Origin: Acaryochloris marina S15 | GTDB lineage: Bacteria > Cyanobacteriota > Cyanobacteriia > Thermosynechococcales > Thermosynechococcaceae | Direction: 5' to 3' | Length of the DNA stretch: 32,000 bases | Assembly: GCF_018336915.1 (NCBI RefSeq) | Contig: NZ_CP064923.1 | Span: 4,800,001 to 4,832,000 of the forward strand | Shown here: positions 1 through 32,000 of the stretch, one piece after another | Layout: each line of letters starts with the position of its first letter | Numbering within the stretch: position 1 is the first letter of the stretch | Program-made: the position numbers and the translations under genes | The notes under the pieces: generated by a model | Databases searched by the model: none | What the model saw: the letters and a program-made list of their open reading frames with translations, nothing else | Told to the model about the DNA's origin: nothing

Positions 1-176
1 GTCTGGTGTCCCCTTACTCACGTTTGAACACATTATTGCTTAGAATTTTGGAGTCCCAACCTATAGCTGACCCTGCTATGCTGGAATTATTGATCCAAAC
101 AGTAAGTCAAGCTCAAGCCTCAACTGATGCGTCTTGGGCCAGTGTTCAAGAGGTCAAACGAGTTTGGAGGCTTTGA
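1..176 (+). CDS. 3' end of an unidentified CDS entering from the left edge (partial)
   Basis: Frame 3 is open from the window edge to TGA at 174-176 (...LELLIQTVSQAQASTDASWASVQEVKRVWRL*). The stop shares its A with the ATG of the next ORF (TGATG). No family recognised. Confidence 0.3.
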   Translation, partial: LVSPYSRLNTLLLRILESQPIADPAMLELLIQTVSQAQASTDASWASVQEVKRVWRL

Positions 177-352
177 TGGCAGATAACAAAACAGCGATTC
201 CAAGCATTGAAGAAAGGCAACAGGCTCTTGAAATGCTAAGAGTGAGCAACCAACAGTTGGAACTCACCGCCATAGCATTAGACAAACTGATAACCACAGT
301 AGAGACAGGTCTAAGCCGACAATATCACCAGCGCGTGGAGAAAAGCCTCTAG
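176..352 (+). CDS. small hypothetical protein (58 aa from ATG 176; predicted helical)
   Basis: The ORF track gives 134..352 from a TTG. The ATG at 176 (MADNKTAIPSIEERQQALEMLRVSNQQLELTAIALDKLITTVETGL...) overlaps the upstream stop in TGATG, which suggests translational coupling. No family recognised. Confidence 0.35.
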   Translation: MADNKTAIPSIEERQQALEMLRVSNQQLELTAIALDKLITTVETGLSRQYHQRVEKSL

Positions 353-467
353 CAGCTCTACTTCCTAACAAGTTTGTCTCAGGGGCGCAGGTGGAATTTG
401 AAAAATCTCCATAGAGGGTGCGCATTGTTAATGCCGTACACTCCGTATAAGCGAGACACACTAAGGT

Positions 468-1007
468 CTAATAGTATTTTTCAGGGAAACCATAAAGCAG
501 TTCACTCGGATAGGCTGTATCAACTAGAAATTCAGAAACTTCGACATCAAATAATTGGCTGATCGAATACTTATCGAGGTATTCCTTGATTTGACTTGGA
601 TTTGAAAGATCGTAGTCATTGATGTATTGATCAACAATTTCACTGCGCAAAGAATGCAGCCATCTCTGAGGAAAATCACTGTCTAAGTCTGAATCAAAAA
701 AAGGAATTAATAAGAAGATAGGATCCAGCTTTTCTGAAGATTTACTCTGCAATATTGGCAGAGGTTGCAGAATACATATTCCTCTATTGATACGAGCATC
801 CGACCAATGTTCGAATTTCGGTAGTGGCGGGAAAAATCTACTAATCCCTGTGTCGCAGGCGGCTCGCCATTCAGCCATACCAGATGTATAGACTAACGTT
901 TTTTGATTGACTACATTTGTTAATGCCAGCTCTCTAAGTTGAGCGAGAGAGATAGGGCCTACAACTTCTTTGCCAACCATATAATGCCAAGCATCATTGT
1001 CGCTCAT
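468..1007 (-). CDS. GYF_2 (DUF4339-type) domain protein with an unrecognised C-terminal half
   Basis: The N-terminus WHYMVGKEVVGPISLAQLRELALTNVVNQKTLVYTSGMAEWRAA fits the bacterial GYF_2 pattern (W-y-y..G...GP.s..eL..l...g.i...tlVw..GM.eW..a). The rest is unrecognised. The locus is AT-richer than the surroundings. Confidence 0.6.
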   Translation of the reverse strand: MSDNDAWHYMVGKEVVGPISLAQLRELALTNVVNQKTLVYTSGMAEWRAACDTGISRFFPPLPKFEHWSDARINRGICILQPLPILQSKSSEKLDPIFLLIPFFDSDLDSDFPQRWLHSLRSEIVDQYINDYDLSNPSQIKEYLDKYSISQLFDVEVSEFLVDTAYPSELLYGFPEKYY

Positions 1008-1199
1008 ATCAGCATTTAATTGATTTTGGTAACAGCTTCACGAAGTGCCATCAAAGGTACGAATGGCTATCAGAAAAGTTCAATAAATCGCTCAAGTCTA
1101 AGCTTTCCTTGCACAGGATGAATTAGATAACGCAACAACAAAGAGTGACTTATAAAACTATAGGTGATCTCCCATCTACCCCAAACACATAGAAAATAT

Positions 1200-1715
1200 T
1201 TAGAACGTCACATACAGCCCACTCTGTCGCGCAAGGCAACTTCTGAGGAATGAAAGGTACTCTATCGTCAAGGAATTATCCGACTTAGATAGAAGTTCAA
1301 AGGACTGGCTTACCTCATCTGGTGATTGAAAATACGATCCCATTTTCCCTGGATCAAACGGATTGAAAGAAGGTCCAACGGTTTGACCCAACAGAGCGGC
1401 TTGGGATGAGTGAGTTAAACAATCGCCACAATCAAGCCATGCAGAACCGATACCAAAATCTTTGATTGGATCATAGAAGCGGGTAATCGCAAAATCTCCA
1501 AGTGTGTGAACATCATGAACATTTTCTACTTGTGTTCGCCAATCTAAATTGAGAGGTTCCCCTTCATATGGATCAACAAGGAATCGCACATTTTCTTCTA
1601 TGTATGAGTGCAGTGGAACTACATCATTTGATGCAAGAGCATTATGTAAAATCGTGAGAAAGTCAGTCTTAAAAAACTGCCAATCAAATTCGAAAGCTTT
1701 ATGCTCCATCGACAT
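1200..1715 (-). CDS. hypothetical protein, 171 aa, no recognised domain
   Basis: Clean 171-aa ORF with protein-like composition (MSMEHKAFEFDWQFFKTDFL...GLYVTF). It starts 16 nt after the GTTAACC core of the downstream attC-like element. AT-rich locus. Confidence 0.5.
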   Translation of the reverse strand: MSMEHKAFEFDWQFFKTDFLTILHNALASNDVVPLHSYIEENVRFLVDPYEGEPLNLDWRTQVENVHDVHTLGDFAITRFYDPIKDFGIGSAWLDCGDCLTHSSQAALLGQTVGPSFNPFDPGKMGSYFQSPDEVSQSFELLSKSDNSLTIEYLSFLRSCLARQSGLYVTF

Positions 1716-1731
1716 AAATCAAAGTTGGATC

Positions 1732-1821
1732 GGTTAACGCCCAAAATCACCGGGCCGCTGCTAGCGACGCTCCATTTAAATCTGACTGAATCGGCGGCTC
1801 CGGTGCATGTATTTGTTAGGC
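1732..1821 (-). mobile_element. attC-like imperfect palindrome 2 (3' of the tandem-TIR gene)
   Basis: Minus-strand read: GCCTAAC (7/7 to RYYYAAC, contains the TAA stop) - aaatacatg - CACCGGaGCCGC - 35-nt loop - GCGGCCCGGTG - attttgggc - GTTAACC (6/7 to GTTRRRY). The stem runs 1748-1758 against 1794-1805, 11 bp, with one bulged base (T1799 on the + strand). Homologous along its length to 2694-2794. Confidence 0.5.
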
Positions 1822-2667
1822 ATTTTTTACGCCGAGTGCAAAATCGAGTGCGCGCTGAAAACGGGATAAAGGGATTCCGTGCTCCGTTCGTTCTAAGTCA
1901 GACGAGTGATAGTTCAGCCAATGATATTTCTTCAACGCCTCTGGTGGTTCACAGTCTGTGTCCAACAAAACGGGAATAATGTAGATTTCGCCCTCTGGCA
2001 CCTCCTCTGCGACCTCAACGCTCTTGCGCAGTTCTTTTTGAAAGTAGCCGCGCTTAGCTATTGCATTGGAAGAGAGCAGCGGCATAAACACCTGAGATCG
2101 ACGAATAGCCCTTCGGATTTCAAGCCCCCAATCCTGGCCGGGAATTAATGACTCTTCGTCGAACCAGAGTCGGTATCCCATTATCTTGAGTTTTTCGTAA
2201 ATCGTACGGGCAATTTCCACGTCGACGCGCGAATAAGATAGGAAAATCTGGTCGGAGCTGCGCTGGTGCCGTTCTCCCAATTCATCCACGTGTCTAAGAA
2301 TCTCGTTGATCGCAGCATCTTCATCGCCATCAAAGTAAACAAGTCGTTCTCCAGCAAGATATTTCGGCGCACGGCTAACAAGCTTTTGTGTGGTGAGCAA
2401 GACGGTCCGATGGTCGTTGCCGTGACCAGTGAAAAAGGCAATCTCACTTGCCACATTTGCGTACCATGTGGTGTGCAAACCAACAGCAACCAATGTGTCG
2501 GCATTCCGAATTGCTTTCGCGACGTCATCATCAACGAACGAAAACTCGGAAAAATCGGCCCGGATTTGTTCACCAGCGATCGCTTGGTGTCCTGATTTTG
2601 TGATGCGCTGCGCAATCTTGAGAGCGAATTCCTTGTCGTAGTTGGTATGAGCGACGAAAACAATCAT
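1816..2667 (-). CDS. tandem TIR-domain protein (N-terminal degenerate TIR-like domain plus C-terminal canonical bacterial TIR_2 domain)
   Basis: The C-terminal half IFLSYSRVDVEIARTIYEKLKIMGYRLWFDEESLIPGQDWGLEIRRAIRRSQVFMPLLSSNAIAKRGYFQKELRKS...IIPVLLD is a textbook TIR_2 pattern. The N-terminal half MIVFVAHTNYDKEFALKIAQRI...AIRNADTLVAVGLHTTWYANVASEIAFF repeats the same layout (beta-A strand, then the S/E helix). Confidence 0.8.
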   Translation of the reverse strand: MIVFVAHTNYDKEFALKIAQRITKSGHQAIAGEQIRADFSEFSFVDDDVAKAIRNADTLVAVGLHTTWYANVASEIAFFTGHGNDHRTVLLTTQKLVSRAPKYLAGERLVYFDGDEDAAINEILRHVDELGERHQRSSDQIFLSYSRVDVEIARTIYEKLKIMGYRLWFDEESLIPGQDWGLEIRRAIRRSQVFMPLLSSNAIAKRGYFQKELRKSVEVAEEVPEGEIYIIPVLLDTDCEPPEALKKYHWLNYHSSDLERTEHGIPLSRFQRALDFALGVKNA

Positions 2668-2693
2668 CTGAATGCCTAAATATACTTATGAAT

Positions 2694-2794
2694 ACCTAAC
2701 GTCTGGCATAATCGGGCCGCCGCGATTGATGCTCTATTTGAAAACGTGTTGAAAACGTGCTGACGGGGGCTCCGCGTTCATGCCTTTGTTATGC
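2694..2794 (-). mobile_element. attC-like imperfect palindrome 1 (3' of the TIR-like/CHAT-like gene)
   Basis: Minus-strand read: GCATAAC (6/7 RYYYAAC, contains the TAA stop) - aaa - GGCATgAA - cg - CGGaGCC ... loop ... GGCCCG - a - TTATGCC - agac - GTTAGGT (7/7 GTTRRRY), ending 26 nt before the ATG of the next gene. Stems on the + strand are 2705-2711/2777-2784 (bulged C2779) and 2713-2718/2768-2774 (bulged T2771). Homologous to 1732-1821. Confidence 0.5.
2738..2759. repeat. perfect tandem duplication of an 11-mer (TTGAAAACGTG x2) in the loop of attC-like element 1
   Basis: 2738-2748 and 2749-2759 are identical. This block is the main length difference between the two attC-like elements. Confidence 0.9.
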
Positions 2795-3814
2795 GATATT
2801 GGAAAACATCTTGGGAGGCTCCTCATCGCTGTGGTCAATATTGAACTTGGCGACTCCGTTATCATATGCAGTCCGGTAGTCGCTGCTGTTACCAATTGCG
2901 GTGTAGAATCCACTGGTAAACACTGTGGCCCCTGCATCGGAGATGATTCCGGTCGCACCGATGGTGAATGGGACATCAGCGGACACACGCTCGGCCAATC
3001 CATCAGTTTCGCAGCACGAGAACAGGACGCATTCGAGCTTCTTTGCGAGCGGGCGAAGGAGCGCATGGAATAAATCGTAGCTCACAGCTTTAGTGGTACC
3101 ATCCGATGATTCAAACAGAAATCCGCCTGTCTCCGTGCCAGAGCACGACAAATGAAGGATTTCGGGATGGTGCAAAAGCAGTAATCGATCCAAGTCGTGG
3201 GCTTGCACGGCCCACTCTTGTTCAAGAACTATTTCACCAGATCGACGTGCAGATTCGAGTGCCCGCGTAATTCGCCGCACCTCACAATCCATTCGAAGCC
3301 GATTCTCGTCAATCGGATTGGCACAGAGCACCAGTACCTTTCGTGCGGCTTTCCGCTGACCCCAATTTTGTAATTCTTGCCGAATCGTGAAGCATGCGGG
3401 ACCGACCGCGGTCAATAAGTTTCCTTGGTCCGCACTGCGGTAAGCGGCAAAGGTCACACCATGGAGGTCACTGATAACGTCAGGCTTGGCACTTGCGTCG
3501 AAAACAGCAAATGTCCGTGAACGCCCGACGTGACCATAGAAAAGTCCAAGTTCAAAAAGAACGTTTCCGCGCGTAGTTCCGGTCTCCGCTCCGCGGCTAA
3601 CAAGAGTATCGTCGCTGCGAAGAACGAAAATGCCGTAGTCGAATTGCTTGACGGTGTCCACCAACGTCTCAAGATAGCCATGCGATAGACTGAATACACC
3701 TTCGTTCCAAAGGACGACCTCGGCGGCGTCAGCGAGTTGGTGTTGGATCGCTCTGGCAACATCAAGCCCTTCAGACGACGACCCAATGAAGACTCGTGGT
3801 TTTTGTATTGTCAT
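2789..3814 (-). CDS. fusion protein: N-terminal Cap12/PycTIR-type TIR-like domain (PF10137-like) plus C-terminal short CHAT/caspase-like domain
   Basis: From ATG 3814: MTIQKPRVFIGSSSEGLDVARAIQHQL...DYGIFVLRSDD...TRGNVLFELGLFYGHVGRSRTF...ISDLHGVT matches the 'VFIGSSSE ... RDNVLFELGLF.G.LGR.R.F ... PSDL.G' signature of the TIR-like nucleotide-binding family. The C-terminal KVLVLCANPIDENRLRMDCEVRRI...EWAVQAHDLDRLLLLHHPEILHLSCSG...LECVLFSCCET...FTIGATGIISDAGATVFTSGFYTAIG matches the 'ILFLAANP.D...L.LD.E.R.I...WA.R..DL...L....P.IVHFSGHG...CVVLN.CYS...VIGM...I.D.AA..F..GFY.ALG' CHAT-type pattern. I reject the 28-aa N-terminal extension in the ORF track (start 3898) because it lies outside the domain and reads as low-quality sequence. 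Confidence 0.75.
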   Translation of the reverse strand: MTIQKPRVFIGSSSEGLDVARAIQHQLADAAEVVLWNEGVFSLSHGYLETLVDTVKQFDYGIFVLRSDDTLVSRGAETGTTRGNVLFELGLFYGHVGRSRTFAVFDASAKPDVISDLHGVTFAAYRSADQGNLLTAVGPACFTIRQELQNWGQRKAARKVLVLCANPIDENRLRMDCEVRRITRALESARRSGEIVLEQEWAVQAHDLDRLLLLHHPEILHLSCSGTETGGFLFESSDGTTKAVSYDLFHALLRPLAKKLECVLFSCCETDGLAERVSADVPFTIGATGIISDAGATVFTSGFYTAIGNSSDYRTAYDNGVAKFNIDHSDEEPPKMFSNIA

Positions 3815-4464
3815 TTGTTCGATCGCATAACTATAATTAGCAGGCAAATTGCCTCTTAACACGAAAAAAAGAAGGGCTAGTTGTCGTCTCAAAGCCAAGC
3901 TATCTCTACATTAGCATCTCTGATACAAGGCCAAGCTTTACGGAAAATCGCCGATATGTAAAATCGATTCTGAATGCCTATATATAAGGCAGGAAAAGCG
4001 TTGCCAGTATATTGGCTATGCACCTATGAAGAATGTTAATAGGCAAAATAACCGTATAAGTTCCAATATCGGCTATTAACAGGCACTCTATGGCACCTAC
4101 CAACCCTCATAAACTTTTCGGCTAAGTTTGTGAGGTAATACGCGAGCCAAACATGACACTTACAGCACTGAGAAAAATTACATGCAGTGGATACGGTGCT
4201 TGATTCCCTTCCACAACGAAAGTCATCTCAAAGAAATGGCCGAACATGAAGTCGAAGCCTTTCTTACCCTCGATACAATAGTAAAAGTGCATAGGCATCC
4301 CATATTTAACGCTTAAGTGCTCAGCCCGCACTCAACCAATTGTCCCTCTTTAATCCATCGCTGACCATCACCATATGGTCATGACAGGCATTTCATTTAG
4401 AACTGCTCCAATCTCGAATAAAGGGTGCCTATATTGCTACCGCTCGTTTAGGAAGGTTGAAAAA

Positions 4465-5088
4465 ATGGATAGTAGTCATCCACTAGCCACTAGCCAGCGG
4501 CTCTCCTTTTTTACCTTAGCTGTACAAGCCTATCGCCAAGGCAAGCTAGGAGATGTTGCCGCTTATAAATCTGCAATATTAGGCACTAAAACTTATCCAG
4601 AAATTGCAGAAAAGCTCTCTAGATTGGCAACCTGCTTTCCTCACATTGATTTAGCAGCCTTAAGAAGGCTACCAGAAGGAACCTTTGGACAGATCTATGC
4701 CCAGCATATGGATGAATTCCATCTAACGCCATTGGAGATTAGCCCAGACGTCATCGCTCAATTGTCAGATCAATCTTTGGGACTGCGCTATACCCTCCTC
4801 CATGATGTGTTTCATGTGCTGTTAGGGTATGACACCAGCTTGGTCGGAGAAATGGGGGTGTGGGCCTTTGTCGATGCCCAGCAGTATAGTCCTAGCTATC
4901 AGACAGCAGCCTGGTTAGCCCATTACTTATATCCCTTCGTCATTCCGCACCGATACCGCCAACTACGTGCTATCGAGCAGCAAAGTCGTCAACTTGGACA
5001 GCAAGCAGCCTGCATCATCGCTCAACCCCTCGAAGACTATTGGTCAGAACCCCTCTCTATGGTTCGATCGCGCCTAGGGTTGGCATAA
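4465..5088 (+). CDS. Coq4-family protein
   Basis: LRYTLLHDVFHVLLGYDTSLVGEMGVWAF fits the Coq4 family motif (HD..H.L.G....-.GE). The ATG at 4465 is preceded by GGAAGG about 9 nt upstream. The ORF-track start at 4375 adds a Cys-rich, unlikely leader. Confidence 0.6.
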   Translation: MDSSHPLATSQRLSFFTLAVQAYRQGKLGDVAAYKSAILGTKTYPEIAEKLSRLATCFPHIDLAALRRLPEGTFGQIYAQHMDEFHLTPLEISPDVIAQLSDQSLGLRYTLLHDVFHVLLGYDTSLVGEMGVWAFVDAQQYSPSYQTAAWLAHYLYPFVIPHRYRQLRAIEQQSRQLGQQAACIIAQPLEDYWSEPLSMVRSRLGLA

Positions 5089-5169
5089 AGACTTCAACCC
5101 TAGAGAAGCTGGGTTGCTTCCAGGGGGTAAGAATTCTAAACCTCAAAGTTTTGAGATTTTAATGCGCCA

Positions 5170-6690
5170 CTAATCCCAGGAGTCATCCGTTTTGACGGGA
5201 GCACGACCGTAGGTGTCAGTGAGTTGCAGTAACCGTTCTGCGATCGCATCCGTCAATCCACCCGAACGATACCGCCAAGCCCAGTTCCCCCCCGACGTGC
5301 TGGGTAAGTTCATGCGGGCCTCGGTCCCTAACCCCAGCAAATCTTGCACCGGGATAATCACCTGGTTGGCAACGGAACTCAAAGCCAGTCGCATTAAATC
5401 CCAGTGAATGCCTTCCTCTGAAAAACCGCCCATATAGCCTTCCACAAACACCCGCTCATGGTCAGGCATATCTTGAAACCAGCCCACTGTCGTGTTGTTG
5501 TCGTGGGTGCCGGTATAAACCAGGCAATTCTGCACATGGTTAAAGGGCAGGTACGGATTGCCAGAACCAGAGCCAAAAGCGAAGTGGAGAATCTTCATGC
5601 CGGGAAATTCAAACTTATCCCGCAGCTCTTCCACATCGGGGGTAATGATGCCCAAGTCCTCGGCCAGTATCGGCAGATTGCCCAGTTCATCTCTGAGGGC
5701 TTCGAATAGCTCATCTCCAGGAGCTTTGATCCACTCTCCGTTCATGGCAGTGGTTTCCCCTTGCTTGACCTGCCAAAAGGCTCGAAAGCCCCGGAAGTGA
5801 TCCACACGGATCAGATCCACATAGTCCAGCATGGTGCGGAAACGCTGAATCCACCATTTGAAGCCTTGATGTTTCATCCGCTCCCATTGGTAAATGGGAT
5901 TACCCCATAGCTGCCCCGTATCACTAAAATAATCTGGTGGCACCCCAGCCATCAGCGCCGGTTCGCCTGTTGCTGGATCTAAGAAAAATTGTTCAGGATT
6001 GGCCCAAACATCTGCACTATTGTGAGCCACATAAATGGGAATATCACCAATAATCTGAATGCCGTTATCGTTGGCATACTTTTTCAAATTAGACCATTGC
6101 TGAAAAAACTGAAACTGCCAAAACTTATGCATCTCCACATCAGACTGCAGCTTTTGTCGCCAATGGGCCATGGCAGCGGGTTGCCGTTGGGCAATCTCTT
6201 GGGGCCAAGTATTCCAAGCAGCCCCCCAATGGGCATCTTTGAGGGCCATAAATAAGGCCAGATCTTCTAACCAGACCCGAGTTTGACAAAAATCTCGAAA
6301 GGCGACGGCGAGTTCTGGAAAGACCCCAGCCTTAAAGTTGTCATAGGCCCGCCGCAGCAGACCGAGCTTCATGGGGAGAACCTGCTCGTAGGCAATCGTC
6401 TCGGGTCGAAAGCCGACCCCTAGCTCTAGGTCTTCTTCTTGCAGCAATTCCTGCTCTTGCAGTTGCTCAAGACTAATTAATAAGGGATTGCCCGCCATGG
6501 CTGAGTAGCACATATAGGGAGAGTTACCGAACCCCGTTGGCCCCAAAGGCAATACCTGCCAAAGTTGCTGACCACTCTTGGCCATAAAATCAACAAATCG
6601 GTAGGCTTCTGGCCCTAAATCACCGACTCCAAATCGACCAGGGAAAGACGTAGGATGCAGGAGAAGGCCACTAGCTCGGGGGAAGGGCAT
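5170..6690 (-). CDS. malQ: 4-alpha-glucanotransferase (amylomaltase)
   Basis: Full-length 506-aa match to the MalQ/disproportionating-enzyme pattern (MPFPRASGLLLHPTSFPGRFGVGDLG..., IIGDIPIYVAHNSADVW, GVPPDYFS.TGQLWGNP, YTGTHDN.T..GW). Confidence 0.95.
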   Translation of the reverse strand: MPFPRASGLLLHPTSFPGRFGVGDLGPEAYRFVDFMAKSGQQLWQVLPLGPTGFGNSPYMCYSAMAGNPLLISLEQLQEQELLQEEDLELGVGFRPETIAYEQVLPMKLGLLRRAYDNFKAGVFPELAVAFRDFCQTRVWLEDLALFMALKDAHWGAAWNTWPQEIAQRQPAAMAHWRQKLQSDVEMHKFWQFQFFQQWSNLKKYANDNGIQIIGDIPIYVAHNSADVWANPEQFFLDPATGEPALMAGVPPDYFSDTGQLWGNPIYQWERMKHQGFKWWIQRFRTMLDYVDLIRVDHFRGFRAFWQVKQGETTAMNGEWIKAPGDELFEALRDELGNLPILAEDLGIITPDVEELRDKFEFPGMKILHFAFGSGSGNPYLPFNHVQNCLVYTGTHDNNTTVGWFQDMPDHERVFVEGYMGGFSEEGIHWDLMRLALSSVANQVIIPVQDLLGLGTEARMNLPSTSGGNWAWRYRSGGLTDAIAERLLQLTDTYGRAPVKTDDSWD

Positions 6691-6706
6691 AAATCAAGAA
6701 CTCACT

Positions 6707-7813
6707 TTAGTTCGATATCAACTGTCGCACTTTTTGGGCCGTAATGGGAGCTAATAAAACACCATTGCGATAATGCCCGCTAGCCACCACCACATTGTCA
6801 TAGCCAGGTAGCCGTTCAATGATAGGAGCAGGCCGTTCATGGGGCCGAGGACGCAACCCAGACCAGGTTCTCAGAATACTGGCATGGGCTAAGGATTCAT
6901 CTAATGCGATCCCACGCTGATGCAGCTCATACATTTGCGCTGGATCAGCCTCAACCGCAGCCCCCACTTCTACAGGAAACTCCACTGTCGCCCCCACCCA
7001 CACCTCGGAAGCATTGATCGGCACGATATGGACCTGATCACCATTCACAACCGGCATAGGCTCGGCAAGAGGGGTTTGACGGCGCAGGTGCAGCCCTTGA
7101 CCCAAAACAGGATAAATCGGCACCGTCTGATTGAGAGTCGTCGTCAGGGGCATTGATCCTAATCCAGCCGCGACAATCACCCAATCCACGGGATAACTCT
7201 CGGCTTCTGTACAGATATGCGTCAGACATGGGGGATCCTGCTCGGGCAAAGATCTAAATTCAGCCACCGGAGTATTGAAATAAAACGTAGCCCCCCGCTT
7301 TTGAGCCGCCGTGATAAGCGCCGCCGATAAAGCCACCGGATCGACTTGGCGATCTTGTGGCGAATAGATGGCACCCACCACTGGTAGGTTAGATTCCTGC
7401 AAATGAGCTGCCCATAGATGGGGATAGGCCTGAACCAGCTGCTCCCGATCCAAAATATCCAGGCGAAATCCCTGTTTTGACCGGACTTGCTGGGTTTTAT
7501 ACCATCGCTGTAGCTCATCGCCATCAAAACACAGGCGCAAAATACCTTGTCGGTTATAGGGCAAAGATGTTTGGGTGATGGCTTCCAGTTCAGGTATAAG
7601 CGTTTCGTAGAGCTTTAGACTTTCTAGACGCAACAGCAAATGTTTACCCTTGAGCTTTAGGGTAGTCGCCGCCATCAGAACGCCAAGGGCAGCTCCGGTT
7701 GCCTGCCATTGATGCTCTTCTCGGGCATCCCAAACCGTGACCTGATGCGTCTGGCTCAGTTCAAAGGCAATTGCTGCCCCCACTACACCACAGCCAATAA
7801 TGCCAACTCGCAT
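6707..7813 (-). CDS. FAD-dependent oxidoreductase (DAO/glycine-oxidase-like family)
   Basis: N-terminal Rossmann dinucleotide motif MRVGIIGCGVVGAAIAFELS and a DAO-like C-terminal GHYRNGVLLAP. It ends 16 nt upstream of malQ, so the two are probably co-transcribed. Confidence 0.85.
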   Translation of the reverse strand: MRVGIIGCGVVGAAIAFELSQTHQVTVWDAREEHQWQATGAALGVLMAATTLKLKGKHLLLRLESLKLYETLIPELEAITQTSLPYNRQGILRLCFDGDELQRWYKTQQVRSKQGFRLDILDREQLVQAYPHLWAAHLQESNLPVVGAIYSPQDRQVDPVALSAALITAAQKRGATFYFNTPVAEFRSLPEQDPPCLTHICTEAESYPVDWVIVAAGLGSMPLTTTLNQTVPIYPVLGQGLHLRRQTPLAEPMPVVNGDQVHIVPINASEVWVGATVEFPVEVGAAVEADPAQMYELHQRGIALDESLAHASILRTWSGLRPRPHERPAPIIERLPGYDNVVVASGHYRNGVLLAPITAQKVRQLISN

Positions 7814-8018
7814 TGCGTTCCCTGCCTTGAGGAACTTATGAATAACATGATTATTAAGGAAAAATCAATAATCTGACTACCAAGAAATTCATAAGCATGT
7901 GTTAGGATGATGAGCGAATTCAAGCAGCCGGTTGCATAACACCTCTTAGACAACGCAACGTAGCTGTTTTTAGTGTTTGCACTATTAGCAATCCGTTTAA
8001 TCTTTCTACAATTCATCT

Positions 8019-8252
8019 ATGACAAATACCACCATGACTCCGGCGGTTCTGCACCCAATGGGTAAACTGCAGCGCCAAGTGCAGTCGTTAGTCAATTCTC
8101 AAAAACTCAAGCCAACCGATAGCCTATGGAAAGTTGGGTTGTTGTTTCCCGATAAATGGACACATCTAAAAGATGAGTTAATCGACTTTGAATTTTCGAT
8201 GCAAGATCCAATCGCCAGCTTCCTAGAAGTGGAAACCTGGGAAGACGAATAG
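8019..8252 (+). CDS. hypothetical small protein (77 aa)
   Basis: Only ORF evidence; no family recognised. Confidence 0.3.
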   Translation: MTNTTMTPAVLHPMGKLQRQVQSLVNSQKLKPTDSLWKVGLLFPDKWTHLKDELIDFEFSMQDPIASFLEVETWEDE

Positions 8253-8326
8253 CGACACAGTTTTCATTCAGCATTGATTGAACCAACAGATAGTTAGCCA
8301 CCCGCAATACTGCAGGACGTTTCCCT

Positions 8327-8521
8327 ATGGATGGCGGCCGAGTTCAGGATGCTGGTGAAACCCCCATTCATATTCAAAACCTTTTCTTGAGTCAAGGCTC
8401 TCTACGATATCTCCACCCATGGGAAGAGAGCTTGCAAGGTATTGGCCTTAATCCGGGCTTTGTCCCCACAAAAACGTTGAGGCTGATCCATGAAAACAGC
8501 AGCATTTTAGATGAACGCTAG
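8327..8521 (+). CDS. hypothetical small protein (64 aa), doubtful
   Basis: Only ORF evidence. No family and no clear RBS. Confidence 0.2.
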   Translation: MDGGRVQDAGETPIHIQNLFLSQGSLRYLHPWEESLQGIGLNPGFVPTKTLRLIHENSSILDER

Positions 8522-8786
8522 CACCAGCGATTGATGTGATCCTTCGATGATGTCGGACAACGAAGATATCCGTCCAACAGATAGAAGACCAGGAGATGGC
8601 TAGTCAGCTCAAACTTTAACGAAAGCCCACCAGGCGAAGCGCATCTGTTTAGGTGACACATTGCCCATCAAATATTTACGCATGTCATCCGCAAGAATGG
8701 AGACAGTCTCGCAATCGGCGGTGCCAGTAAACTGATGTCTCGATACTGGATTGAATTAGGGCCACTCCTGAGGCAGCGAGCGGTCG

Positions 8787-9335
8787 CTATGGTGCAATAA
8801 CGCCAAAAGTTTTCAGGGTCGGGCGCATTGCTGTGATTTCATCCCGGTGGGCAATGACGGTAAGTAGGGTTTGGGGCTCTGCGTCAGCAGTCGAGGACTC
8901 CACCGATTCGACTTTGAGTCTAACCTGCTCTGGCCGTTGCGCTCTTTGCCAGTAGAACCAGCCTGCTATCGGTGAGATGACAGTTATCACCGTAAAGCCT
9001 AACCCCACAGCGGGAAAGAGAATGCTAAACACTAGGCTTAAGCAGAGGGTTGCCGTTAGCATCAGAGCCGTTAGGAAACAGGCCATCACAACGCTGGGCC
9101 GTACCATCCCTTCAAAGGTGACTTGATCCAACTCTTTGTCCAGGGCTGCTAGCCGATAGGACCGATTCGTCAGGTGGTCTTCGACTTTTTTCAGCACCGT
9201 TTCTTCTGGCTGGGTAGACAGCCATTGCAACTCCTCAATGCGATCTTTCACCGAGGCACGAATGAAGAAGAACAACCCCACCATCAGCAATAAGGTCAGC
9301 AGAAAGGTTGAGGGTAAAACAAAGGAGCGCATCAT
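8787..9335 (-). CDS. membrane protein, possibly CCB1-family (cofactor assembly of complex C subunit B)
   Basis: An N-terminal TM helix is followed by FFIRASVKDRIE, a motif I associate with the CCB1/DUF3529 family. There is a central double TM segment. The family assignment is from memory only. Confidence 0.5.
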   Translation of the reverse strand: MMRSFVLPSTFLLTLLLMVGLFFFIRASVKDRIEELQWLSTQPEETVLKKVEDHLTNRSYRLAALDKELDQVTFEGMVRPSVVMACFLTALMLTATLCLSLVFSILFPAVGLGFTVITVISPIAGWFYWQRAQRPEQVRLKVESVESSTADAEPQTLLTVIAHRDEITAMRPTLKTFGVIAP

Positions 9336-9644
9336 AGGTGATTGAAGCCAAGTGAATAAAACAAATGTGATGCAAGTTGCCAGATCGAATTGACCTCAGT
9401 CACTGCAAGCACTTGGAAGAAAACATATTGTATGAGAATACACCCCTGAGAAATTGTTGTAATTTCTTCTGTCTTCCAAACAAAAAACAATTATTTGGTC
9501 GCGGCGAAAAAATCGCTTAGAGGTGTCTTCTCTGTTTAGTTTACAGCCAAAACTAGAACTCTTCATATGCTTGAAAGTCTTATTTTTTGGGAACTATAGA
9601 GGAAGGGAGCTGTTTTCGCTTTAACCTGTTAGAGGTGATCTTAG

Positions 9645-10916
9645 ATGTCGGCAATTCCGCAAAAAGCAGAAGTCATTCATGCCGTTTATGACGGTCAAGG
9701 GAACAGTCGTGACCTTGACCAAAATTCCAATGAACCTGAGGAAGTAGATTTTGATCCAAGCGCTGAATTAGATGATGATGCTTCTGAAGATCTTGCCGCT
9801 CTGAAGATGACTCCCATTTCTGCTGCCAACCGTCGCGGAACGACGGATTTGGTGCGGTTATACTTGCAAGAAATTGGCCGAGTAAACCTATTAGAGCGAG
9901 ATGAAGAAGTCGCTGAAGCCCAGAAGGTGCAACGCTATATGCATCTGCTGGAAACGCGAGAAGAATTATTAGAGAGTCATCCGGTTATTGCTGAGTATGC
10001 ACGCTTAACGGATGTCCGTGCTCGGCTGACCGCCATGTTGGGGCATCGCCCCTCTTTCAAACGCTGGGCCAAGGAAGCTGATATTCCAGTAGAAGAGCTA
10101 AAACCTCGACTGGCCGAAGGCAAAACGGCCTGGGCCGAAAAGGCAGAATTATCTACTGCGGAGCTAGACCAAATGGTCAAGCACGGCATTAAAGCCAAAG
10201 AGCATATGATTCAAGCCAACCTGCGCTTGGTCGTCTCTGTTGCCAAGAAATACCAAAACCGAGGCTTAGAACTTCTAGACTTAATTCAAGAAGGCACTTT
10301 AGGCCTAGAACGGGCGGTAGAAAAGTTTGACCCCACTAAAGGGTATCGCTTTAGTACCTATGCCTACTGGTGGATTCGACAAGGAATCACTCGTGCGATC
10401 GCAACCCAAAGCCGCACCATCCGACTCCCGGTCCACATCACCGAAAAGCTGAACAAAATCAAGAAGGCTCAGCGCAAACTGTCCCAAAGCAAAGGGCGAA
10501 CCGCCAGCATTGAGGACATTGCCCAGGAAATGGATATGACCCCGGAGCAAATTCGGGAACTCCTAGTCCGGGTCCCCCGCTCTGTCTCCCTGGAGATCAA
10601 AGTTGGTAAGGACAAAGATACTGAATTGGGCGACCTGCTGGAAACGGATGATATTTCTCCCGAAGAGCTGATCATGCGAGAGTCCTTACAGCATGAACTC
10701 AAGCAGCTCCTCGCCGACTTAACCCCTCGGGAGCGAGATGTAATCACCATGCGATTTGGCCTTAATGATGGCAAAACCCATTCCCTCGCCCAAATTGGTA
10801 AGTCCTTAGATTTATCCCGAGAGCGGGTCCGCCAAATCGAATCTAAAGCCTTACAGAAGCTGCGACAGCCCAAGCGTCGTAATCGCATCCGTGACTTCCT
10901 AGAAGCGTTTGCCTAA
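9645..10916 (+). CDS. RNA polymerase sigma factor, RpoD family (group-2-type core; long acidic N-terminus, SigC-like length)
   Basis: Regions 1.2-4.2 are all present: [117 protein letters not shown]. An AGAGGTGA SD precedes the ATG. Confidence 0.95.
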
Positions 10917-10950
10917 CGATTATTTCGTTAAAAATTGCCAAGATCACCCT

Positions 10951-10980
10951 AAGAGGATCGCTAAGCGATCCTCTTTCTTG
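10951..10980 (+). terminator. rho-independent terminator candidate of the sigma-factor gene
   Basis: AAGAGGATCGC-taa-GCGATCCTCTT is a perfect 11-bp stem with a 3-nt loop, followed by TCTTGTGTT. Confidence 0.6.
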
Positions 10981-11141
10981 TGTTCAGGGCTAATGGGCTG
11001 AGCCACGCTTCAAAGTATGGAGTTACAGTCTCCCCCTGCATTAACCGATTCACTTTACTTTTCTCAATAGAATCTTCTTGTTGCCATCGGATGCATCATT
11101 GGTTTAGACTTTCAATAAGCTCATGTTCTTGAGAAAAGACT

Positions 11142-11591
11142 ATGTACAGTTCCAACTCACTCAAAGCAGAACTGAATGACCGAGGATGGCGTCTTACTCC
11201 TCAAAGAGAAACGATCCTCAATGTGTTTCAAGACCTGCAAAAAGGGAAGCATTTAAGCGCTGAAGATTTATACAATCTCCTGGAAGAACAGGGTGAGCCC
11301 ATTAGTTTGTCAACCATTTATCGAACGGTTAAATTAATGGCTCGCATGGGAATCTTGCGAGAATTAGAATTTGCTGAAGGTCATAAACACTATGAGTTGA
11401 ATCAGCCCTATCCTTACCATCATCACCACCTAATTTGCGTCAAATGCAATAAAACCATTGAGTTTAAAAGTGACTCCGTTCTGAAAATTGGCTCTAAGAC
11501 CGCCAAAAAATCAGGCTTCCACTTATTGGACTGTCAACTATCGATTCATGCCATCTGCCCCCAATGTCAGCGGTCTTTACTCCCCACCTAA
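11142..11591 (+). CDS. fur: ferric uptake regulator, FurA-type
   Basis: Near-colinear with cyanobacterial FurA as I remember it: SLKAELN.RGWRLTPQRE.IL..FQ.L..G.HLSAEDLY..LE.QGE.ISLSTIYR..KLMARMGILRELE.AEGHKHYE.NQP.P.HHHH..C..CN.TIEFK.DS.LKIG.KTA.K.G.HLLDCQL.IHA.CP.CQ. Confidence 0.9.
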   Translation: MYSSNSLKAELNDRGWRLTPQRETILNVFQDLQKGKHLSAEDLYNLLEEQGEPISLSTIYRTVKLMARMGILRELEFAEGHKHYELNQPYPYHHHHLICVKCNKTIEFKSDSVLKIGSKTAKKSGFHLLDCQLSIHAICPQCQRSLLPT

Positions 11592-12175
11592 TCCAGGGTG
11601 TGGCAATGTTGAATCATATCTGGGAAAAATTGCGAAAAGTCCTGGGTAAAGGTGGGGTAATGGGCCATCCAATCTTCCATGGCAGGACATAAATCCACAG
11701 AACGTTGCCAACGGTGGCTGATTCTACGAGATAAGCGAGACAAGGTATTTTCGATGCCCTCAATGGTCTGGTATTGGGTCAGCCAATCTTCCGTAGCTAT
11801 CCGATCTAAAAGAGCGTGAATCTCTGCCGGTAGCCAGCCAGAATAGCGTTCAAATGAACGGTAGACATCGTGTGTAAACGTTGCCAATGGCACATCACTA
11901 TACTCTGACCAATGACAAGCTAAGTGGTGATCGTAAAAGATATCCACCAAGATACCTGCCATGCGGCGATGGGCAGGACTGATCAGACGTTTGCTATGGC
12001 GAACCACCGAATGTCGATCCGTAAAACTATCAATCTGTTGATGGTGTTTCATTCCGGCCTGCATCTCCACGGAGAACTCCTGGCGGACCGTCCCTTTAAT
12101 GAAGTCTGCGAGTAAGTTGCCTAGTCGATGTTCAACCGTCGGCTGAGCCAGGTAGAGATGGGCTAAAAAGTTCAT
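11588..12175 (-). CDS. acpH: acyl carrier protein phosphodiesterase (AcpH family)
   Basis: The start MNFLAHLYLAQ...GNLLADFIKG is the characteristic AcpH N-terminus, so the 48-aa upstream extension in the ORF track is rejected. Its ATG overlaps the stop of the upstream kinase gene (ATGA at 12172-12175). Its stop overlaps the fur stop by 4 nt. Confidence 0.85.
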   Translation of the reverse strand: MNFLAHLYLAQPTVEHRLGNLLADFIKGTVRQEFSVEMQAGMKHHQQIDSFTDRHSVVRHSKRLISPAHRRMAGILVDIFYDHHLACHWSEYSDVPLATFTHDVYRSFERYSGWLPAEIHALLDRIATEDWLTQYQTIEGIENTLSRLSRRISHRWQRSVDLCPAMEDWMAHYPTFTQDFSQFFPDMIQHCHTLD

Positions 12176-13242
12176 GCAAGAGGGGTGTCCCAATACCGGC
12201 GAGCCGGTTGATAAATATCGCCTAAGGTGTGATCTGCATTCACTGTAATCACCAGATCTGCTCCGGTTTCCTGAGTGGACAACGGTTTTACAAATAGCTC
12301 TGGATGCAGCGCTTTCCAAAAGTAATCCACAAATTCATCGATTTCCCCATCACTCATCCCGGCGTTACCAGATGCGATCGCTTTATGTTCTGCTTCTTTC
12401 CGCCACTGCTTACTGAGATGGTAATCCGCTAAGTTCAGCACCATCAAACGATCGAGACGGTCCCACAACGGCAAATAGTCCTGCAGACGTTGATTCATCT
12501 CCACCGCGAACTGGCAATCTACTGCCGTATCAATGGGGGAAGGGGCTTGCTCAAAGACATCAGGTGGAATGGGTTGTGCCCCCACAAACCAGCCCTCAAA
12601 CAACACAATATCGGCATTCGGCACCCTCTCAAAACCACTACGATCGCCCTGCCCCCCATAGGCCGACTTATCAAACCGAGGCACTTGCAGGTGAGTATCA
12701 GCCTCATTTGCTCGCACCTGATCCAAAAGTTGAATACCTAAACCGACATCATGGGTTCCCGGTGGTCCTCGCCATTTCAGTCGAGGATCTTCTACCTGCA
12801 GCTGTTGGCGATCGCCATAGGTCTTATAAAGATCATCAATGGAAAGACAGCAACATGAGTAGCCTAGCTGCTCAAGAAGGATCTGCAGCACCGTGGTCAG
12901 GGTCGTTTTTCCAGCCCCTTGCATCCCCAAAATGCCTTGAATCAAAGGGCGATTGAGTTTACGTCTAGCCTCTGCCAGCTGCAAAGCTAACGGCATCCAT
13001 ACCCGCCAGAGGGTCTGTAGCGGTGAAGTGGAAATTTGACAGTCTCCGCACCAAAACTCCTCCACCTGGGGATAGATCCGGGGGAGGAGCTGGGCAAACT
13101 GGTGAATCGTTGCTTCTACCGACCCTGGAGTCAGGCCAAAAGCTGCTGACCGATCTGGTTCAGACAACATCCATTCGCCTAATTCAGCAGTTTGATGTTT
13201 AGTCAGTGCCTTCCCTTGAACCAGTTGCTCTAAACTGTCCAT
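12172..13242 (-). CDS. D-glycerate 3-kinase (plant/cyanobacterial GLYK-type P-loop kinase)
   Basis: P-loop GMQGAGKTTL, then SIDDLYKT, WRGPPGTHD, VPRFDKSAYGGQGDR, LFEGW, GMSDGEIDEFV. All are colinear with the GLYK family. Confidence 0.8.
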   Translation of the reverse strand: MDSLEQLVQGKALTKHQTAELGEWMLSEPDRSAAFGLTPGSVEATIHQFAQLLPRIYPQVEEFWCGDCQISTSPLQTLWRVWMPLALQLAEARRKLNRPLIQGILGMQGAGKTTLTTVLQILLEQLGYSCCCLSIDDLYKTYGDRQQLQVEDPRLKWRGPPGTHDVGLGIQLLDQVRANEADTHLQVPRFDKSAYGGQGDRSGFERVPNADIVLFEGWFVGAQPIPPDVFEQAPSPIDTAVDCQFAVEMNQRLQDYLPLWDRLDRLMVLNLADYHLSKQWRKEAEHKAIASGNAGMSDGEIDEFVDYFWKALHPELFVKPLSTQETGADLVITVNADHTLGDIYQPARRYWDTPLA

Positions 13243-13259
13243 GATTTAGGCGCTTATTC

Positions 13260-15803
13260 CTAACACTGACGCAGTTCAACGTTAACAGGCTCAATCTTCC
13301 AGATATCTCGACAATAGTCATCAATCGAGCGATCCGAAGAAAACTTACCCATACGGGCCGCATTCAAAATCGACATGCGAGTCCATTTTTCCTGATCCTT
13401 ATACACCGCAGCCACCTGATCTTGACAGGCAATATAGGAAGCATAGTCGGCACAGAGGAAGTATTGGTCCTGATTCAGCAGATCATCCACCAAGGGTCGG
13501 AACAGCTCCGCATCTCCCTGAGAGAAGAACCCAGAAGCAATCCGGTCAATCGCCAGCTTCAGCTCAGCGTTGGTATGGTAATAGTCCCGAGAACGATACC
13601 CATGAGCCCGCTTGTGATAGACCTCTTCCGTCGTCAGGCCGAATAAGAAGAAGTTGTCTTCACCCACTTCTTCCCGAATTTCCACATTAGCCCCATCTAA
13701 GGTACCAACGGTAAGGGCACCATTCAGGGCAAATTTCATATTGCCTGTTCCGGAGGCTTCTTTGCCAGCGGTAGAAATCTGCTCCGACAAATCGGCAGCA
13801 GGGTAAATGCGCTGGGCCAGTTTGACATTATAGTCTTTCAAAAAGACCACCTTTAGTCGGCCTCGCACATCAGGATCGCGGTTAACCACATTTCCCACGG
13901 AGTTAATCAGCTTGATGATGAGCTTGGCCATAAAATAGCCTGGCGCCGCTTTACCCCCAAAAATAAACGTACGAGGCGTAATCTCCATTTCAGGATTAGC
14001 CTTGATGCGGTTATAGAGGGTAACGATATGGAGCAAGCTCAAATGCTGCCGCTTGTACTCATGGAAGCGTTTCGCCTGAATATCAAACAAAGAATCCGGG
14101 TCAACGGTGATGTTGTTATTATTTTGGATGTATGTCGCTAGCTCGGTCTTGCTATGCTGCTTGATGCGCCGCCACTCGACTTGAAAGCCTGCATCATCCA
14201 CAAATTGCTCTAACTGCTGCAGTTCATTCAGCTTTTTAATCCAGGAATCGCCAATTTTACTGGTAATCAGCTTACTAAGCTGGGGATTACTGAGAACCAT
14301 AAACCGACGTGGCGTCACCCCATTCGTTTTATTGGTGAACTTGTGGGGATACATTTCATAGAAATCCCGAAGCACGTCTTTTTGCAGCAGCTCCGTATGT
14401 AGCGCGGCAACCCCATTGATGGCATGGCTACCGACACAAGCCAGGTGAGCCATCCGTACATACCGCTCACCACTTTCATCAATTAGAGACATGCGAATCA
14501 TGCGCTCTTCATCATCCGGAAACTTAATCCGCACCTCATCCAAGAAGCGCTGATTAATCTCATAAATGAGTTCCAAATGGCGAGGTAACAATGAACCAAA
14601 TAGCTCGATGGGCCAACGTTCTAAGGCTTCAGGCAAGAGGGTATGGTTGGTGTAAGCAAAGGTCTGATGGGTAATGGCCCAGGCTTGCTCCCAATCCAGC
14701 TGGTGGTAATCGATCAATAGCCGCATCAGTTCTACCACTGAGATAGCGGGGTGAGTGTCATTTAGCTGAACGGCAAATTTCTTGTGGAAATTTTCTAGGG
14801 GTAAGTTCTGGCCATGCAGAATGCGAATCATATCCTGCAACGAACAGGAAACGAAGAAGAATTGCTGGGTCAGACGGAGTTGCTTGCCTTGAGAAGAATC
14901 ATCATTGGGGTAAAGGACCTTGGAAATATTTTCCGAGATCATTTTTTCGTAAACCGCTCCCAAATAGTCACCGGAGTTAAAGGACCTAAAGTCGAAGGAT
15001 TCAGGTGCTTCTGCCGTCCATAAACGCAGGGTATTCGCAGTATTAGTTTGATAACCCAAGATAGGAGTGTCGTAGGGAATCCCTTTAACGACTTGATCTG
15101 GCACCCAGCGTGAACGGTAGATACCATGATCATCTGTGTAATGTTCGGTGTGGCCGCCCAATTTAATTTCTACGGACCATTCTGGCCGGGCAATTTCCCA
15201 GGGGTTGCCTGCACTTAACCACTTATCAGTGCGTTCTACTTGCCAGCCATCGCGAATATCTTGATCAAAAATGCCAAATTCATAGCGAATGCCATACCCC
15301 AGAGAAGGAATATCCAACGTGGCGAGGGAATCCAAATAACAGGCGGCTAAACGGCCTAAGCCGCCATTTCCAAGGCCTGGCTCTTCTTCTTCTTCTTGCA
15401 GTGCATCCAAGCTGAGGCCTAATTCCGCCATGCCTTGCTCAACTTGGTCATAAATCCCGAGGTTGATGAGGTTATTGCCCAAATGCGGTCCCATTAGAAA
15501 TTCCGCAGAGAAATAGGCGACAGTCCGAGACCCTAGCTCGGTATAGGTGGCTGCCGTATTGATCCACCGTTGTAAGAGACGATCTCTGACGGTATAGGCC
15601 AACGCCATATAGTAGTCATTGGTCGTCGCCAGGGCAGGAAACTTGCCCTGTACATAGAAAAGATTATTGAGGAAAGCCCGTTTAAGGGTTTCGCTATCCA
15701 TACCGGTGCGATTGCTTAACTCGCAGCGATCTTGTAAGTCGATAGCATCGAGAGACAGTTCGCTAGAAGAACCATGAACTTGGGCTGAAGGATTGCTGGT
15801 CAT
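13260..15803 (-). CDS. glgP: glycogen phosphorylase
   Basis: 847-aa alpha-glucan phosphorylase: EPGLGNGGLGRLAACYLDS, TNHT.LPEALE, and the pyridoxal-phosphate site EASGTGNMKFALNGALT.GTLDGANVEI. Confidence 0.97.
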   Translation of the reverse strand: MTSNPSAQVHGSSSELSLDAIDLQDRCELSNRTGMDSETLKRAFLNNLFYVQGKFPALATTNDYYMALAYTVRDRLLQRWINTAATYTELGSRTVAYFSAEFLMGPHLGNNLINLGIYDQVEQGMAELGLSLDALQEEEEEPGLGNGGLGRLAACYLDSLATLDIPSLGYGIRYEFGIFDQDIRDGWQVERTDKWLSAGNPWEIARPEWSVEIKLGGHTEHYTDDHGIYRSRWVPDQVVKGIPYDTPILGYQTNTANTLRLWTAEAPESFDFRSFNSGDYLGAVYEKMISENISKVLYPNDDSSQGKQLRLTQQFFFVSCSLQDMIRILHGQNLPLENFHKKFAVQLNDTHPAISVVELMRLLIDYHQLDWEQAWAITHQTFAYTNHTLLPEALERWPIELFGSLLPRHLELIYEINQRFLDEVRIKFPDDEERMIRMSLIDESGERYVRMAHLACVGSHAINGVAALHTELLQKDVLRDFYEMYPHKFTNKTNGVTPRRFMVLSNPQLSKLITSKIGDSWIKKLNELQQLEQFVDDAGFQVEWRRIKQHSKTELATYIQNNNNITVDPDSLFDIQAKRFHEYKRQHLSLLHIVTLYNRIKANPEMEITPRTFIFGGKAAPGYFMAKLIIKLINSVGNVVNRDPDVRGRLKVVFLKDYNVKLAQRIYPAADLSEQISTAGKEASGTGNMKFALNGALTVGTLDGANVEIREEVGEDNFFLFGLTTEEVYHKRAHGYRSRDYYHTNAELKLAIDRIASGFFSQGDAELFRPLVDDLLNQDQYFLCADYASYIACQDQVAAVYKDQEKWTRMSILNAARMGKFSSDRSIDDYCRDIWKIEPVNVELRQC

Positions 15804-16324
15804 TGCACTAAAGGAAGAAAGTACCAGGAATAAACGGTCAGCCTCAATCGCACTTGAGAGCTGTGCTCAGATTATTATCATTCAATGTTAATCATGTTTG
15901 TGCTGTGCAGCACTAGAAGACCCCCCTTAACTTCATAATTTAGGATTTGCTTTAGATCCCCACACTTCATCTCAGATCCTGCATCAAAGGCTCATTTGCT
16001 GCATTCGGCCTCTACAATCTTCCAATTTTGAAGAAAGAAAGTTAGATTCAGCTGAATTTCCCTCAAAATATAGCCTTCGACATCCCAGGAAGGGGCGCTA
16101 GTCCAAGATGTTAGTCATCACACCGATTGGGTTGCATGGACTCGCGATATCGGTTATCCGCCATACCCTGGGGAAATCACCACCAACCAGACCCAAAGAT
16201 GGAAAAAGTAACGTTAGGATTTAGATAAGAAGCATGGTTGTCAGCTCAATGGTGGCGGCTGCTTATGTTTCTCCTGATATCACTTATCCAAGCAAGATTG
16301 CCCTTCTGACTCAACACAAAATTT

Positions 16325-16720
16325 ATGGAAAAAGTACAGAAAACAGAACAGGAATGGGAAGCCCAACTCACTCCAGAACAATTTCGGGTGACCCGTCACC
16401 ATGGGACGGAGCGGGCCTTTACCGGGGAATATCATGACCTGAAGACAGCAGGCACCTATCAATGTGTTTGTTGCGGTACAGACTTATTCAAATCCGACAC
16501 TAAGTTTGATTCCGGAACTGGCTGGCCTAGCTTTTGGGCACCTGCAGACAAAACTCATGTCCAGGAAAAGTCAGATCGCAGTTTGTTTATGGTCCGAACT
16601 GAGGTGCTCTGCGCAGCCTGCGATGCCCATCTAGGTCATGTCTTTAATGATGGTCCTCAACCTACAGGCCTAAGATATTGCATGAATTCTGCGGCCCTAA
16701 AATTTATCCCCACAAGTTAA
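16325..16720 (+). CDS. msrB: peptide-methionine (R)-S-oxide reductase
   Basis: Two CxxC pairs ([17 protein letters not shown]) and the catalytic RYCMNS motif. Length is a typical 131 aa. Confidence 0.95.
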
Positions 16721-16841
16721 GGGTCTGCCCCTGATGAACCAGGGGGTTTAATCCTAGGCTGGACTGCAGCCCAGCCTCTGAAACTTATAGACCCAACAGC
16801 ACTCATAGTCTTTTGAAGTCCCATCCTTACGCCAAAATCCT

Positions 16842-17396
16842 GTGAACAGAAATCATTGCTTGCAATATTTGCGAGGGTATAGTCTACTCCTTCTCCCCAG
16901 TGCGCTCCTAGCCTGTGCACCCATTGTGGATGGGGATGAGGTGGGTCGCCGAATTCACAAGGAATTTGAACGCAAAACTGAAATTGCGGTGCACTCGGTG
17001 AAATGTCCCCAAGATATTGAGAGCAAAGTAGGTAAAAAATTTGTTTGCGATATCTATGCTCTAGAGGGGAATATTCTCAAAACCCAAGTCACCTTAAAAG
17101 ATGACCAAGGTGATATTTCATGGTCTGTCCAGACGGGCCTCGTCAATTTAGGGGTGATTGAAGAGAATATTGAGAAAACCTTCCAAGATGAGCGCTTAAG
17201 CAAAGTCAAAGCCTCTTGTGATGGCAAGTTCAAAATTGCTCGCCAAGGAGACACCTTTGAATGCGACGTCCAGGAGGGGAATGATGACCAGGGCAAAGTG
17301 ATGGTCAAAGTGACGGATAAGCAGGGCAAAGTCAATTTTCAGTTCTTAGACCATGCTGATCCTGCAGCAGAAGATGAACAGCCCTCTGATCAGTAG
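16842..17396 (+). CDS. lipoprotein with two DUF4333-like repeats
   Basis: GTG start. The signal peptide ends in the lipobox LLAC. There are two repeats of the pattern V.CP/C....G..F.C.V......V.V.. (KCPQDIESKVGKKFVCDI...; ASCDGKFKIARQGDTFECDV...). Confidence 0.6.
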   Translation: MNRNHCLQYLRGYSLLLLPSALLACAPIVDGDEVGRRIHKEFERKTEIAVHSVKCPQDIESKVGKKFVCDIYALEGNILKTQVTLKDDQGDISWSVQTGLVNLGVIEENIEKTFQDERLSKVKASCDGKFKIARQGDTFECDVQEGNDDQGKVMVKVTDKQGKVNFQFLDHADPAAEDEQPSDQ

Positions 17397-17439
17397 GGGT
17401 ATCACTAGAATTAAGTCGGCAGTAAGATAGGCAATCGGA

Positions 17440-18411
17440 TTGAGTACAACCAGAGCTTGGCAACAACAAATCGGGCACCAGCGAGACTGGGCTTGGCGGG
17501 GATGGCAAATTCGCTATACCTTTATGCGCGGAACACAGGAGACGAATCAGCCCCCTATGCTGTTATTGCATGGGTTCGGTGCCTCGATTGGCCATTGGCG
17601 ATTCAATGTACCGGTATTTGCCCAAGACCGAACGGTCTACGCTCTAGATTTATTAGGGTTTGGGGCGTCCGAGAAAGTTTCTACAGATTATTTAGTGACA
17701 CTATGGGTGGAACAGGTTCATGATTTCTGGCAAACCTATATCCGCACCCCGATGATTTTGGTAGGAAATTCCCTAGGATCGTTGGTCAGTCTCACTGCCG
17801 CTGCCCTTTACCCAGAGATGGTAGCGGGCCTAGCAATGTTAACTCTGCCAGATACGTCGGTATTGAAAAATCCTTCATGGGTCAAACCTGCGATCGCACC
17901 CTTGAAACTAGCCCTCAACCCAGTGGCCGCATTAGCCAAAGCCTTTTTCACTTCTCCCCTAGTCTTCAACCCATTTTTTCGATTCATTCGTCAACCGAAG
18001 ATTATTCGCTCCTGGGTCAAGAAGGCCTATATCGATACCACTTCCGTTGAAGATGATCTAGTGGATATCCTGTCTAGTCCTGCTTATGATCAGGGCGCCG
18101 TAGATGCCCTCCGAGCCATGGTCAACACCATGTCCAAGCCCCAAATACCGAAACATACGGCGAAGGAGATGCTGCCTCAATTAACCATTCCGACTCTATT
18201 GGTTTGGGGTCAACAAGATGTCATGATCCCACCCAAGTTGGGGCCGCTCTTTGCCTGCTGCAATCCTCGGATACAGCTGGTAGAGTTAGCAAATGCCGGG
18301 CATTGCCCCCATGACGAATGTCCAGACCGACTCAACCCCATTCTTCTAGAGTGGCTCGCCTCTCACTTCCCCCTGAGTAGGCCAAAGCCAGAACAGTTGC
18401 ACTGCGCCTAG
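17440..18411 (+). CDS. alpha/beta-fold hydrolase
   Basis: W.WRGW.IRY...G....[17 protein letters not shown], the nucleophile elbow GNSLGS, and a C-terminal GHCPHDE. The conserved N-terminal W.WRGW block requires the TTG start at 17440, because there is no in-frame ATG upstream of it. Confidence 0.85.
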
Positions 18412-18466
18412 ATTTGATCGCATAATCAGGCCATTACACCACCCCAAGTTGGGGCTCAATCAAATC

Positions 18467-18985
18467 ATGAAACATACACTATCCGTCTTAGTAGAAGACG
18501 AAGCTGGCGTTCTCACTCGTATCGCCGGACTCTTTGCCCGACGAGGATTTAACATCGAAAGTCTAGCCGTTGGACCTGCCGAGCAAATTGGGGTCTCTCG
18601 CATTACGATGGTCGTCCCCGGTGATGATCGCAGCATTGAGCAGCTCACCAAACAGCTCTATAAGCTAATCAATGTCCTCAAGGTTCAGGATATTACTGAA
18701 GTCCCTTGTGTGGAACGCGAGTTGATGTTGATTAAAGTCAACGCAGCCGCTTCTCTACGATCCGAGATTGTAGAGATCGTCCAAATTTTCCGAGCTAAAG
18801 TTGTGGATGTTTCCGAAGATGCCCTCACCATTGAGGTTTCAGGCGATCCAGGCAAGATGGTGGCCATTGTCCAAATGCTGAATAAGTTCGGGATCCAAGA
18901 AATTGCTCGAACTGGCAAGATTGCTTTAACCCGAGAGTCACGGGTTAATACTGAATACTTGAAATCTTTAGCAGCCAAGGTCTGA
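18467..18985 (+). CDS. ilvH: acetolactate synthase small (regulatory) subunit
   Basis: [46 protein letters not shown] (ACT domain) followed by the ALS_ss_C part. ATG 18467 gives a typical 172-aa product. Confidence 0.9.
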
Positions 18986-19026
18986 CCGTTGAAGATCCGT
19001 CAGACTCTGGGGATTCAAGAGCTATC

Positions 19027-19956
19027 TTAATAACTGCCGTCGTCATTCTCAGGTCCACCTGAACCAGGGCCTGGATACTTGGGTAAATCCAAGGGCTTAT
19101 AGTCTACGTAATCATCGTTGCCGTTTTGGCCGTAGGAGTCTGCACTACTATCGCCAGCATCATTAGATGAATAGCCATTAGCATCCACATCGTCAGCACC
19201 TGTGTCCTTCCGCCGGCGGTTTCTCATGGCCTTGACCGCTGATGAGTAATCATCGGGGGTATAGTCCTGATCTTCCAGCTCTCCTGTTATTTGCAGCGGG
19301 CGACGACGGCGCGGCCGATCTTCTGTTGAAGGTTCGGGAGGGGCATAGGACGTAGATGAACTGTAACCTGGGTCATAGCCATTATCTTGATCTTGGCCAT
19401 AGCTATCTTGGGAATAGCTGTTGTTGCCCTGCTCATAGTCATCATAGGCAGCAGGCCGCCGTCTAGATCGCCGACTGGGTGCTTCCTCGTTATAGTCACT
19501 CCCATAGGCATATTCATCGCGTCTTGGCCGACGGTCACCCTCGCTCCGAATGCGACGAGGCCGAGCGGGAATATCGTCTTCAAACTCCAATTGAGCTTCA
19601 GACCGCATACGGCTAGAGCGTTGAGGTCGTTTAGGGCGATAGTCATCGTCTCGATCCCGTGGCCCACCCCGCTCTCGGGGCTGTCTTACGGGGCCATTAT
19701 TAGGCAGGCGGCTCTGGATATTCTCAATCATCAGCGCCACTAACATCCCCACCACGATCATTTGTTGCAAGGACAGGGTAAACTCCATACCCAAATGGGC
19801 TAAGAGGATAACACCCGCTAGCAAGCCGAGAAAGGCATAGACATTGTCGGAATCTCGATGGTAGCCAGGCTTGATTTTATCCAAAAAGAATAATGCGATC
19901 GAACCGACGATCAGAATAACTCCAACAATGAGTGGAACAGGAGTACCGAAATTCAC
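19027..19956 (-). CDS. Ycf66-like membrane protein with a roughly 225-aa low-complexity R/D/Y/S/P-rich C-terminal tail
   Basis: The first 85 aa or so (MNFGTPVPLIVGVILIVGSIALFFLDKIKPGYHRDSDNVYAFLGLLAGVILLAHLG...) have the two-TM layout and R-D-x-D spacing of the Ycf66 N-terminal domain. The remainder has no TM segment and a strongly biased composition. Confidence 0.6.
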   Translation of the reverse strand: MNFGTPVPLIVGVILIVGSIALFFLDKIKPGYHRDSDNVYAFLGLLAGVILLAHLGMEFTLSLQQMIVVGMLVALMIENIQSRLPNNGPVRQPRERGGPRDRDDDYRPKRPQRSSRMRSEAQLEFEDDIPARPRRIRSEGDRRPRRDEYAYGSDYNEEAPSRRSRRRPAAYDDYEQGNNSYSQDSYGQDQDNGYDPGYSSSTSYAPPEPSTEDRPRRRRPLQITGELEDQDYTPDDYSSAVKAMRNRRRKDTGADDVDANGYSSNDAGDSSADSYGQNGNDDYVDYKPLDLPKYPGPGSGGPENDDGSY

Positions 19957-20406
19957 TTGGGATGTCTCTCTGGGTGACGACTGATAGCCAGGATCCGCGC
20001 ACTCAATCAGTAGTAAAACGAAGGAGAACCGCTAGGTTGGCTGTAGGGAACCAAATTGTAACTTAACCGCTACGCCCCACCTTGATCAAACTCCATGCTA
20101 ACGAGTTATGGGCCGAAATGGGATGAGCAGGGCATCTCAGTTTCTGGGTACAGCAGAATATCTTCCCTAGCTACAAGGGTTGTGAGGTGATTACAAGGAA
20201 CGAGGCGGGCGGTATGGCATATCAACCAATAAAAACGAAGAACGGCTGAACAGTATTTCCAGCCGCGCTTTAAGAAAACATATTTTAAGAAATTTTGCCC
20301 CAAATGGCATTAATAGTTAAGCTGCCAAAACGCTGTTGGAGGTGATTATTGCGCTACAGGTGGACTGGAAAAGTCAACGCTAGAGACCAACAATCACCCA
20401 AACAAC

Positions 20407-20529
20407 CTAGCGTCGTACAATCTTATCTTTTTGGCTGAAGAGGATGAATGCTCCACCAAGCAGACCCACAACAATGGCACCAAAAAGGATGCTATAGAAG
20501 AAGCCCTGTAAAGAAGGGGTAACGGTCAT
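20407..20529 (-). CDS. psbX: photosystem II protein X
   Basis: Not in the ORF track because it is under 60 aa. The minus-strand translation MTVTPSLQGFFYSILFGAIVVGLLGGAFILFSQKDKIVRR* matches the PsbX pattern (MT.TPSL.GFF...L.GA.V.G.......SQ.DK..R). An in-frame ATG five codons upstream (20544) is an alternative start. Confidence 0.8.
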   Translation of the reverse strand: MTVTPSLQGFFYSILFGAIVVGLLGGAFILFSQKDKIVRR

Positions 20530-20801
20530 TAACAAGGAAGTCATATTTTTTTGATATTACGACAGCATCTCTAATCTTAAAGGTTTGTAAGGATATTGAG
20601 AAGTCTTCTCTTAACGACAACTTATCCATAACACCCTCACCTCCTCTGAATAGACATCACTTTTCTGGGTCTCTTCCTGATCATTTTGGGCTGGTAATCT
20701 CTCCGCTCCACATAAGATGCAGACTCTCGCTGTTGCTATCCCAAGCCTAGGCAACGCGCTACACTGATAACAAATCAGGGTACTGGGTTGGATACTTTTT
20801 T

Positions 20802-21086
20802 ATGACCTTAGAAACGCTACTAATTTGGGGCCTTAGCTTTTGCTTCGGGCTATTTATCTTTCTATTTATTTTTAGAATTATCCTGACTTGGTATCCCCAG
20901 GTTGATCTCAATCAGATGCCGGTTTCCCTGGCAACCTGGCCAACAGAACCCTTTTTGATCCCCACCCGTAAACTTATCCCACCTATGGGAGGCGTAGATA
21001 TTACACCTATTATTTGGGTCGGCATCACTAGCCTGCTGCGTGAAGTCCTGCTTGGACAGCAAGGTTTACTGAGAATGCTATTCTAG
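20802..21086 (+). CDS. YggT-family membrane protein (Ycf19-like)
   Basis: FRIILTWYPQVDLN...PFLIPTRKLIPPMGGVDITPII is the YggT repeat signature. Length is 94 aa. Confidence 0.85.
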   Translation: MTLETLLIWGLSFCFGLFIFLFIFRIILTWYPQVDLNQMPVSLATWPTEPFLIPTRKLIPPMGGVDITPIIWVGITSLLREVLLGQQGLLRMLF

Positions 21087-21159
21087 GCCACTTTTTCCAT
21101 CCCATCTTGTTGCTGGGAAAGAGATTAGAGCCAATGCATAGCAGCCTAAATCAGGCGAA

Positions 21160-22509
21160 CTATTGCAACCCCATCACTTCTTGAATGAAATTGGTATAAA
21201 CCTCACCTTGATTAAATTCTGGGGTGTCTAAAATCTTTTGGTGAAATCCAATAGTGGTGGGCAATCCGGTAATTGCACATTCTTGCAATGCCCGCTTCAT
21301 GCGTGCGATCGCAGTCGGTCGATCTCGCCCCCAAACAATCAGCTTGCCAATCAGCGAATCATAATAGGGAGGAATCTCATAATCCGTATAAACATGAGAG
21401 TCCACCCGTACCCCAGGCCCTCCAGGCGGCAGATAGCCATTGATGCGACCTGGATGGGGACGGAAATTATGGTCAGGATCTTCGGCATTGATGCGGCACT
21501 CGATGGCATGCCCCGTCAACTTCACTTGATCTTGGGTCACGCTCAGTTTTTCGCCTTGGGCAATGCGGATCTGCTCCGCAATCAAATCTAAGCCCGTTGT
21601 TACCTCCGTCACCGGATGTTCCACCTGAATTCGGGTGTTCATCTCCATGAAGAAGAATTCCCCCGTAGAAGACAGGAGGAACTCAACAGTGCCTGCACCC
21701 ACATAGCCAATGGATGCGGCAGCCCGGACAGCTGCAGATCCCATTTTTTCTCTCAGTTCTGGGCTTAGGGCTGGGCTGGGGGACTCTTCTAGTAACTTTT
21801 GATGTCGTCGCTGGATCGAGCAATCCCGCTCGCCCAAGTGAACCACATTGCCATAGCTATCTGCAAAAATCTGAAACTCAATATGGCGAGGATTTTCAAT
21901 AAATTTTTCGATATAGACCCCAGGATTACCAAAGGCCGCCTCTGCTTCTCCCTGAGCCGCTAAATAAAGCTTGCCTAAATTTTCAGGTTCCCGCACCAAG
22001 CGCATTCCCCGACCACCCCCACCAGCAGTGGCTTTGACCATGACGGGATAGCCCATCTCATCGGCAATTTTCTTAGCCGTTGCTTCATCCGGTACCAGCC
22101 CATCACTCCCAGGAACGGTGGGCACTCCGGCGTTTTGCATGGTTTCTTTGGCCGTAGACTTATCTCCCATCGCTCTCATGGCTTCAGGGGTAGGACCAAT
22201 AAAGTGAATCTTATGATCAGCACATATTTCAGCGAAGCGAGCATTTTCCGCCAGGAAGCCATACCCCGGATGAATGGCAGTGGCATTCCGGGTTAACGCA
22301 GCCGAAATAATATTGGGAATATTGAGGTAGCTCTTACTGCTCGCCGGTTCGCCAATACAGACCGCTTCATCTGCTAACTGCACATTAAGAGATTGCTGAT
22401 CCACCGTGGAATGGACTGCTACAGTGGCAATTCCCATCTCTCCACAGGTGCGGAGTATCCTCAAGGCAATCTCGCCTCGATTAGCAATTAAAATCTTAGA
22501 AAAACGCAT
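21160..22509 (-). CDS. accC: acetyl-CoA carboxylase, biotin carboxylase subunit
   Basis: [22 protein letters not shown]..., the ATP-grasp GGGGRGMR, and [14 protein letters not shown]. Full length is 449 aa. Confidence 0.97.
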
Positions 22510-22786
22510 GTTTCAACAGGAGCGTAACGCTCAATAACCTTCTCGCAATGACCCAGGACGAACCTGCTACACGCCCCAAGTCAAAACCCCTAAGGAGCTG
22601 CGTGAAACGAAATTCCACCACACATTCGTCCAGTAGCGGTAAGCAGTGTCAAAAGTAAAATCCAGAGTCATCGTATCATGCAGATGCGGCCAAGTTTGCT
22701 CTGGTAATCCTAAGAGTTCAACGAAGGGCAAATGTACGAGGATAGCCCTTTCCTGGCAAAGTTGTCTGACTCAATTTAAGACGCCG

Positions 22787-24733
22787 CTATTCTTCTGCTG
22801 TGGGATCAAGAATGACCGGTCGAGAAAGTTCGCCATCCGGATCCGGGGCATAGGTTTCAGCAGGCGGCGGTGCTGCCGGTGGAGCTTGCCGCTGGACTGG
22901 AGCGGGTTCTGGGTCATATCGAGGTTCTGGGTCATATCGAGGCTCGGGCTCATACCGAGGTTCTTCTCGACGTCGGCGAGAAGCATAAATCGCATCCCGT
23001 TCGGCAGCCCAAGCCGCAATCTTATCCTGCGCATCATAATAGAGGGCTCTACCATAACCAATCTGGGAGGCAGTTGCGATCGCATCCGACAAACGACCAT
23101 TCCGGGCTAAGGCATTTGCTTCATTGAGAATGGGGCGATCTTCAACGGATTGAATGTCAGCGACCCAAGCGTAAATATCGTCTTGAGCTTCTCTATGGAG
23201 CGACCGTCCAGATTCAATTTGTTCAGCGGTTTTGATGGCATCATTTAACTTACCAGCCTTAGCTAGCTGACGAGCCTCATCCAGAATTGGCTGATCTTCC
23301 ACCTTTTCAATGGATCCTTCCCATTCCTGCATCAGAGTTTGGGCTTCATCCCGTAACGGATTACCAAACTCCACTTTCCGCGCTTCCAAAATTGCAGCTT
23401 GGAACCCTGCCGTCGTCTTTTGAGTTGCAAATTGACGAGCCCGAGCCAATACCTGACGATCTTGGAAGGTATTGATCTGTTGATTCCATTGGGCAATCAA
23501 AGTTTGGGCCTGAATCCGACCCGGCTTCTCCGTATCAATCAAGGCCGCATGATCCATCGCCAACTGATAGGTATGAACGTTATCGACATTGGCAAAGAAT
23601 TTCGCCAAATGGAGCTGGCCAGTATTTTGAATTTTTTGCTCCCAGGCGTCAACGCGATCGCGATTTTTTTCAAACAAGTCACTCTTGCGATCAATCTGCT
23701 CCGCTAAAGTCCACGCATGGATATAGCTATAGAAATCATCCTCCTCAACCGTCGCCTCAGCCCGACTCAGCTGCACTAAGGTCGTTGCGTTCTTAGCCGC
23801 TTTAGTATTGGGGGGAATCCGTTGTGCAGCCGCAATAGCCTTTTCAAACTGGCCATACTCTTGGTGCTCTTCTGACAAGTCAAGGAGCTTCTGGCTCCAC
23901 TTTTCAATATTCTTTTGAACTTCTTCTTTCGCAAGGCGCTTAGGATCAATTTTGCTAGCCAGTTGAATCGCTTCGGATAAGTCCTTAGCACGACCATAGG
24001 CGGCTATATCTTGAGCTTTATACAGATCCTGAAAGGCTTTTTTCTCAATCGCCATATCCCCCAGGATTTTATCGGCTTGATCTTGCCAATAGCCGTCTCC
24101 CAATTGGACTAAAGACCGAACCTGCAGGGCAGCCTGAGTCCAATCCTGCTTTTTAATCGCCTTGCGAGCATTTTCTAAGGACTCTTCACCCAATTCCCAG
24201 TTGGCTTCCCAGCGCTTAATTAAGCGTTTGGACTCGGGTTGAATACTGCTGGCTGCAGGTACTTCCTTCGCCAGACTAATCGCTTCTTTCAGATTACCTT
24301 TAGCGATTTCTTGGCGGGCTAGCCCCAACATAGAGCGAGACCATTCATCTGATAGCAGGGAAACCCGTGGATATAACGGATGTTCTGCATCCCATTTATC
24401 AGCAATGGCTAGAGCCGCTTTGACATCTTTGACATTACCTTTACGGGCCAACTGATCAGCGCATTCTAGCTGTTCTGCTTCAGACAGAGTTGCGGCAATC
24501 TGCTTACAGTTCGGTGACGGCGGCAGACTGGACAACCATTGCAAGGCCGTAGCGCCTGTCACCCAAGACACAACAATGGTGATCAACCAGGGCCACCCTT
24601 TGAAAGTTACAATTTTGCCCAAGGTATTTTGGACCTTCTGGAGTTTGGGATTTTGCCCAGGGTCAGGCAGCTCGGATCCTTGTCCAGGCTCCAGAGAAGG
24701 AGGGTTACTGTCAGCGGGTTGGTTACTCGTCAT
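22787..24733 (-). CDS. membrane-anchored helical-repeat protein of unknown function with a C-terminal Pro-rich tail
   Basis: 648 aa from ATG 24733. There is one TM helix (WPWLITIVVSWVTGATALQWL). It is followed by many degenerate repeats of about 35-40 aa of the type A...I..W.......D..IL.EA..LA..G.L..AI..A..I. The tail reads EPRYEPEPRYDPEPRYDPEPAP...PPAAPPP. Confidence 0.7.
   Translation of the reverse strand: MTSNQPADSNPPSLEPGQGSELPDPGQNPKLQKVQNTLGKIVTFKGWPWLITIVVSWVTGATALQWLSSLPPSPNCKQIAATLSEAEQLECADQLARKGNVKDVKAALAIADKWDAEHPLYPRVSLLSDEWSRSMLGLARQEIAKGNLKEAISLAKEVPAASSIQPESKRLIKRWEANWELGEESLENARKAIKKQDWTQAALQVRSLVQLGDGYWQDQADKILGDMAIEKKAFQDLYKAQDIAAYGRAKDLSEAIQLASKIDPKRLAKEEVQKNIEKWSQKLLDLSEEHQEYGQFEKAIAAAQRIPPNTKAAKNATTLVQLSRAEATVEEDDFYSYIHAWTLAEQIDRKSDLFEKNRDRVDAWEQKIQNTGQLHLAKFFANVDNVHTYQLAMDHAALIDTEKPGRIQAQTLIAQWNQQINTFQDRQVLARARQFATQKTTAGFQAAILEARKVEFGNPLRDEAQTLMQEWEGSIEKVEDQPILDEARQLAKAGKLNDAIKTAEQIESGRSLHREAQDDIYAWVADIQSVEDRPILNEANALARNGRLSDAIATASQIGYGRALYYDAQDKIAAWAAERDAIYASRRRREEPRYEPEPRYDPEPRYDPEPAPVQRQAPPAAPPPAETYAPDPDGELSRPVILDPTAEE
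22905..22958. repeat. in-frame 18-bp tandem repeat (2 perfect units plus 1 unit with 4 mismatches) encoding PRY[ED]PE x3
   Basis: GGTTCTGGGTCATATCGA occurs at 22905-22922 and 22923-22940. GGCTCGGGCTCATACCGA is at 22941-22958. A partial fourth unit follows. Confidence 0.9.
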
Positions 24734-24890
24734 ATCCTCAGGACTAAAGCAGAAAATCACACAGAGACTTGCTCAACATTATTTGTAAATAATTTGTTCT
24801 ATCCTGCACATCCCTAATATGGAGGTCTGGCAGAAACAAGCCTCATGTAGATAATAGGCTAGAAAACTGAGAATTGACAGTTCAGCAAAA

Positions 24891-24971
24891 ATAGCCCATC
24901 CATCCAAGGAAAGATATCGACGTTGGGTGACACCTAGGCGACCCACAGTTTTCCTTGGATGGATGGGCTAT
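24891..24971 (-). terminator. 22-bp perfect inverted repeat with a 37-nt spacer; possible rpmI-rplT terminator
   Basis: ATAGCCCATCCATCCAAGGAAA (24891-24912) pairs with TTTCCTTGGATGGATGGGCTAT (24950-24971). On the minus strand the hairpin lies 54 nt after the rplT stop and is followed by TTTTGCTG. Confidence 0.45.
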
Positions 24972-25024
24972 AAATAACGGGTTGATGCTGCTGGGACTAA
25001 GCGTATCGCTCTCTTGACGAAGCG

Positions 25025-25375
25025 CTATGCCTTACCGGCAAGTTCGACAATTTTGCTAAAGCTGTCCGGATCTGTAGCGGCAAGTTGGGCGAGCATCTTG
25101 CGGTTGAGTTGAATATCAGCCTGCTTTAGCTGTCCCATAAATTTGCTATAGCTCACACCATGCTGCCGAGTTGCAGCATTGATGCGGGCAATCCACAAAC
25201 GGCGAAAATCCCTTTTGCGCTTACGGCGATCGCGATAGGCGTTACGTAAGGCTTTCATCACCTGTTGGTTCGCCATTCTAAATAGGCGAGAATGGGAGCC
25301 TCTGAAGCCTTTGGCAAGCTTTAATATCTTTTTGCGGCGCTTACGAGCAACGTTACCGCGTTTGACGCGAGTCAT
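25025..25375 (-). CDS. rplT: 50S ribosomal protein L20
   Basis: [33 protein letters not shown]...; 116 aa. Confidence 0.97.
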
Positions 25376-25456
25376 GGTCTTGGTCCTTGTTTATGATTTT
25401 TTAGGTAGGGAAAACTATTTTAGGTATGAAGTCGAAGCCTGGCTCAGGTTCTCTTC

Positions 25457-25654
25457 CTAGGAGTAGGGCATCATAGCTCTAACGTTTTCTGCATCTTGCT
25501 CGCTGACAACACATTTCTTAGAGAGGCGACTCTTACGGTCGGGACCTTTATGCTCTAACAAGTGATTCTTGTATGCCTTGCGACGCATAAATTTGCCACT
25601 TCCGCTTCTTTTAAAGCGTTTGGCAGCGGATCGTCGGGTTTTTAGTTTGGGCAT
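25457..25654 (-). CDS. rpmI: 50S ribosomal protein L35
   Basis: [36 protein letters not shown]...; 65 aa from ATG 25654. The longer ORF-track start at 25720 is rejected. Confidence 0.95.
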
Positions 25655-25941
25655 TGTTCGTCTAGGATCGCAGCATCGACACAAACTAGCATCATAGTAT
25701 ATGTAATAACCGATTGACAATAGCTGATCAGAACGGATGGATTGTCACCCTAATAGCAGTAGGCAATCTGAGAGAAGACTCCTATATGTGGGCCAAGGCT
25801 ACTGACTGAATGCAGGACGGCAATACCTATCCCTGAGGGGGGGAAGACCGACCTTTAGCAACGCCCTCTCCTCTCTACAATGGCAGTAGGCACCAAGCCC
25901 GCCTGAAGTTAATCCCCAATGTCCAGGAGGTTCCCGAATTC

Positions 25942-28566
25942 ATGCAACCCACCAATCATGACCAATTTACCGAGAAGGCTTGGGCTGCGATTGTACGGAC
26001 CTCTGACTTGGCGAAAGAGGCCCAGCAACAGCAAATTGAGAGCGAACATCTTCTACAAGCGCTCGTTGAAGAAGATGGTTTAGCGGGACAAATTTTTACC
26101 AAGGCTGGAGCTGATGTGCAGCGAGTCCGCGATCGCACCACGGAATTCATTAATCGACAAGCCAAGCTCACCACTCCCAGCGAGTCGGTTTACCTAGGTC
26201 GAAGTCTAGACACCCTCTTTGATCGAGCCGAAAACTTTCGCCGCTCCCTCGGGGATGACTTTATCTCCATTGAGCACTTGGTTTTAGGCTATATCGAAGA
26301 TGATCGATTCGGCCAGCCCCTCCTCCAAGGGCTAGGCATCACGGAGCCAATGCTCAAGCAAACCGTCACCGAAATTCGGGGGAGTCATAAAGTCACGGAC
26401 AAGAATCCAGAGGGAAAGTATGAATCCCTAGAAAAATATGGTCGGGACCTGACGGAACTGGCGCGGGAAGGCAAGCTAGATCCTGTGATTGGCCGAGATG
26501 ATGAGATTCGACGCACCATCCAAATCCTGTCGCGGCGTACGAAGAATAATCCAGTTTTGATTGGAGAACCGGGCGTCGGCAAAACAGCCATCGCAGAAGG
26601 GTTAGCCCAGCGAATTGTGGCCCGCGATGTGCCGGAATCCTTGCGCGATCGAAAATTGATTGCCCTAGATATGGGGTCCCTGATTGCTGGGGCTAAATAT
26701 CGGGGTGAATTCGAAGAACGTCTCAAGTCCGTCCTCAAAGAAGTCACCGAGTCAGATGGGCTGATGATCTTGTTTATTGATGAGATTCATACCGTCGTCG
26801 GAGCAGGTGCCAGTCAAGGAGCAATGGATGCAGGCAACTTGCTTAAGCCCATGTTGGCCCGAGGCGAACTACGCTGTATTGGAGCCACCACTTTAGACGA
26901 ATATCGCAAATATATTGAAAAAGATGCTGCTCTAGAACGACGCTTCCAGCAGGTCTATATCGATCAGCCCAACATTCAGGACACCGTCTCGATTCTGCGG
27001 GGTCTGAAGGAACGCTATGAAGTCCATCATGGCGTCAGGATTTCGGATAATGCCCTCGTTGCTGCAGCCACCCTCTCGACCCGCTACATTAGCGATCGCT
27101 TTTTGCCAGACAAAGCGATTGACCTCATGGATGAAGCGGCGGCCAAACTCAAAATGGAGATTACCTCGAAGCCAGAAGAGCTGGACGAAATTGATCGCAA
27201 AATCCTGCAGCTAGAGATGGAGCGTCTATCTCTAGAGAAAGAAAGCGATCGCTCGTCTCTAGAGCGGCTCGAACGGATCGAACAAGAGATTGCCAATTTA
27301 CAAGAAGATCAGAAGACCCTAAATGCTCAGTGGCAATCTGAGAAGCAGATCATTGATGATATTCAAACTATCAAAGAAGAAATTGATCGGGTCAATATTG
27401 AAATTCAGCAAGCAGAGCGTAACTATGATCTTAATCATGCAGCTGAACTCAAATATGGCAGACTTACCAATCTCCAACGGCAGCTAGAATCAGCAGAAGC
27501 CCAGCTGGCTCAGCGCCAAACCAATACCAATTCCCTCTTAAGAGAAGAAGTGACCGACGCTGACATTGCCGAAATCATCTCTAAATGGACAGGAATCCCC
27601 GTTAGCAAGCTGGTGGCTTCAGAGATGGAGAAGCTGCTGCACCTGGAAGATGAGCTGCATCAGCGGGTGATTGGCCAGGAAGAAGCAGTGACAGCTGTAT
27701 CCGATGCGATTCAGCGATCGCGGGCCGGTCTTGCTGACCCCAATCGTCCCATTGCTAGCTTTATTTTCTTAGGTCCTACAGGGGTGGGCAAAACAGAACT
27801 CGGCAAAGCCTTAGCCGCCTACCTCTTTGATACCGAAGATGCCATGGTCCGCATCGACATGTCGGAATATATGGAGAAGCATACAGTGGCCCGGATGATT
27901 GGGGCCCCTCCTGGCTATGTCGGCTATGACGAAGGAGGGCAACTCACGGAAGCGGTACGCCGTCGTCCTTATGCCGTCATTCTATTTGATGAAATTGAGA
28001 AGGCCCATCCCGATGTCTTCAATATCATGCTGCAAATTCTTGATGATGGCCGGGTTACAGATTCCCAGGGTCGGACCATCGACTTTAAGAATGCGGTGAT
28101 TATTATGACTAGCAATATTGGCTCCCAACATATTTTAGATTTGGCAGGAGATGATAGCCGCTACAGCGAAATGCAGAGTCGGGTCATGGATGCTATGCGT
28201 TCGCACTTCCGACCTGAATTTCTCAATCGGATTGATGAGCTGATTATTTTCCGCAGTCTACGCAAAGATCAGCTCCGAAATATCACCAAAATACAGGTGC
28301 AACGACTGGCGAAACGGCTGGGCGATCGCAAGATGTCTCTCAAACTTTCTGAAACGGCTTTAGATTTCCTCGCAGAAGTCGGTTACGACCCGGTCTATGG
28401 AGCCAGACCTTTGAAGCGAGCCATTCAGCGAGAGCTAGAAACCCAAATTGCTAAAGCGATTTTGCGCGGAGACTTTGGTGAAGGGGACACGATCTTCACC
28501 GATGTTGAGAGTGAGCGGTTGACCTTTAAGCGCATGGGTGCAGAAGTCTTAACCACTTCGAGTTAA
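25942..28566 (+). CDS. clpB: ATP-dependent chaperone ClpB
   Basis: 874 aa. It has the Clp N domain, two AAA+ modules ([10 protein letters not shown] and [10 protein letters not shown] Walker A motifs) and a long coiled-coil middle domain between them. Confidence 0.97.
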
Positions 28567-28604
28567 TAGCGTTTCGGCCTCGCTAAAATTGTGAATCATA
28601 AGCA

Positions 28605-28634
28605 AAAGCCCCCCAGGAAACGCTGGGGGGCTTT
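28605..28634. terminator. bidirectional rho-independent terminator between convergent clpB and the NuoM-type gene
   Basis: AAAGCCCCCCAG-gaaacg-CTGGGGGGCTTT is a 12-bp stem with a 6-nt loop. A-run and T-run flanks put a U-tract on both strands. Confidence 0.7.
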
Positions 28635-28660
28635 GAGTGAGGAGTTATTAATGCTTTAAG

Positions 28661-30133
28661 CTACATCACGGTGCCGCCAATACTGGCTAGCAAATCTTGC
28701 AGTGTAGGAATAAAGAAGCTGAGGATATATCGAGGATAAATACCAATTCCTAAGGTGATAACCAAAAGAGGAATGATAGTGACTACCTCGCGGATATTGA
28801 TATCCGGCAAGCTGTCCCACTTAGGATTGGCAGGTCCCAACAGCACCCGACGCACCATAAACAGGAGATAACAGGCTGCTAAGAGAATGCCTAAACAGGC
28901 AAAAGCAGTATATAGCTTGCTGTACTCATAGGCACCCAGCAAGACTAGAAACTCACTGACAAAGCCGCTAAGACCCGGTAGCCCCAAAGAGGCGAGGGAG
29001 AAGAATACCAAAAATCCAGAGTAAACCGGAAGTTGAGCATTCAACCCACCAAAAGCGTTCATATCGCGGGTGTGGGCCCGGTCATAAATCACGCCTACCA
29101 GCAAGAACAGGGCTCCAGTGATCACACCGTGGCTAAACATCTGCAGCATGGCCCCGTTAAAGCCATTGGTGGAGAAGGCTGCTAGGCCCAACAACACGAA
29201 TCCCATGTGACTGATGCTGGAATAGGCCACCATCTTTTTAAAGTCGGTCTGGGCGAGAGCAATAAAACCACCGTAGACAATACCAATGGCCGCCAAAATG
29301 GCGAGATAAGGTCGAAACCAGTTCGCGGCTTCCGGCAAAATAGGGAAGCTAAAGCGGAAGAATCCGTAAGTTCCCATTTTGAGCAAGACACCCGCCAGAA
29401 TCACGCTGATGGGGGTTGGAGCTTCCACGTGAGCATCGGGTAGCCAAGTATGGAAAGGAAAGGTGGGAACTTTGACTGCAAAGCCCACAAAGAGCGCTAA
29501 GAAGACCAGCTTTTGAAATCCAAAGCTAAAGTCTTGGTTTACCAGCTCCATAATGTTGAAGGTGTGAGGGGCGGAGTTAAAGTACAGCCCCAAAATGCCA
29601 ACCAACATCAGCAAGCTACCGGCAAAGGTATACAGAAAGAATTTCATCGCTGCATACTCTTTCCTAGCTCCCCCCCAAATACCAATCAAGAAGTACATGG
29701 GAACGAGAACCACTTCCCAAAAGACATAGAACAAAATCATGTCTAGAGCCAGGAAGGTCCCCATCATGCCGGTCACTAGGAAGAGATACAGGCAGTAGTA
29801 TTCCTTTTCCCGTTTCTTGATACTGAAGGAGCCGATACTGGCCAGGGTAGAAATTAAAGCGGTTAAGACCACCATTGGAAAGCTAATACCATCGGTTCCC
29901 AGCAGGTAATAGACATTAAGCTGAGGAATCCAGAGGGTCTTTTCGACCAGCTGAAAGCCAGTCTGATTCGGGTCAAATTGGAGAAATGCTGCAAATACAA
30001 GCGCACTCACCACAACCATGTTGGCCAAAGATATCCATTTGTAAAGGCTTTCTTGAGCCTTAGGGAGCAAAAGGATTATGACCGCCCCAACGAGCGGGGA
30101 AAATATTATCAAGGATAAAAGATGAGATGCCAT
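28661..30133 (-). CDS. NADH/NAD(P)H-quinone oxidoreductase chain 4 (NuoM/NdhD family)
   Basis: 490 aa: FYVFWEVVLVPMYFLIGIWGG.RK.YAAMKFFLYT, FPFHTWLPDAHVEAPTPISVILAGVLLKMGTYG, AYSSISHMGFV. AGAGGAG lies 4 nt before the ATG. Confidence 0.9.
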   Translation of the reverse strand: MASHLLSLIIFSPLVGAVIILLLPKAQESLYKWISLANMVVVSALVFAAFLQFDPNQTGFQLVEKTLWIPQLNVYYLLGTDGISFPMVVLTALISTLASIGSFSIKKREKEYYCLYLFLVTGMMGTFLALDMILFYVFWEVVLVPMYFLIGIWGGARKEYAAMKFFLYTFAGSLLMLVGILGLYFNSAPHTFNIMELVNQDFSFGFQKLVFLALFVGFAVKVPTFPFHTWLPDAHVEAPTPISVILAGVLLKMGTYGFFRFSFPILPEAANWFRPYLAILAAIGIVYGGFIALAQTDFKKMVAYSSISHMGFVLLGLAAFSTNGFNGAMLQMFSHGVITGALFLLVGVIYDRAHTRDMNAFGGLNAQLPVYSGFLVFFSLASLGLPGLSGFVSEFLVLLGAYEYSKLYTAFACLGILLAACYLLFMVRRVLLGPANPKWDSLPDINIREVVTIIPLLVITLGIGIYPRYILSFFIPTLQDLLASIGGTVM

Positions 30134-32000
30134 AAAACTCCTCTCTGAGCAAAGGAAGTTCTTGGAAACCTGTCGTTAATTCAACGGACAGGAAGGCCAG
30201 AACACTAATGCAAGTAATCAATAAATAAAACTGGGTAGACCCTGTTTGGAACAGCTTGAGGATATCGCCGCCAATGACGGTGCCTCGGCCAGTGAGATTA
30301 ACGAGCCCATCGACAATGTTGCGATCAATCCAGAGCTGGATTTGGCTCATTTTCTGCATGGCGGTAGCTGAACTGTTGACTAAGCCATCAATCACGAGGC
30401 GATCAAACCCAAATAGGAGTTCTCCCAGCGCTTGAAAAGGATTGAGGATTAAGACGGAATAGATGTCATCAATCCAGAATTGGTTAATGGACAACAGGTA
30501 GAGAGGACGAAACGTGGTTGCGATCGCAACCGGCCATTGGGGCTTAGCGAGGTAGAGCACTGCTGCTAGACCAATCCCCAATACACCCGCAGCAATCGAA
30601 GATCCCATCACCATCCAGTCAATCGCGGCCGCATGATGTTCACCCGAGATGAACGCCTGGAACCAGTTATCCATAAACGGTGAACCGGGGATACCCACAA
30701 AGATGGCACCAATAGCTAGACACCAAAGGGGCACTGTCATCAATGCTGGAGATTCATGGGCATGAATCTCAGGGTTACGGGCTTTGCCAAAGAAGGTCAT
30801 AAACACGACACGGAACATGTAGAAGGCCGTCATAAAAGCCGTCAACAAGAGGATGCCGTATACCAAGAAATGTCCTTCTTTATAAGCTTCCAGCAGAATT
30901 TCGTCTTTAGACCAGAAACCAGACAGAGGAGGAACCCCAGCGATTGCCAAAGAGGCAATAATGAAGGTCGCACCCGTCTGCTTCATCTTCCCGAACAGAC
31001 CGCCTAATTGGCGCATATCTTGTTCATGGGCACCGTGGATCACACTGCCTGCACCAAGGAATAGCAACGCCTTAAAGAAGGCATGGGTCATCAGGTGAAA
31101 CGTCCCTGCGGTCATGCCACCCAAGCCCATGGCTGTCACCATATAACCCAACTGGGAAATAGTGGAAAAGGCCAGAACTTTTTTGATATCCGTAGCGGTT
31201 AAGGCAATATAAGCCGCCATAAAAGCGGTCAAGGTGCCGATCCCCATCACCCAGGGCATCACCGCCGGGAAACTGGTGAACAGCACAAAGGAGCGAGCAA
31301 CCAGATAAACACCTGCCGCCACCATCGTCGCCGCATGAATCAAGGCACTCACCGGAGTCGGGCCTTCCATGGCGTCTGGCAACCAGACATGCAACGGAAA
31401 TTGAGCCGATTTACCGACGGTTCCACAAAAGATCAAAGGAGCTGCCAGCCACAGCAACGGTGCACCTGTCTCTACAGCATTGGGAAGATCCACAAAGCTG
31501 AGAGTGCCACCCGTCACAAACAAGGTCATGATGCCGAGAAATAAGCCCACATCACCAACGCGGGTGGTTAAGAAGGCTTTCCGAGAGGCATTCGCGGCTG
31601 AATCCTTGTGAAAGTAAAAACCAATTAGCAAATAAGAGCAGAGACCCATGACTTCCCAAGCCATGAAGTACTGCACATAATTGTTGGCAATGACCAAGGT
31701 CAGCATGGCCGCCATGAACAGGGACACATAGGCAAAAAACCGGTGATAGTATTTCTCACCGTGCATATAGCCAATGGAATAGACCTGAATCAGGGTACCA
31801 ATCACCGTCACCACAAACAGCAAGGTAGCTGAGAGTGGATCCAATAAATAGCCAAAATTGAGGTCATAATTTCCTAAGGTCAACCACAGCCACTCATGGG
31901 AGTACTGGCCGCCTTGGGCGACTGCCCAAGCTGCCGGTAAAGCAATGGCCGAAGAGGCAACACTTGTCAGGACTGAAATCCATCCAGAGAAACTACCTAA
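30060..32000 (-). CDS. NADH/NAD(P)H-quinone oxidoreductase chain 5 (NuoL/NdhF family), 5' end outside the window
   Basis: KSAQFPLHVWLPDAMEGPTPVSALIHAATMVAAG, STISQLGYM, and the lateral-helix motifs FDRLVIDGLVN / IDRNIVDGLVN. The TTG start at 31883 in the ORF track is an artefact. The frame stays open to position 32000 (LGSFSGWISVLTSVASSAIALPAAWAVAQGGQYSHEWLW-LTLGNYDLNF...). Confidence 0.9.
   Translation of the reverse strand, partial: LGSFSGWISVLTSVASSAIALPAAWAVAQGGQYSHEWLWLTLGNYDLNFGYLLDPLSATLLFVVTVIGTLIQVYSIGYMHGEKYYHRFFAYVSLFMAAMLTLVIANNYVQYFMAWEVMGLCSYLLIGFYFHKDSAANASRKAFLTTRVGDVGLFLGIMTLFVTGGTLSFVDLPNAVETGAPLLWLAAPLIFCGTVGKSAQFPLHVWLPDAMEGPTPVSALIHAATMVAAGVYLVARSFVLFTSFPAVMPWVMGIGTLTAFMAAYIALTATDIKKVLAFSTISQLGYMVTAMGLGGMTAGTFHLMTHAFFKALLFLGAGSVIHGAHEQDMRQLGGLFGKMKQTGATFIIASLAIAGVPPLSGFWSKDEILLEAYKEGHFLVYGILLLTAFMTAFYMFRVVFMTFFGKARNPEIHAHESPALMTVPLWCLAIGAIFVGIPGSPFMDNWFQAFISGEHHAAAIDWMVMGSSIAAGVLGIGLAAVLYLAKPQWPVAIATTFRPLYLLSINQFWIDDIYSVLILNPFQALGELLFGFDRLVIDGLVNSSATAMQKMSQIQLWIDRNIVDGLVNLTGRGTVIGGDILKLFQTGSTQFYLLITCISVLAFLSVELTTGFQELPLLREEFYGISSFILDNIFPARWGGHNPFAP

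Follow-up and report, generated by a model that had tools for sequence, protein, structure and literature searches.

The Acaryochloris marina locus described here, which lies in a 32,000-nucleotide stretch of DNA that was analysed as a whole (the window), is very probably a degenerate chromosomal integron consisting of a dead integrase gene (intI), an attI site and two cassettes that each carry a TIR gene. A remnant of intI on the plus strand (positions 4090–4316) points away from the attI crossover (G3831|T3830), beyond which follow the two cassettes on the minus strand. The original prediction, made from the DNA alone, was that two attC sites bound two co-oriented single-ORF cassettes. This is upheld by a 217-copy family of the same element arranged in arrays, by covariation within that family, by chimeric cores in 161 cassettes and by an array beside a bona fide IntI. 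The locus is a clear but ordinary case of an already known kind of element. Because the intI remnant and a conserved attI-like core sit directly upstream of the cassettes, in divergent orientation, we read it as a complete integron that has since decayed and not as an orphan cluster.

The intI remnant comprises 75 codons and reads MAPTNPHKLFG*VCEVIR / AKHDTYSTEKNYMQWIRCLIPFHNESHLKEMAEHEVEAFLTLDTIVKVHRHPIFNA*. It is interrupted by an in-frame stop (4123–4125) and a frameshift near 4143, and it is truncated: codons 1 to about 58 are left of what would be an intact gene in a complete integron, and nothing is left beyond about residue 60, the catalytic domain being lost as well. The last 44 codons appear in GenBank as a hypothetical protein (the 44-aa ORF P0001, Acaryochloris marina). 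NCBIfam matches to the remnant are confined to two integron-integrase models, TIGR02249 and NF011946, the former with E 1e-7, or 5e-9 once the frameshift is repaired, at 31–36 bits against a cut-off of 265. Pfam PF13495 is matched at 41 bits (cut-off 27), and a tblastn search with IntI1 matches positions 4143–4268. The remnant is also 50% identical over 52 aa (E 7e-15) to residues 7–58 of P0026, an intact cyanobacterial IntI (TIGR02249, 460 bits). The earlier view that the window holds no tyrosine-recombinase gene is correct for intact genes, and tblastn finds no other recombinase in the window, but it missed the pseudogene fragment at 4090–4316 on the plus strand.

Between the remnant and the first cassette lies a 38-nt attI-like core (3826–3863, minus strand) with the sequence GTGTTAAGA-GGCAATTTGCC-TGCTAATTATAG|TTATGC and the crossover at G3831|T3830. 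Aligned with the sequence immediately 5' of an intact cyanobacterial intI (locus L056, 4109–4147), the core scores 42, against 18.5±2.3 (maximum 31) for shuffled sequences. The L056 site also ends in CTAG|TTAT, and two further GGCAAnTTGCC repeats are found upstream of it. By sequence, and by its place between intI and the first cassette, the core is a putative attI. The heptamer GTTAAGA (3860–3854), originally taken for the upstream junction of a 1,160-bp cassette A and flagged as the least certain part of that proposal, falls within this core and is not a junction. A promoter-like site on the same strand (3830–3859; TTAAGA, 18 nt, TATAGT) ends at the crossover. It matches at 9 of 12 positions in a consensus scan in which such sites are no more numerous in this region than shuffles lead one to expect, and is a possible Pc-type promoter for the cassettes.

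Operationally, the locus fits the description 'CALIN-like' under which it was first presented, with two attCs at a distance of 962 bp and, in the whole 32 kb, no integrase that is intact. The label is operational only, since an N-terminal intI pseudogene is present and, together with the attI-like core, adjoins the cassettes. IntegronFinder screens for pseudogenes with a C-terminal IntI profile and PF00589; it would miss the N-terminal remnant of the window and call a CALIN. We consider it highly unlikely that the locus is a true orphan, its cassettes put at a secondary chromosomal site by an integrase from elsewhere and its SAM-like fragment an unrelated tyrosine-recombinase relic. CALINs are common and a recognisable intI pseudogene lies near only about 5% of them (PMC4889954); moreover, the fragment is N-terminal domain only, and PF13495 occurs in other recombinases, such as that of locus L050. 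However, integron integrases are the sole NCBIfam families that the fragment matches, and whereas it shares half its residues with an intact cyanobacterial IntI it has no similarity to the IS91-associated recombinase of L050. The fragment diverges from the cassettes, with its start codon 258 bp away from their first junction, and the junction itself falls inside a motif shared with the region upstream of this intact intI. In situ loss of intI from a once complete integron is visible as the origin of the locus because the remnant and the attI-like site are still adjacent, a circumstance that distinguishes it from most CALINs.

The two hairpins 3' of the TIR genes are supported by their sequence features as genuine integron attC sites. 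The first, attC_A (2694–2794, minus strand, 101 nt), extends from R'' GCATAAC (2794–2788) to R' GTTAGGT (2700–2694); its inner parts are L'' GGCAT[G]AAC and L' TTATGCC, its bulged bases on the top strand are G16, G20 and A24, and its loop contains an 11-nt tandem duplication (2759–2738). The second, attC_B (1732–1821, minus strand, 90 nt), extends from R'' GCCTAAC (1821–1815) to R' GTTAACC (1738–1732), with bulged G16 and A23 on the top strand. Its L box is partly degraded, three of five outer pairs being intact, and L-box mismatches are present in both sites. The recombinogenic bottom strand of attC_A is predicted to be the plus strand of the window. Both lengths lie within the range of known attCs (57–141), and the RYYYAAC and GTTRRRY cores are common to the class 1 site attCaadA7 and to VCR2 of Vibrio cholerae (PMC5027507). 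The units also resemble textbook cassettes in having a stop codon in R'', one ORF per cassette and a G|TT crossover.

The original prediction had placed and spelled both elements correctly throughout, including the TAA stop inside each R'' and the distances of 26 and 16 nt that separate R' of attC_A and attC_B, respectively, from the next ATG; the four plus-strand blocks that it listed as shared occur in both. Its claim that the elements are homologous is borne out by a local alignment score of 33, against 16.3±2.2 (maximum 26) in 1,000 shuffles; the two are 64% identical. Similarity begins exactly at R'', and genes A and B themselves have no shared DNA similarity (score 26, shuffles 21.6±2.2).

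The two elements belong to a widespread family. An exact pattern derived from the pair matches 51 stretches in species-representative genomes, where about one is expected by chance on our own estimate. A family-specific covariance model, R1, was built and used as attC detector; it scores attC_A at 66.2 bits (E about 1e-14) and attC_B at 76.5 bits (E about 1e-17). R1 identified 217 copies in 50 fetched loci, mostly of Planctomycetota and Blastocatellia, with none in two chance matches to coding sequence (L021 and L040). In the 32-kb window, neither R1 nor nhmmer detects any copy besides these two, both of which lie at ORF 3' ends. Elsewhere the copies are co-oriented in cassette arrays with a median spacing of 638 bp, and they follow unrelated genes. 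In 87% of the 132 spacers above 400 bp the attC top strand encodes the longest ORF, and this ORF takes up over 60% of its spacer in 70% of cases, versus 11% for the other strand. The family cores have the consensus G-[C/G]-[A/C]-T-A-A-C and G-T-T-[A/C]-[T/G]-N-C (217 copies). The link to an integrase is direct in locus L053, where a full-length IntI (P0007; TIGR02249 346.8 bits, cut-off 265) is encoded divergently from 11 family attCs in the canonical orientation; L005 is laid out likewise, except that its intI is truncated.

When integrons recombine at G|TT, they leave R'' complementary to the core of the upstream repeat, and this signature is widespread in the family. R'' and the upstream R' are full complements in 77% of 161 cassettes, whereas the cassette's own R' reaches this in 13% and a random R' in 6% (Wilcoxon p = 2e-18). 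Bounded according to the G|TT rule, cassette A of the window (2700–3830, minus strand) is 1,131 bp long, from TTATGC to the G of R', and not 1,160 bp as first proposed. Its 5' TTATGC is complementary to R'' GCATAAC at all four variable positions, and GTTATGC (3831–3825) is the only one of four GTT heptamers in 3815–4100 that matches the reverse complement of this R'' at 7 of 7 positions. Cassette B (1738–2699, minus strand) measures 962 bp, and its R'' GCCTAAC matches the upstream R' GTTAGGT at three of four variable positions, its own downstream R' at two of four.

These data leave very little room for the elements being generic dispersed palindromic repeats (REP/BIME or MITE-like) or a 3' UTR or terminator duplicated behind both genes. 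Cyanobacterial genomes are indeed rich in short repeats, HIP1 occurring 16 times in the window against 0.5 expected, but the present element occurs just twice in the 32 kb, each time at the 3' end of an ORF, and forms arrays elsewhere. Co-oriented arrays, one ORF per unit and chimeric cores are predicted by neither REP, MITE nor terminator. A terminator could draw on a weak terminator-like site on the plus strand (1790–1804) that overlaps element B. It is the sole such overlap: neither element has a terminator-like site on the minus strand and, as noted from the outset, no T-tract follows either hairpin on the coding strand. Each element is closer to planctomycete copies than to the other element of the window, which argues against local duplication: attC_A is 76–80% identical to attCs of Pirellulales and other genomes, the 11-nt insertion making up much of the difference, and attC_B is 74–78% identical to attCs of Planctomycetaceae-type arrays.

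That the attC sites form imperfect hairpins with bulged bases, as had been proposed, is established by covariation in the wider family and not by folding energy. In the family hairpin 87.5% of cells are paired, as against 31–44% with slid partners; the helix of L box and stem is 93% paired, with seven pairs changed on both sides, and none of 500 shuffles reached the observed covariation score. Covarying base pairs occur in the R box, the L box and the upper stem, accompanied by two bulged bases, with compensatory changes in the L box and upper stem. By contrast, thermodynamic folding of the two elements is not significant (MFE z-scores of +0.5 to −1.3), and the MFE fold of element A lacks the long-range hairpin. 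The bulges fall at positions 16/(20)/23–24 and, as in the attCs analysed in PMC5027507, the first and last are separated by a 6-bp stem and the distal one reads T on the bottom strand, the top strand having A there in 97% of copies.

Four features set the family apart from textbook attCs. The usual extrahelical bases of the bottom strand are G16 and a conserved T (PMC5027507), whereas position 16 in the family, typical as a position but atypical in base identity, carries a bottom-strand C, its top-strand counterpart being G in 89% of copies. The central spacer, which stays unpaired, measures 4 nt on the 3' arm and, in 97% of copies, 3 nt (AAA) on the 5' arm, instead of 5–6 nt. It is shorter because the L box is two pairs longer, and the positions of the bulges are therefore preserved; the short spacer is a variant that does not disqualify the elements as attCs. 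A bottom strand that is more stable or purine-rich has been reported for attCs of mobile integrons, but the family appears to lack a purine skew between strands, the mean GC skew of the top strand being +0.02; the bottom strand exceeds the top strand in stability by only 0.24 kcal/mol on average and is the more stable one in 55% of copies. Finally, the family is strongly conserved in sequence, and even part of the loop is kept across genomes. This loop conservation and the covarying hairpin might also suit a structured RNA in the 3' UTR of TIR mRNAs, such as a stability or regulatory motif, but we give this reading virtually no weight because Rfam, a database without an attC family, holds no family that matches the element, the arrays place it behind unrelated genes, the family is associated with IntI, and complementarity of R'' to the upstream repeat core is a signature of DNA rearrangement that has no RNA rationale.

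Both cassette genes are, judging from their domains, likely anti-phage genes. Gene A (2789–3814, minus strand, 341 aa) encodes an N-terminal TIR domain of the CAP12/Pycsar type, matching Pfam PF10137 (E 2e-26) and the PADLOC TIR effector models (E 5e-43), followed by a CHAT-like C-terminal domain. The C-terminal half has no Pfam match itself; a protein 52% identical to gene A (P0067) matches CHAT (PF12770) at 27 bits (cut-off 24). Gene A has cassette-borne homologues elsewhere: those in L057 (identity 79%) and L058 (identity 42%) lie next to attC-like sites that are of other types. Gene B (1816–2667, minus strand, 283 aa) encodes a tandem TIR protein, with a weak N-terminal and a strong C-terminal domain: residues 141–256 match Pfam TIR_2 with E 4.5e-31, and the N-terminal half scores 25.7 bits, just below the cut-off of 28. 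The PADLOC matches of gene B are to pAgo-associated and ThsB-like models, in their TIR domains.

On the model of integrons studied elsewhere, each cassette would be a promoterless unit, a single TIR-domain gene ending in an attC whose bottom strand, the plus strand of the window, would fold into the hairpin. The extrahelical C16, sometimes the base at position 20, and T23/24 would set which strand IntI cuts. The cassettes would have entered attI successively, the chimeric R' core of the attC being the trace of successive insertion, and cassette A, which is nearest attI, would have arrived last. As the integrase retains only its first ~58 codons, the array is probably immobile now, except where an IntI is supplied in trans. 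Neither ORF is disrupted, and both are presumably transcribed by read-through, the promoter lying in the attI region; the proteins are most likely TIR effectors that degrade NAD+ or act in signalling, as part of phage defence of the abortive-infection type.

Sedentary chromosomal integrons hold more than 10–19 cassettes with homogeneous attCs, and the window locus, with two cassettes and two attCs of different subtypes, is not such an array. Its compact, single-gene TIR cargo is comparable to the defence cassettes described in sedentary chromosomal integrons (bioRxiv 10.1101/2024.07.02.601686), a study that makes no mention of TIR, cyanobacteria or Planctomycetes; the integron of the window differs in being dead and tiny, and its defence role is a predicted one. 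With the chromosomal arrays of Planctomycetota and Acidobacteriota it shares its attCs, which are 74–80% identical to those of Pirellulales, Planctomycetaceae and others and score 66–77 bits against the model built from these. However, the arrays hold tens of cassettes rather than two, and the window host is a cyanobacterium in which the integrase remnant and attI are of a cyanobacterial lineage.

This mismatch between attCs and integrase raises the idea, which we put forward tentatively and on balance doubt, that the two cassettes are cross-phylum imports. Cassettes that originated in other phyla would have been taken up by a cyanobacterial IntI, a single attC subtype would persist near-unchanged across at least five phyla, and the TIR-CHAT fusion of gene A would represent a one-gene anti-phage system, as yet uncharacterised, that turns up repeatedly as a cassette with several different attC types. 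Elsewhere the two attC subtypes of the window belong to Planctomycetota, with near-identical counterparts in Brocadiae, in MAGs or genomes of delta- and gammaproteobacteria and in MAGs of Spirochaetota. The locus is notable for combining TIR defence cargo with planctomycete-type attCs in a cyanobacterium. Types of attC have been described as taxon-specific (PMC8352920); if the import reading is true, an attC subtype circulating across at least five phyla would conflict with that view.

The locus is a decayed integron, comprising a dead integrase gene (intI), an attI site and two TIR cassettes with their attC sites. Each of the two TIR-domain genes, A (3814–2789, minus strand; 341 aa) and B (2667–1816, minus strand; 283 aa), is followed at its 3' end by an element of ~90–100 nt (element A, 2794–2694; element B, 1821–1732; both minus strand). 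On that strand, both open with an RYYYAAC-type R'' core that contains the TAA stop of the gene (GCATAAC, 2794–2788, and GCCTAAC, 1821–1815) and end in a GTTRRRY-type R' core (GTTAGGT, 2700–2694, and GTTAACC, 1738–1732). These cores, stop codons and coordinates were described in the original prediction as they stand in the window sequence, and the homology it proposed between the elements holds: their local alignment scores 33, against 16.3±2.2 (maximum 26) for 1,000 shuffles. The likeness begins exactly at R'', and local alignment found no DNA-level similarity between the coding regions of the two genes. Neither nhmmer nor the covariance model found a third copy in the 32-kb window, and an Rfam scan of 1–6000 returned no relevant family, Rfam holding no attC model. 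Beyond the last attC (468–1715, minus strand) lie a 171-aa ORF without a family match and a 179-aa GYF_2-domain ORF, in DNA of 40–43% G+C, lower than the cassettes (50–54%) and the flanking genes. With filters off, no more degenerate attC was found 3' of either, and because none follows them these ORFs are probably not cassettes.

The elements belong to a large repeat family. A pattern made from the blocks common to both matched 51 stretches in a collection of species-representative genomes, where about one match would be expected by chance (our own arithmetic estimate rather than the output of a tool). The hosts are mostly Planctomycetota (Pirellulales, Planctomycetaceae and Kuenenia) and Blastocatellia, with single matches in Spirochaetaceae, Verrucomicrobia, a deltaproteobacterial MAG, a Clostridia MAG and Colwellia; none of the 51 is from a cyanobacterium. 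Two Rhodospirillales matches, inside coding sequence, were discarded as chance, and R1, the covariance model built from the family, passes over both. In fetched loci R1 found 217 copies: they form co-oriented arrays of up to 16 per 8 kb with a median spacing of 638 bp, and range from 54 to 141 nt (median 91). In 87% of spacers above 400 bp, the longest ORF runs along the R''-to-R' strand; it occupies over 60% of its spacer in 70% of cases, compared with 11% for the other strand. On one Blastocatellia contig (CAVSKO010000002; L006, L018 and L025) runs of attCs stand only 241–246 bp apart, start to start, and the 'cassettes' between them, at ~150 bp, are too short for ordinary genes.

Structural support for the imperfect hairpins of the original prediction comes from covariation and bulge positions, not from folding energy. 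Fifty members were aligned and the pairing of R box, L box and upper stem was assigned manually; 87.5% of cells are paired in this scheme, falling to 31–44% if the 3' partners are shifted. Six positions not fixed by the search pattern show compensatory changes, the observed covariation score was not reached in any of 500 shuffles, and two bases of the 5' arm are never paired. Single-sequence DNA folding gave minimum free energy (MFE) z-scores of +0.5 to −1.3 for the two elements, and the MFE structure of element A is not the long hairpin; since these values are not significant, we dropped folding energy as evidence for the attC reading.

The geometry is close to that of the textbook attC, in which the R''-L'' arm carries bulges at position 16 (on the bottom strand usually a G), in some sites at 20, and at 23 or 24 (a conserved T), with a 6-bp stem from the first to the last bulge, a central spacer of 5–6 nt and a length of 57–141 nt (PMC5027507). 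Counted from the 5' end of R'', the bulges of element A fall at 16, 20 and 24 and those of element B at 16 and 23, and the 6-bp spacing is kept in both. As in the textbook site, the bottom strand has T at the distal bulge (top-strand A) in 97% of family copies. The first bulge differs, being G on the top strand and so C on the bottom in 89% of copies, as does the spacer, at 3/4 nt, owing to two extra pairs in the L box. Neither purine skew nor bottom-strand stability gave a clear signal in the family, and no purine skew was detected. The L box of both window attCs has a few mismatches, consistent with drift once the integrase was lost.

The strongest argument for cassettes comes from the cores. 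The original prediction had circularised cassette B at G|TT and matched its two cores; we widened this comparison to 161 units. In 77% of units all four variable R'' bases are complementary to the R' of the repeat upstream; full complementarity to the unit's own R' is seen in 13% and to a random R' in 6% (Wilcoxon p = 2e-18 for the upstream excess). Such complementarity is the expected product of G|TT recombination and, on sequence evidence, identifies the mobile unit of the family as the integron cassette. Together with an integrase associated with family attCs elsewhere, this shows the cassette interpretation to have been right in substance, with the start of cassette A moved to 3830.

That integrase is P0007 (327 aa), encoded in locus L053, which scores 346.8 bits on the NCBIfam integron-integrase model, above its cut-off of 265, and lies divergent from 11 family attCs in the canonical arrangement. 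The same divergent layout is seen in Thalassoglobus neptunius, with a truncated intI. Most called genes in the array of L053, a complete integron (L053:4300–9900), lie on the strand opposite the attC top strand, among them a DNA methylase, whose ORF contains one attC match, and an Acb2/Tad1-like anti-defence hairpin protein with an HTH partner. Recombinases beside attCs in two further loci, L045 and L050, were rejected as integron integrases, being tyrosine-recombinase partners of inserted IS91-type transposases. One and the same flank of 12 nt, GCGGCTTACTTG, directly adjoins the AAC of R'' in three attCs from three planctomycete genomes (L045:5691–6822, L050:1662–3959 and L014:6038–6131). It forms, in L045 and L050, the terminus of an element encoding an IS91-type transposase (Zn_Tnp_IS91 and Y2_Tnp) and a 305-aa XerA-like tyrosine recombinase that scores under the IntI cut-off, which suggests an insertion sequence with the attC crossover point as its target. 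Another protein, P0010, passes the integron-integrase model (357 bits) but was set aside as main evidence, as it directly adjoins phage protease, portal, terminase and capsid genes (L054:1–8200; L055:789–6200). Family attCs lie upstream of it at 1–88 and 696–790 of L054. P0010 occurs on 14 contigs, the two loci given here representing 2 and 8 samples, and may mark an integron inside or abutting a prophage.

The window was thought to have no integrase in view; it holds the remains of one. A tblastn search with IntI1, used as a probe only, matched 4143–4268 (plus strand), within an intI pseudogene at 4090–4316 (plus strand). This 75-codon stub reads, with one frameshift, MAPTNPHKLFG*VCEVIR/AKHDTYSTEKNYMQWIRCLIPFHNESHLKEMAEHEVEAFLT..., and ends before the Coq4-like gene that starts at 4375. 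The only NCBIfam families it matches are two integron-integrase models (E 1e-7 to 5e-9), its score for the SAM-like N-terminal domain clears the Pfam threshold, and over 52 residues it is 50% identical to positions 7–58 of P0026, an intact IntI from a cyanobacterial MAG (460 bits on TIGR02249). No similarity to the IS91-linked recombinase was found. Everything past about residue 60 of the integrase is gone, the catalytic domain included. A MAFFT alignment placed the last 15 residues of the remnant at the IntI C terminus, after an internal deletion; HMMER and BLAST do not support this and we do not claim it. The 44-aa ORF at 4182–4316 (plus strand), annotated in GenBank as hypothetical protein I1H34_21885, is the tail of the pseudogene, its last 44 codons.

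Between the start of intI and gene A are four GTT heptamers. GTTAAGA (3860–3854), tentatively taken in the original prediction as the start of cassette A, matches the cassette's R'' at 5/7 positions, whereas GTTATGC (3831–3825), 10 nt before the ATG, matches at 7/7 and is the only exact complement among the four. The surrounding 38 nt, GTGTTAAGAGGCAATTTGCCTGCTAATTATAG|TTATGC (3863–3826, minus strand), align to DNA just upstream of an intact cyanobacterial intI in locus L056 with a score of 42 (shuffle maximum 31), and the L056 site ends CTAG|TTAT. Two further GGCAAnTTGCC repeats lie upstream in L056, which we take to be reminiscent of the integrase-binding repeats of attI1. There, the attC nearest attI among R1 matches (2555–2645) has an R'', GTATAAC, that fits the junction at 6/7 positions. 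The exact complement and the attI alignment thus define cassette A as 3830–2700 (1,131 bp) and cassette B as 2699–1738 (962 bp), both on the minus strand. A promoter-like site at 3859–3830 (minus strand), a consensus match only, ends at the crossover.

A defence function for both cargo genes is predicted from domain matches alone. Gene A begins with a CAP12/Pycsar-type TIR domain (PADLOC E 5e-43); its C-terminal half has no Pfam match of its own, and in P0067, a homologue at 52% identity, that half matches CHAT. Gene B encodes a tandem TIR protein (Pfam domain search). R1 found no matches in the loci of gene A homologues. Reading of the flanks by eye, rather than R1, located attC-like sites around two full-length homologues, one at 79% identity (L057; R'' GCCTAAC, upstream core GTTAGAC) and one at 42% (L058; R'' GCATAAC, upstream core GTTATGC) that neighbours Mrr-type nuclease and TIR cassettes. 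Judged from these flanks, both homologues are cassette-borne, with other attC types. The same reading found no such sites in the flanks of homologues in L060 and L061, and a metagenome scan for gene A relatives yielded no confirmed locus. Look-ups of the A. marina locus returned nothing for the Coq4-like protein, gene A or the 44-aa ORF, and the sole match to gene B was a 4.2-kb Logan contig identical to the window.

The attCs also bear on where the cassettes came from. Element A is 76–80% identical to attCs of Botrimarina, Adhaeretor, Novipirellula, Kuenenia and a deltaproteobacterial MAG, much of its divergence being an 11-nt tandem duplication in the loop (2759–2738, minus strand; CACGTTTTCAA twice) that is absent from all related attCs. 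Element B is 74–78% identical to another attC subtype, and the two elements are only 64% identical to each other. The attCs of the L056 cyanobacterial integron share the geometry and the CATG...CGGA motif but score only 20–34 bits with R1. attC types are reported to be specific enough to assign cassettes to taxa, with separate models for Cyanobacteria and Planctomycetes (PMC8352920). Most simply, two cassettes from different planctomycete-type pools would have been captured by a cyanobacterial integron, a reading that MAG contamination and incomplete cyanobacterial sampling keep from being firm. There are 16 copies of the HIP1 motif (GCGATCGC) in the window where 0.5 would be expected, in keeping with a cyanobacterial genome. 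Just one of these sites (2576–2583, inside gene B) falls in the first 5.2 kb; a HIP1-poor integron region is compatible with foreign origin, on counts too small for a test.

IntegronFinder would probably call the locus a CALIN, a cluster of attC sites without a nearby integrase, because its pseudogene screen uses a C-terminal IntI profile and PF00589 (PMC4889954). Cyanobacterial integrons, CALINs, intI pseudogenes and defence cassettes are all already on record, the last as defence cargo in integron cassettes (10.1101/2024.07.02.601686), and the interest of the locus is therefore moderate. It displays at a single site one way in which orphan attC clusters can form: intI has decayed to a stub while attI, two attCs and both cargo genes stayed intact. 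It is a cyanobacterial addition, beyond Vibrio, to the recent observation of phage-defence genes in integron cassettes, and indicates two compact candidate defence cassettes, TIR-CHAT and tandem TIR. Finally, the attC family, with its high sequence conservation and C rather than G as first bulge, has members in phyla ranging from Planctomycetota to Acidobacteriota, and could serve as a tracer of cassette traffic between phyla.

Follow-up and report, generated by a model that had tools for sequence, protein, structure and literature searches.

Two TIR-domain genes of Acaryochloris marina S15 may be independent cassettes of a decayed chromosomal integron

Integron cassettes can encode streamlined anti-phage systems (bioRxiv 10.1101/2024.07.02.601686; 10.1101/2024.07.02.601719), and the term "TIR" is absent from the text of the first of these two preprints. 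Two adjacent genes of Acaryochloris marina S15, hereafter A and B, resemble the anti-phage cassettes described from chromosomal and mobile integrons, BRiCs, and CALIN or pseudo-integron arrays. They share one orientation and start after short gaps, they end in an attC-like imperfect palindrome of the form RYYYAAC...GTTRRRY, and insertion is at a G|TT core near an intI gene. Likewise, the cargo differs between strains and abounds in genes for defence and toxins, and each gene is a compact, single-gene version of a larger system. The differences are that intI is here a remnant of ~44 codons, that the array is very short, and that the host is a cyanobacterium. As for the proteins, the TIR of A belongs to the same PF10137 subtype as the effectors CBASS Cap12 and Pycsar PycTIR and has their conserved "...NV.FE.G.F.G" glutamate motif, but A carries a CHAT fold and no cyclic-nucleotide sensor, and there is no cyclase gene nearby. 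The closest solved relative of its C-terminal domain is SAVED-CHAT (PDB 8tl0), a type III-B CRISPR-associated protease with an H375/C422 dyad that cleaves PCaspase and that carries SAVED where A carries a TIR. Finally, in type IV Thoeris, which pairs a TIR with an N7-cADPR-activated caspase-like protease, a TIR_2 gene likewise lies beside a caspase-superfamily gene in one orientation; the catalytic Cys of the caspase is required, and a separate C-terminal domain is proposed to bind the signal (bioRxiv 10.1101/2024.10.24.620036).

A and B lie in a stretch of 32,000 nt (NZ_CP064923.1, positions 4,800,001-4,832,000, forward strand), hereafter the window, to which all coordinates refer. Gene A occupies 2789-3814 on the minus strand and encodes 341 aa from an ATG at 3814, while gene B (1816-2667, minus strand) encodes 283 aa; the intergenic gap (2668-2788) measures 121 bp. 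Our ORF check thus bears out the layout given in an earlier note on this DNA, which had read the two genes as a candidate NAD-based defence module with three TIR-type domains and none of the known partner genes. Each protein is 100% identical to an NCBI protein of the same length from Acaryochloris marina. The explanation that we favour, and to which we give slightly better than an even chance when taken as a whole, is that A and B are integron cassettes independent of each other, each likely to be a self-contained NAD+-hydrolysing abortive-infection gene, and that they stand first and second in a small array on a decayed integron in the chromosome of Acaryochloris marina.

The N-terminal domain of A (residues 1-155; 3350-3814, minus strand) is, judged from its sequence, a TIR of the Cap12/PycTIR type. 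Residues 7-125 match PF10137 CAP12-PCTIR_TIR (E 2.3e-26, 92.6 bits, cut-off 24.7), the domain matches the PADLOC models of the CBASS TIR effector (E 4.6e-43) and of PycTIR (E 7e-33), and a profile of the A family finds Cap12/TIR-STING and PycTIR entries among the solved structures (E 1e-28 to 1e-22). The region of Glu88 aligns to "NVVFEFGLFLG" of Cap12, and this residue, predicted to be catalytic, is invariant in all 11 sequences of the family. The codon of Glu88 (3551-3553), like that of Glu212 in B (2032-2034), which is equally invariant in its family, lies exactly where it had been placed in the earlier note. The TIR part of the AlphaFold model of A is of moderate confidence (pLDDT 50-88). 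According to their titles, the Cap12/TIR-STING structure entries that match the domain are filament or fibre assemblies with c-di-GMP bound, and by analogy the TIR of A would gain NADase activity when it oligomerises.

The C-terminal domain of A (residues 156-341; 2792-3349, minus strand) is of the CHAT/caspase fold. The window protein alone does not reach the threshold of Pfam CHAT. With the family profile, a match to the CHAT domain of 8tl0 is obtained (E 1.2e-19), and a Foldseek search with this part of the AlphaFold model (pLDDT ~90) returns 8tl0 as the best match (E 1e-14), with gingipain and caspase-4/-11 next in rank. The wider relatives of the domain comprise 9883 representatives, and 118 of the 119 closest ones that were scanned are Pfam CHAT. 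The domain (residues 159-339) is homologous to CHAT, and the CHAT-like assignment originally made for A from the sequence alone stands, the family profile and the Foldseek search both leading to 8tl0.

Despite this homology, the catalytic dyad of A is broken. In the alignment to 8tl0, Ser225 (codon 3140-3142) occupies the position of the catalytic His and Cys268 (codon 3011-3013) that of the catalytic Cys. Both dyad residues are present in none of the 11 members of the A family, versus 146 of 184 domains (79%) among wider relatives. The other members have either His with Asp or Gly replacing the Cys, or a residue other than His together with Cys or Glu, and the two subclades of the family have lost the dyad through different residues. 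Non-synonymous change is constrained in both domains of A, with a dN of 0.205 and saturated synonymous sites for the CHAT domain, and Cys224 and His221 are invariant in the family. A non-canonical active site made up of Cys268, Cys224 and His221 is conceivable in principle; the CHAT domain probably has no catalytic role and serves the TIR NADase as a sensor or scaffold. Neither the broken dyad nor the integron context had figured in the earlier account of the locus.

Since the TIR of A is of a type seen in CBASS and Pycsar effectors, and the closest solved relative of its CHAT domain belongs to a cyclic-oligoadenylate-activated protease, A might be an orphan effector that answers a nucleotide signal from a CBASS, Pycsar or type III CRISPR system encoded elsewhere in the genome, in which case cassette A would be a spare effector and not a complete system. 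However, the ligand of SAVED-CHAT is bound by SAVED and not by CHAT, and A has no SAVED, STING, CARF or cNMP-binding domain. Moreover, the NCBIfam Cap12 models cover only the first ~130 residues of A and score 121 bits where the cut-off is 450, and no signal synthase was found within the 32-kb window. We consider this alternative unlikely.

As for B, its C-terminal half (residues 136-283) is a TIR_2 domain, residues 141-256 matching the family with an E of 4.5e-31. The TIR domains of TIR-APAZ proteins are the most similar to it, and ThsB models match B weakly (E 1e-4 and weaker). The N-terminal half (residues 1-135, minus strand, with Glu75 at 2443-2445) is weakly PF10137-like. PF10137 itself matches the window protein with an E of only 0.21, and it matches four of the seven B-family members, the best with an E of 2e-5. 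In an hhalign comparison with the TIR of A (P 6e-4), "NVASEIAFFTGH" of B lies opposite "NVLFELGLFYGH" of A, which sets Glu75 opposite Glu88. The model of this domain has a confident alternating beta/alpha layout, and Glu75 is invariant in the family alignment, as is Glu212. While the TIR_2 of B is firm, the third TIR-type domain of the original reading, at the N terminus of B, is its weakest part. Two further PADLOC models match the TIR parts only, PDC-S35 in A (E 1.4e-8) and PDC-S66 in the TIR_2 of B (E 7.6e-8); the latter has 282 positions with a C-terminal TIR, much as in B. Both are single-gene candidates that are not known to have been characterised.

The absence of the known partner genes has held up. 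A Pfam scan of all other ORFs in the window that reach 110 aa found housekeeping genes only, with no CD-NTase, pyrimidine cyclase, ThsA, STING or SAVED gene among them, and neither PADLOC nor NCBIfam models point to a partner among the immediate neighbours of A and B. We thus rejected CBASS, the TIR of A being fused to a CHAT fold and not to STING or SAVED, with no CD-NTase in the window, and Pycsar, whose PycTIR models cover only the TIR part of A and whose cyclase has no counterpart in the window. Thoeris types I and II were discarded since the window has no SIR2, SLOG or Macro gene and the ThsB matches of B are weak, and so was SPARTA, since B has no APAZ region and the window no Ago gene.

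Each of the two genes ends in an attC-like site of its own. The site of A (2694-2794, minus strand) has an R'' box GCATAAC over the TAA stop codon and an R' box GTTAGGT, and that of B (1732-1821, minus strand) has GCCTAAC over the TAA stop codon, GTTAACC, and an 11-bp stem with one bulged A. The resulting cassettes extend over 2700-3829 and 1738-2699, start codons lie only 10-33 nt inside the cassette boundary, and the first six bases of the cassettes complement the cassette's own R'' box at six of six positions in A and five of six in B. The G+C content of both is ~0.50, compared with ~0.41-0.42 to their left (positions 1-1500). RYYYAAC...GTTRRRY elements over the stop codons of A and B make up two of the five such candidates in 64 kb of strand. 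The site of A resembles one that follows an unrelated gene of 211 aa at the related locus L010 (score 91; null 15.6 +/- 2.6; 0 of 2000 shuffles), and the site of B resembles both that of A (z 7.4) and the L010 site (z 8.7), neither score being reached in 2000 shuffles. One shared repeat thus follows three unrelated genes. These candidate calls rest on boxes, overlap with stop codons, bulged stems, complementarity and membership of a repeat family. An attC scan by energy alone gave three strong candidates versus 2.25 expected, which is no better than shuffles; the single-strand folding z-scores of the sites of A and B are weak (-0.27 to -1.23), and RNAalifold found no consensus for them with a crude, arms-only alignment.

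On the other side of A, the window holds what is left of an integron integrase gene. The intI remnant (4143-4274, plus strand) is divergent from the cassettes, which lie on the opposite strand, and retains ~44 N-terminal codons, the rest being deleted. Its translation, "RAKHDTYSTEKNYMQWIRCLIPFHNESHLKEMAEHEVEAFLTLD", matches PF13495 (E 2.4e-10), and its best NCBIfam match is the TIGR02249 integron integrase (E 1.2e-7). The same remnant is found in L010-L013 (up to E 6e-15), its truncation is identical in four of five genomes, and integron integrase is its best family match in four genomes. Since the integrase is dead, present-day mobility of the cassettes would depend on an integrase supplied in trans. 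The sequence of five Acaryochloris genomes is the same through "...TAATTATAGTTA" and unrelated beyond. In S15, the conserved flank joins the first cassette at an attI-like core, GTTATGC (3825-3831, minus strand), and the junction cores of the five genomes (GTTATGC, GTTATGC, GTTAGAC, GTTAGAT and GTTATAC) are of the G|TTRRRY type. The TTATGC of the core in S15 exactly complements GCATAA of the R'' box of A. The cassettes thus adjoin an attI-like core beside a non-functional intI, with a content that varies between genomes. A promoter-like sequence (TTAAGA, 18 nt, TATAGT; 3830-3859, minus strand) reads into the first cassette with nine of 12 consensus positions and is mostly conserved across the five genomes; promoter-like sites in the region are not more numerous than in shuffles. 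It is a candidate equivalent of Pc.

The region could instead be a genomic island or a hot spot of recombination of the ordinary kind; the attC-like elements would then belong to an unrelated repeat of Acaryochloris, and the integron would be an over-interpretation. The unremarkable energy and fold statistics of the sites of A and B would fit this alternative, as would the presence of only two or three attC-like sites and the shortness of the integrase remnant. We nevertheless give it a low probability, because the best family of the remnant in four genomes is specifically the integron integrase, because five genomes break on a GTTRRRY-type core, and because a repeat with RYYYAAC and GTTRRRY ends lies over stop codons after three unrelated genes. 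It is also opposed by A homologues elsewhere, which belong to same-strand arrays whose attC-like sites were recognised visually.

The content of the platform is strain-specific. Beyond the junction, all four related Acaryochloris genomes have genes other than A and B: MBIC11017 has a lone ThsB-type TIR, HigB/HTH genes and IS elements, L010 has a GmrSD_N protein together with a methyltransferase, and L012 has a GNAT. In S15, cassette B is followed by a third strain-specific unit (468-1715, minus strand), which consists of a gene for 171 aa (1200-1715) and one for 179 aa with a GYF_2 domain (468-1007) and is missing from the four related genomes. PADLOC gave no match for either gene and no attC-like site was seen between them; the unit is a possible member of the array. 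The left edge of the variable region is marked by a terminal attC-like site (363-433, minus strand; CATTAAC ... GTTAGGA) that lies inside the conserved flank. It is dissimilar to the sites of A and B and was called from boxes and position only. Homology to L012 and L013 resumes at positions 427 and 441, and the site is conserved in L013.

The homologues of A and B sit in different neighbourhoods. Both families are very rare and small (11 sequences for A, seven for B), and most homologue contigs are short, so that the co-occurrence sample, nine other loci, is limited. In these, members of the A family are never neighbours of members of the B family. A tblastn search gave no relative of B in L001, L002 or L006 and none of A in L003, L004 or L007, and the gene tables of three further B-family contigs list no PF10137 or CHAT neighbour. 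In the metagenomic loci L001, L005 and L006, the A homologues lie in same-strand arrays with attC-like sites (e.g., GCCTAAC...GTTAGGT), next to genes for Mrr, HEPN_AbiU2 and a TIR_2 protein and genes of no assigned function, while in L002 HigB/HTH and HEPN genes, on both strands, are among the neighbours. The closest homologue of A (L001, 79% identity) is flanked on both sides by other cassettes.

These data also bear on the second reading offered in the earlier note, in which A and B are a Thoeris-like pair of signal producer and responder. In its most explicit form, A and B would be related to type IV Thoeris, with its short TIR and caspase-like effector, the TIR_2 of B making an ADP-ribose-derived signal that the caspase fold of A binds, which switches on the TIR NADase of A. 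The genes adjoin on one strand, 121 bp apart, and are probably co-transcribed; the catalytic Glu of B is invariant; the known system has a TIR_2/ThsB within one gene of a caspase-like protein (bioRxiv 10.1101/2024.10.24.620036); and in one locus, L005, the A homologue lies two genes from a TIR_2 gene. However, the L005 protein is not an orthologue of B, since it has 343 aa, is 32% identical to B over the TIR only, and is encoded by a cassette with its own attC-like site. A and B likewise have an attC-like site and cassette limits each, they are nowhere adjacent in the nine other loci, and different cassettes flank the closest A homologue. We rejected type IV Thoeris itself for want of a conserved two-gene operon in those loci and of an intact dyad in A (0 of 11 family members); A also has no equivalent of the proposed signal-binding domain at the C terminus and has a TIR output of its own. 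A Thoeris-like pair is thus very unlikely, and neither the nine loci nor the four related genomes, all different at this site, support the notion of a two-gene module. By contrast, the other reading of the note, independent and self-contained single-gene cassettes, fits literally, each gene having its own attC-like site. If A and B are separate cassettes, acquired separately, they adjoin because integron arrays stack cassettes and not because the proteins cooperate.

We give a small but appreciable chance to the possibility that A and B have no role in defence and are either toxic, addictive cargo that stabilises the array in the way of toxin-antitoxin cassettes or functionless passengers that persist only because they were acquired recently. 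The dead integrase, the HigB/HTH genes of toxin-antitoxin type in arrays at the same site and the rarity of both families would suit such cargo, and the defence function of both families is predicted from homology and context. On the other hand, both ORFs are intact and full length against homologues down to ~40% identity, the catalytic Glu residues are invariant, and non-synonymous change is constrained in both domains of A. Besides, the neighbours of the homologues are mostly defence-type genes, and neither cassette contains an antitoxin-like partner.

Under the favoured explanation, the array would read, in order, intI remnant, attI-like junction, A with its attC, B with its attC and a further strain-specific unit, and A and B would probably be co-transcribed from a promoter on the attI side. 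The most likely output of each gene would be NAD+ hydrolysis by its TIR domain, leading to abortive infection. In A, the Cap12-type TIR (Glu88) may be held inactive until the CHAT-fold domain senses an infection cue; this domain, conserved in spite of the loss of its dyad, would act as a non-catalytic receptor or scaffold that drives the TIRs into an active oligomer. In B, the TIR-like domain at the N terminus (Glu75) may control the canonical TIR_2 (Glu212) or act as its partner in cis.

A CHAT domain joined to a TIR is also encoded elsewhere in the species. The protein WP_012168259.1 (365 aa), from plasmid pREB7 of A. marina MBIC11017, combines CHAT with TIR_2, and its CHAT domain is 36% identical to that of A. 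It differs from A in that the order of the domains is reversed, the TIR is a TIR_2 and not PF10137, and the dyad is intact (SGHG / NGC). While A is a lone cassette, WP_012168259.1 adjoins NB-ARC and TPR genes in a STAND-NTPase neighbourhood.

The two adjacent genes lie on the minus strand, with A (2789-3814, 341 aa) and B (1816-2667, 283 aa) separated by an intergenic gap of 121 bp, and both proteins are 100% identical to A. marina proteins in NCBI. As for the TIR-type domains that the earlier note had placed in them, coordinates, gap and domain matches agree, and two of the three domains are clearly defined. The first (residues 7-125 of A) matches PF10137 with an E-value of 2.3e-26 and is recognized by the PADLOC models for CBASS TIR effectors (E 4.6e-43) and PycTIR (E 7e-33); the A family profile also matches the solved Cap12/TIR-STING and PycTIR chains. 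The second, a TIR_2 domain, makes up the C-terminal half of B (E 4.5e-31), and the solved structures closest to it are the TIR domains of SPARTA TIR-APAZ, SARM1 and AbTir. The third, corresponding to the N-terminal 135 residues of B, is only marginally TIR-like: PF10137 matches four of the seven B-family members (best E 2e-5) and the window protein itself at E 0.21, hhalign against the TIR of A gives P 6e-4 with an NV..E....F.GH motif in register and E75 aligned to E88, and the predicted model of the domain displays a confident beta/alpha alternation. The Glu residues predicted to be catalytic, E88 in A and E212 in B, are invariant in the alignments of their families (n=11 and n=7, respectively). 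A SPARTA-type TIR was also considered for B and rejected because B lacks APAZ and the window lacks an Ago gene.

The CHAT-like domain previously noticed in A is a real CHAT homologue. In a search with the A family profile, the CHAT domain of SAVED-CHAT, the type III-B CRISPR-associated protease (PDB entry 8tl0), is matched with an E-value of 1.2e-19. Furthermore, in the AlphaFold model of A, pLDDT is ~90 across this domain, for which the top Foldseek match is again 8tl0 (E 1e-14), followed by gingipain R and caspase-4/-11. An exhaustive HMMER search with the domain identified relatives in 9883 representative proteins, so the failure of a word-indexed homologue search to find any match for the C-terminal half of A alone was taken as one of sensitivity. 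Pfam CHAT was found in 118 of the 119 relatives scanned, whose partner domains include EAD7, EAD10, TRADD-like N, TPR, NB-ARC and TIR_2.

The published dyad of SAVED-CHAT, H375/C422 (bioRxiv 10.1101/2023.06.23.546230), corresponds in a residue-by-residue alignment to Ser225/Cys268 of A. In the eight window-like sequences of the A family, the His position is occupied by S, Q, M or P and the Cys is kept in seven, while the remaining three (P0009, P0010 and P0013) keep the His and have D or G in place of the Cys. Both dyad residues are found together in none of the 11 A-family sequences, and in 146 of the 184 best domain matches in the wider family. The CHAT-fold domain is not decaying freely, as judged from the dN of 0.205 (0.07 in the TIR) between A and a homologue of 79% identity, reported alone because synonymous sites are saturated. 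We conclude from these sequence comparisons that the C-terminal domain of A is a conserved, predicted non-catalytic CHAT fold. Alternatively, A may have a non-canonical active site using H221 and C224, both of which are invariant.

Both genes end in GC[A/C]TAAC, with TAA as the stop codon, and ~90-100 nt past each end is a GTTAGGT or GTTAACC motif. Such an R''...R' arrangement, at 2694-2794 for A and 1732-1821 for B, is typical of attC sites and suggested an integron. Consistent with this idea, translation to the right of gene A shows an integron-integrase remnant, “RAKHDTYSTEKNYMQWIRCLIPFHNESHLKEMAEHEVEAFLTLD” (4143-4274, plus strand), which matches PF13495 (E 2.4e-10), has the TIGR02249 integron integrase as its best NCBIfam match (E 1.2e-7) and points away from the cassettes, as integrase genes do in canonical integrons. 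The neighboring Coq4-like gene was used to retrieve the same platform from four other Acaryochloris genomes, MBIC11017 and three MAGs. All four loci have conserved the Coq4-like, MalQ, DAO and CCB1 genes, and none contains A, B or the two genes on their left. The five genomes share one sequence up to “...CTAATTATAGTTA”, directly after which they are unrelated, with junction cores of the GTTRRRY type (GTTATGC, GTTATGC, GTTAGAC, GTTAGAT and GTTATAC), and this breakpoint coincides with the integron recombination cut (G|TT).

The boundaries of the cassettes fit the same picture. Each cassette starts with a complement of its own R'' box, exact in A (TTATGC against GCATAA) and at 5/6 positions in B (TTAGGT against GCCTAA). 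The elements following A, B and an unrelated 211-aa gene in one of the MAG loci (L010) resemble each other far beyond dinucleotide shuffles, with pairwise z of 7.4, 8.7 and 29, the observed score being reached in 0/2000 shuffles each. Only five RYYYAAC/GTTRRRY candidate pairs occur in 64 kb (both strands), and two of these are on the sense strand and overlap the A and B stop codons; by our own estimate, a simple positional argument, such an overlap is very unlikely to occur by chance. Moreover, attC-like sites can be seen by eye after the A homologues of three other loci (L001, L005 and L006), and also before them in L001 and L006. These sites are GC-rich, e.g., GCCTAAC...GGCCGCCCCTCACCTGCGCCGTTAGGT with two bulged bases, and the arrays holding the three homologues run in one direction and also contain Mrr, HEPN_AbiU2, a TIR_2 protein and unknown genes. 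The two window sites have unexceptional folding energies and an energy-based attC scan against dinucleotide shuffles was not discriminating; the scan was dropped and we relied on position, repeat similarity and comparative junctions. Likewise, RNAalifold gave no consensus for ten attC-like sites of other loci aligned by their arms only, because their bulges are out of register. From the evidence retained, we consider with high confidence that A and B are integron cassettes. A third RYYYAAC...GTTRRRY candidate (5020-5119, plus strand), which folds at -31 kcal/mol and overlaps the 3' end of the opposite-strand Coq4-like gene, is probably due to chance since such candidates are equally frequent in shuffles.

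Of the two readings offered in the earlier note, independent single-gene cassettes or a Thoeris-like pair, the distribution of the two families supports the former. As determined by tblastn in all the retrieved loci, A relatives are present in L001, L002, L005 and L006 without a B-family gene, and the reverse, B relatives with no A-family gene, is seen in L003, L004 and L007. The gene tables of three further B-family contigs list no PF10137 or CHAT neighbor. L005 is a partial exception, with an unrelated 343-aa TIR_2 protein that has its own attC-like site and is two cassettes away from the A homologue. This sample consists of contigs retrieved by exact-protein look-up, because a genome scan with the A family yielded no relative and a metagenome scan yielded two partial TIR-only loci and nothing else. 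Since A and B are found apart elsewhere, and the same platform carries varied cargo in other genomes, they are most likely adjacent through cassette stacking. A Thoeris-like pair is thus not supported, with no A-B pairing in the other loci examined, and instead of a new two-gene NAD-based module, our verdict is that A and B are two rare, uncharacterized single-gene TIR cassettes in a decayed integron, A with an unusual pseudo-protease domain.

The absence of known TIR partner genes was borne out: among window ORFs of at least 110 aa, none encodes a CD-NTase, cyclase, SIR2/SLOG/Macro, STING or SAVED protein. The other ORFs in this size range are housekeeping genes (MalQ, DAO-family oxidase, CCB1, sigma factor, Fur, AcpH, glycogen phosphorylase, MsrB, ClpB, NDH subunits and others). 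For each of CBASS, Pycsar, Thoeris I/II/IV, SPARTA and SAVED-CHAT, a defining feature was tested for and is lacking, so A and B are outside these systems. The nearest two-gene analogue is type IV Thoeris, in which a short TIR is paired with a caspase-like protease activated by N7-cADPR; there, the caspase catalytic Cys is required and a distinct C-terminal domain has been proposed to bind the signal (bioRxiv 10.1101/2024.10.24.620036). The combination of TIR and CHAT in one protein is not unique to A within Acaryochloris, as plasmid pREB7 of MBIC11017 (L015, NC_009932.1, 4995-6092) encodes a 365-aa fusion of a CHAT with intact dyad and a TIR_2. This gene is flanked by those for a 1293-aa NB-ARC protein and a TPR protein, which looks like a STAND-NTPase conflict-system neighborhood. 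In contrast to this fusion, A has a TIR of the PF10137 type and a CHAT predicted to be protease-dead, and is a lone cassette. Neither “TIR-CHAT” nor “CHAT-TIR” occurs as a term in the literature searched. Compact anti-phage genes in integron cassettes have already been described (bioRxiv 10.1101/2024.07.02.601686, 10.1101/2024.07.02.601719), and cyanobacteria are among the organisms known to have integrons, CALINs and intI pseudogenes.

The integrase gene is truncated after “EAFL” in the window, L010, MBIC11017 (L011) and L012, through the same ~160-bp deletion relative to L013, and the first cassettes differ among all five Acaryochloris genomes. It would thus seem that cassettes went on being exchanged once the platform had lost its own integrase, presumably via an integrase acting in trans or via transformation and homologous exchange. 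In the type strain, MBIC11017 (NC_009925.1), the first cassette is a lone ThsB-type TIR of 194 aa (8415-8999, PF08937 E 1.6e-16), followed by HigB/HTH and then IS elements. In L010, the 211-aa gene, of unknown function and with an attC-like site resembling that of gene A, precedes genes for a GmrSD_N (DUF262) protein (495-1895) and a SAM methyltransferase (1822-2514). L012 has a GNAT at the platform.

How might these proteins work? The genes found around the homologues are rich in defense types. Bacterial TIR domains are NAD+ hydrolases or cyclases, and the Cap12/TIR-STING structures matching the TIR of A are, according to their PDB entry titles, filament or fiber assemblies with c-di-GMP. A would most likely be a single-chain abortive-infection protein in which the pseudo-protease either detects a cue of infection, the best candidate being a protein or peptide held in the former substrate groove, or serves as an oligomerization scaffold, bringing TIR domains together and leading to NAD+ depletion. 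B would be a tandem-TIR protein, with the N-terminal TIR-like domain regulating or completing the active TIR_2. Both genes are probably transcribed from the attI side, where there is a conserved promoter-like TTAAGA-18-TATAGT element (3830-3859), and cassette A, being first, would be the best expressed if position effects like those reported in integron arrays apply here (bioRxiv 10.1101/2024.07.02.601686, 10.1101/2024.07.02.601719).

That a protease-dead CHAT sensor or scaffold directly gates the Cap12-type TIR NADase in A and, at the same time, that the platform is mobilized in trans is a tentative proposition, which we regard as rather unlikely in its entirety. Were both to hold, A would found a new class of bacterial immune receptor made of a single chain and working without a nucleotide second messenger, all of it packaged as a 1.1-kb integron cassette. 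Its caspase-superfamily domain, no longer catalytic, would be the bacterial analogue of pseudo-caspases such as cFLIP. First-position cassettes, mostly of recognizable defense/toxin types, would have been exchanged among Acaryochloris lineages after integrase truncation in a common ancestor, which is what implies mobilization in trans. If A and B each protect against cyanophages alone, two very compact TIR-based immune genes would be added to those known. A would then be a Cap12-type NADase controlled by a protease-dead CHAT domain rather than a cyclic-nucleotide sensor, and a tractable model for pseudo-caspases as receptors. The locus also extends the idea of integrons as defense biobanks, so far linked to Vibrio and clinical integrons, to a marine cyanobacterium, where one platform in five genomes, with different first cassettes that include another lone TIR, offers a natural comparison set. 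A word of caution is that adjacency within cassette arrays should not be taken as an operon or a functional system.

Several other elements of the window deserve mention. The interval from cassette B to the conserved left flank holds two strain-specific genes (468-1715, minus strand), one for a 171-aa protein without family match and one for a GYF_2-domain protein of 179 aa, and no attC-like site was seen between the two genes. Two ORFs on the minus strand, 12172-13242 (356 aa) and 22787-24760 (657 aa), have no Pfam family or a subthreshold match (PknG_TPR, E 2.5e-5). An operon-internal regulatory RNA or a tRNA-linked island was rejected, as neither Rfam families nor tRNAs occur in the window. 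A direct repeat of 18 nt, TCTGAATGCCTA[A/T]ATATA, is present at 2667-2684, abutting the start codon of B, and at 3969-3986, ~155 nt upstream of the start of A in the conserved attI-side flank, the two copies matching at 17/18 positions. It was dropped as a shared regulatory site upstream of A and B since its core, TAGGCATTCAGA, is absent from 14/14 related loci compared. Finally, between the intI remnant and the Coq4-like gene, L010 (3941-4519) and L011 (9493-10071) have a 192-aa ORF starting “...LTQPIDHLWSVADYHRMVEAG”, the N-terminal peptide of which is fused in frame to the Coq4-like ORF in L012, and a short stretch of which is left in the window at ~4275-4400.

Follow-up and report, generated by a model that had tools for sequence, protein, structure and literature searches.

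A TIR-CHAT fusion gene and its intact TIR half

The window (the whole 32-kb stretch of Acaryochloris marina DNA that was analysed) contained a gene whose product pairs a TIR domain of the CAP12/PycTIR type at its N-terminus with a short CHAT (caspase-fold) module at its C-terminus. The encoded protein was 100% identical to Acaryochloris marina WP_212663043.1 / QUY41850.1 (entry P0152 of the homologue list). The start codon originally predicted, ATG 3814, was shared with the identical NCBI protein and with the homologues; TTG 3898 was considered as a start and rejected, as the NCBI protein and the homologues begin at ATG 3814. The features of the locus were as follows:

2789-3814, reverse strand: TIR-pseudoCHAT fusion gene, complete (341 aa plus stop; translation of the open reading frame)
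3359-3802, reverse strand: CAP12/PycTIR-type TIR domain, residues 5-152, predicted NAD+ hydrolase effector (Pfam PF10137)
3551-3553, reverse strand: E88, predicted TIR catalytic glutamate in VLFELG (aligned to SfSTING E84)
3467-3469, reverse strand: D116, equivalent of SfSTING D110 (alignment; invariant in 11 fusions)
2801-3346, reverse strand: short CHAT (caspase-haemoglobinase fold) module with a broken dyad, hence pseudoCHAT, residues 157-338 (HMM, PDB and Foldseek)
3152-3154 (CAT), reverse strand: H221, His of the IVHF strand, conserved throughout the family (alignment)
3143-3145, reverse strand: C224, replacing the near-invariant Gly before the catalytic His (Cys in 13/13 fusions)
3140-3142 (TCT), reverse strand: S225, at the catalytic His position, H375 of SAVED-CHAT (alignments)
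3014-3016, reverse strand: C267 (codon check)
3011-3013, reverse strand: C268, at the catalytic Cys position, C422 of SAVED-CHAT, kept here (alignments)
1816-2667, reverse strand: downstream gene of 283 aa with a TIR-like N-terminal domain and TIR_2, given as context (Pfam TIR_2 E 4.5e-31; PDB TIR matches)

A gap of 121 bp separated the fusion gene from the co-stranded gene at 1816-2667. The other neighbours in the window encoded an uncharacterised 171-aa protein, a GYF_2 protein, a Coq4-like protein and MalQ. A promoter and terminator scan of positions 1-4500 returned counts no better than chance, and the GC profile did not set the gene itself apart.

The TIR domain matched PF10137 at 92.6 bits (curated cutoff 24.7) and PADLOC TIR effector models at E 4.6e-43. 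Its PDB matches were 9LMQ Cap12 (E 3.5e-22), 8JSJ PycTIR (4e-18) and 7UN8 SfSTING (4e-17). In SfSTING, the NAD site is formed by F6, S10, W33, F37, L47, R78, N80 and E84 together with D110, which completes the NADase site in trans from the adjacent TIR protomer (PMC9402430). The equivalents here, in the same order, were F9, S13, W36, F41, L51, R82, N84, E88 and D116. All except F9 were invariant or nearly so among the fusions; F9 conservation could not be scored because some fusion N-termini are truncated. The FELG motif begins at residue 87, which makes its Glu E88, and this residue was invariant in 11/11 fusion proteins and in 70/70 nearest TIR relatives. The FELG glutamate, described as intact in the original prediction, aligned to the catalytic E84 of SfSTING, and by these alignments the NADase site as a whole is intact. 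TIR domains up to 73% identical to this one carried unrelated C-terminal domains, and 70 of the 110 nearest TIR relatives had a C-terminal extension of more than 80 aa. The AlphaFold2 model was poor in the TIR half (pLDDT <50 over residues 66-136).

A CHAT module with a broken catalytic dyad

The C-terminal domain truly belongs to the CHAT/caspase fold. When the last 191 aa were scanned against Pfam, no CHAT match appeared even at E<=10, and membership was therefore shown through relatives, PDB matches and fold. A single-sequence phmmer search against the PDB matched 8TL0 (SAVED-CHAT) at E 8.6e-7, pairing HLSCSG with HFIGHG and FSCCET with LNACCT. The chain index of 8TL0 equals the paper numbering minus 20, so that S225 corresponds to H375 and C268 to C422, the dyad residues of SAVED-CHAT that were mutated and seen in the structure (bioRxiv 10.1101/2023.06.23.546230). 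A profile built from 11 fusion proteins matched 8TL0 at E 8.2e-19 with the register unchanged. An HMM of canonical domains only (113 single-module relatives, 112 of which matched PF12770) matched the window domain at E 1.5e-50, aligning IVHFSGHG with ILHLSCSG and CVVLNACYS with CVLFSCCET. Two fusion homologues, P0155 and P0160, reached 27 and 25.5 bits against the Pfam CHAT cutoff of 24.

AlphaFold2 modelled residues 157-338 at a pLDDT of about 90 and placed S225 and C268 directly after strands 219-223 and 262-265. The structure prediction and fold comparison proposed beforehand set the domain among CHAT/caspase folds: Foldseek ranked 8TL0 first (E 7e-14), followed by gingipain R, caspases-11/-4/-1/-9/-7/-3 and MALT1 (E 1e-5 to 1e-4). 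Pairwise, profile and fold comparisons all agreed with the register to the short cyanobacterial CHAT module that had been drawn by eye. A profile alignment, run as a possible refutation, placed no His at the dyad position, and the by-eye register was right.

The Ser that had been read at the dyad His position (codon 3140-3142) was upheld by phmmer, by two profile alignments and by the fold model. Position 225 is His in 166 of 187 canonical domains. In the window's own clade (n=8) it was S, Q, S, S, M, P, S and S, and the sister clade (n=5) kept His at 225 in 4/5 members and replaced C268 with G or D in 5/5. The homologue alignment accordingly gave no sign of Ser as a conserved replacement, with S, Q, M or P in one clade and mostly His in the other; the pattern points to loss of constraint at position 225 as its significance, not to a special Ser. 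The retained Cys claimed in the original prediction held for the window protein, where C268 equals C422, and did not hold across the fusions, others of which carry G, D or E: C268 was kept in 7/8 members of the window's clade, with E in P0156.

The residues around the dyad had changed as well. Gly occupies position 224 in 174/187 canonical domains (112/113 single-module ones). F222, G224, N266, Y269, S270 and Q273 were all replaced in the fusions though at least 82% conserved canonically. Core and helix motifs were preserved (N166, P167, D176, E178, R180, H221, C262, D293, F299, F303 and Y304). His221 had been offered as a substitute general base. This idea was unsupported because the residue is conserved family-wide, being His in 182 of 187 canonical domains that also carry H225; its role is probably structural and not a compensation. 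With the dyad His absent, and with homologues showing that catalysis is not maintained, the reading of the module as a pseudo-protease is supported.

The fusion family, its selection and its contexts

The TIR-pseudoCHAT architecture was found in 13 proteins, eight in the window's clade and five in the sister clade; these are all the fusion sequences known, and several of them are fragments. A complete Cys-His dyad was present in 0/13. Among single-module canonical relatives the full dyad occurred in 112/115, and the TIR fusions were the only true exceptions. The sister clades had broken different halves of the dyad, His in one and Cys in the other. In a neighbour-joining tree the fusions were monophyletic with a bootstrap of 58, and each clade was recovered at 86; support for monophyly of the fusions is only moderate.

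The pseudoCHAT domain is under purifying selection. For the pair from homologue loci L002 and L005, dN/dS was 0.09 in pseudoCHAT and 0.04 in TIR. Between the window protein and the homologue at L006, dN was 0.20 in pseudoCHAT and 0.07 in TIR, with dS saturated. The C-terminal domain was 28-71% identical among 11 proteins and retained invariant blocks, e.g., FTSGFYTAIGNSSDY. The C-terminal domain was nowhere truncated save at L007, an error-prone assembly in which one copy appears to be frameshifted.

The architecture is rare. The short-CHAT family as a whole comprised 11,638 representatives at E<=1e-3, with the following partner domains: REC, TPR, TRADD-N, NACHT, AAA_35, EAD, FGE-sulfatase and TIR_2. 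Two-copy short-CHAT proteins combined one intact and one degenerate module in 18 of 26 cases. A word-indexed search with the C-terminal domain alone gave one protein; the homologues came from exhaustive representative searches and alignment-based searches. The sole match in a scan of the genome collection was a CHAT-FGE-sulfatase protein from Deinococcales whose dyad is intact. A metagenome scan with the clade profile returned 15 loci, all of them canonical CHAT modules and none with a TIR domain, and a scan of viral contigs returned zero matches.

Several homologues had defence or mobile-element genes around them, in favour of a defence role: HEPN_AbiU2 (L008), Mrr and TIR_2 (L005), a group II intron RT (L002 and L003), and DUF4062/NB-ARC/TPR with an integrase (L007). 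Around the closest homologue (L006, 79% identity) no defence gene was visible. No CD-NTase or pyrimidine cyclase was found among the window neighbours or at the homologue loci. When three downstream window proteins were searched by tblastn against loci L001-L006, only a generic TIR_2 match of 32% was obtained, and L007 and L008, judged by their gene lists, had no partner in common with the window.

A probable pseudo-protease in the proposed controlling slot of a TIR effector

TIR NADase effectors are switched on by nucleotide-sensing domains (STING, SAVED, cNMP-binding), and the caspase-like CHAT domains of bacterial immunity are known as active proteases. The best reading is that the C-terminal domain is a putative pseudo-protease filling the sensor or assembly slot of a defence effector built on a TIR NADase. 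The N-terminal TIR domain would be a competent NAD+ hydrolase that, like its solved relatives, needs close packing of TIR domains to act, since the neighbouring protomer contributes one Asp of the active site. The C-terminal domain would descend from short CHAT cysteine proteases, its working Cys-His dyad gone, and would occupy the position held by ligand-sensing, oligomerising domains (STING, SAVED, cNMP-binding) in characterised relatives. Since the protease active site has been lost, the domain is most likely the control or assembly module of an anti-phage suicide switch. The dead protease domain may govern TIR assembly through caspase-fold self-association, through a peptide or protein bound uncut in the vestigial groove, or through both, and a trigger, probably phage-derived, would then lead to NAD+ depletion and abortive infection.

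On balance, it is judged probable that the protein is a stand-alone, one-polypeptide immune effector whose NADase is switched by pseudoCHAT-controlled assembly. NADase activity, activation by oligomerisation, sensing by pseudoCHAT and an anti-phage function are all predicted here, and the role of pseudoCHAT may be oligomerisation or target binding, both raised in the original prediction, or another. A tentative proposal, given minority weight, is that the domain acts as a non-cutting 'bait' sensor, with a phage protein or peptide in the former groove nucleating assembly of the TIR NADase. It is likewise only tentatively suggested that the outcome would be single-gene abortive infection and that catalytic death came by separate routes, His loss versus Cys loss.

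Among solved structures, the nearest to the C-terminal module is SAVED-CHAT from the Haliangium ochraceum type III-B CRISPR system (8TL0), which has the same strand order and the dyad positions at strand ends. Within its filaments the CHAT domains touch one another through head-to-tail and cross-fibre contacts, a precedent for the proposed self-association. The two differ in that SAVED-CHAT has a working H375/C422 pair and its CHAT domain is an effector driven by the SAVED sensor, whereas here Ser replaces the His, a TIR NADase is the partner, and the role of the CHAT domain is most likely regulatory. With Cap12 (TIR-STING, TIR-SAVED) and PycTIR the protein shares the PF10137 TIR domain, the catalytic Glu, the NAD pocket and the trans Asp, as well as the joining of a TIR effector to a second, controlling domain. 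Unlike these, it has no STING, SAVED or cNMP-binding domain and carries a dead protease in the controlling slot. Against the NCBIfam Cap12 models it reached 121 and 96 bits (cutoff 450), with the match confined to the TIR part, and the protein does not belong to the CBASS Cap12 or Pycsar PycTIR systems.

The window domain belongs to the short CHAT modules (PF12770; IVHFSGHG...CVVLNACYSE) of cyanobacterial and multicellular-bacterial conflict systems. Unlike canonical short CHAT, with its dyad in 112/115, the TIR-fused clade never has the dyad, and the surroundings of its active site are remodelled. Dead caspase folds have been retained elsewhere in bacteria with proposed non-catalytic roles. 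In the portions of the two sources drawn on here, decoy or dominant-negative roles are proposed for inactive caspase-like domains of vWA-MoxR (VMAP) ternary conflict systems (Kaur et al., 2020; PMC7159879), cyanobacterial pseudo-orthocaspases are described as C14 p20 domains with Tyr or Ser at the dyad (Klemencic et al., 2019; PMC6426788), and a fusion with a CAP12-type TIR NADase is described in neither. The vWA-fused VMAP caspase domains and the C14 p20 pseudo-orthocaspases are other subfamilies, with other partners than the window protein. Identity as a pseudo-orthocaspase was considered and rejected: there was no Peptidase_C14 match, the domain falls in the CHAT branch, and its dyad positions are S/C.

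In type IV Thoeris, which likewise brings together TIR and a caspase fold in bacterial immunity, a separate TIR signal generator acts with an active Arg-specific caspase-like protease, for which the authors propose signal sensing by a separate C-terminal domain. That system consists of two genes, whereas here one polypeptide carries an effector-type TIR (PF10137) and a dead protease. Membership of type IV Thoeris was rejected on the single polypeptide, the effector-type TIR and a caspase-fold domain lacking the His. A Thoeris-like pair of the fusion with the gene at 1816-2667, in which a TIR_2 signal would be sensed by pseudoCHAT and answered with NAD+ depletion by the CAP12-type TIR, is quite improbable. 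The two genes are co-stranded and 121 bp apart, the QKEL glutamate is kept in the TIR_2 domain of 1816-2667, in L005 a TIR_2 gene is found three genes downstream from the clade-B homologue, and TIR_2 is fused to short CHAT in P0047, P0113, P0117 and P0013. However, the TIR_2 genes of the window and L005 were not orthologous (32% identity over 96 aa) and no TIR_2 gene stood beside the homologues at L006 (79% identical), L002, L003, L007 and L008; to our knowledge no CHAT domain binds nucleotides. This pairing was ranked low because no conserved operon partner was found.

The pseudo-caspase cFLIP pairs with caspase-8, and pseudoCHAT might similarly act in trans as the partner of an active protease, short-CHAT or caspase-like, encoded elsewhere in the genome. 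This is considered rather unlikely. The domain would either regulate the active protease or serve it as a docking or decoy substrate, the TIR NADase being freed or assembled once the domain is cut or recruited; protease signalling would then be coupled to NAD+ depletion. The intact and degenerate copies of the tandem proteins (18/26) suggest that an active/inactive pair is a working unit, the module family is very large, and the idea fits the proposal that inactive caspase domains act as decoys or dominant negatives (Kaur et al., 2020; PMC7159879). Against it, no other CHAT or caspase gene occurred within the 32-kb window or beside the homologues at six loci. It is very doubtful that the domain is still a protease with a non-canonical set, using C268 with another base (H221) or C224 as a relocated nucleophile. 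The retention of C268 in 7/8 of the window's clade and of C224 in 13/13 fusions, where about 99% of canonical single-module domains have Gly, makes some thiol-dependent chemistry possible, and H221 is close by in sequence. Such a protease is at odds with the drift of position 225 (S, Q, M, P), the absence of C268 from the sister clade, the replacement of N266, Y269, S270 and Q273 around the nucleophile, and the equal conservation of H221 in canonical enzymes with H225; H221 and C224 are the only Cys/His pair common to all members, and nothing indicates that they form a dyad. A Zn or disulfide site made up of C224/C262/H215/H221, or of C224-C268, is a speculative alternative. That the C-terminal domain is a functionless, decaying relic is most improbable: catalytic and flanking residues were lost in several ways, but a dN/dS of about 0.09, 28-71% identity across 11 proteins with invariant blocks, a confidently predicted fold (pLDDT ~90) and the absence of truncations, bar the apparent frameshift in L007, argue against decay.

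CHAT catalysis is predicted to be lost in every known fusion, yet the domain is under purifying selection. No description of an intact effector-type TIR joined to a CHAT domain without catalysis was found in the literature. Should pseudoCHAT prove to have no control role, the family would still be a clean case of active-site decay following domain fusion. If the bait reading is true, a new class of trigger domain would be added to those of TIR effectors. If the dead protease does control TIR assembly, a protein- or peptide-binding pseudo-enzyme would join the triggers of TIR effectors, and the fusion would offer both a bacterial counterpart of cFLIP and other eukaryotic pseudo-caspases and a compact two-domain model for the re-use of a pseudo-protease.

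Catalytic positions of the CHAT domain and their state across the fusions

The TIR-pseudoCHAT protein was 100% identical to Acaryochloris marina WP_212663043.1 / QUY41850.1, which is annotated only as a 'nucleotide-binding protein' and has no other member in its 90% cluster. The start at ATG 3814 matched this record and the N-termini of homologues. All codon positions of the original prediction were correct when checked against the translation.

Features of the gene and of the genes downstream (window positions)
2789-3814, minus strand: TIR-pseudoCHAT gene, ORF of 341 aa
Within VLFELG, minus strand: E88
3152-3154, minus strand: H221
3143-3145, minus strand: C224, a Cys for the Gly directly before the dyad His position
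3140-3142, minus strand: S225
3011-3013, minus strand: C268
1816-2667, minus strand: TIR-like/TIR_2 gene, 283 aa, directly downstream, two TIR-type domains
468-1715, minus strand: genes for an unknown 171-aa protein and a 179-aa GYF_2 protein, downstream of the TIR genes

Although the window sequence gave no match to Pfam CHAT, even at E ≤ 10, all other comparisons supported a caspase fold. The CHAT domain of the SAVED-CHAT protease structure 8TL0 was matched by phmmer at E 8.6e-7 and by a fusion-clade profile at E 8.2e-19, and an HMM built from 113 canonical domains alone (the short CHAT domains of relatives) aligned the window domain at E 1.5e-50. Searched exhaustively with HMMER, 1.84 billion representatives yielded 11,638 proteins at E ≤ 1e-3; PF12770 was matched by 112 of the 113 single-module relatives among the best 150 of these. 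Structure prediction and fold comparison, proposed earlier as a check, agreed: the AlphaFold2 model had a pLDDT of about 90 over residues 157-338 (an alignment of just 11 sequences made its TIR half unreliable), and Foldseek with this model returned 8TL0 (E 7e-14), then gingipain R, caspases-11/-4/-1/-9/-7/-3 and MALT1.

Three sequence alignments placed HLSCSG on HF(S/I)GHG and FSCCET on LNAC(Y/C)(S/T). The 8TL0 chain index equals the published numbering minus 20, so S225 corresponds to H375 and C268 to C422, confirming the register originally set by eye. H375 and C422 are the dyad mutated in dSAVED-CHAT and lie 3.8 A apart in the structure (bioRxiv 10.1101/2023.06.23.546230).

Alignment-based searches found the same TIR-plus-CHAT architecture in 11 full-length proteins and two fragments (P0270 and P0277); distant members may be missed by the word-indexed homologue searches.

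Residues at the dyad positions of the fusions
Window's clade (8 sequences; identity to the window protein 48-79%), position 225: S, Q, S, S, M, P, S, S
Window's clade, position 268: C in seven, E in homologue P0156
Sister clade (5 sequences), position 225: H in four, R in one
Sister clade, position 268: G, G, D, G, G

The most informative result is the variability at position 225, where the predicted Ser is not conserved. Retention of the Cys held for seven of the eight sequences of the window's clade, and failed in P0156 and throughout the sister clade. In total, none of the 13 fusion sequences had a complete dyad. Among single-module proteins both dyad residues were kept in 112 of 115, and the only real exceptions were TIR fusions; as these proteins come from the best 150 of 11,638 family members, an intact-dyad PF10137 fusion might exist lower down. 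P0102, a candidate dyad-less single-module protein, was rejected as an alignment-gap artefact.

In a neighbour-joining tree of 124 domains and the 8TL0 CHAT fragment, the 11 fusion domains were monophyletic (bootstrap 58) and formed two clades (bootstrap 86 each). The replacement G224C was common to all 13 fusions, at a Gly 99% conserved in canonical single-module domains. The simplest history would be that the fusion arose once and that the two lineages then lost different halves of the dyad. Counted over all canonical domains, Gly occupied position 224 in 174 of 187; F265 for Leu was the only other clade-specific gain, and candidate roles for C224 are redox, metal or relocated nucleophile.

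The TIR domain and the retained CHAT core

Residues 5-152 matched Pfam PF10137 (CAP12/Pycsar effector TIR) at 92.6 bits (cutoff 24.7), PADLOC TIR effector models at E 4.6e-43, and the solved Cap12/PycTIR structures 9LMQ, 8JSJ and 7UN8 at E 3.5e-22 to 4e-17. The active-site residues of SfSTING (PMC9402430) were carried onto the window protein via the 7UN8 alignment as follows: F6 to F9, S10 to S13, W33 to W36, F37 to F41, L47 to L51, R78 to R82, N80 to N84, the catalytic E84 to E88, and D110, which comes from the opposite TIR protomer (PMC9402430), to D116. All but F9, left out of the count because some N-termini are truncated, were invariant or nearly so in the 11 full-length fusions. Among the 70 nearest TIR relatives S13, W36, R82, N84 and E88 were invariant, while F9, F41, L51 and D116 were nearly so. 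The FELG glutamate is intact, as predicted, and with these NAD-site residues conserved the TIR half appears to be an NADase that is competent once assembled.

Within the CHAT half, canonical F222, G224, N266, A267, Y269, S270 and Q273 (≥82% conserved) were replaced in the fusions. Residues of the fold core and hallmark motifs were kept: N166-P167, D176, E178, R180, H221, C262, D293, F299, F303 and Y304. The suggestion that H221 substitutes as general base was not supported, because it occurs alongside H225 in 182 of 187 canonical domains and is not a compensation.

Gene surroundings

The remaining window was ordinary cyanobacterial chromosome: MalQ, ThiO-like oxidase, sigma-70 factor, glycogen phosphorylase, AccC, ClpB and NdhD/F. 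Four same-strand genes span 468-3814, with the TIR-pseudoCHAT gene at the right-hand end followed by the TIR-like/TIR_2, 171-aa and GYF_2 genes. The 1816-2667 product had a weakly TIR-like N-terminal domain (SEIAFF motif; PF10137 at E 0.21 only) and a clear TIR_2 at residues 141-256 (E 4.5e-31, QKEL glutamate); this TIR_2 shares 36% identity with that of P0047, an HD-CE/TIR_2/CHAT fusion whose dyad is intact. The 171-aa protein had no match in Pfam, NCBIfam, PADLOC or PDB. G+C was 0.39-0.43 in 468-1715, versus about 0.52 in the TIR-pseudoCHAT and housekeeping genes, which hints at a separately acquired segment.

Neighbours of the gene at homologue loci
L006 (79% identity): small unknown ORFs, TMEM175 gene
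L002 and L003: group II intron RT
L005: Mrr_cat, unknown gene, TIR/TIR_2 gene
L008: HEPN_AbiU2
L007 (copy apparently frameshifted): DUF4062, NB-ARC, TPR, phage-type integrase

No conserved partner gene was found across these six loci, and the TIR-pseudoCHAT gene appears self-contained. Homologues tend to sit among defence or mobile genes; several are on 1-3 kb contigs, where gene context is thin. At L007 7643-8504 (plus strand) the copy, of clade B like those of L002 and L005, consisted of two overlapping ORFs, one for the TIR (136 aa) and one for the pseudoCHAT (167 aa). The split may be a frameshift or an assembly error, many adjoining genes on the contig also being fragmented.

Proposed role of the pseudoCHAT domain and related families

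TIR domains of the family that share up to 73% identity with that of the window protein are followed by C-terminal domains of very different kinds, and for most of these Pfam gives no match. In characterised members (PMC9402430), a STING, SAVED or cNMP-binding domain senses ligand and drives oligomerisation, forming a composite NADase site. The nearest solved CHAT, that of 8TL0, self-associates head-to-tail and across fibres (bioRxiv 10.1101/2023.06.23.546230). On these three grounds the pseudoCHAT domain is proposed to control and assemble an NADase effector made of one protein; to do so it would self-associate and/or bind a peptide or protein without cleaving it.

Four other readings were weighed. 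cFLIP pairs with caspase-8, and the pseudoCHAT could similarly pair in trans with an active CHAT protease. Mixed modules do occur in the family: 18 of 26 short-CHAT two-copy proteins (P0002-P0035 and others) combine one intact and one degenerate dyad (both intact in 5, neither in 3), which suggests an obligate active/inactive pair like the caspase pseudo-dimer. However, the 32-kb window held no second CHAT module, and trans-pairing is unlikely. It is quite improbable that the gene forms a Thoeris-like pair with its TIR_2 neighbour, given that the window and L005 TIR_2 genes share only generic likeness (32% over 96 aa).

Residual non-canonical proteolysis, through C268 or the invariant C224, is very improbable. 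That the domain is a functionless relic is scarcely credible: between L002 and L005, dN/dS was 0.044 in the TIR half and 0.093 in the pseudoCHAT half, and most of the clade shares long invariant blocks such as FTSGFYTAIGNSSDY. For the window and L006 genes dS was saturated, with dN 0.07 and 0.20 in the respective halves. This conservation argues that the dead CHAT domain is not a relic.

Several relatives showed further combinations. P0164 and P0165, possibly a third TIR-plus-CHAT-like lineage of greater divergence, have a PF10137 TIR and, after it, a domain that the CHAT HMM matches in its second half (E about 1e-6). This domain retains the Cys (LVVLAMCDS); by eye only, its His position holds Phe (IVHILGFIH). 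At L001 9971-11473 (plus strand; Deinococcales MAG JAWKPU010000001.1), inserted directly after succinate dehydrogenase genes, a protein of 500 aa combines an intact short CHAT at its N-terminus (ILHFSRHG, CVVLNACYTE) with a C-terminal region that is FGE-sulfatase-like by eye; Pfam FGE-sulfatase matched one canonical short-CHAT relative. The C-terminal domains attached to the closest PF10137 TIRs (P0161-P0269, ≤73% identity) are of many kinds, and Pfam recognised almost none of them (PAS and Cap15_CD_rec only, weakly); they form a pool of candidate sensors for TIR NADases.

Bacterial caspase-fold domains without activity are already known. Of the caspase domains at the effector position in vWA components, about 70% were reported to be inactive, with decoy or dominant-negative roles suggested (Kaur et al. 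2020, PMC7159879), and cyanobacterial pseudo-orthocaspases have Tyr/Ser at the dyad positions (PMC6426788). A full-text literature search for TIR-CHAT or TIR-caspase fusions returned nothing on this fusion, only type IV Thoeris papers. In type IV Thoeris TIR and caspase-like proteins also cooperate, but from separate genes and with an active protease, whereas the fusion is one protein with a dead one. The clade is rare (at least 13 sequences across databases holding billions of proteins), and in every member found an effector-type TIR is joined to a dead CHAT module.
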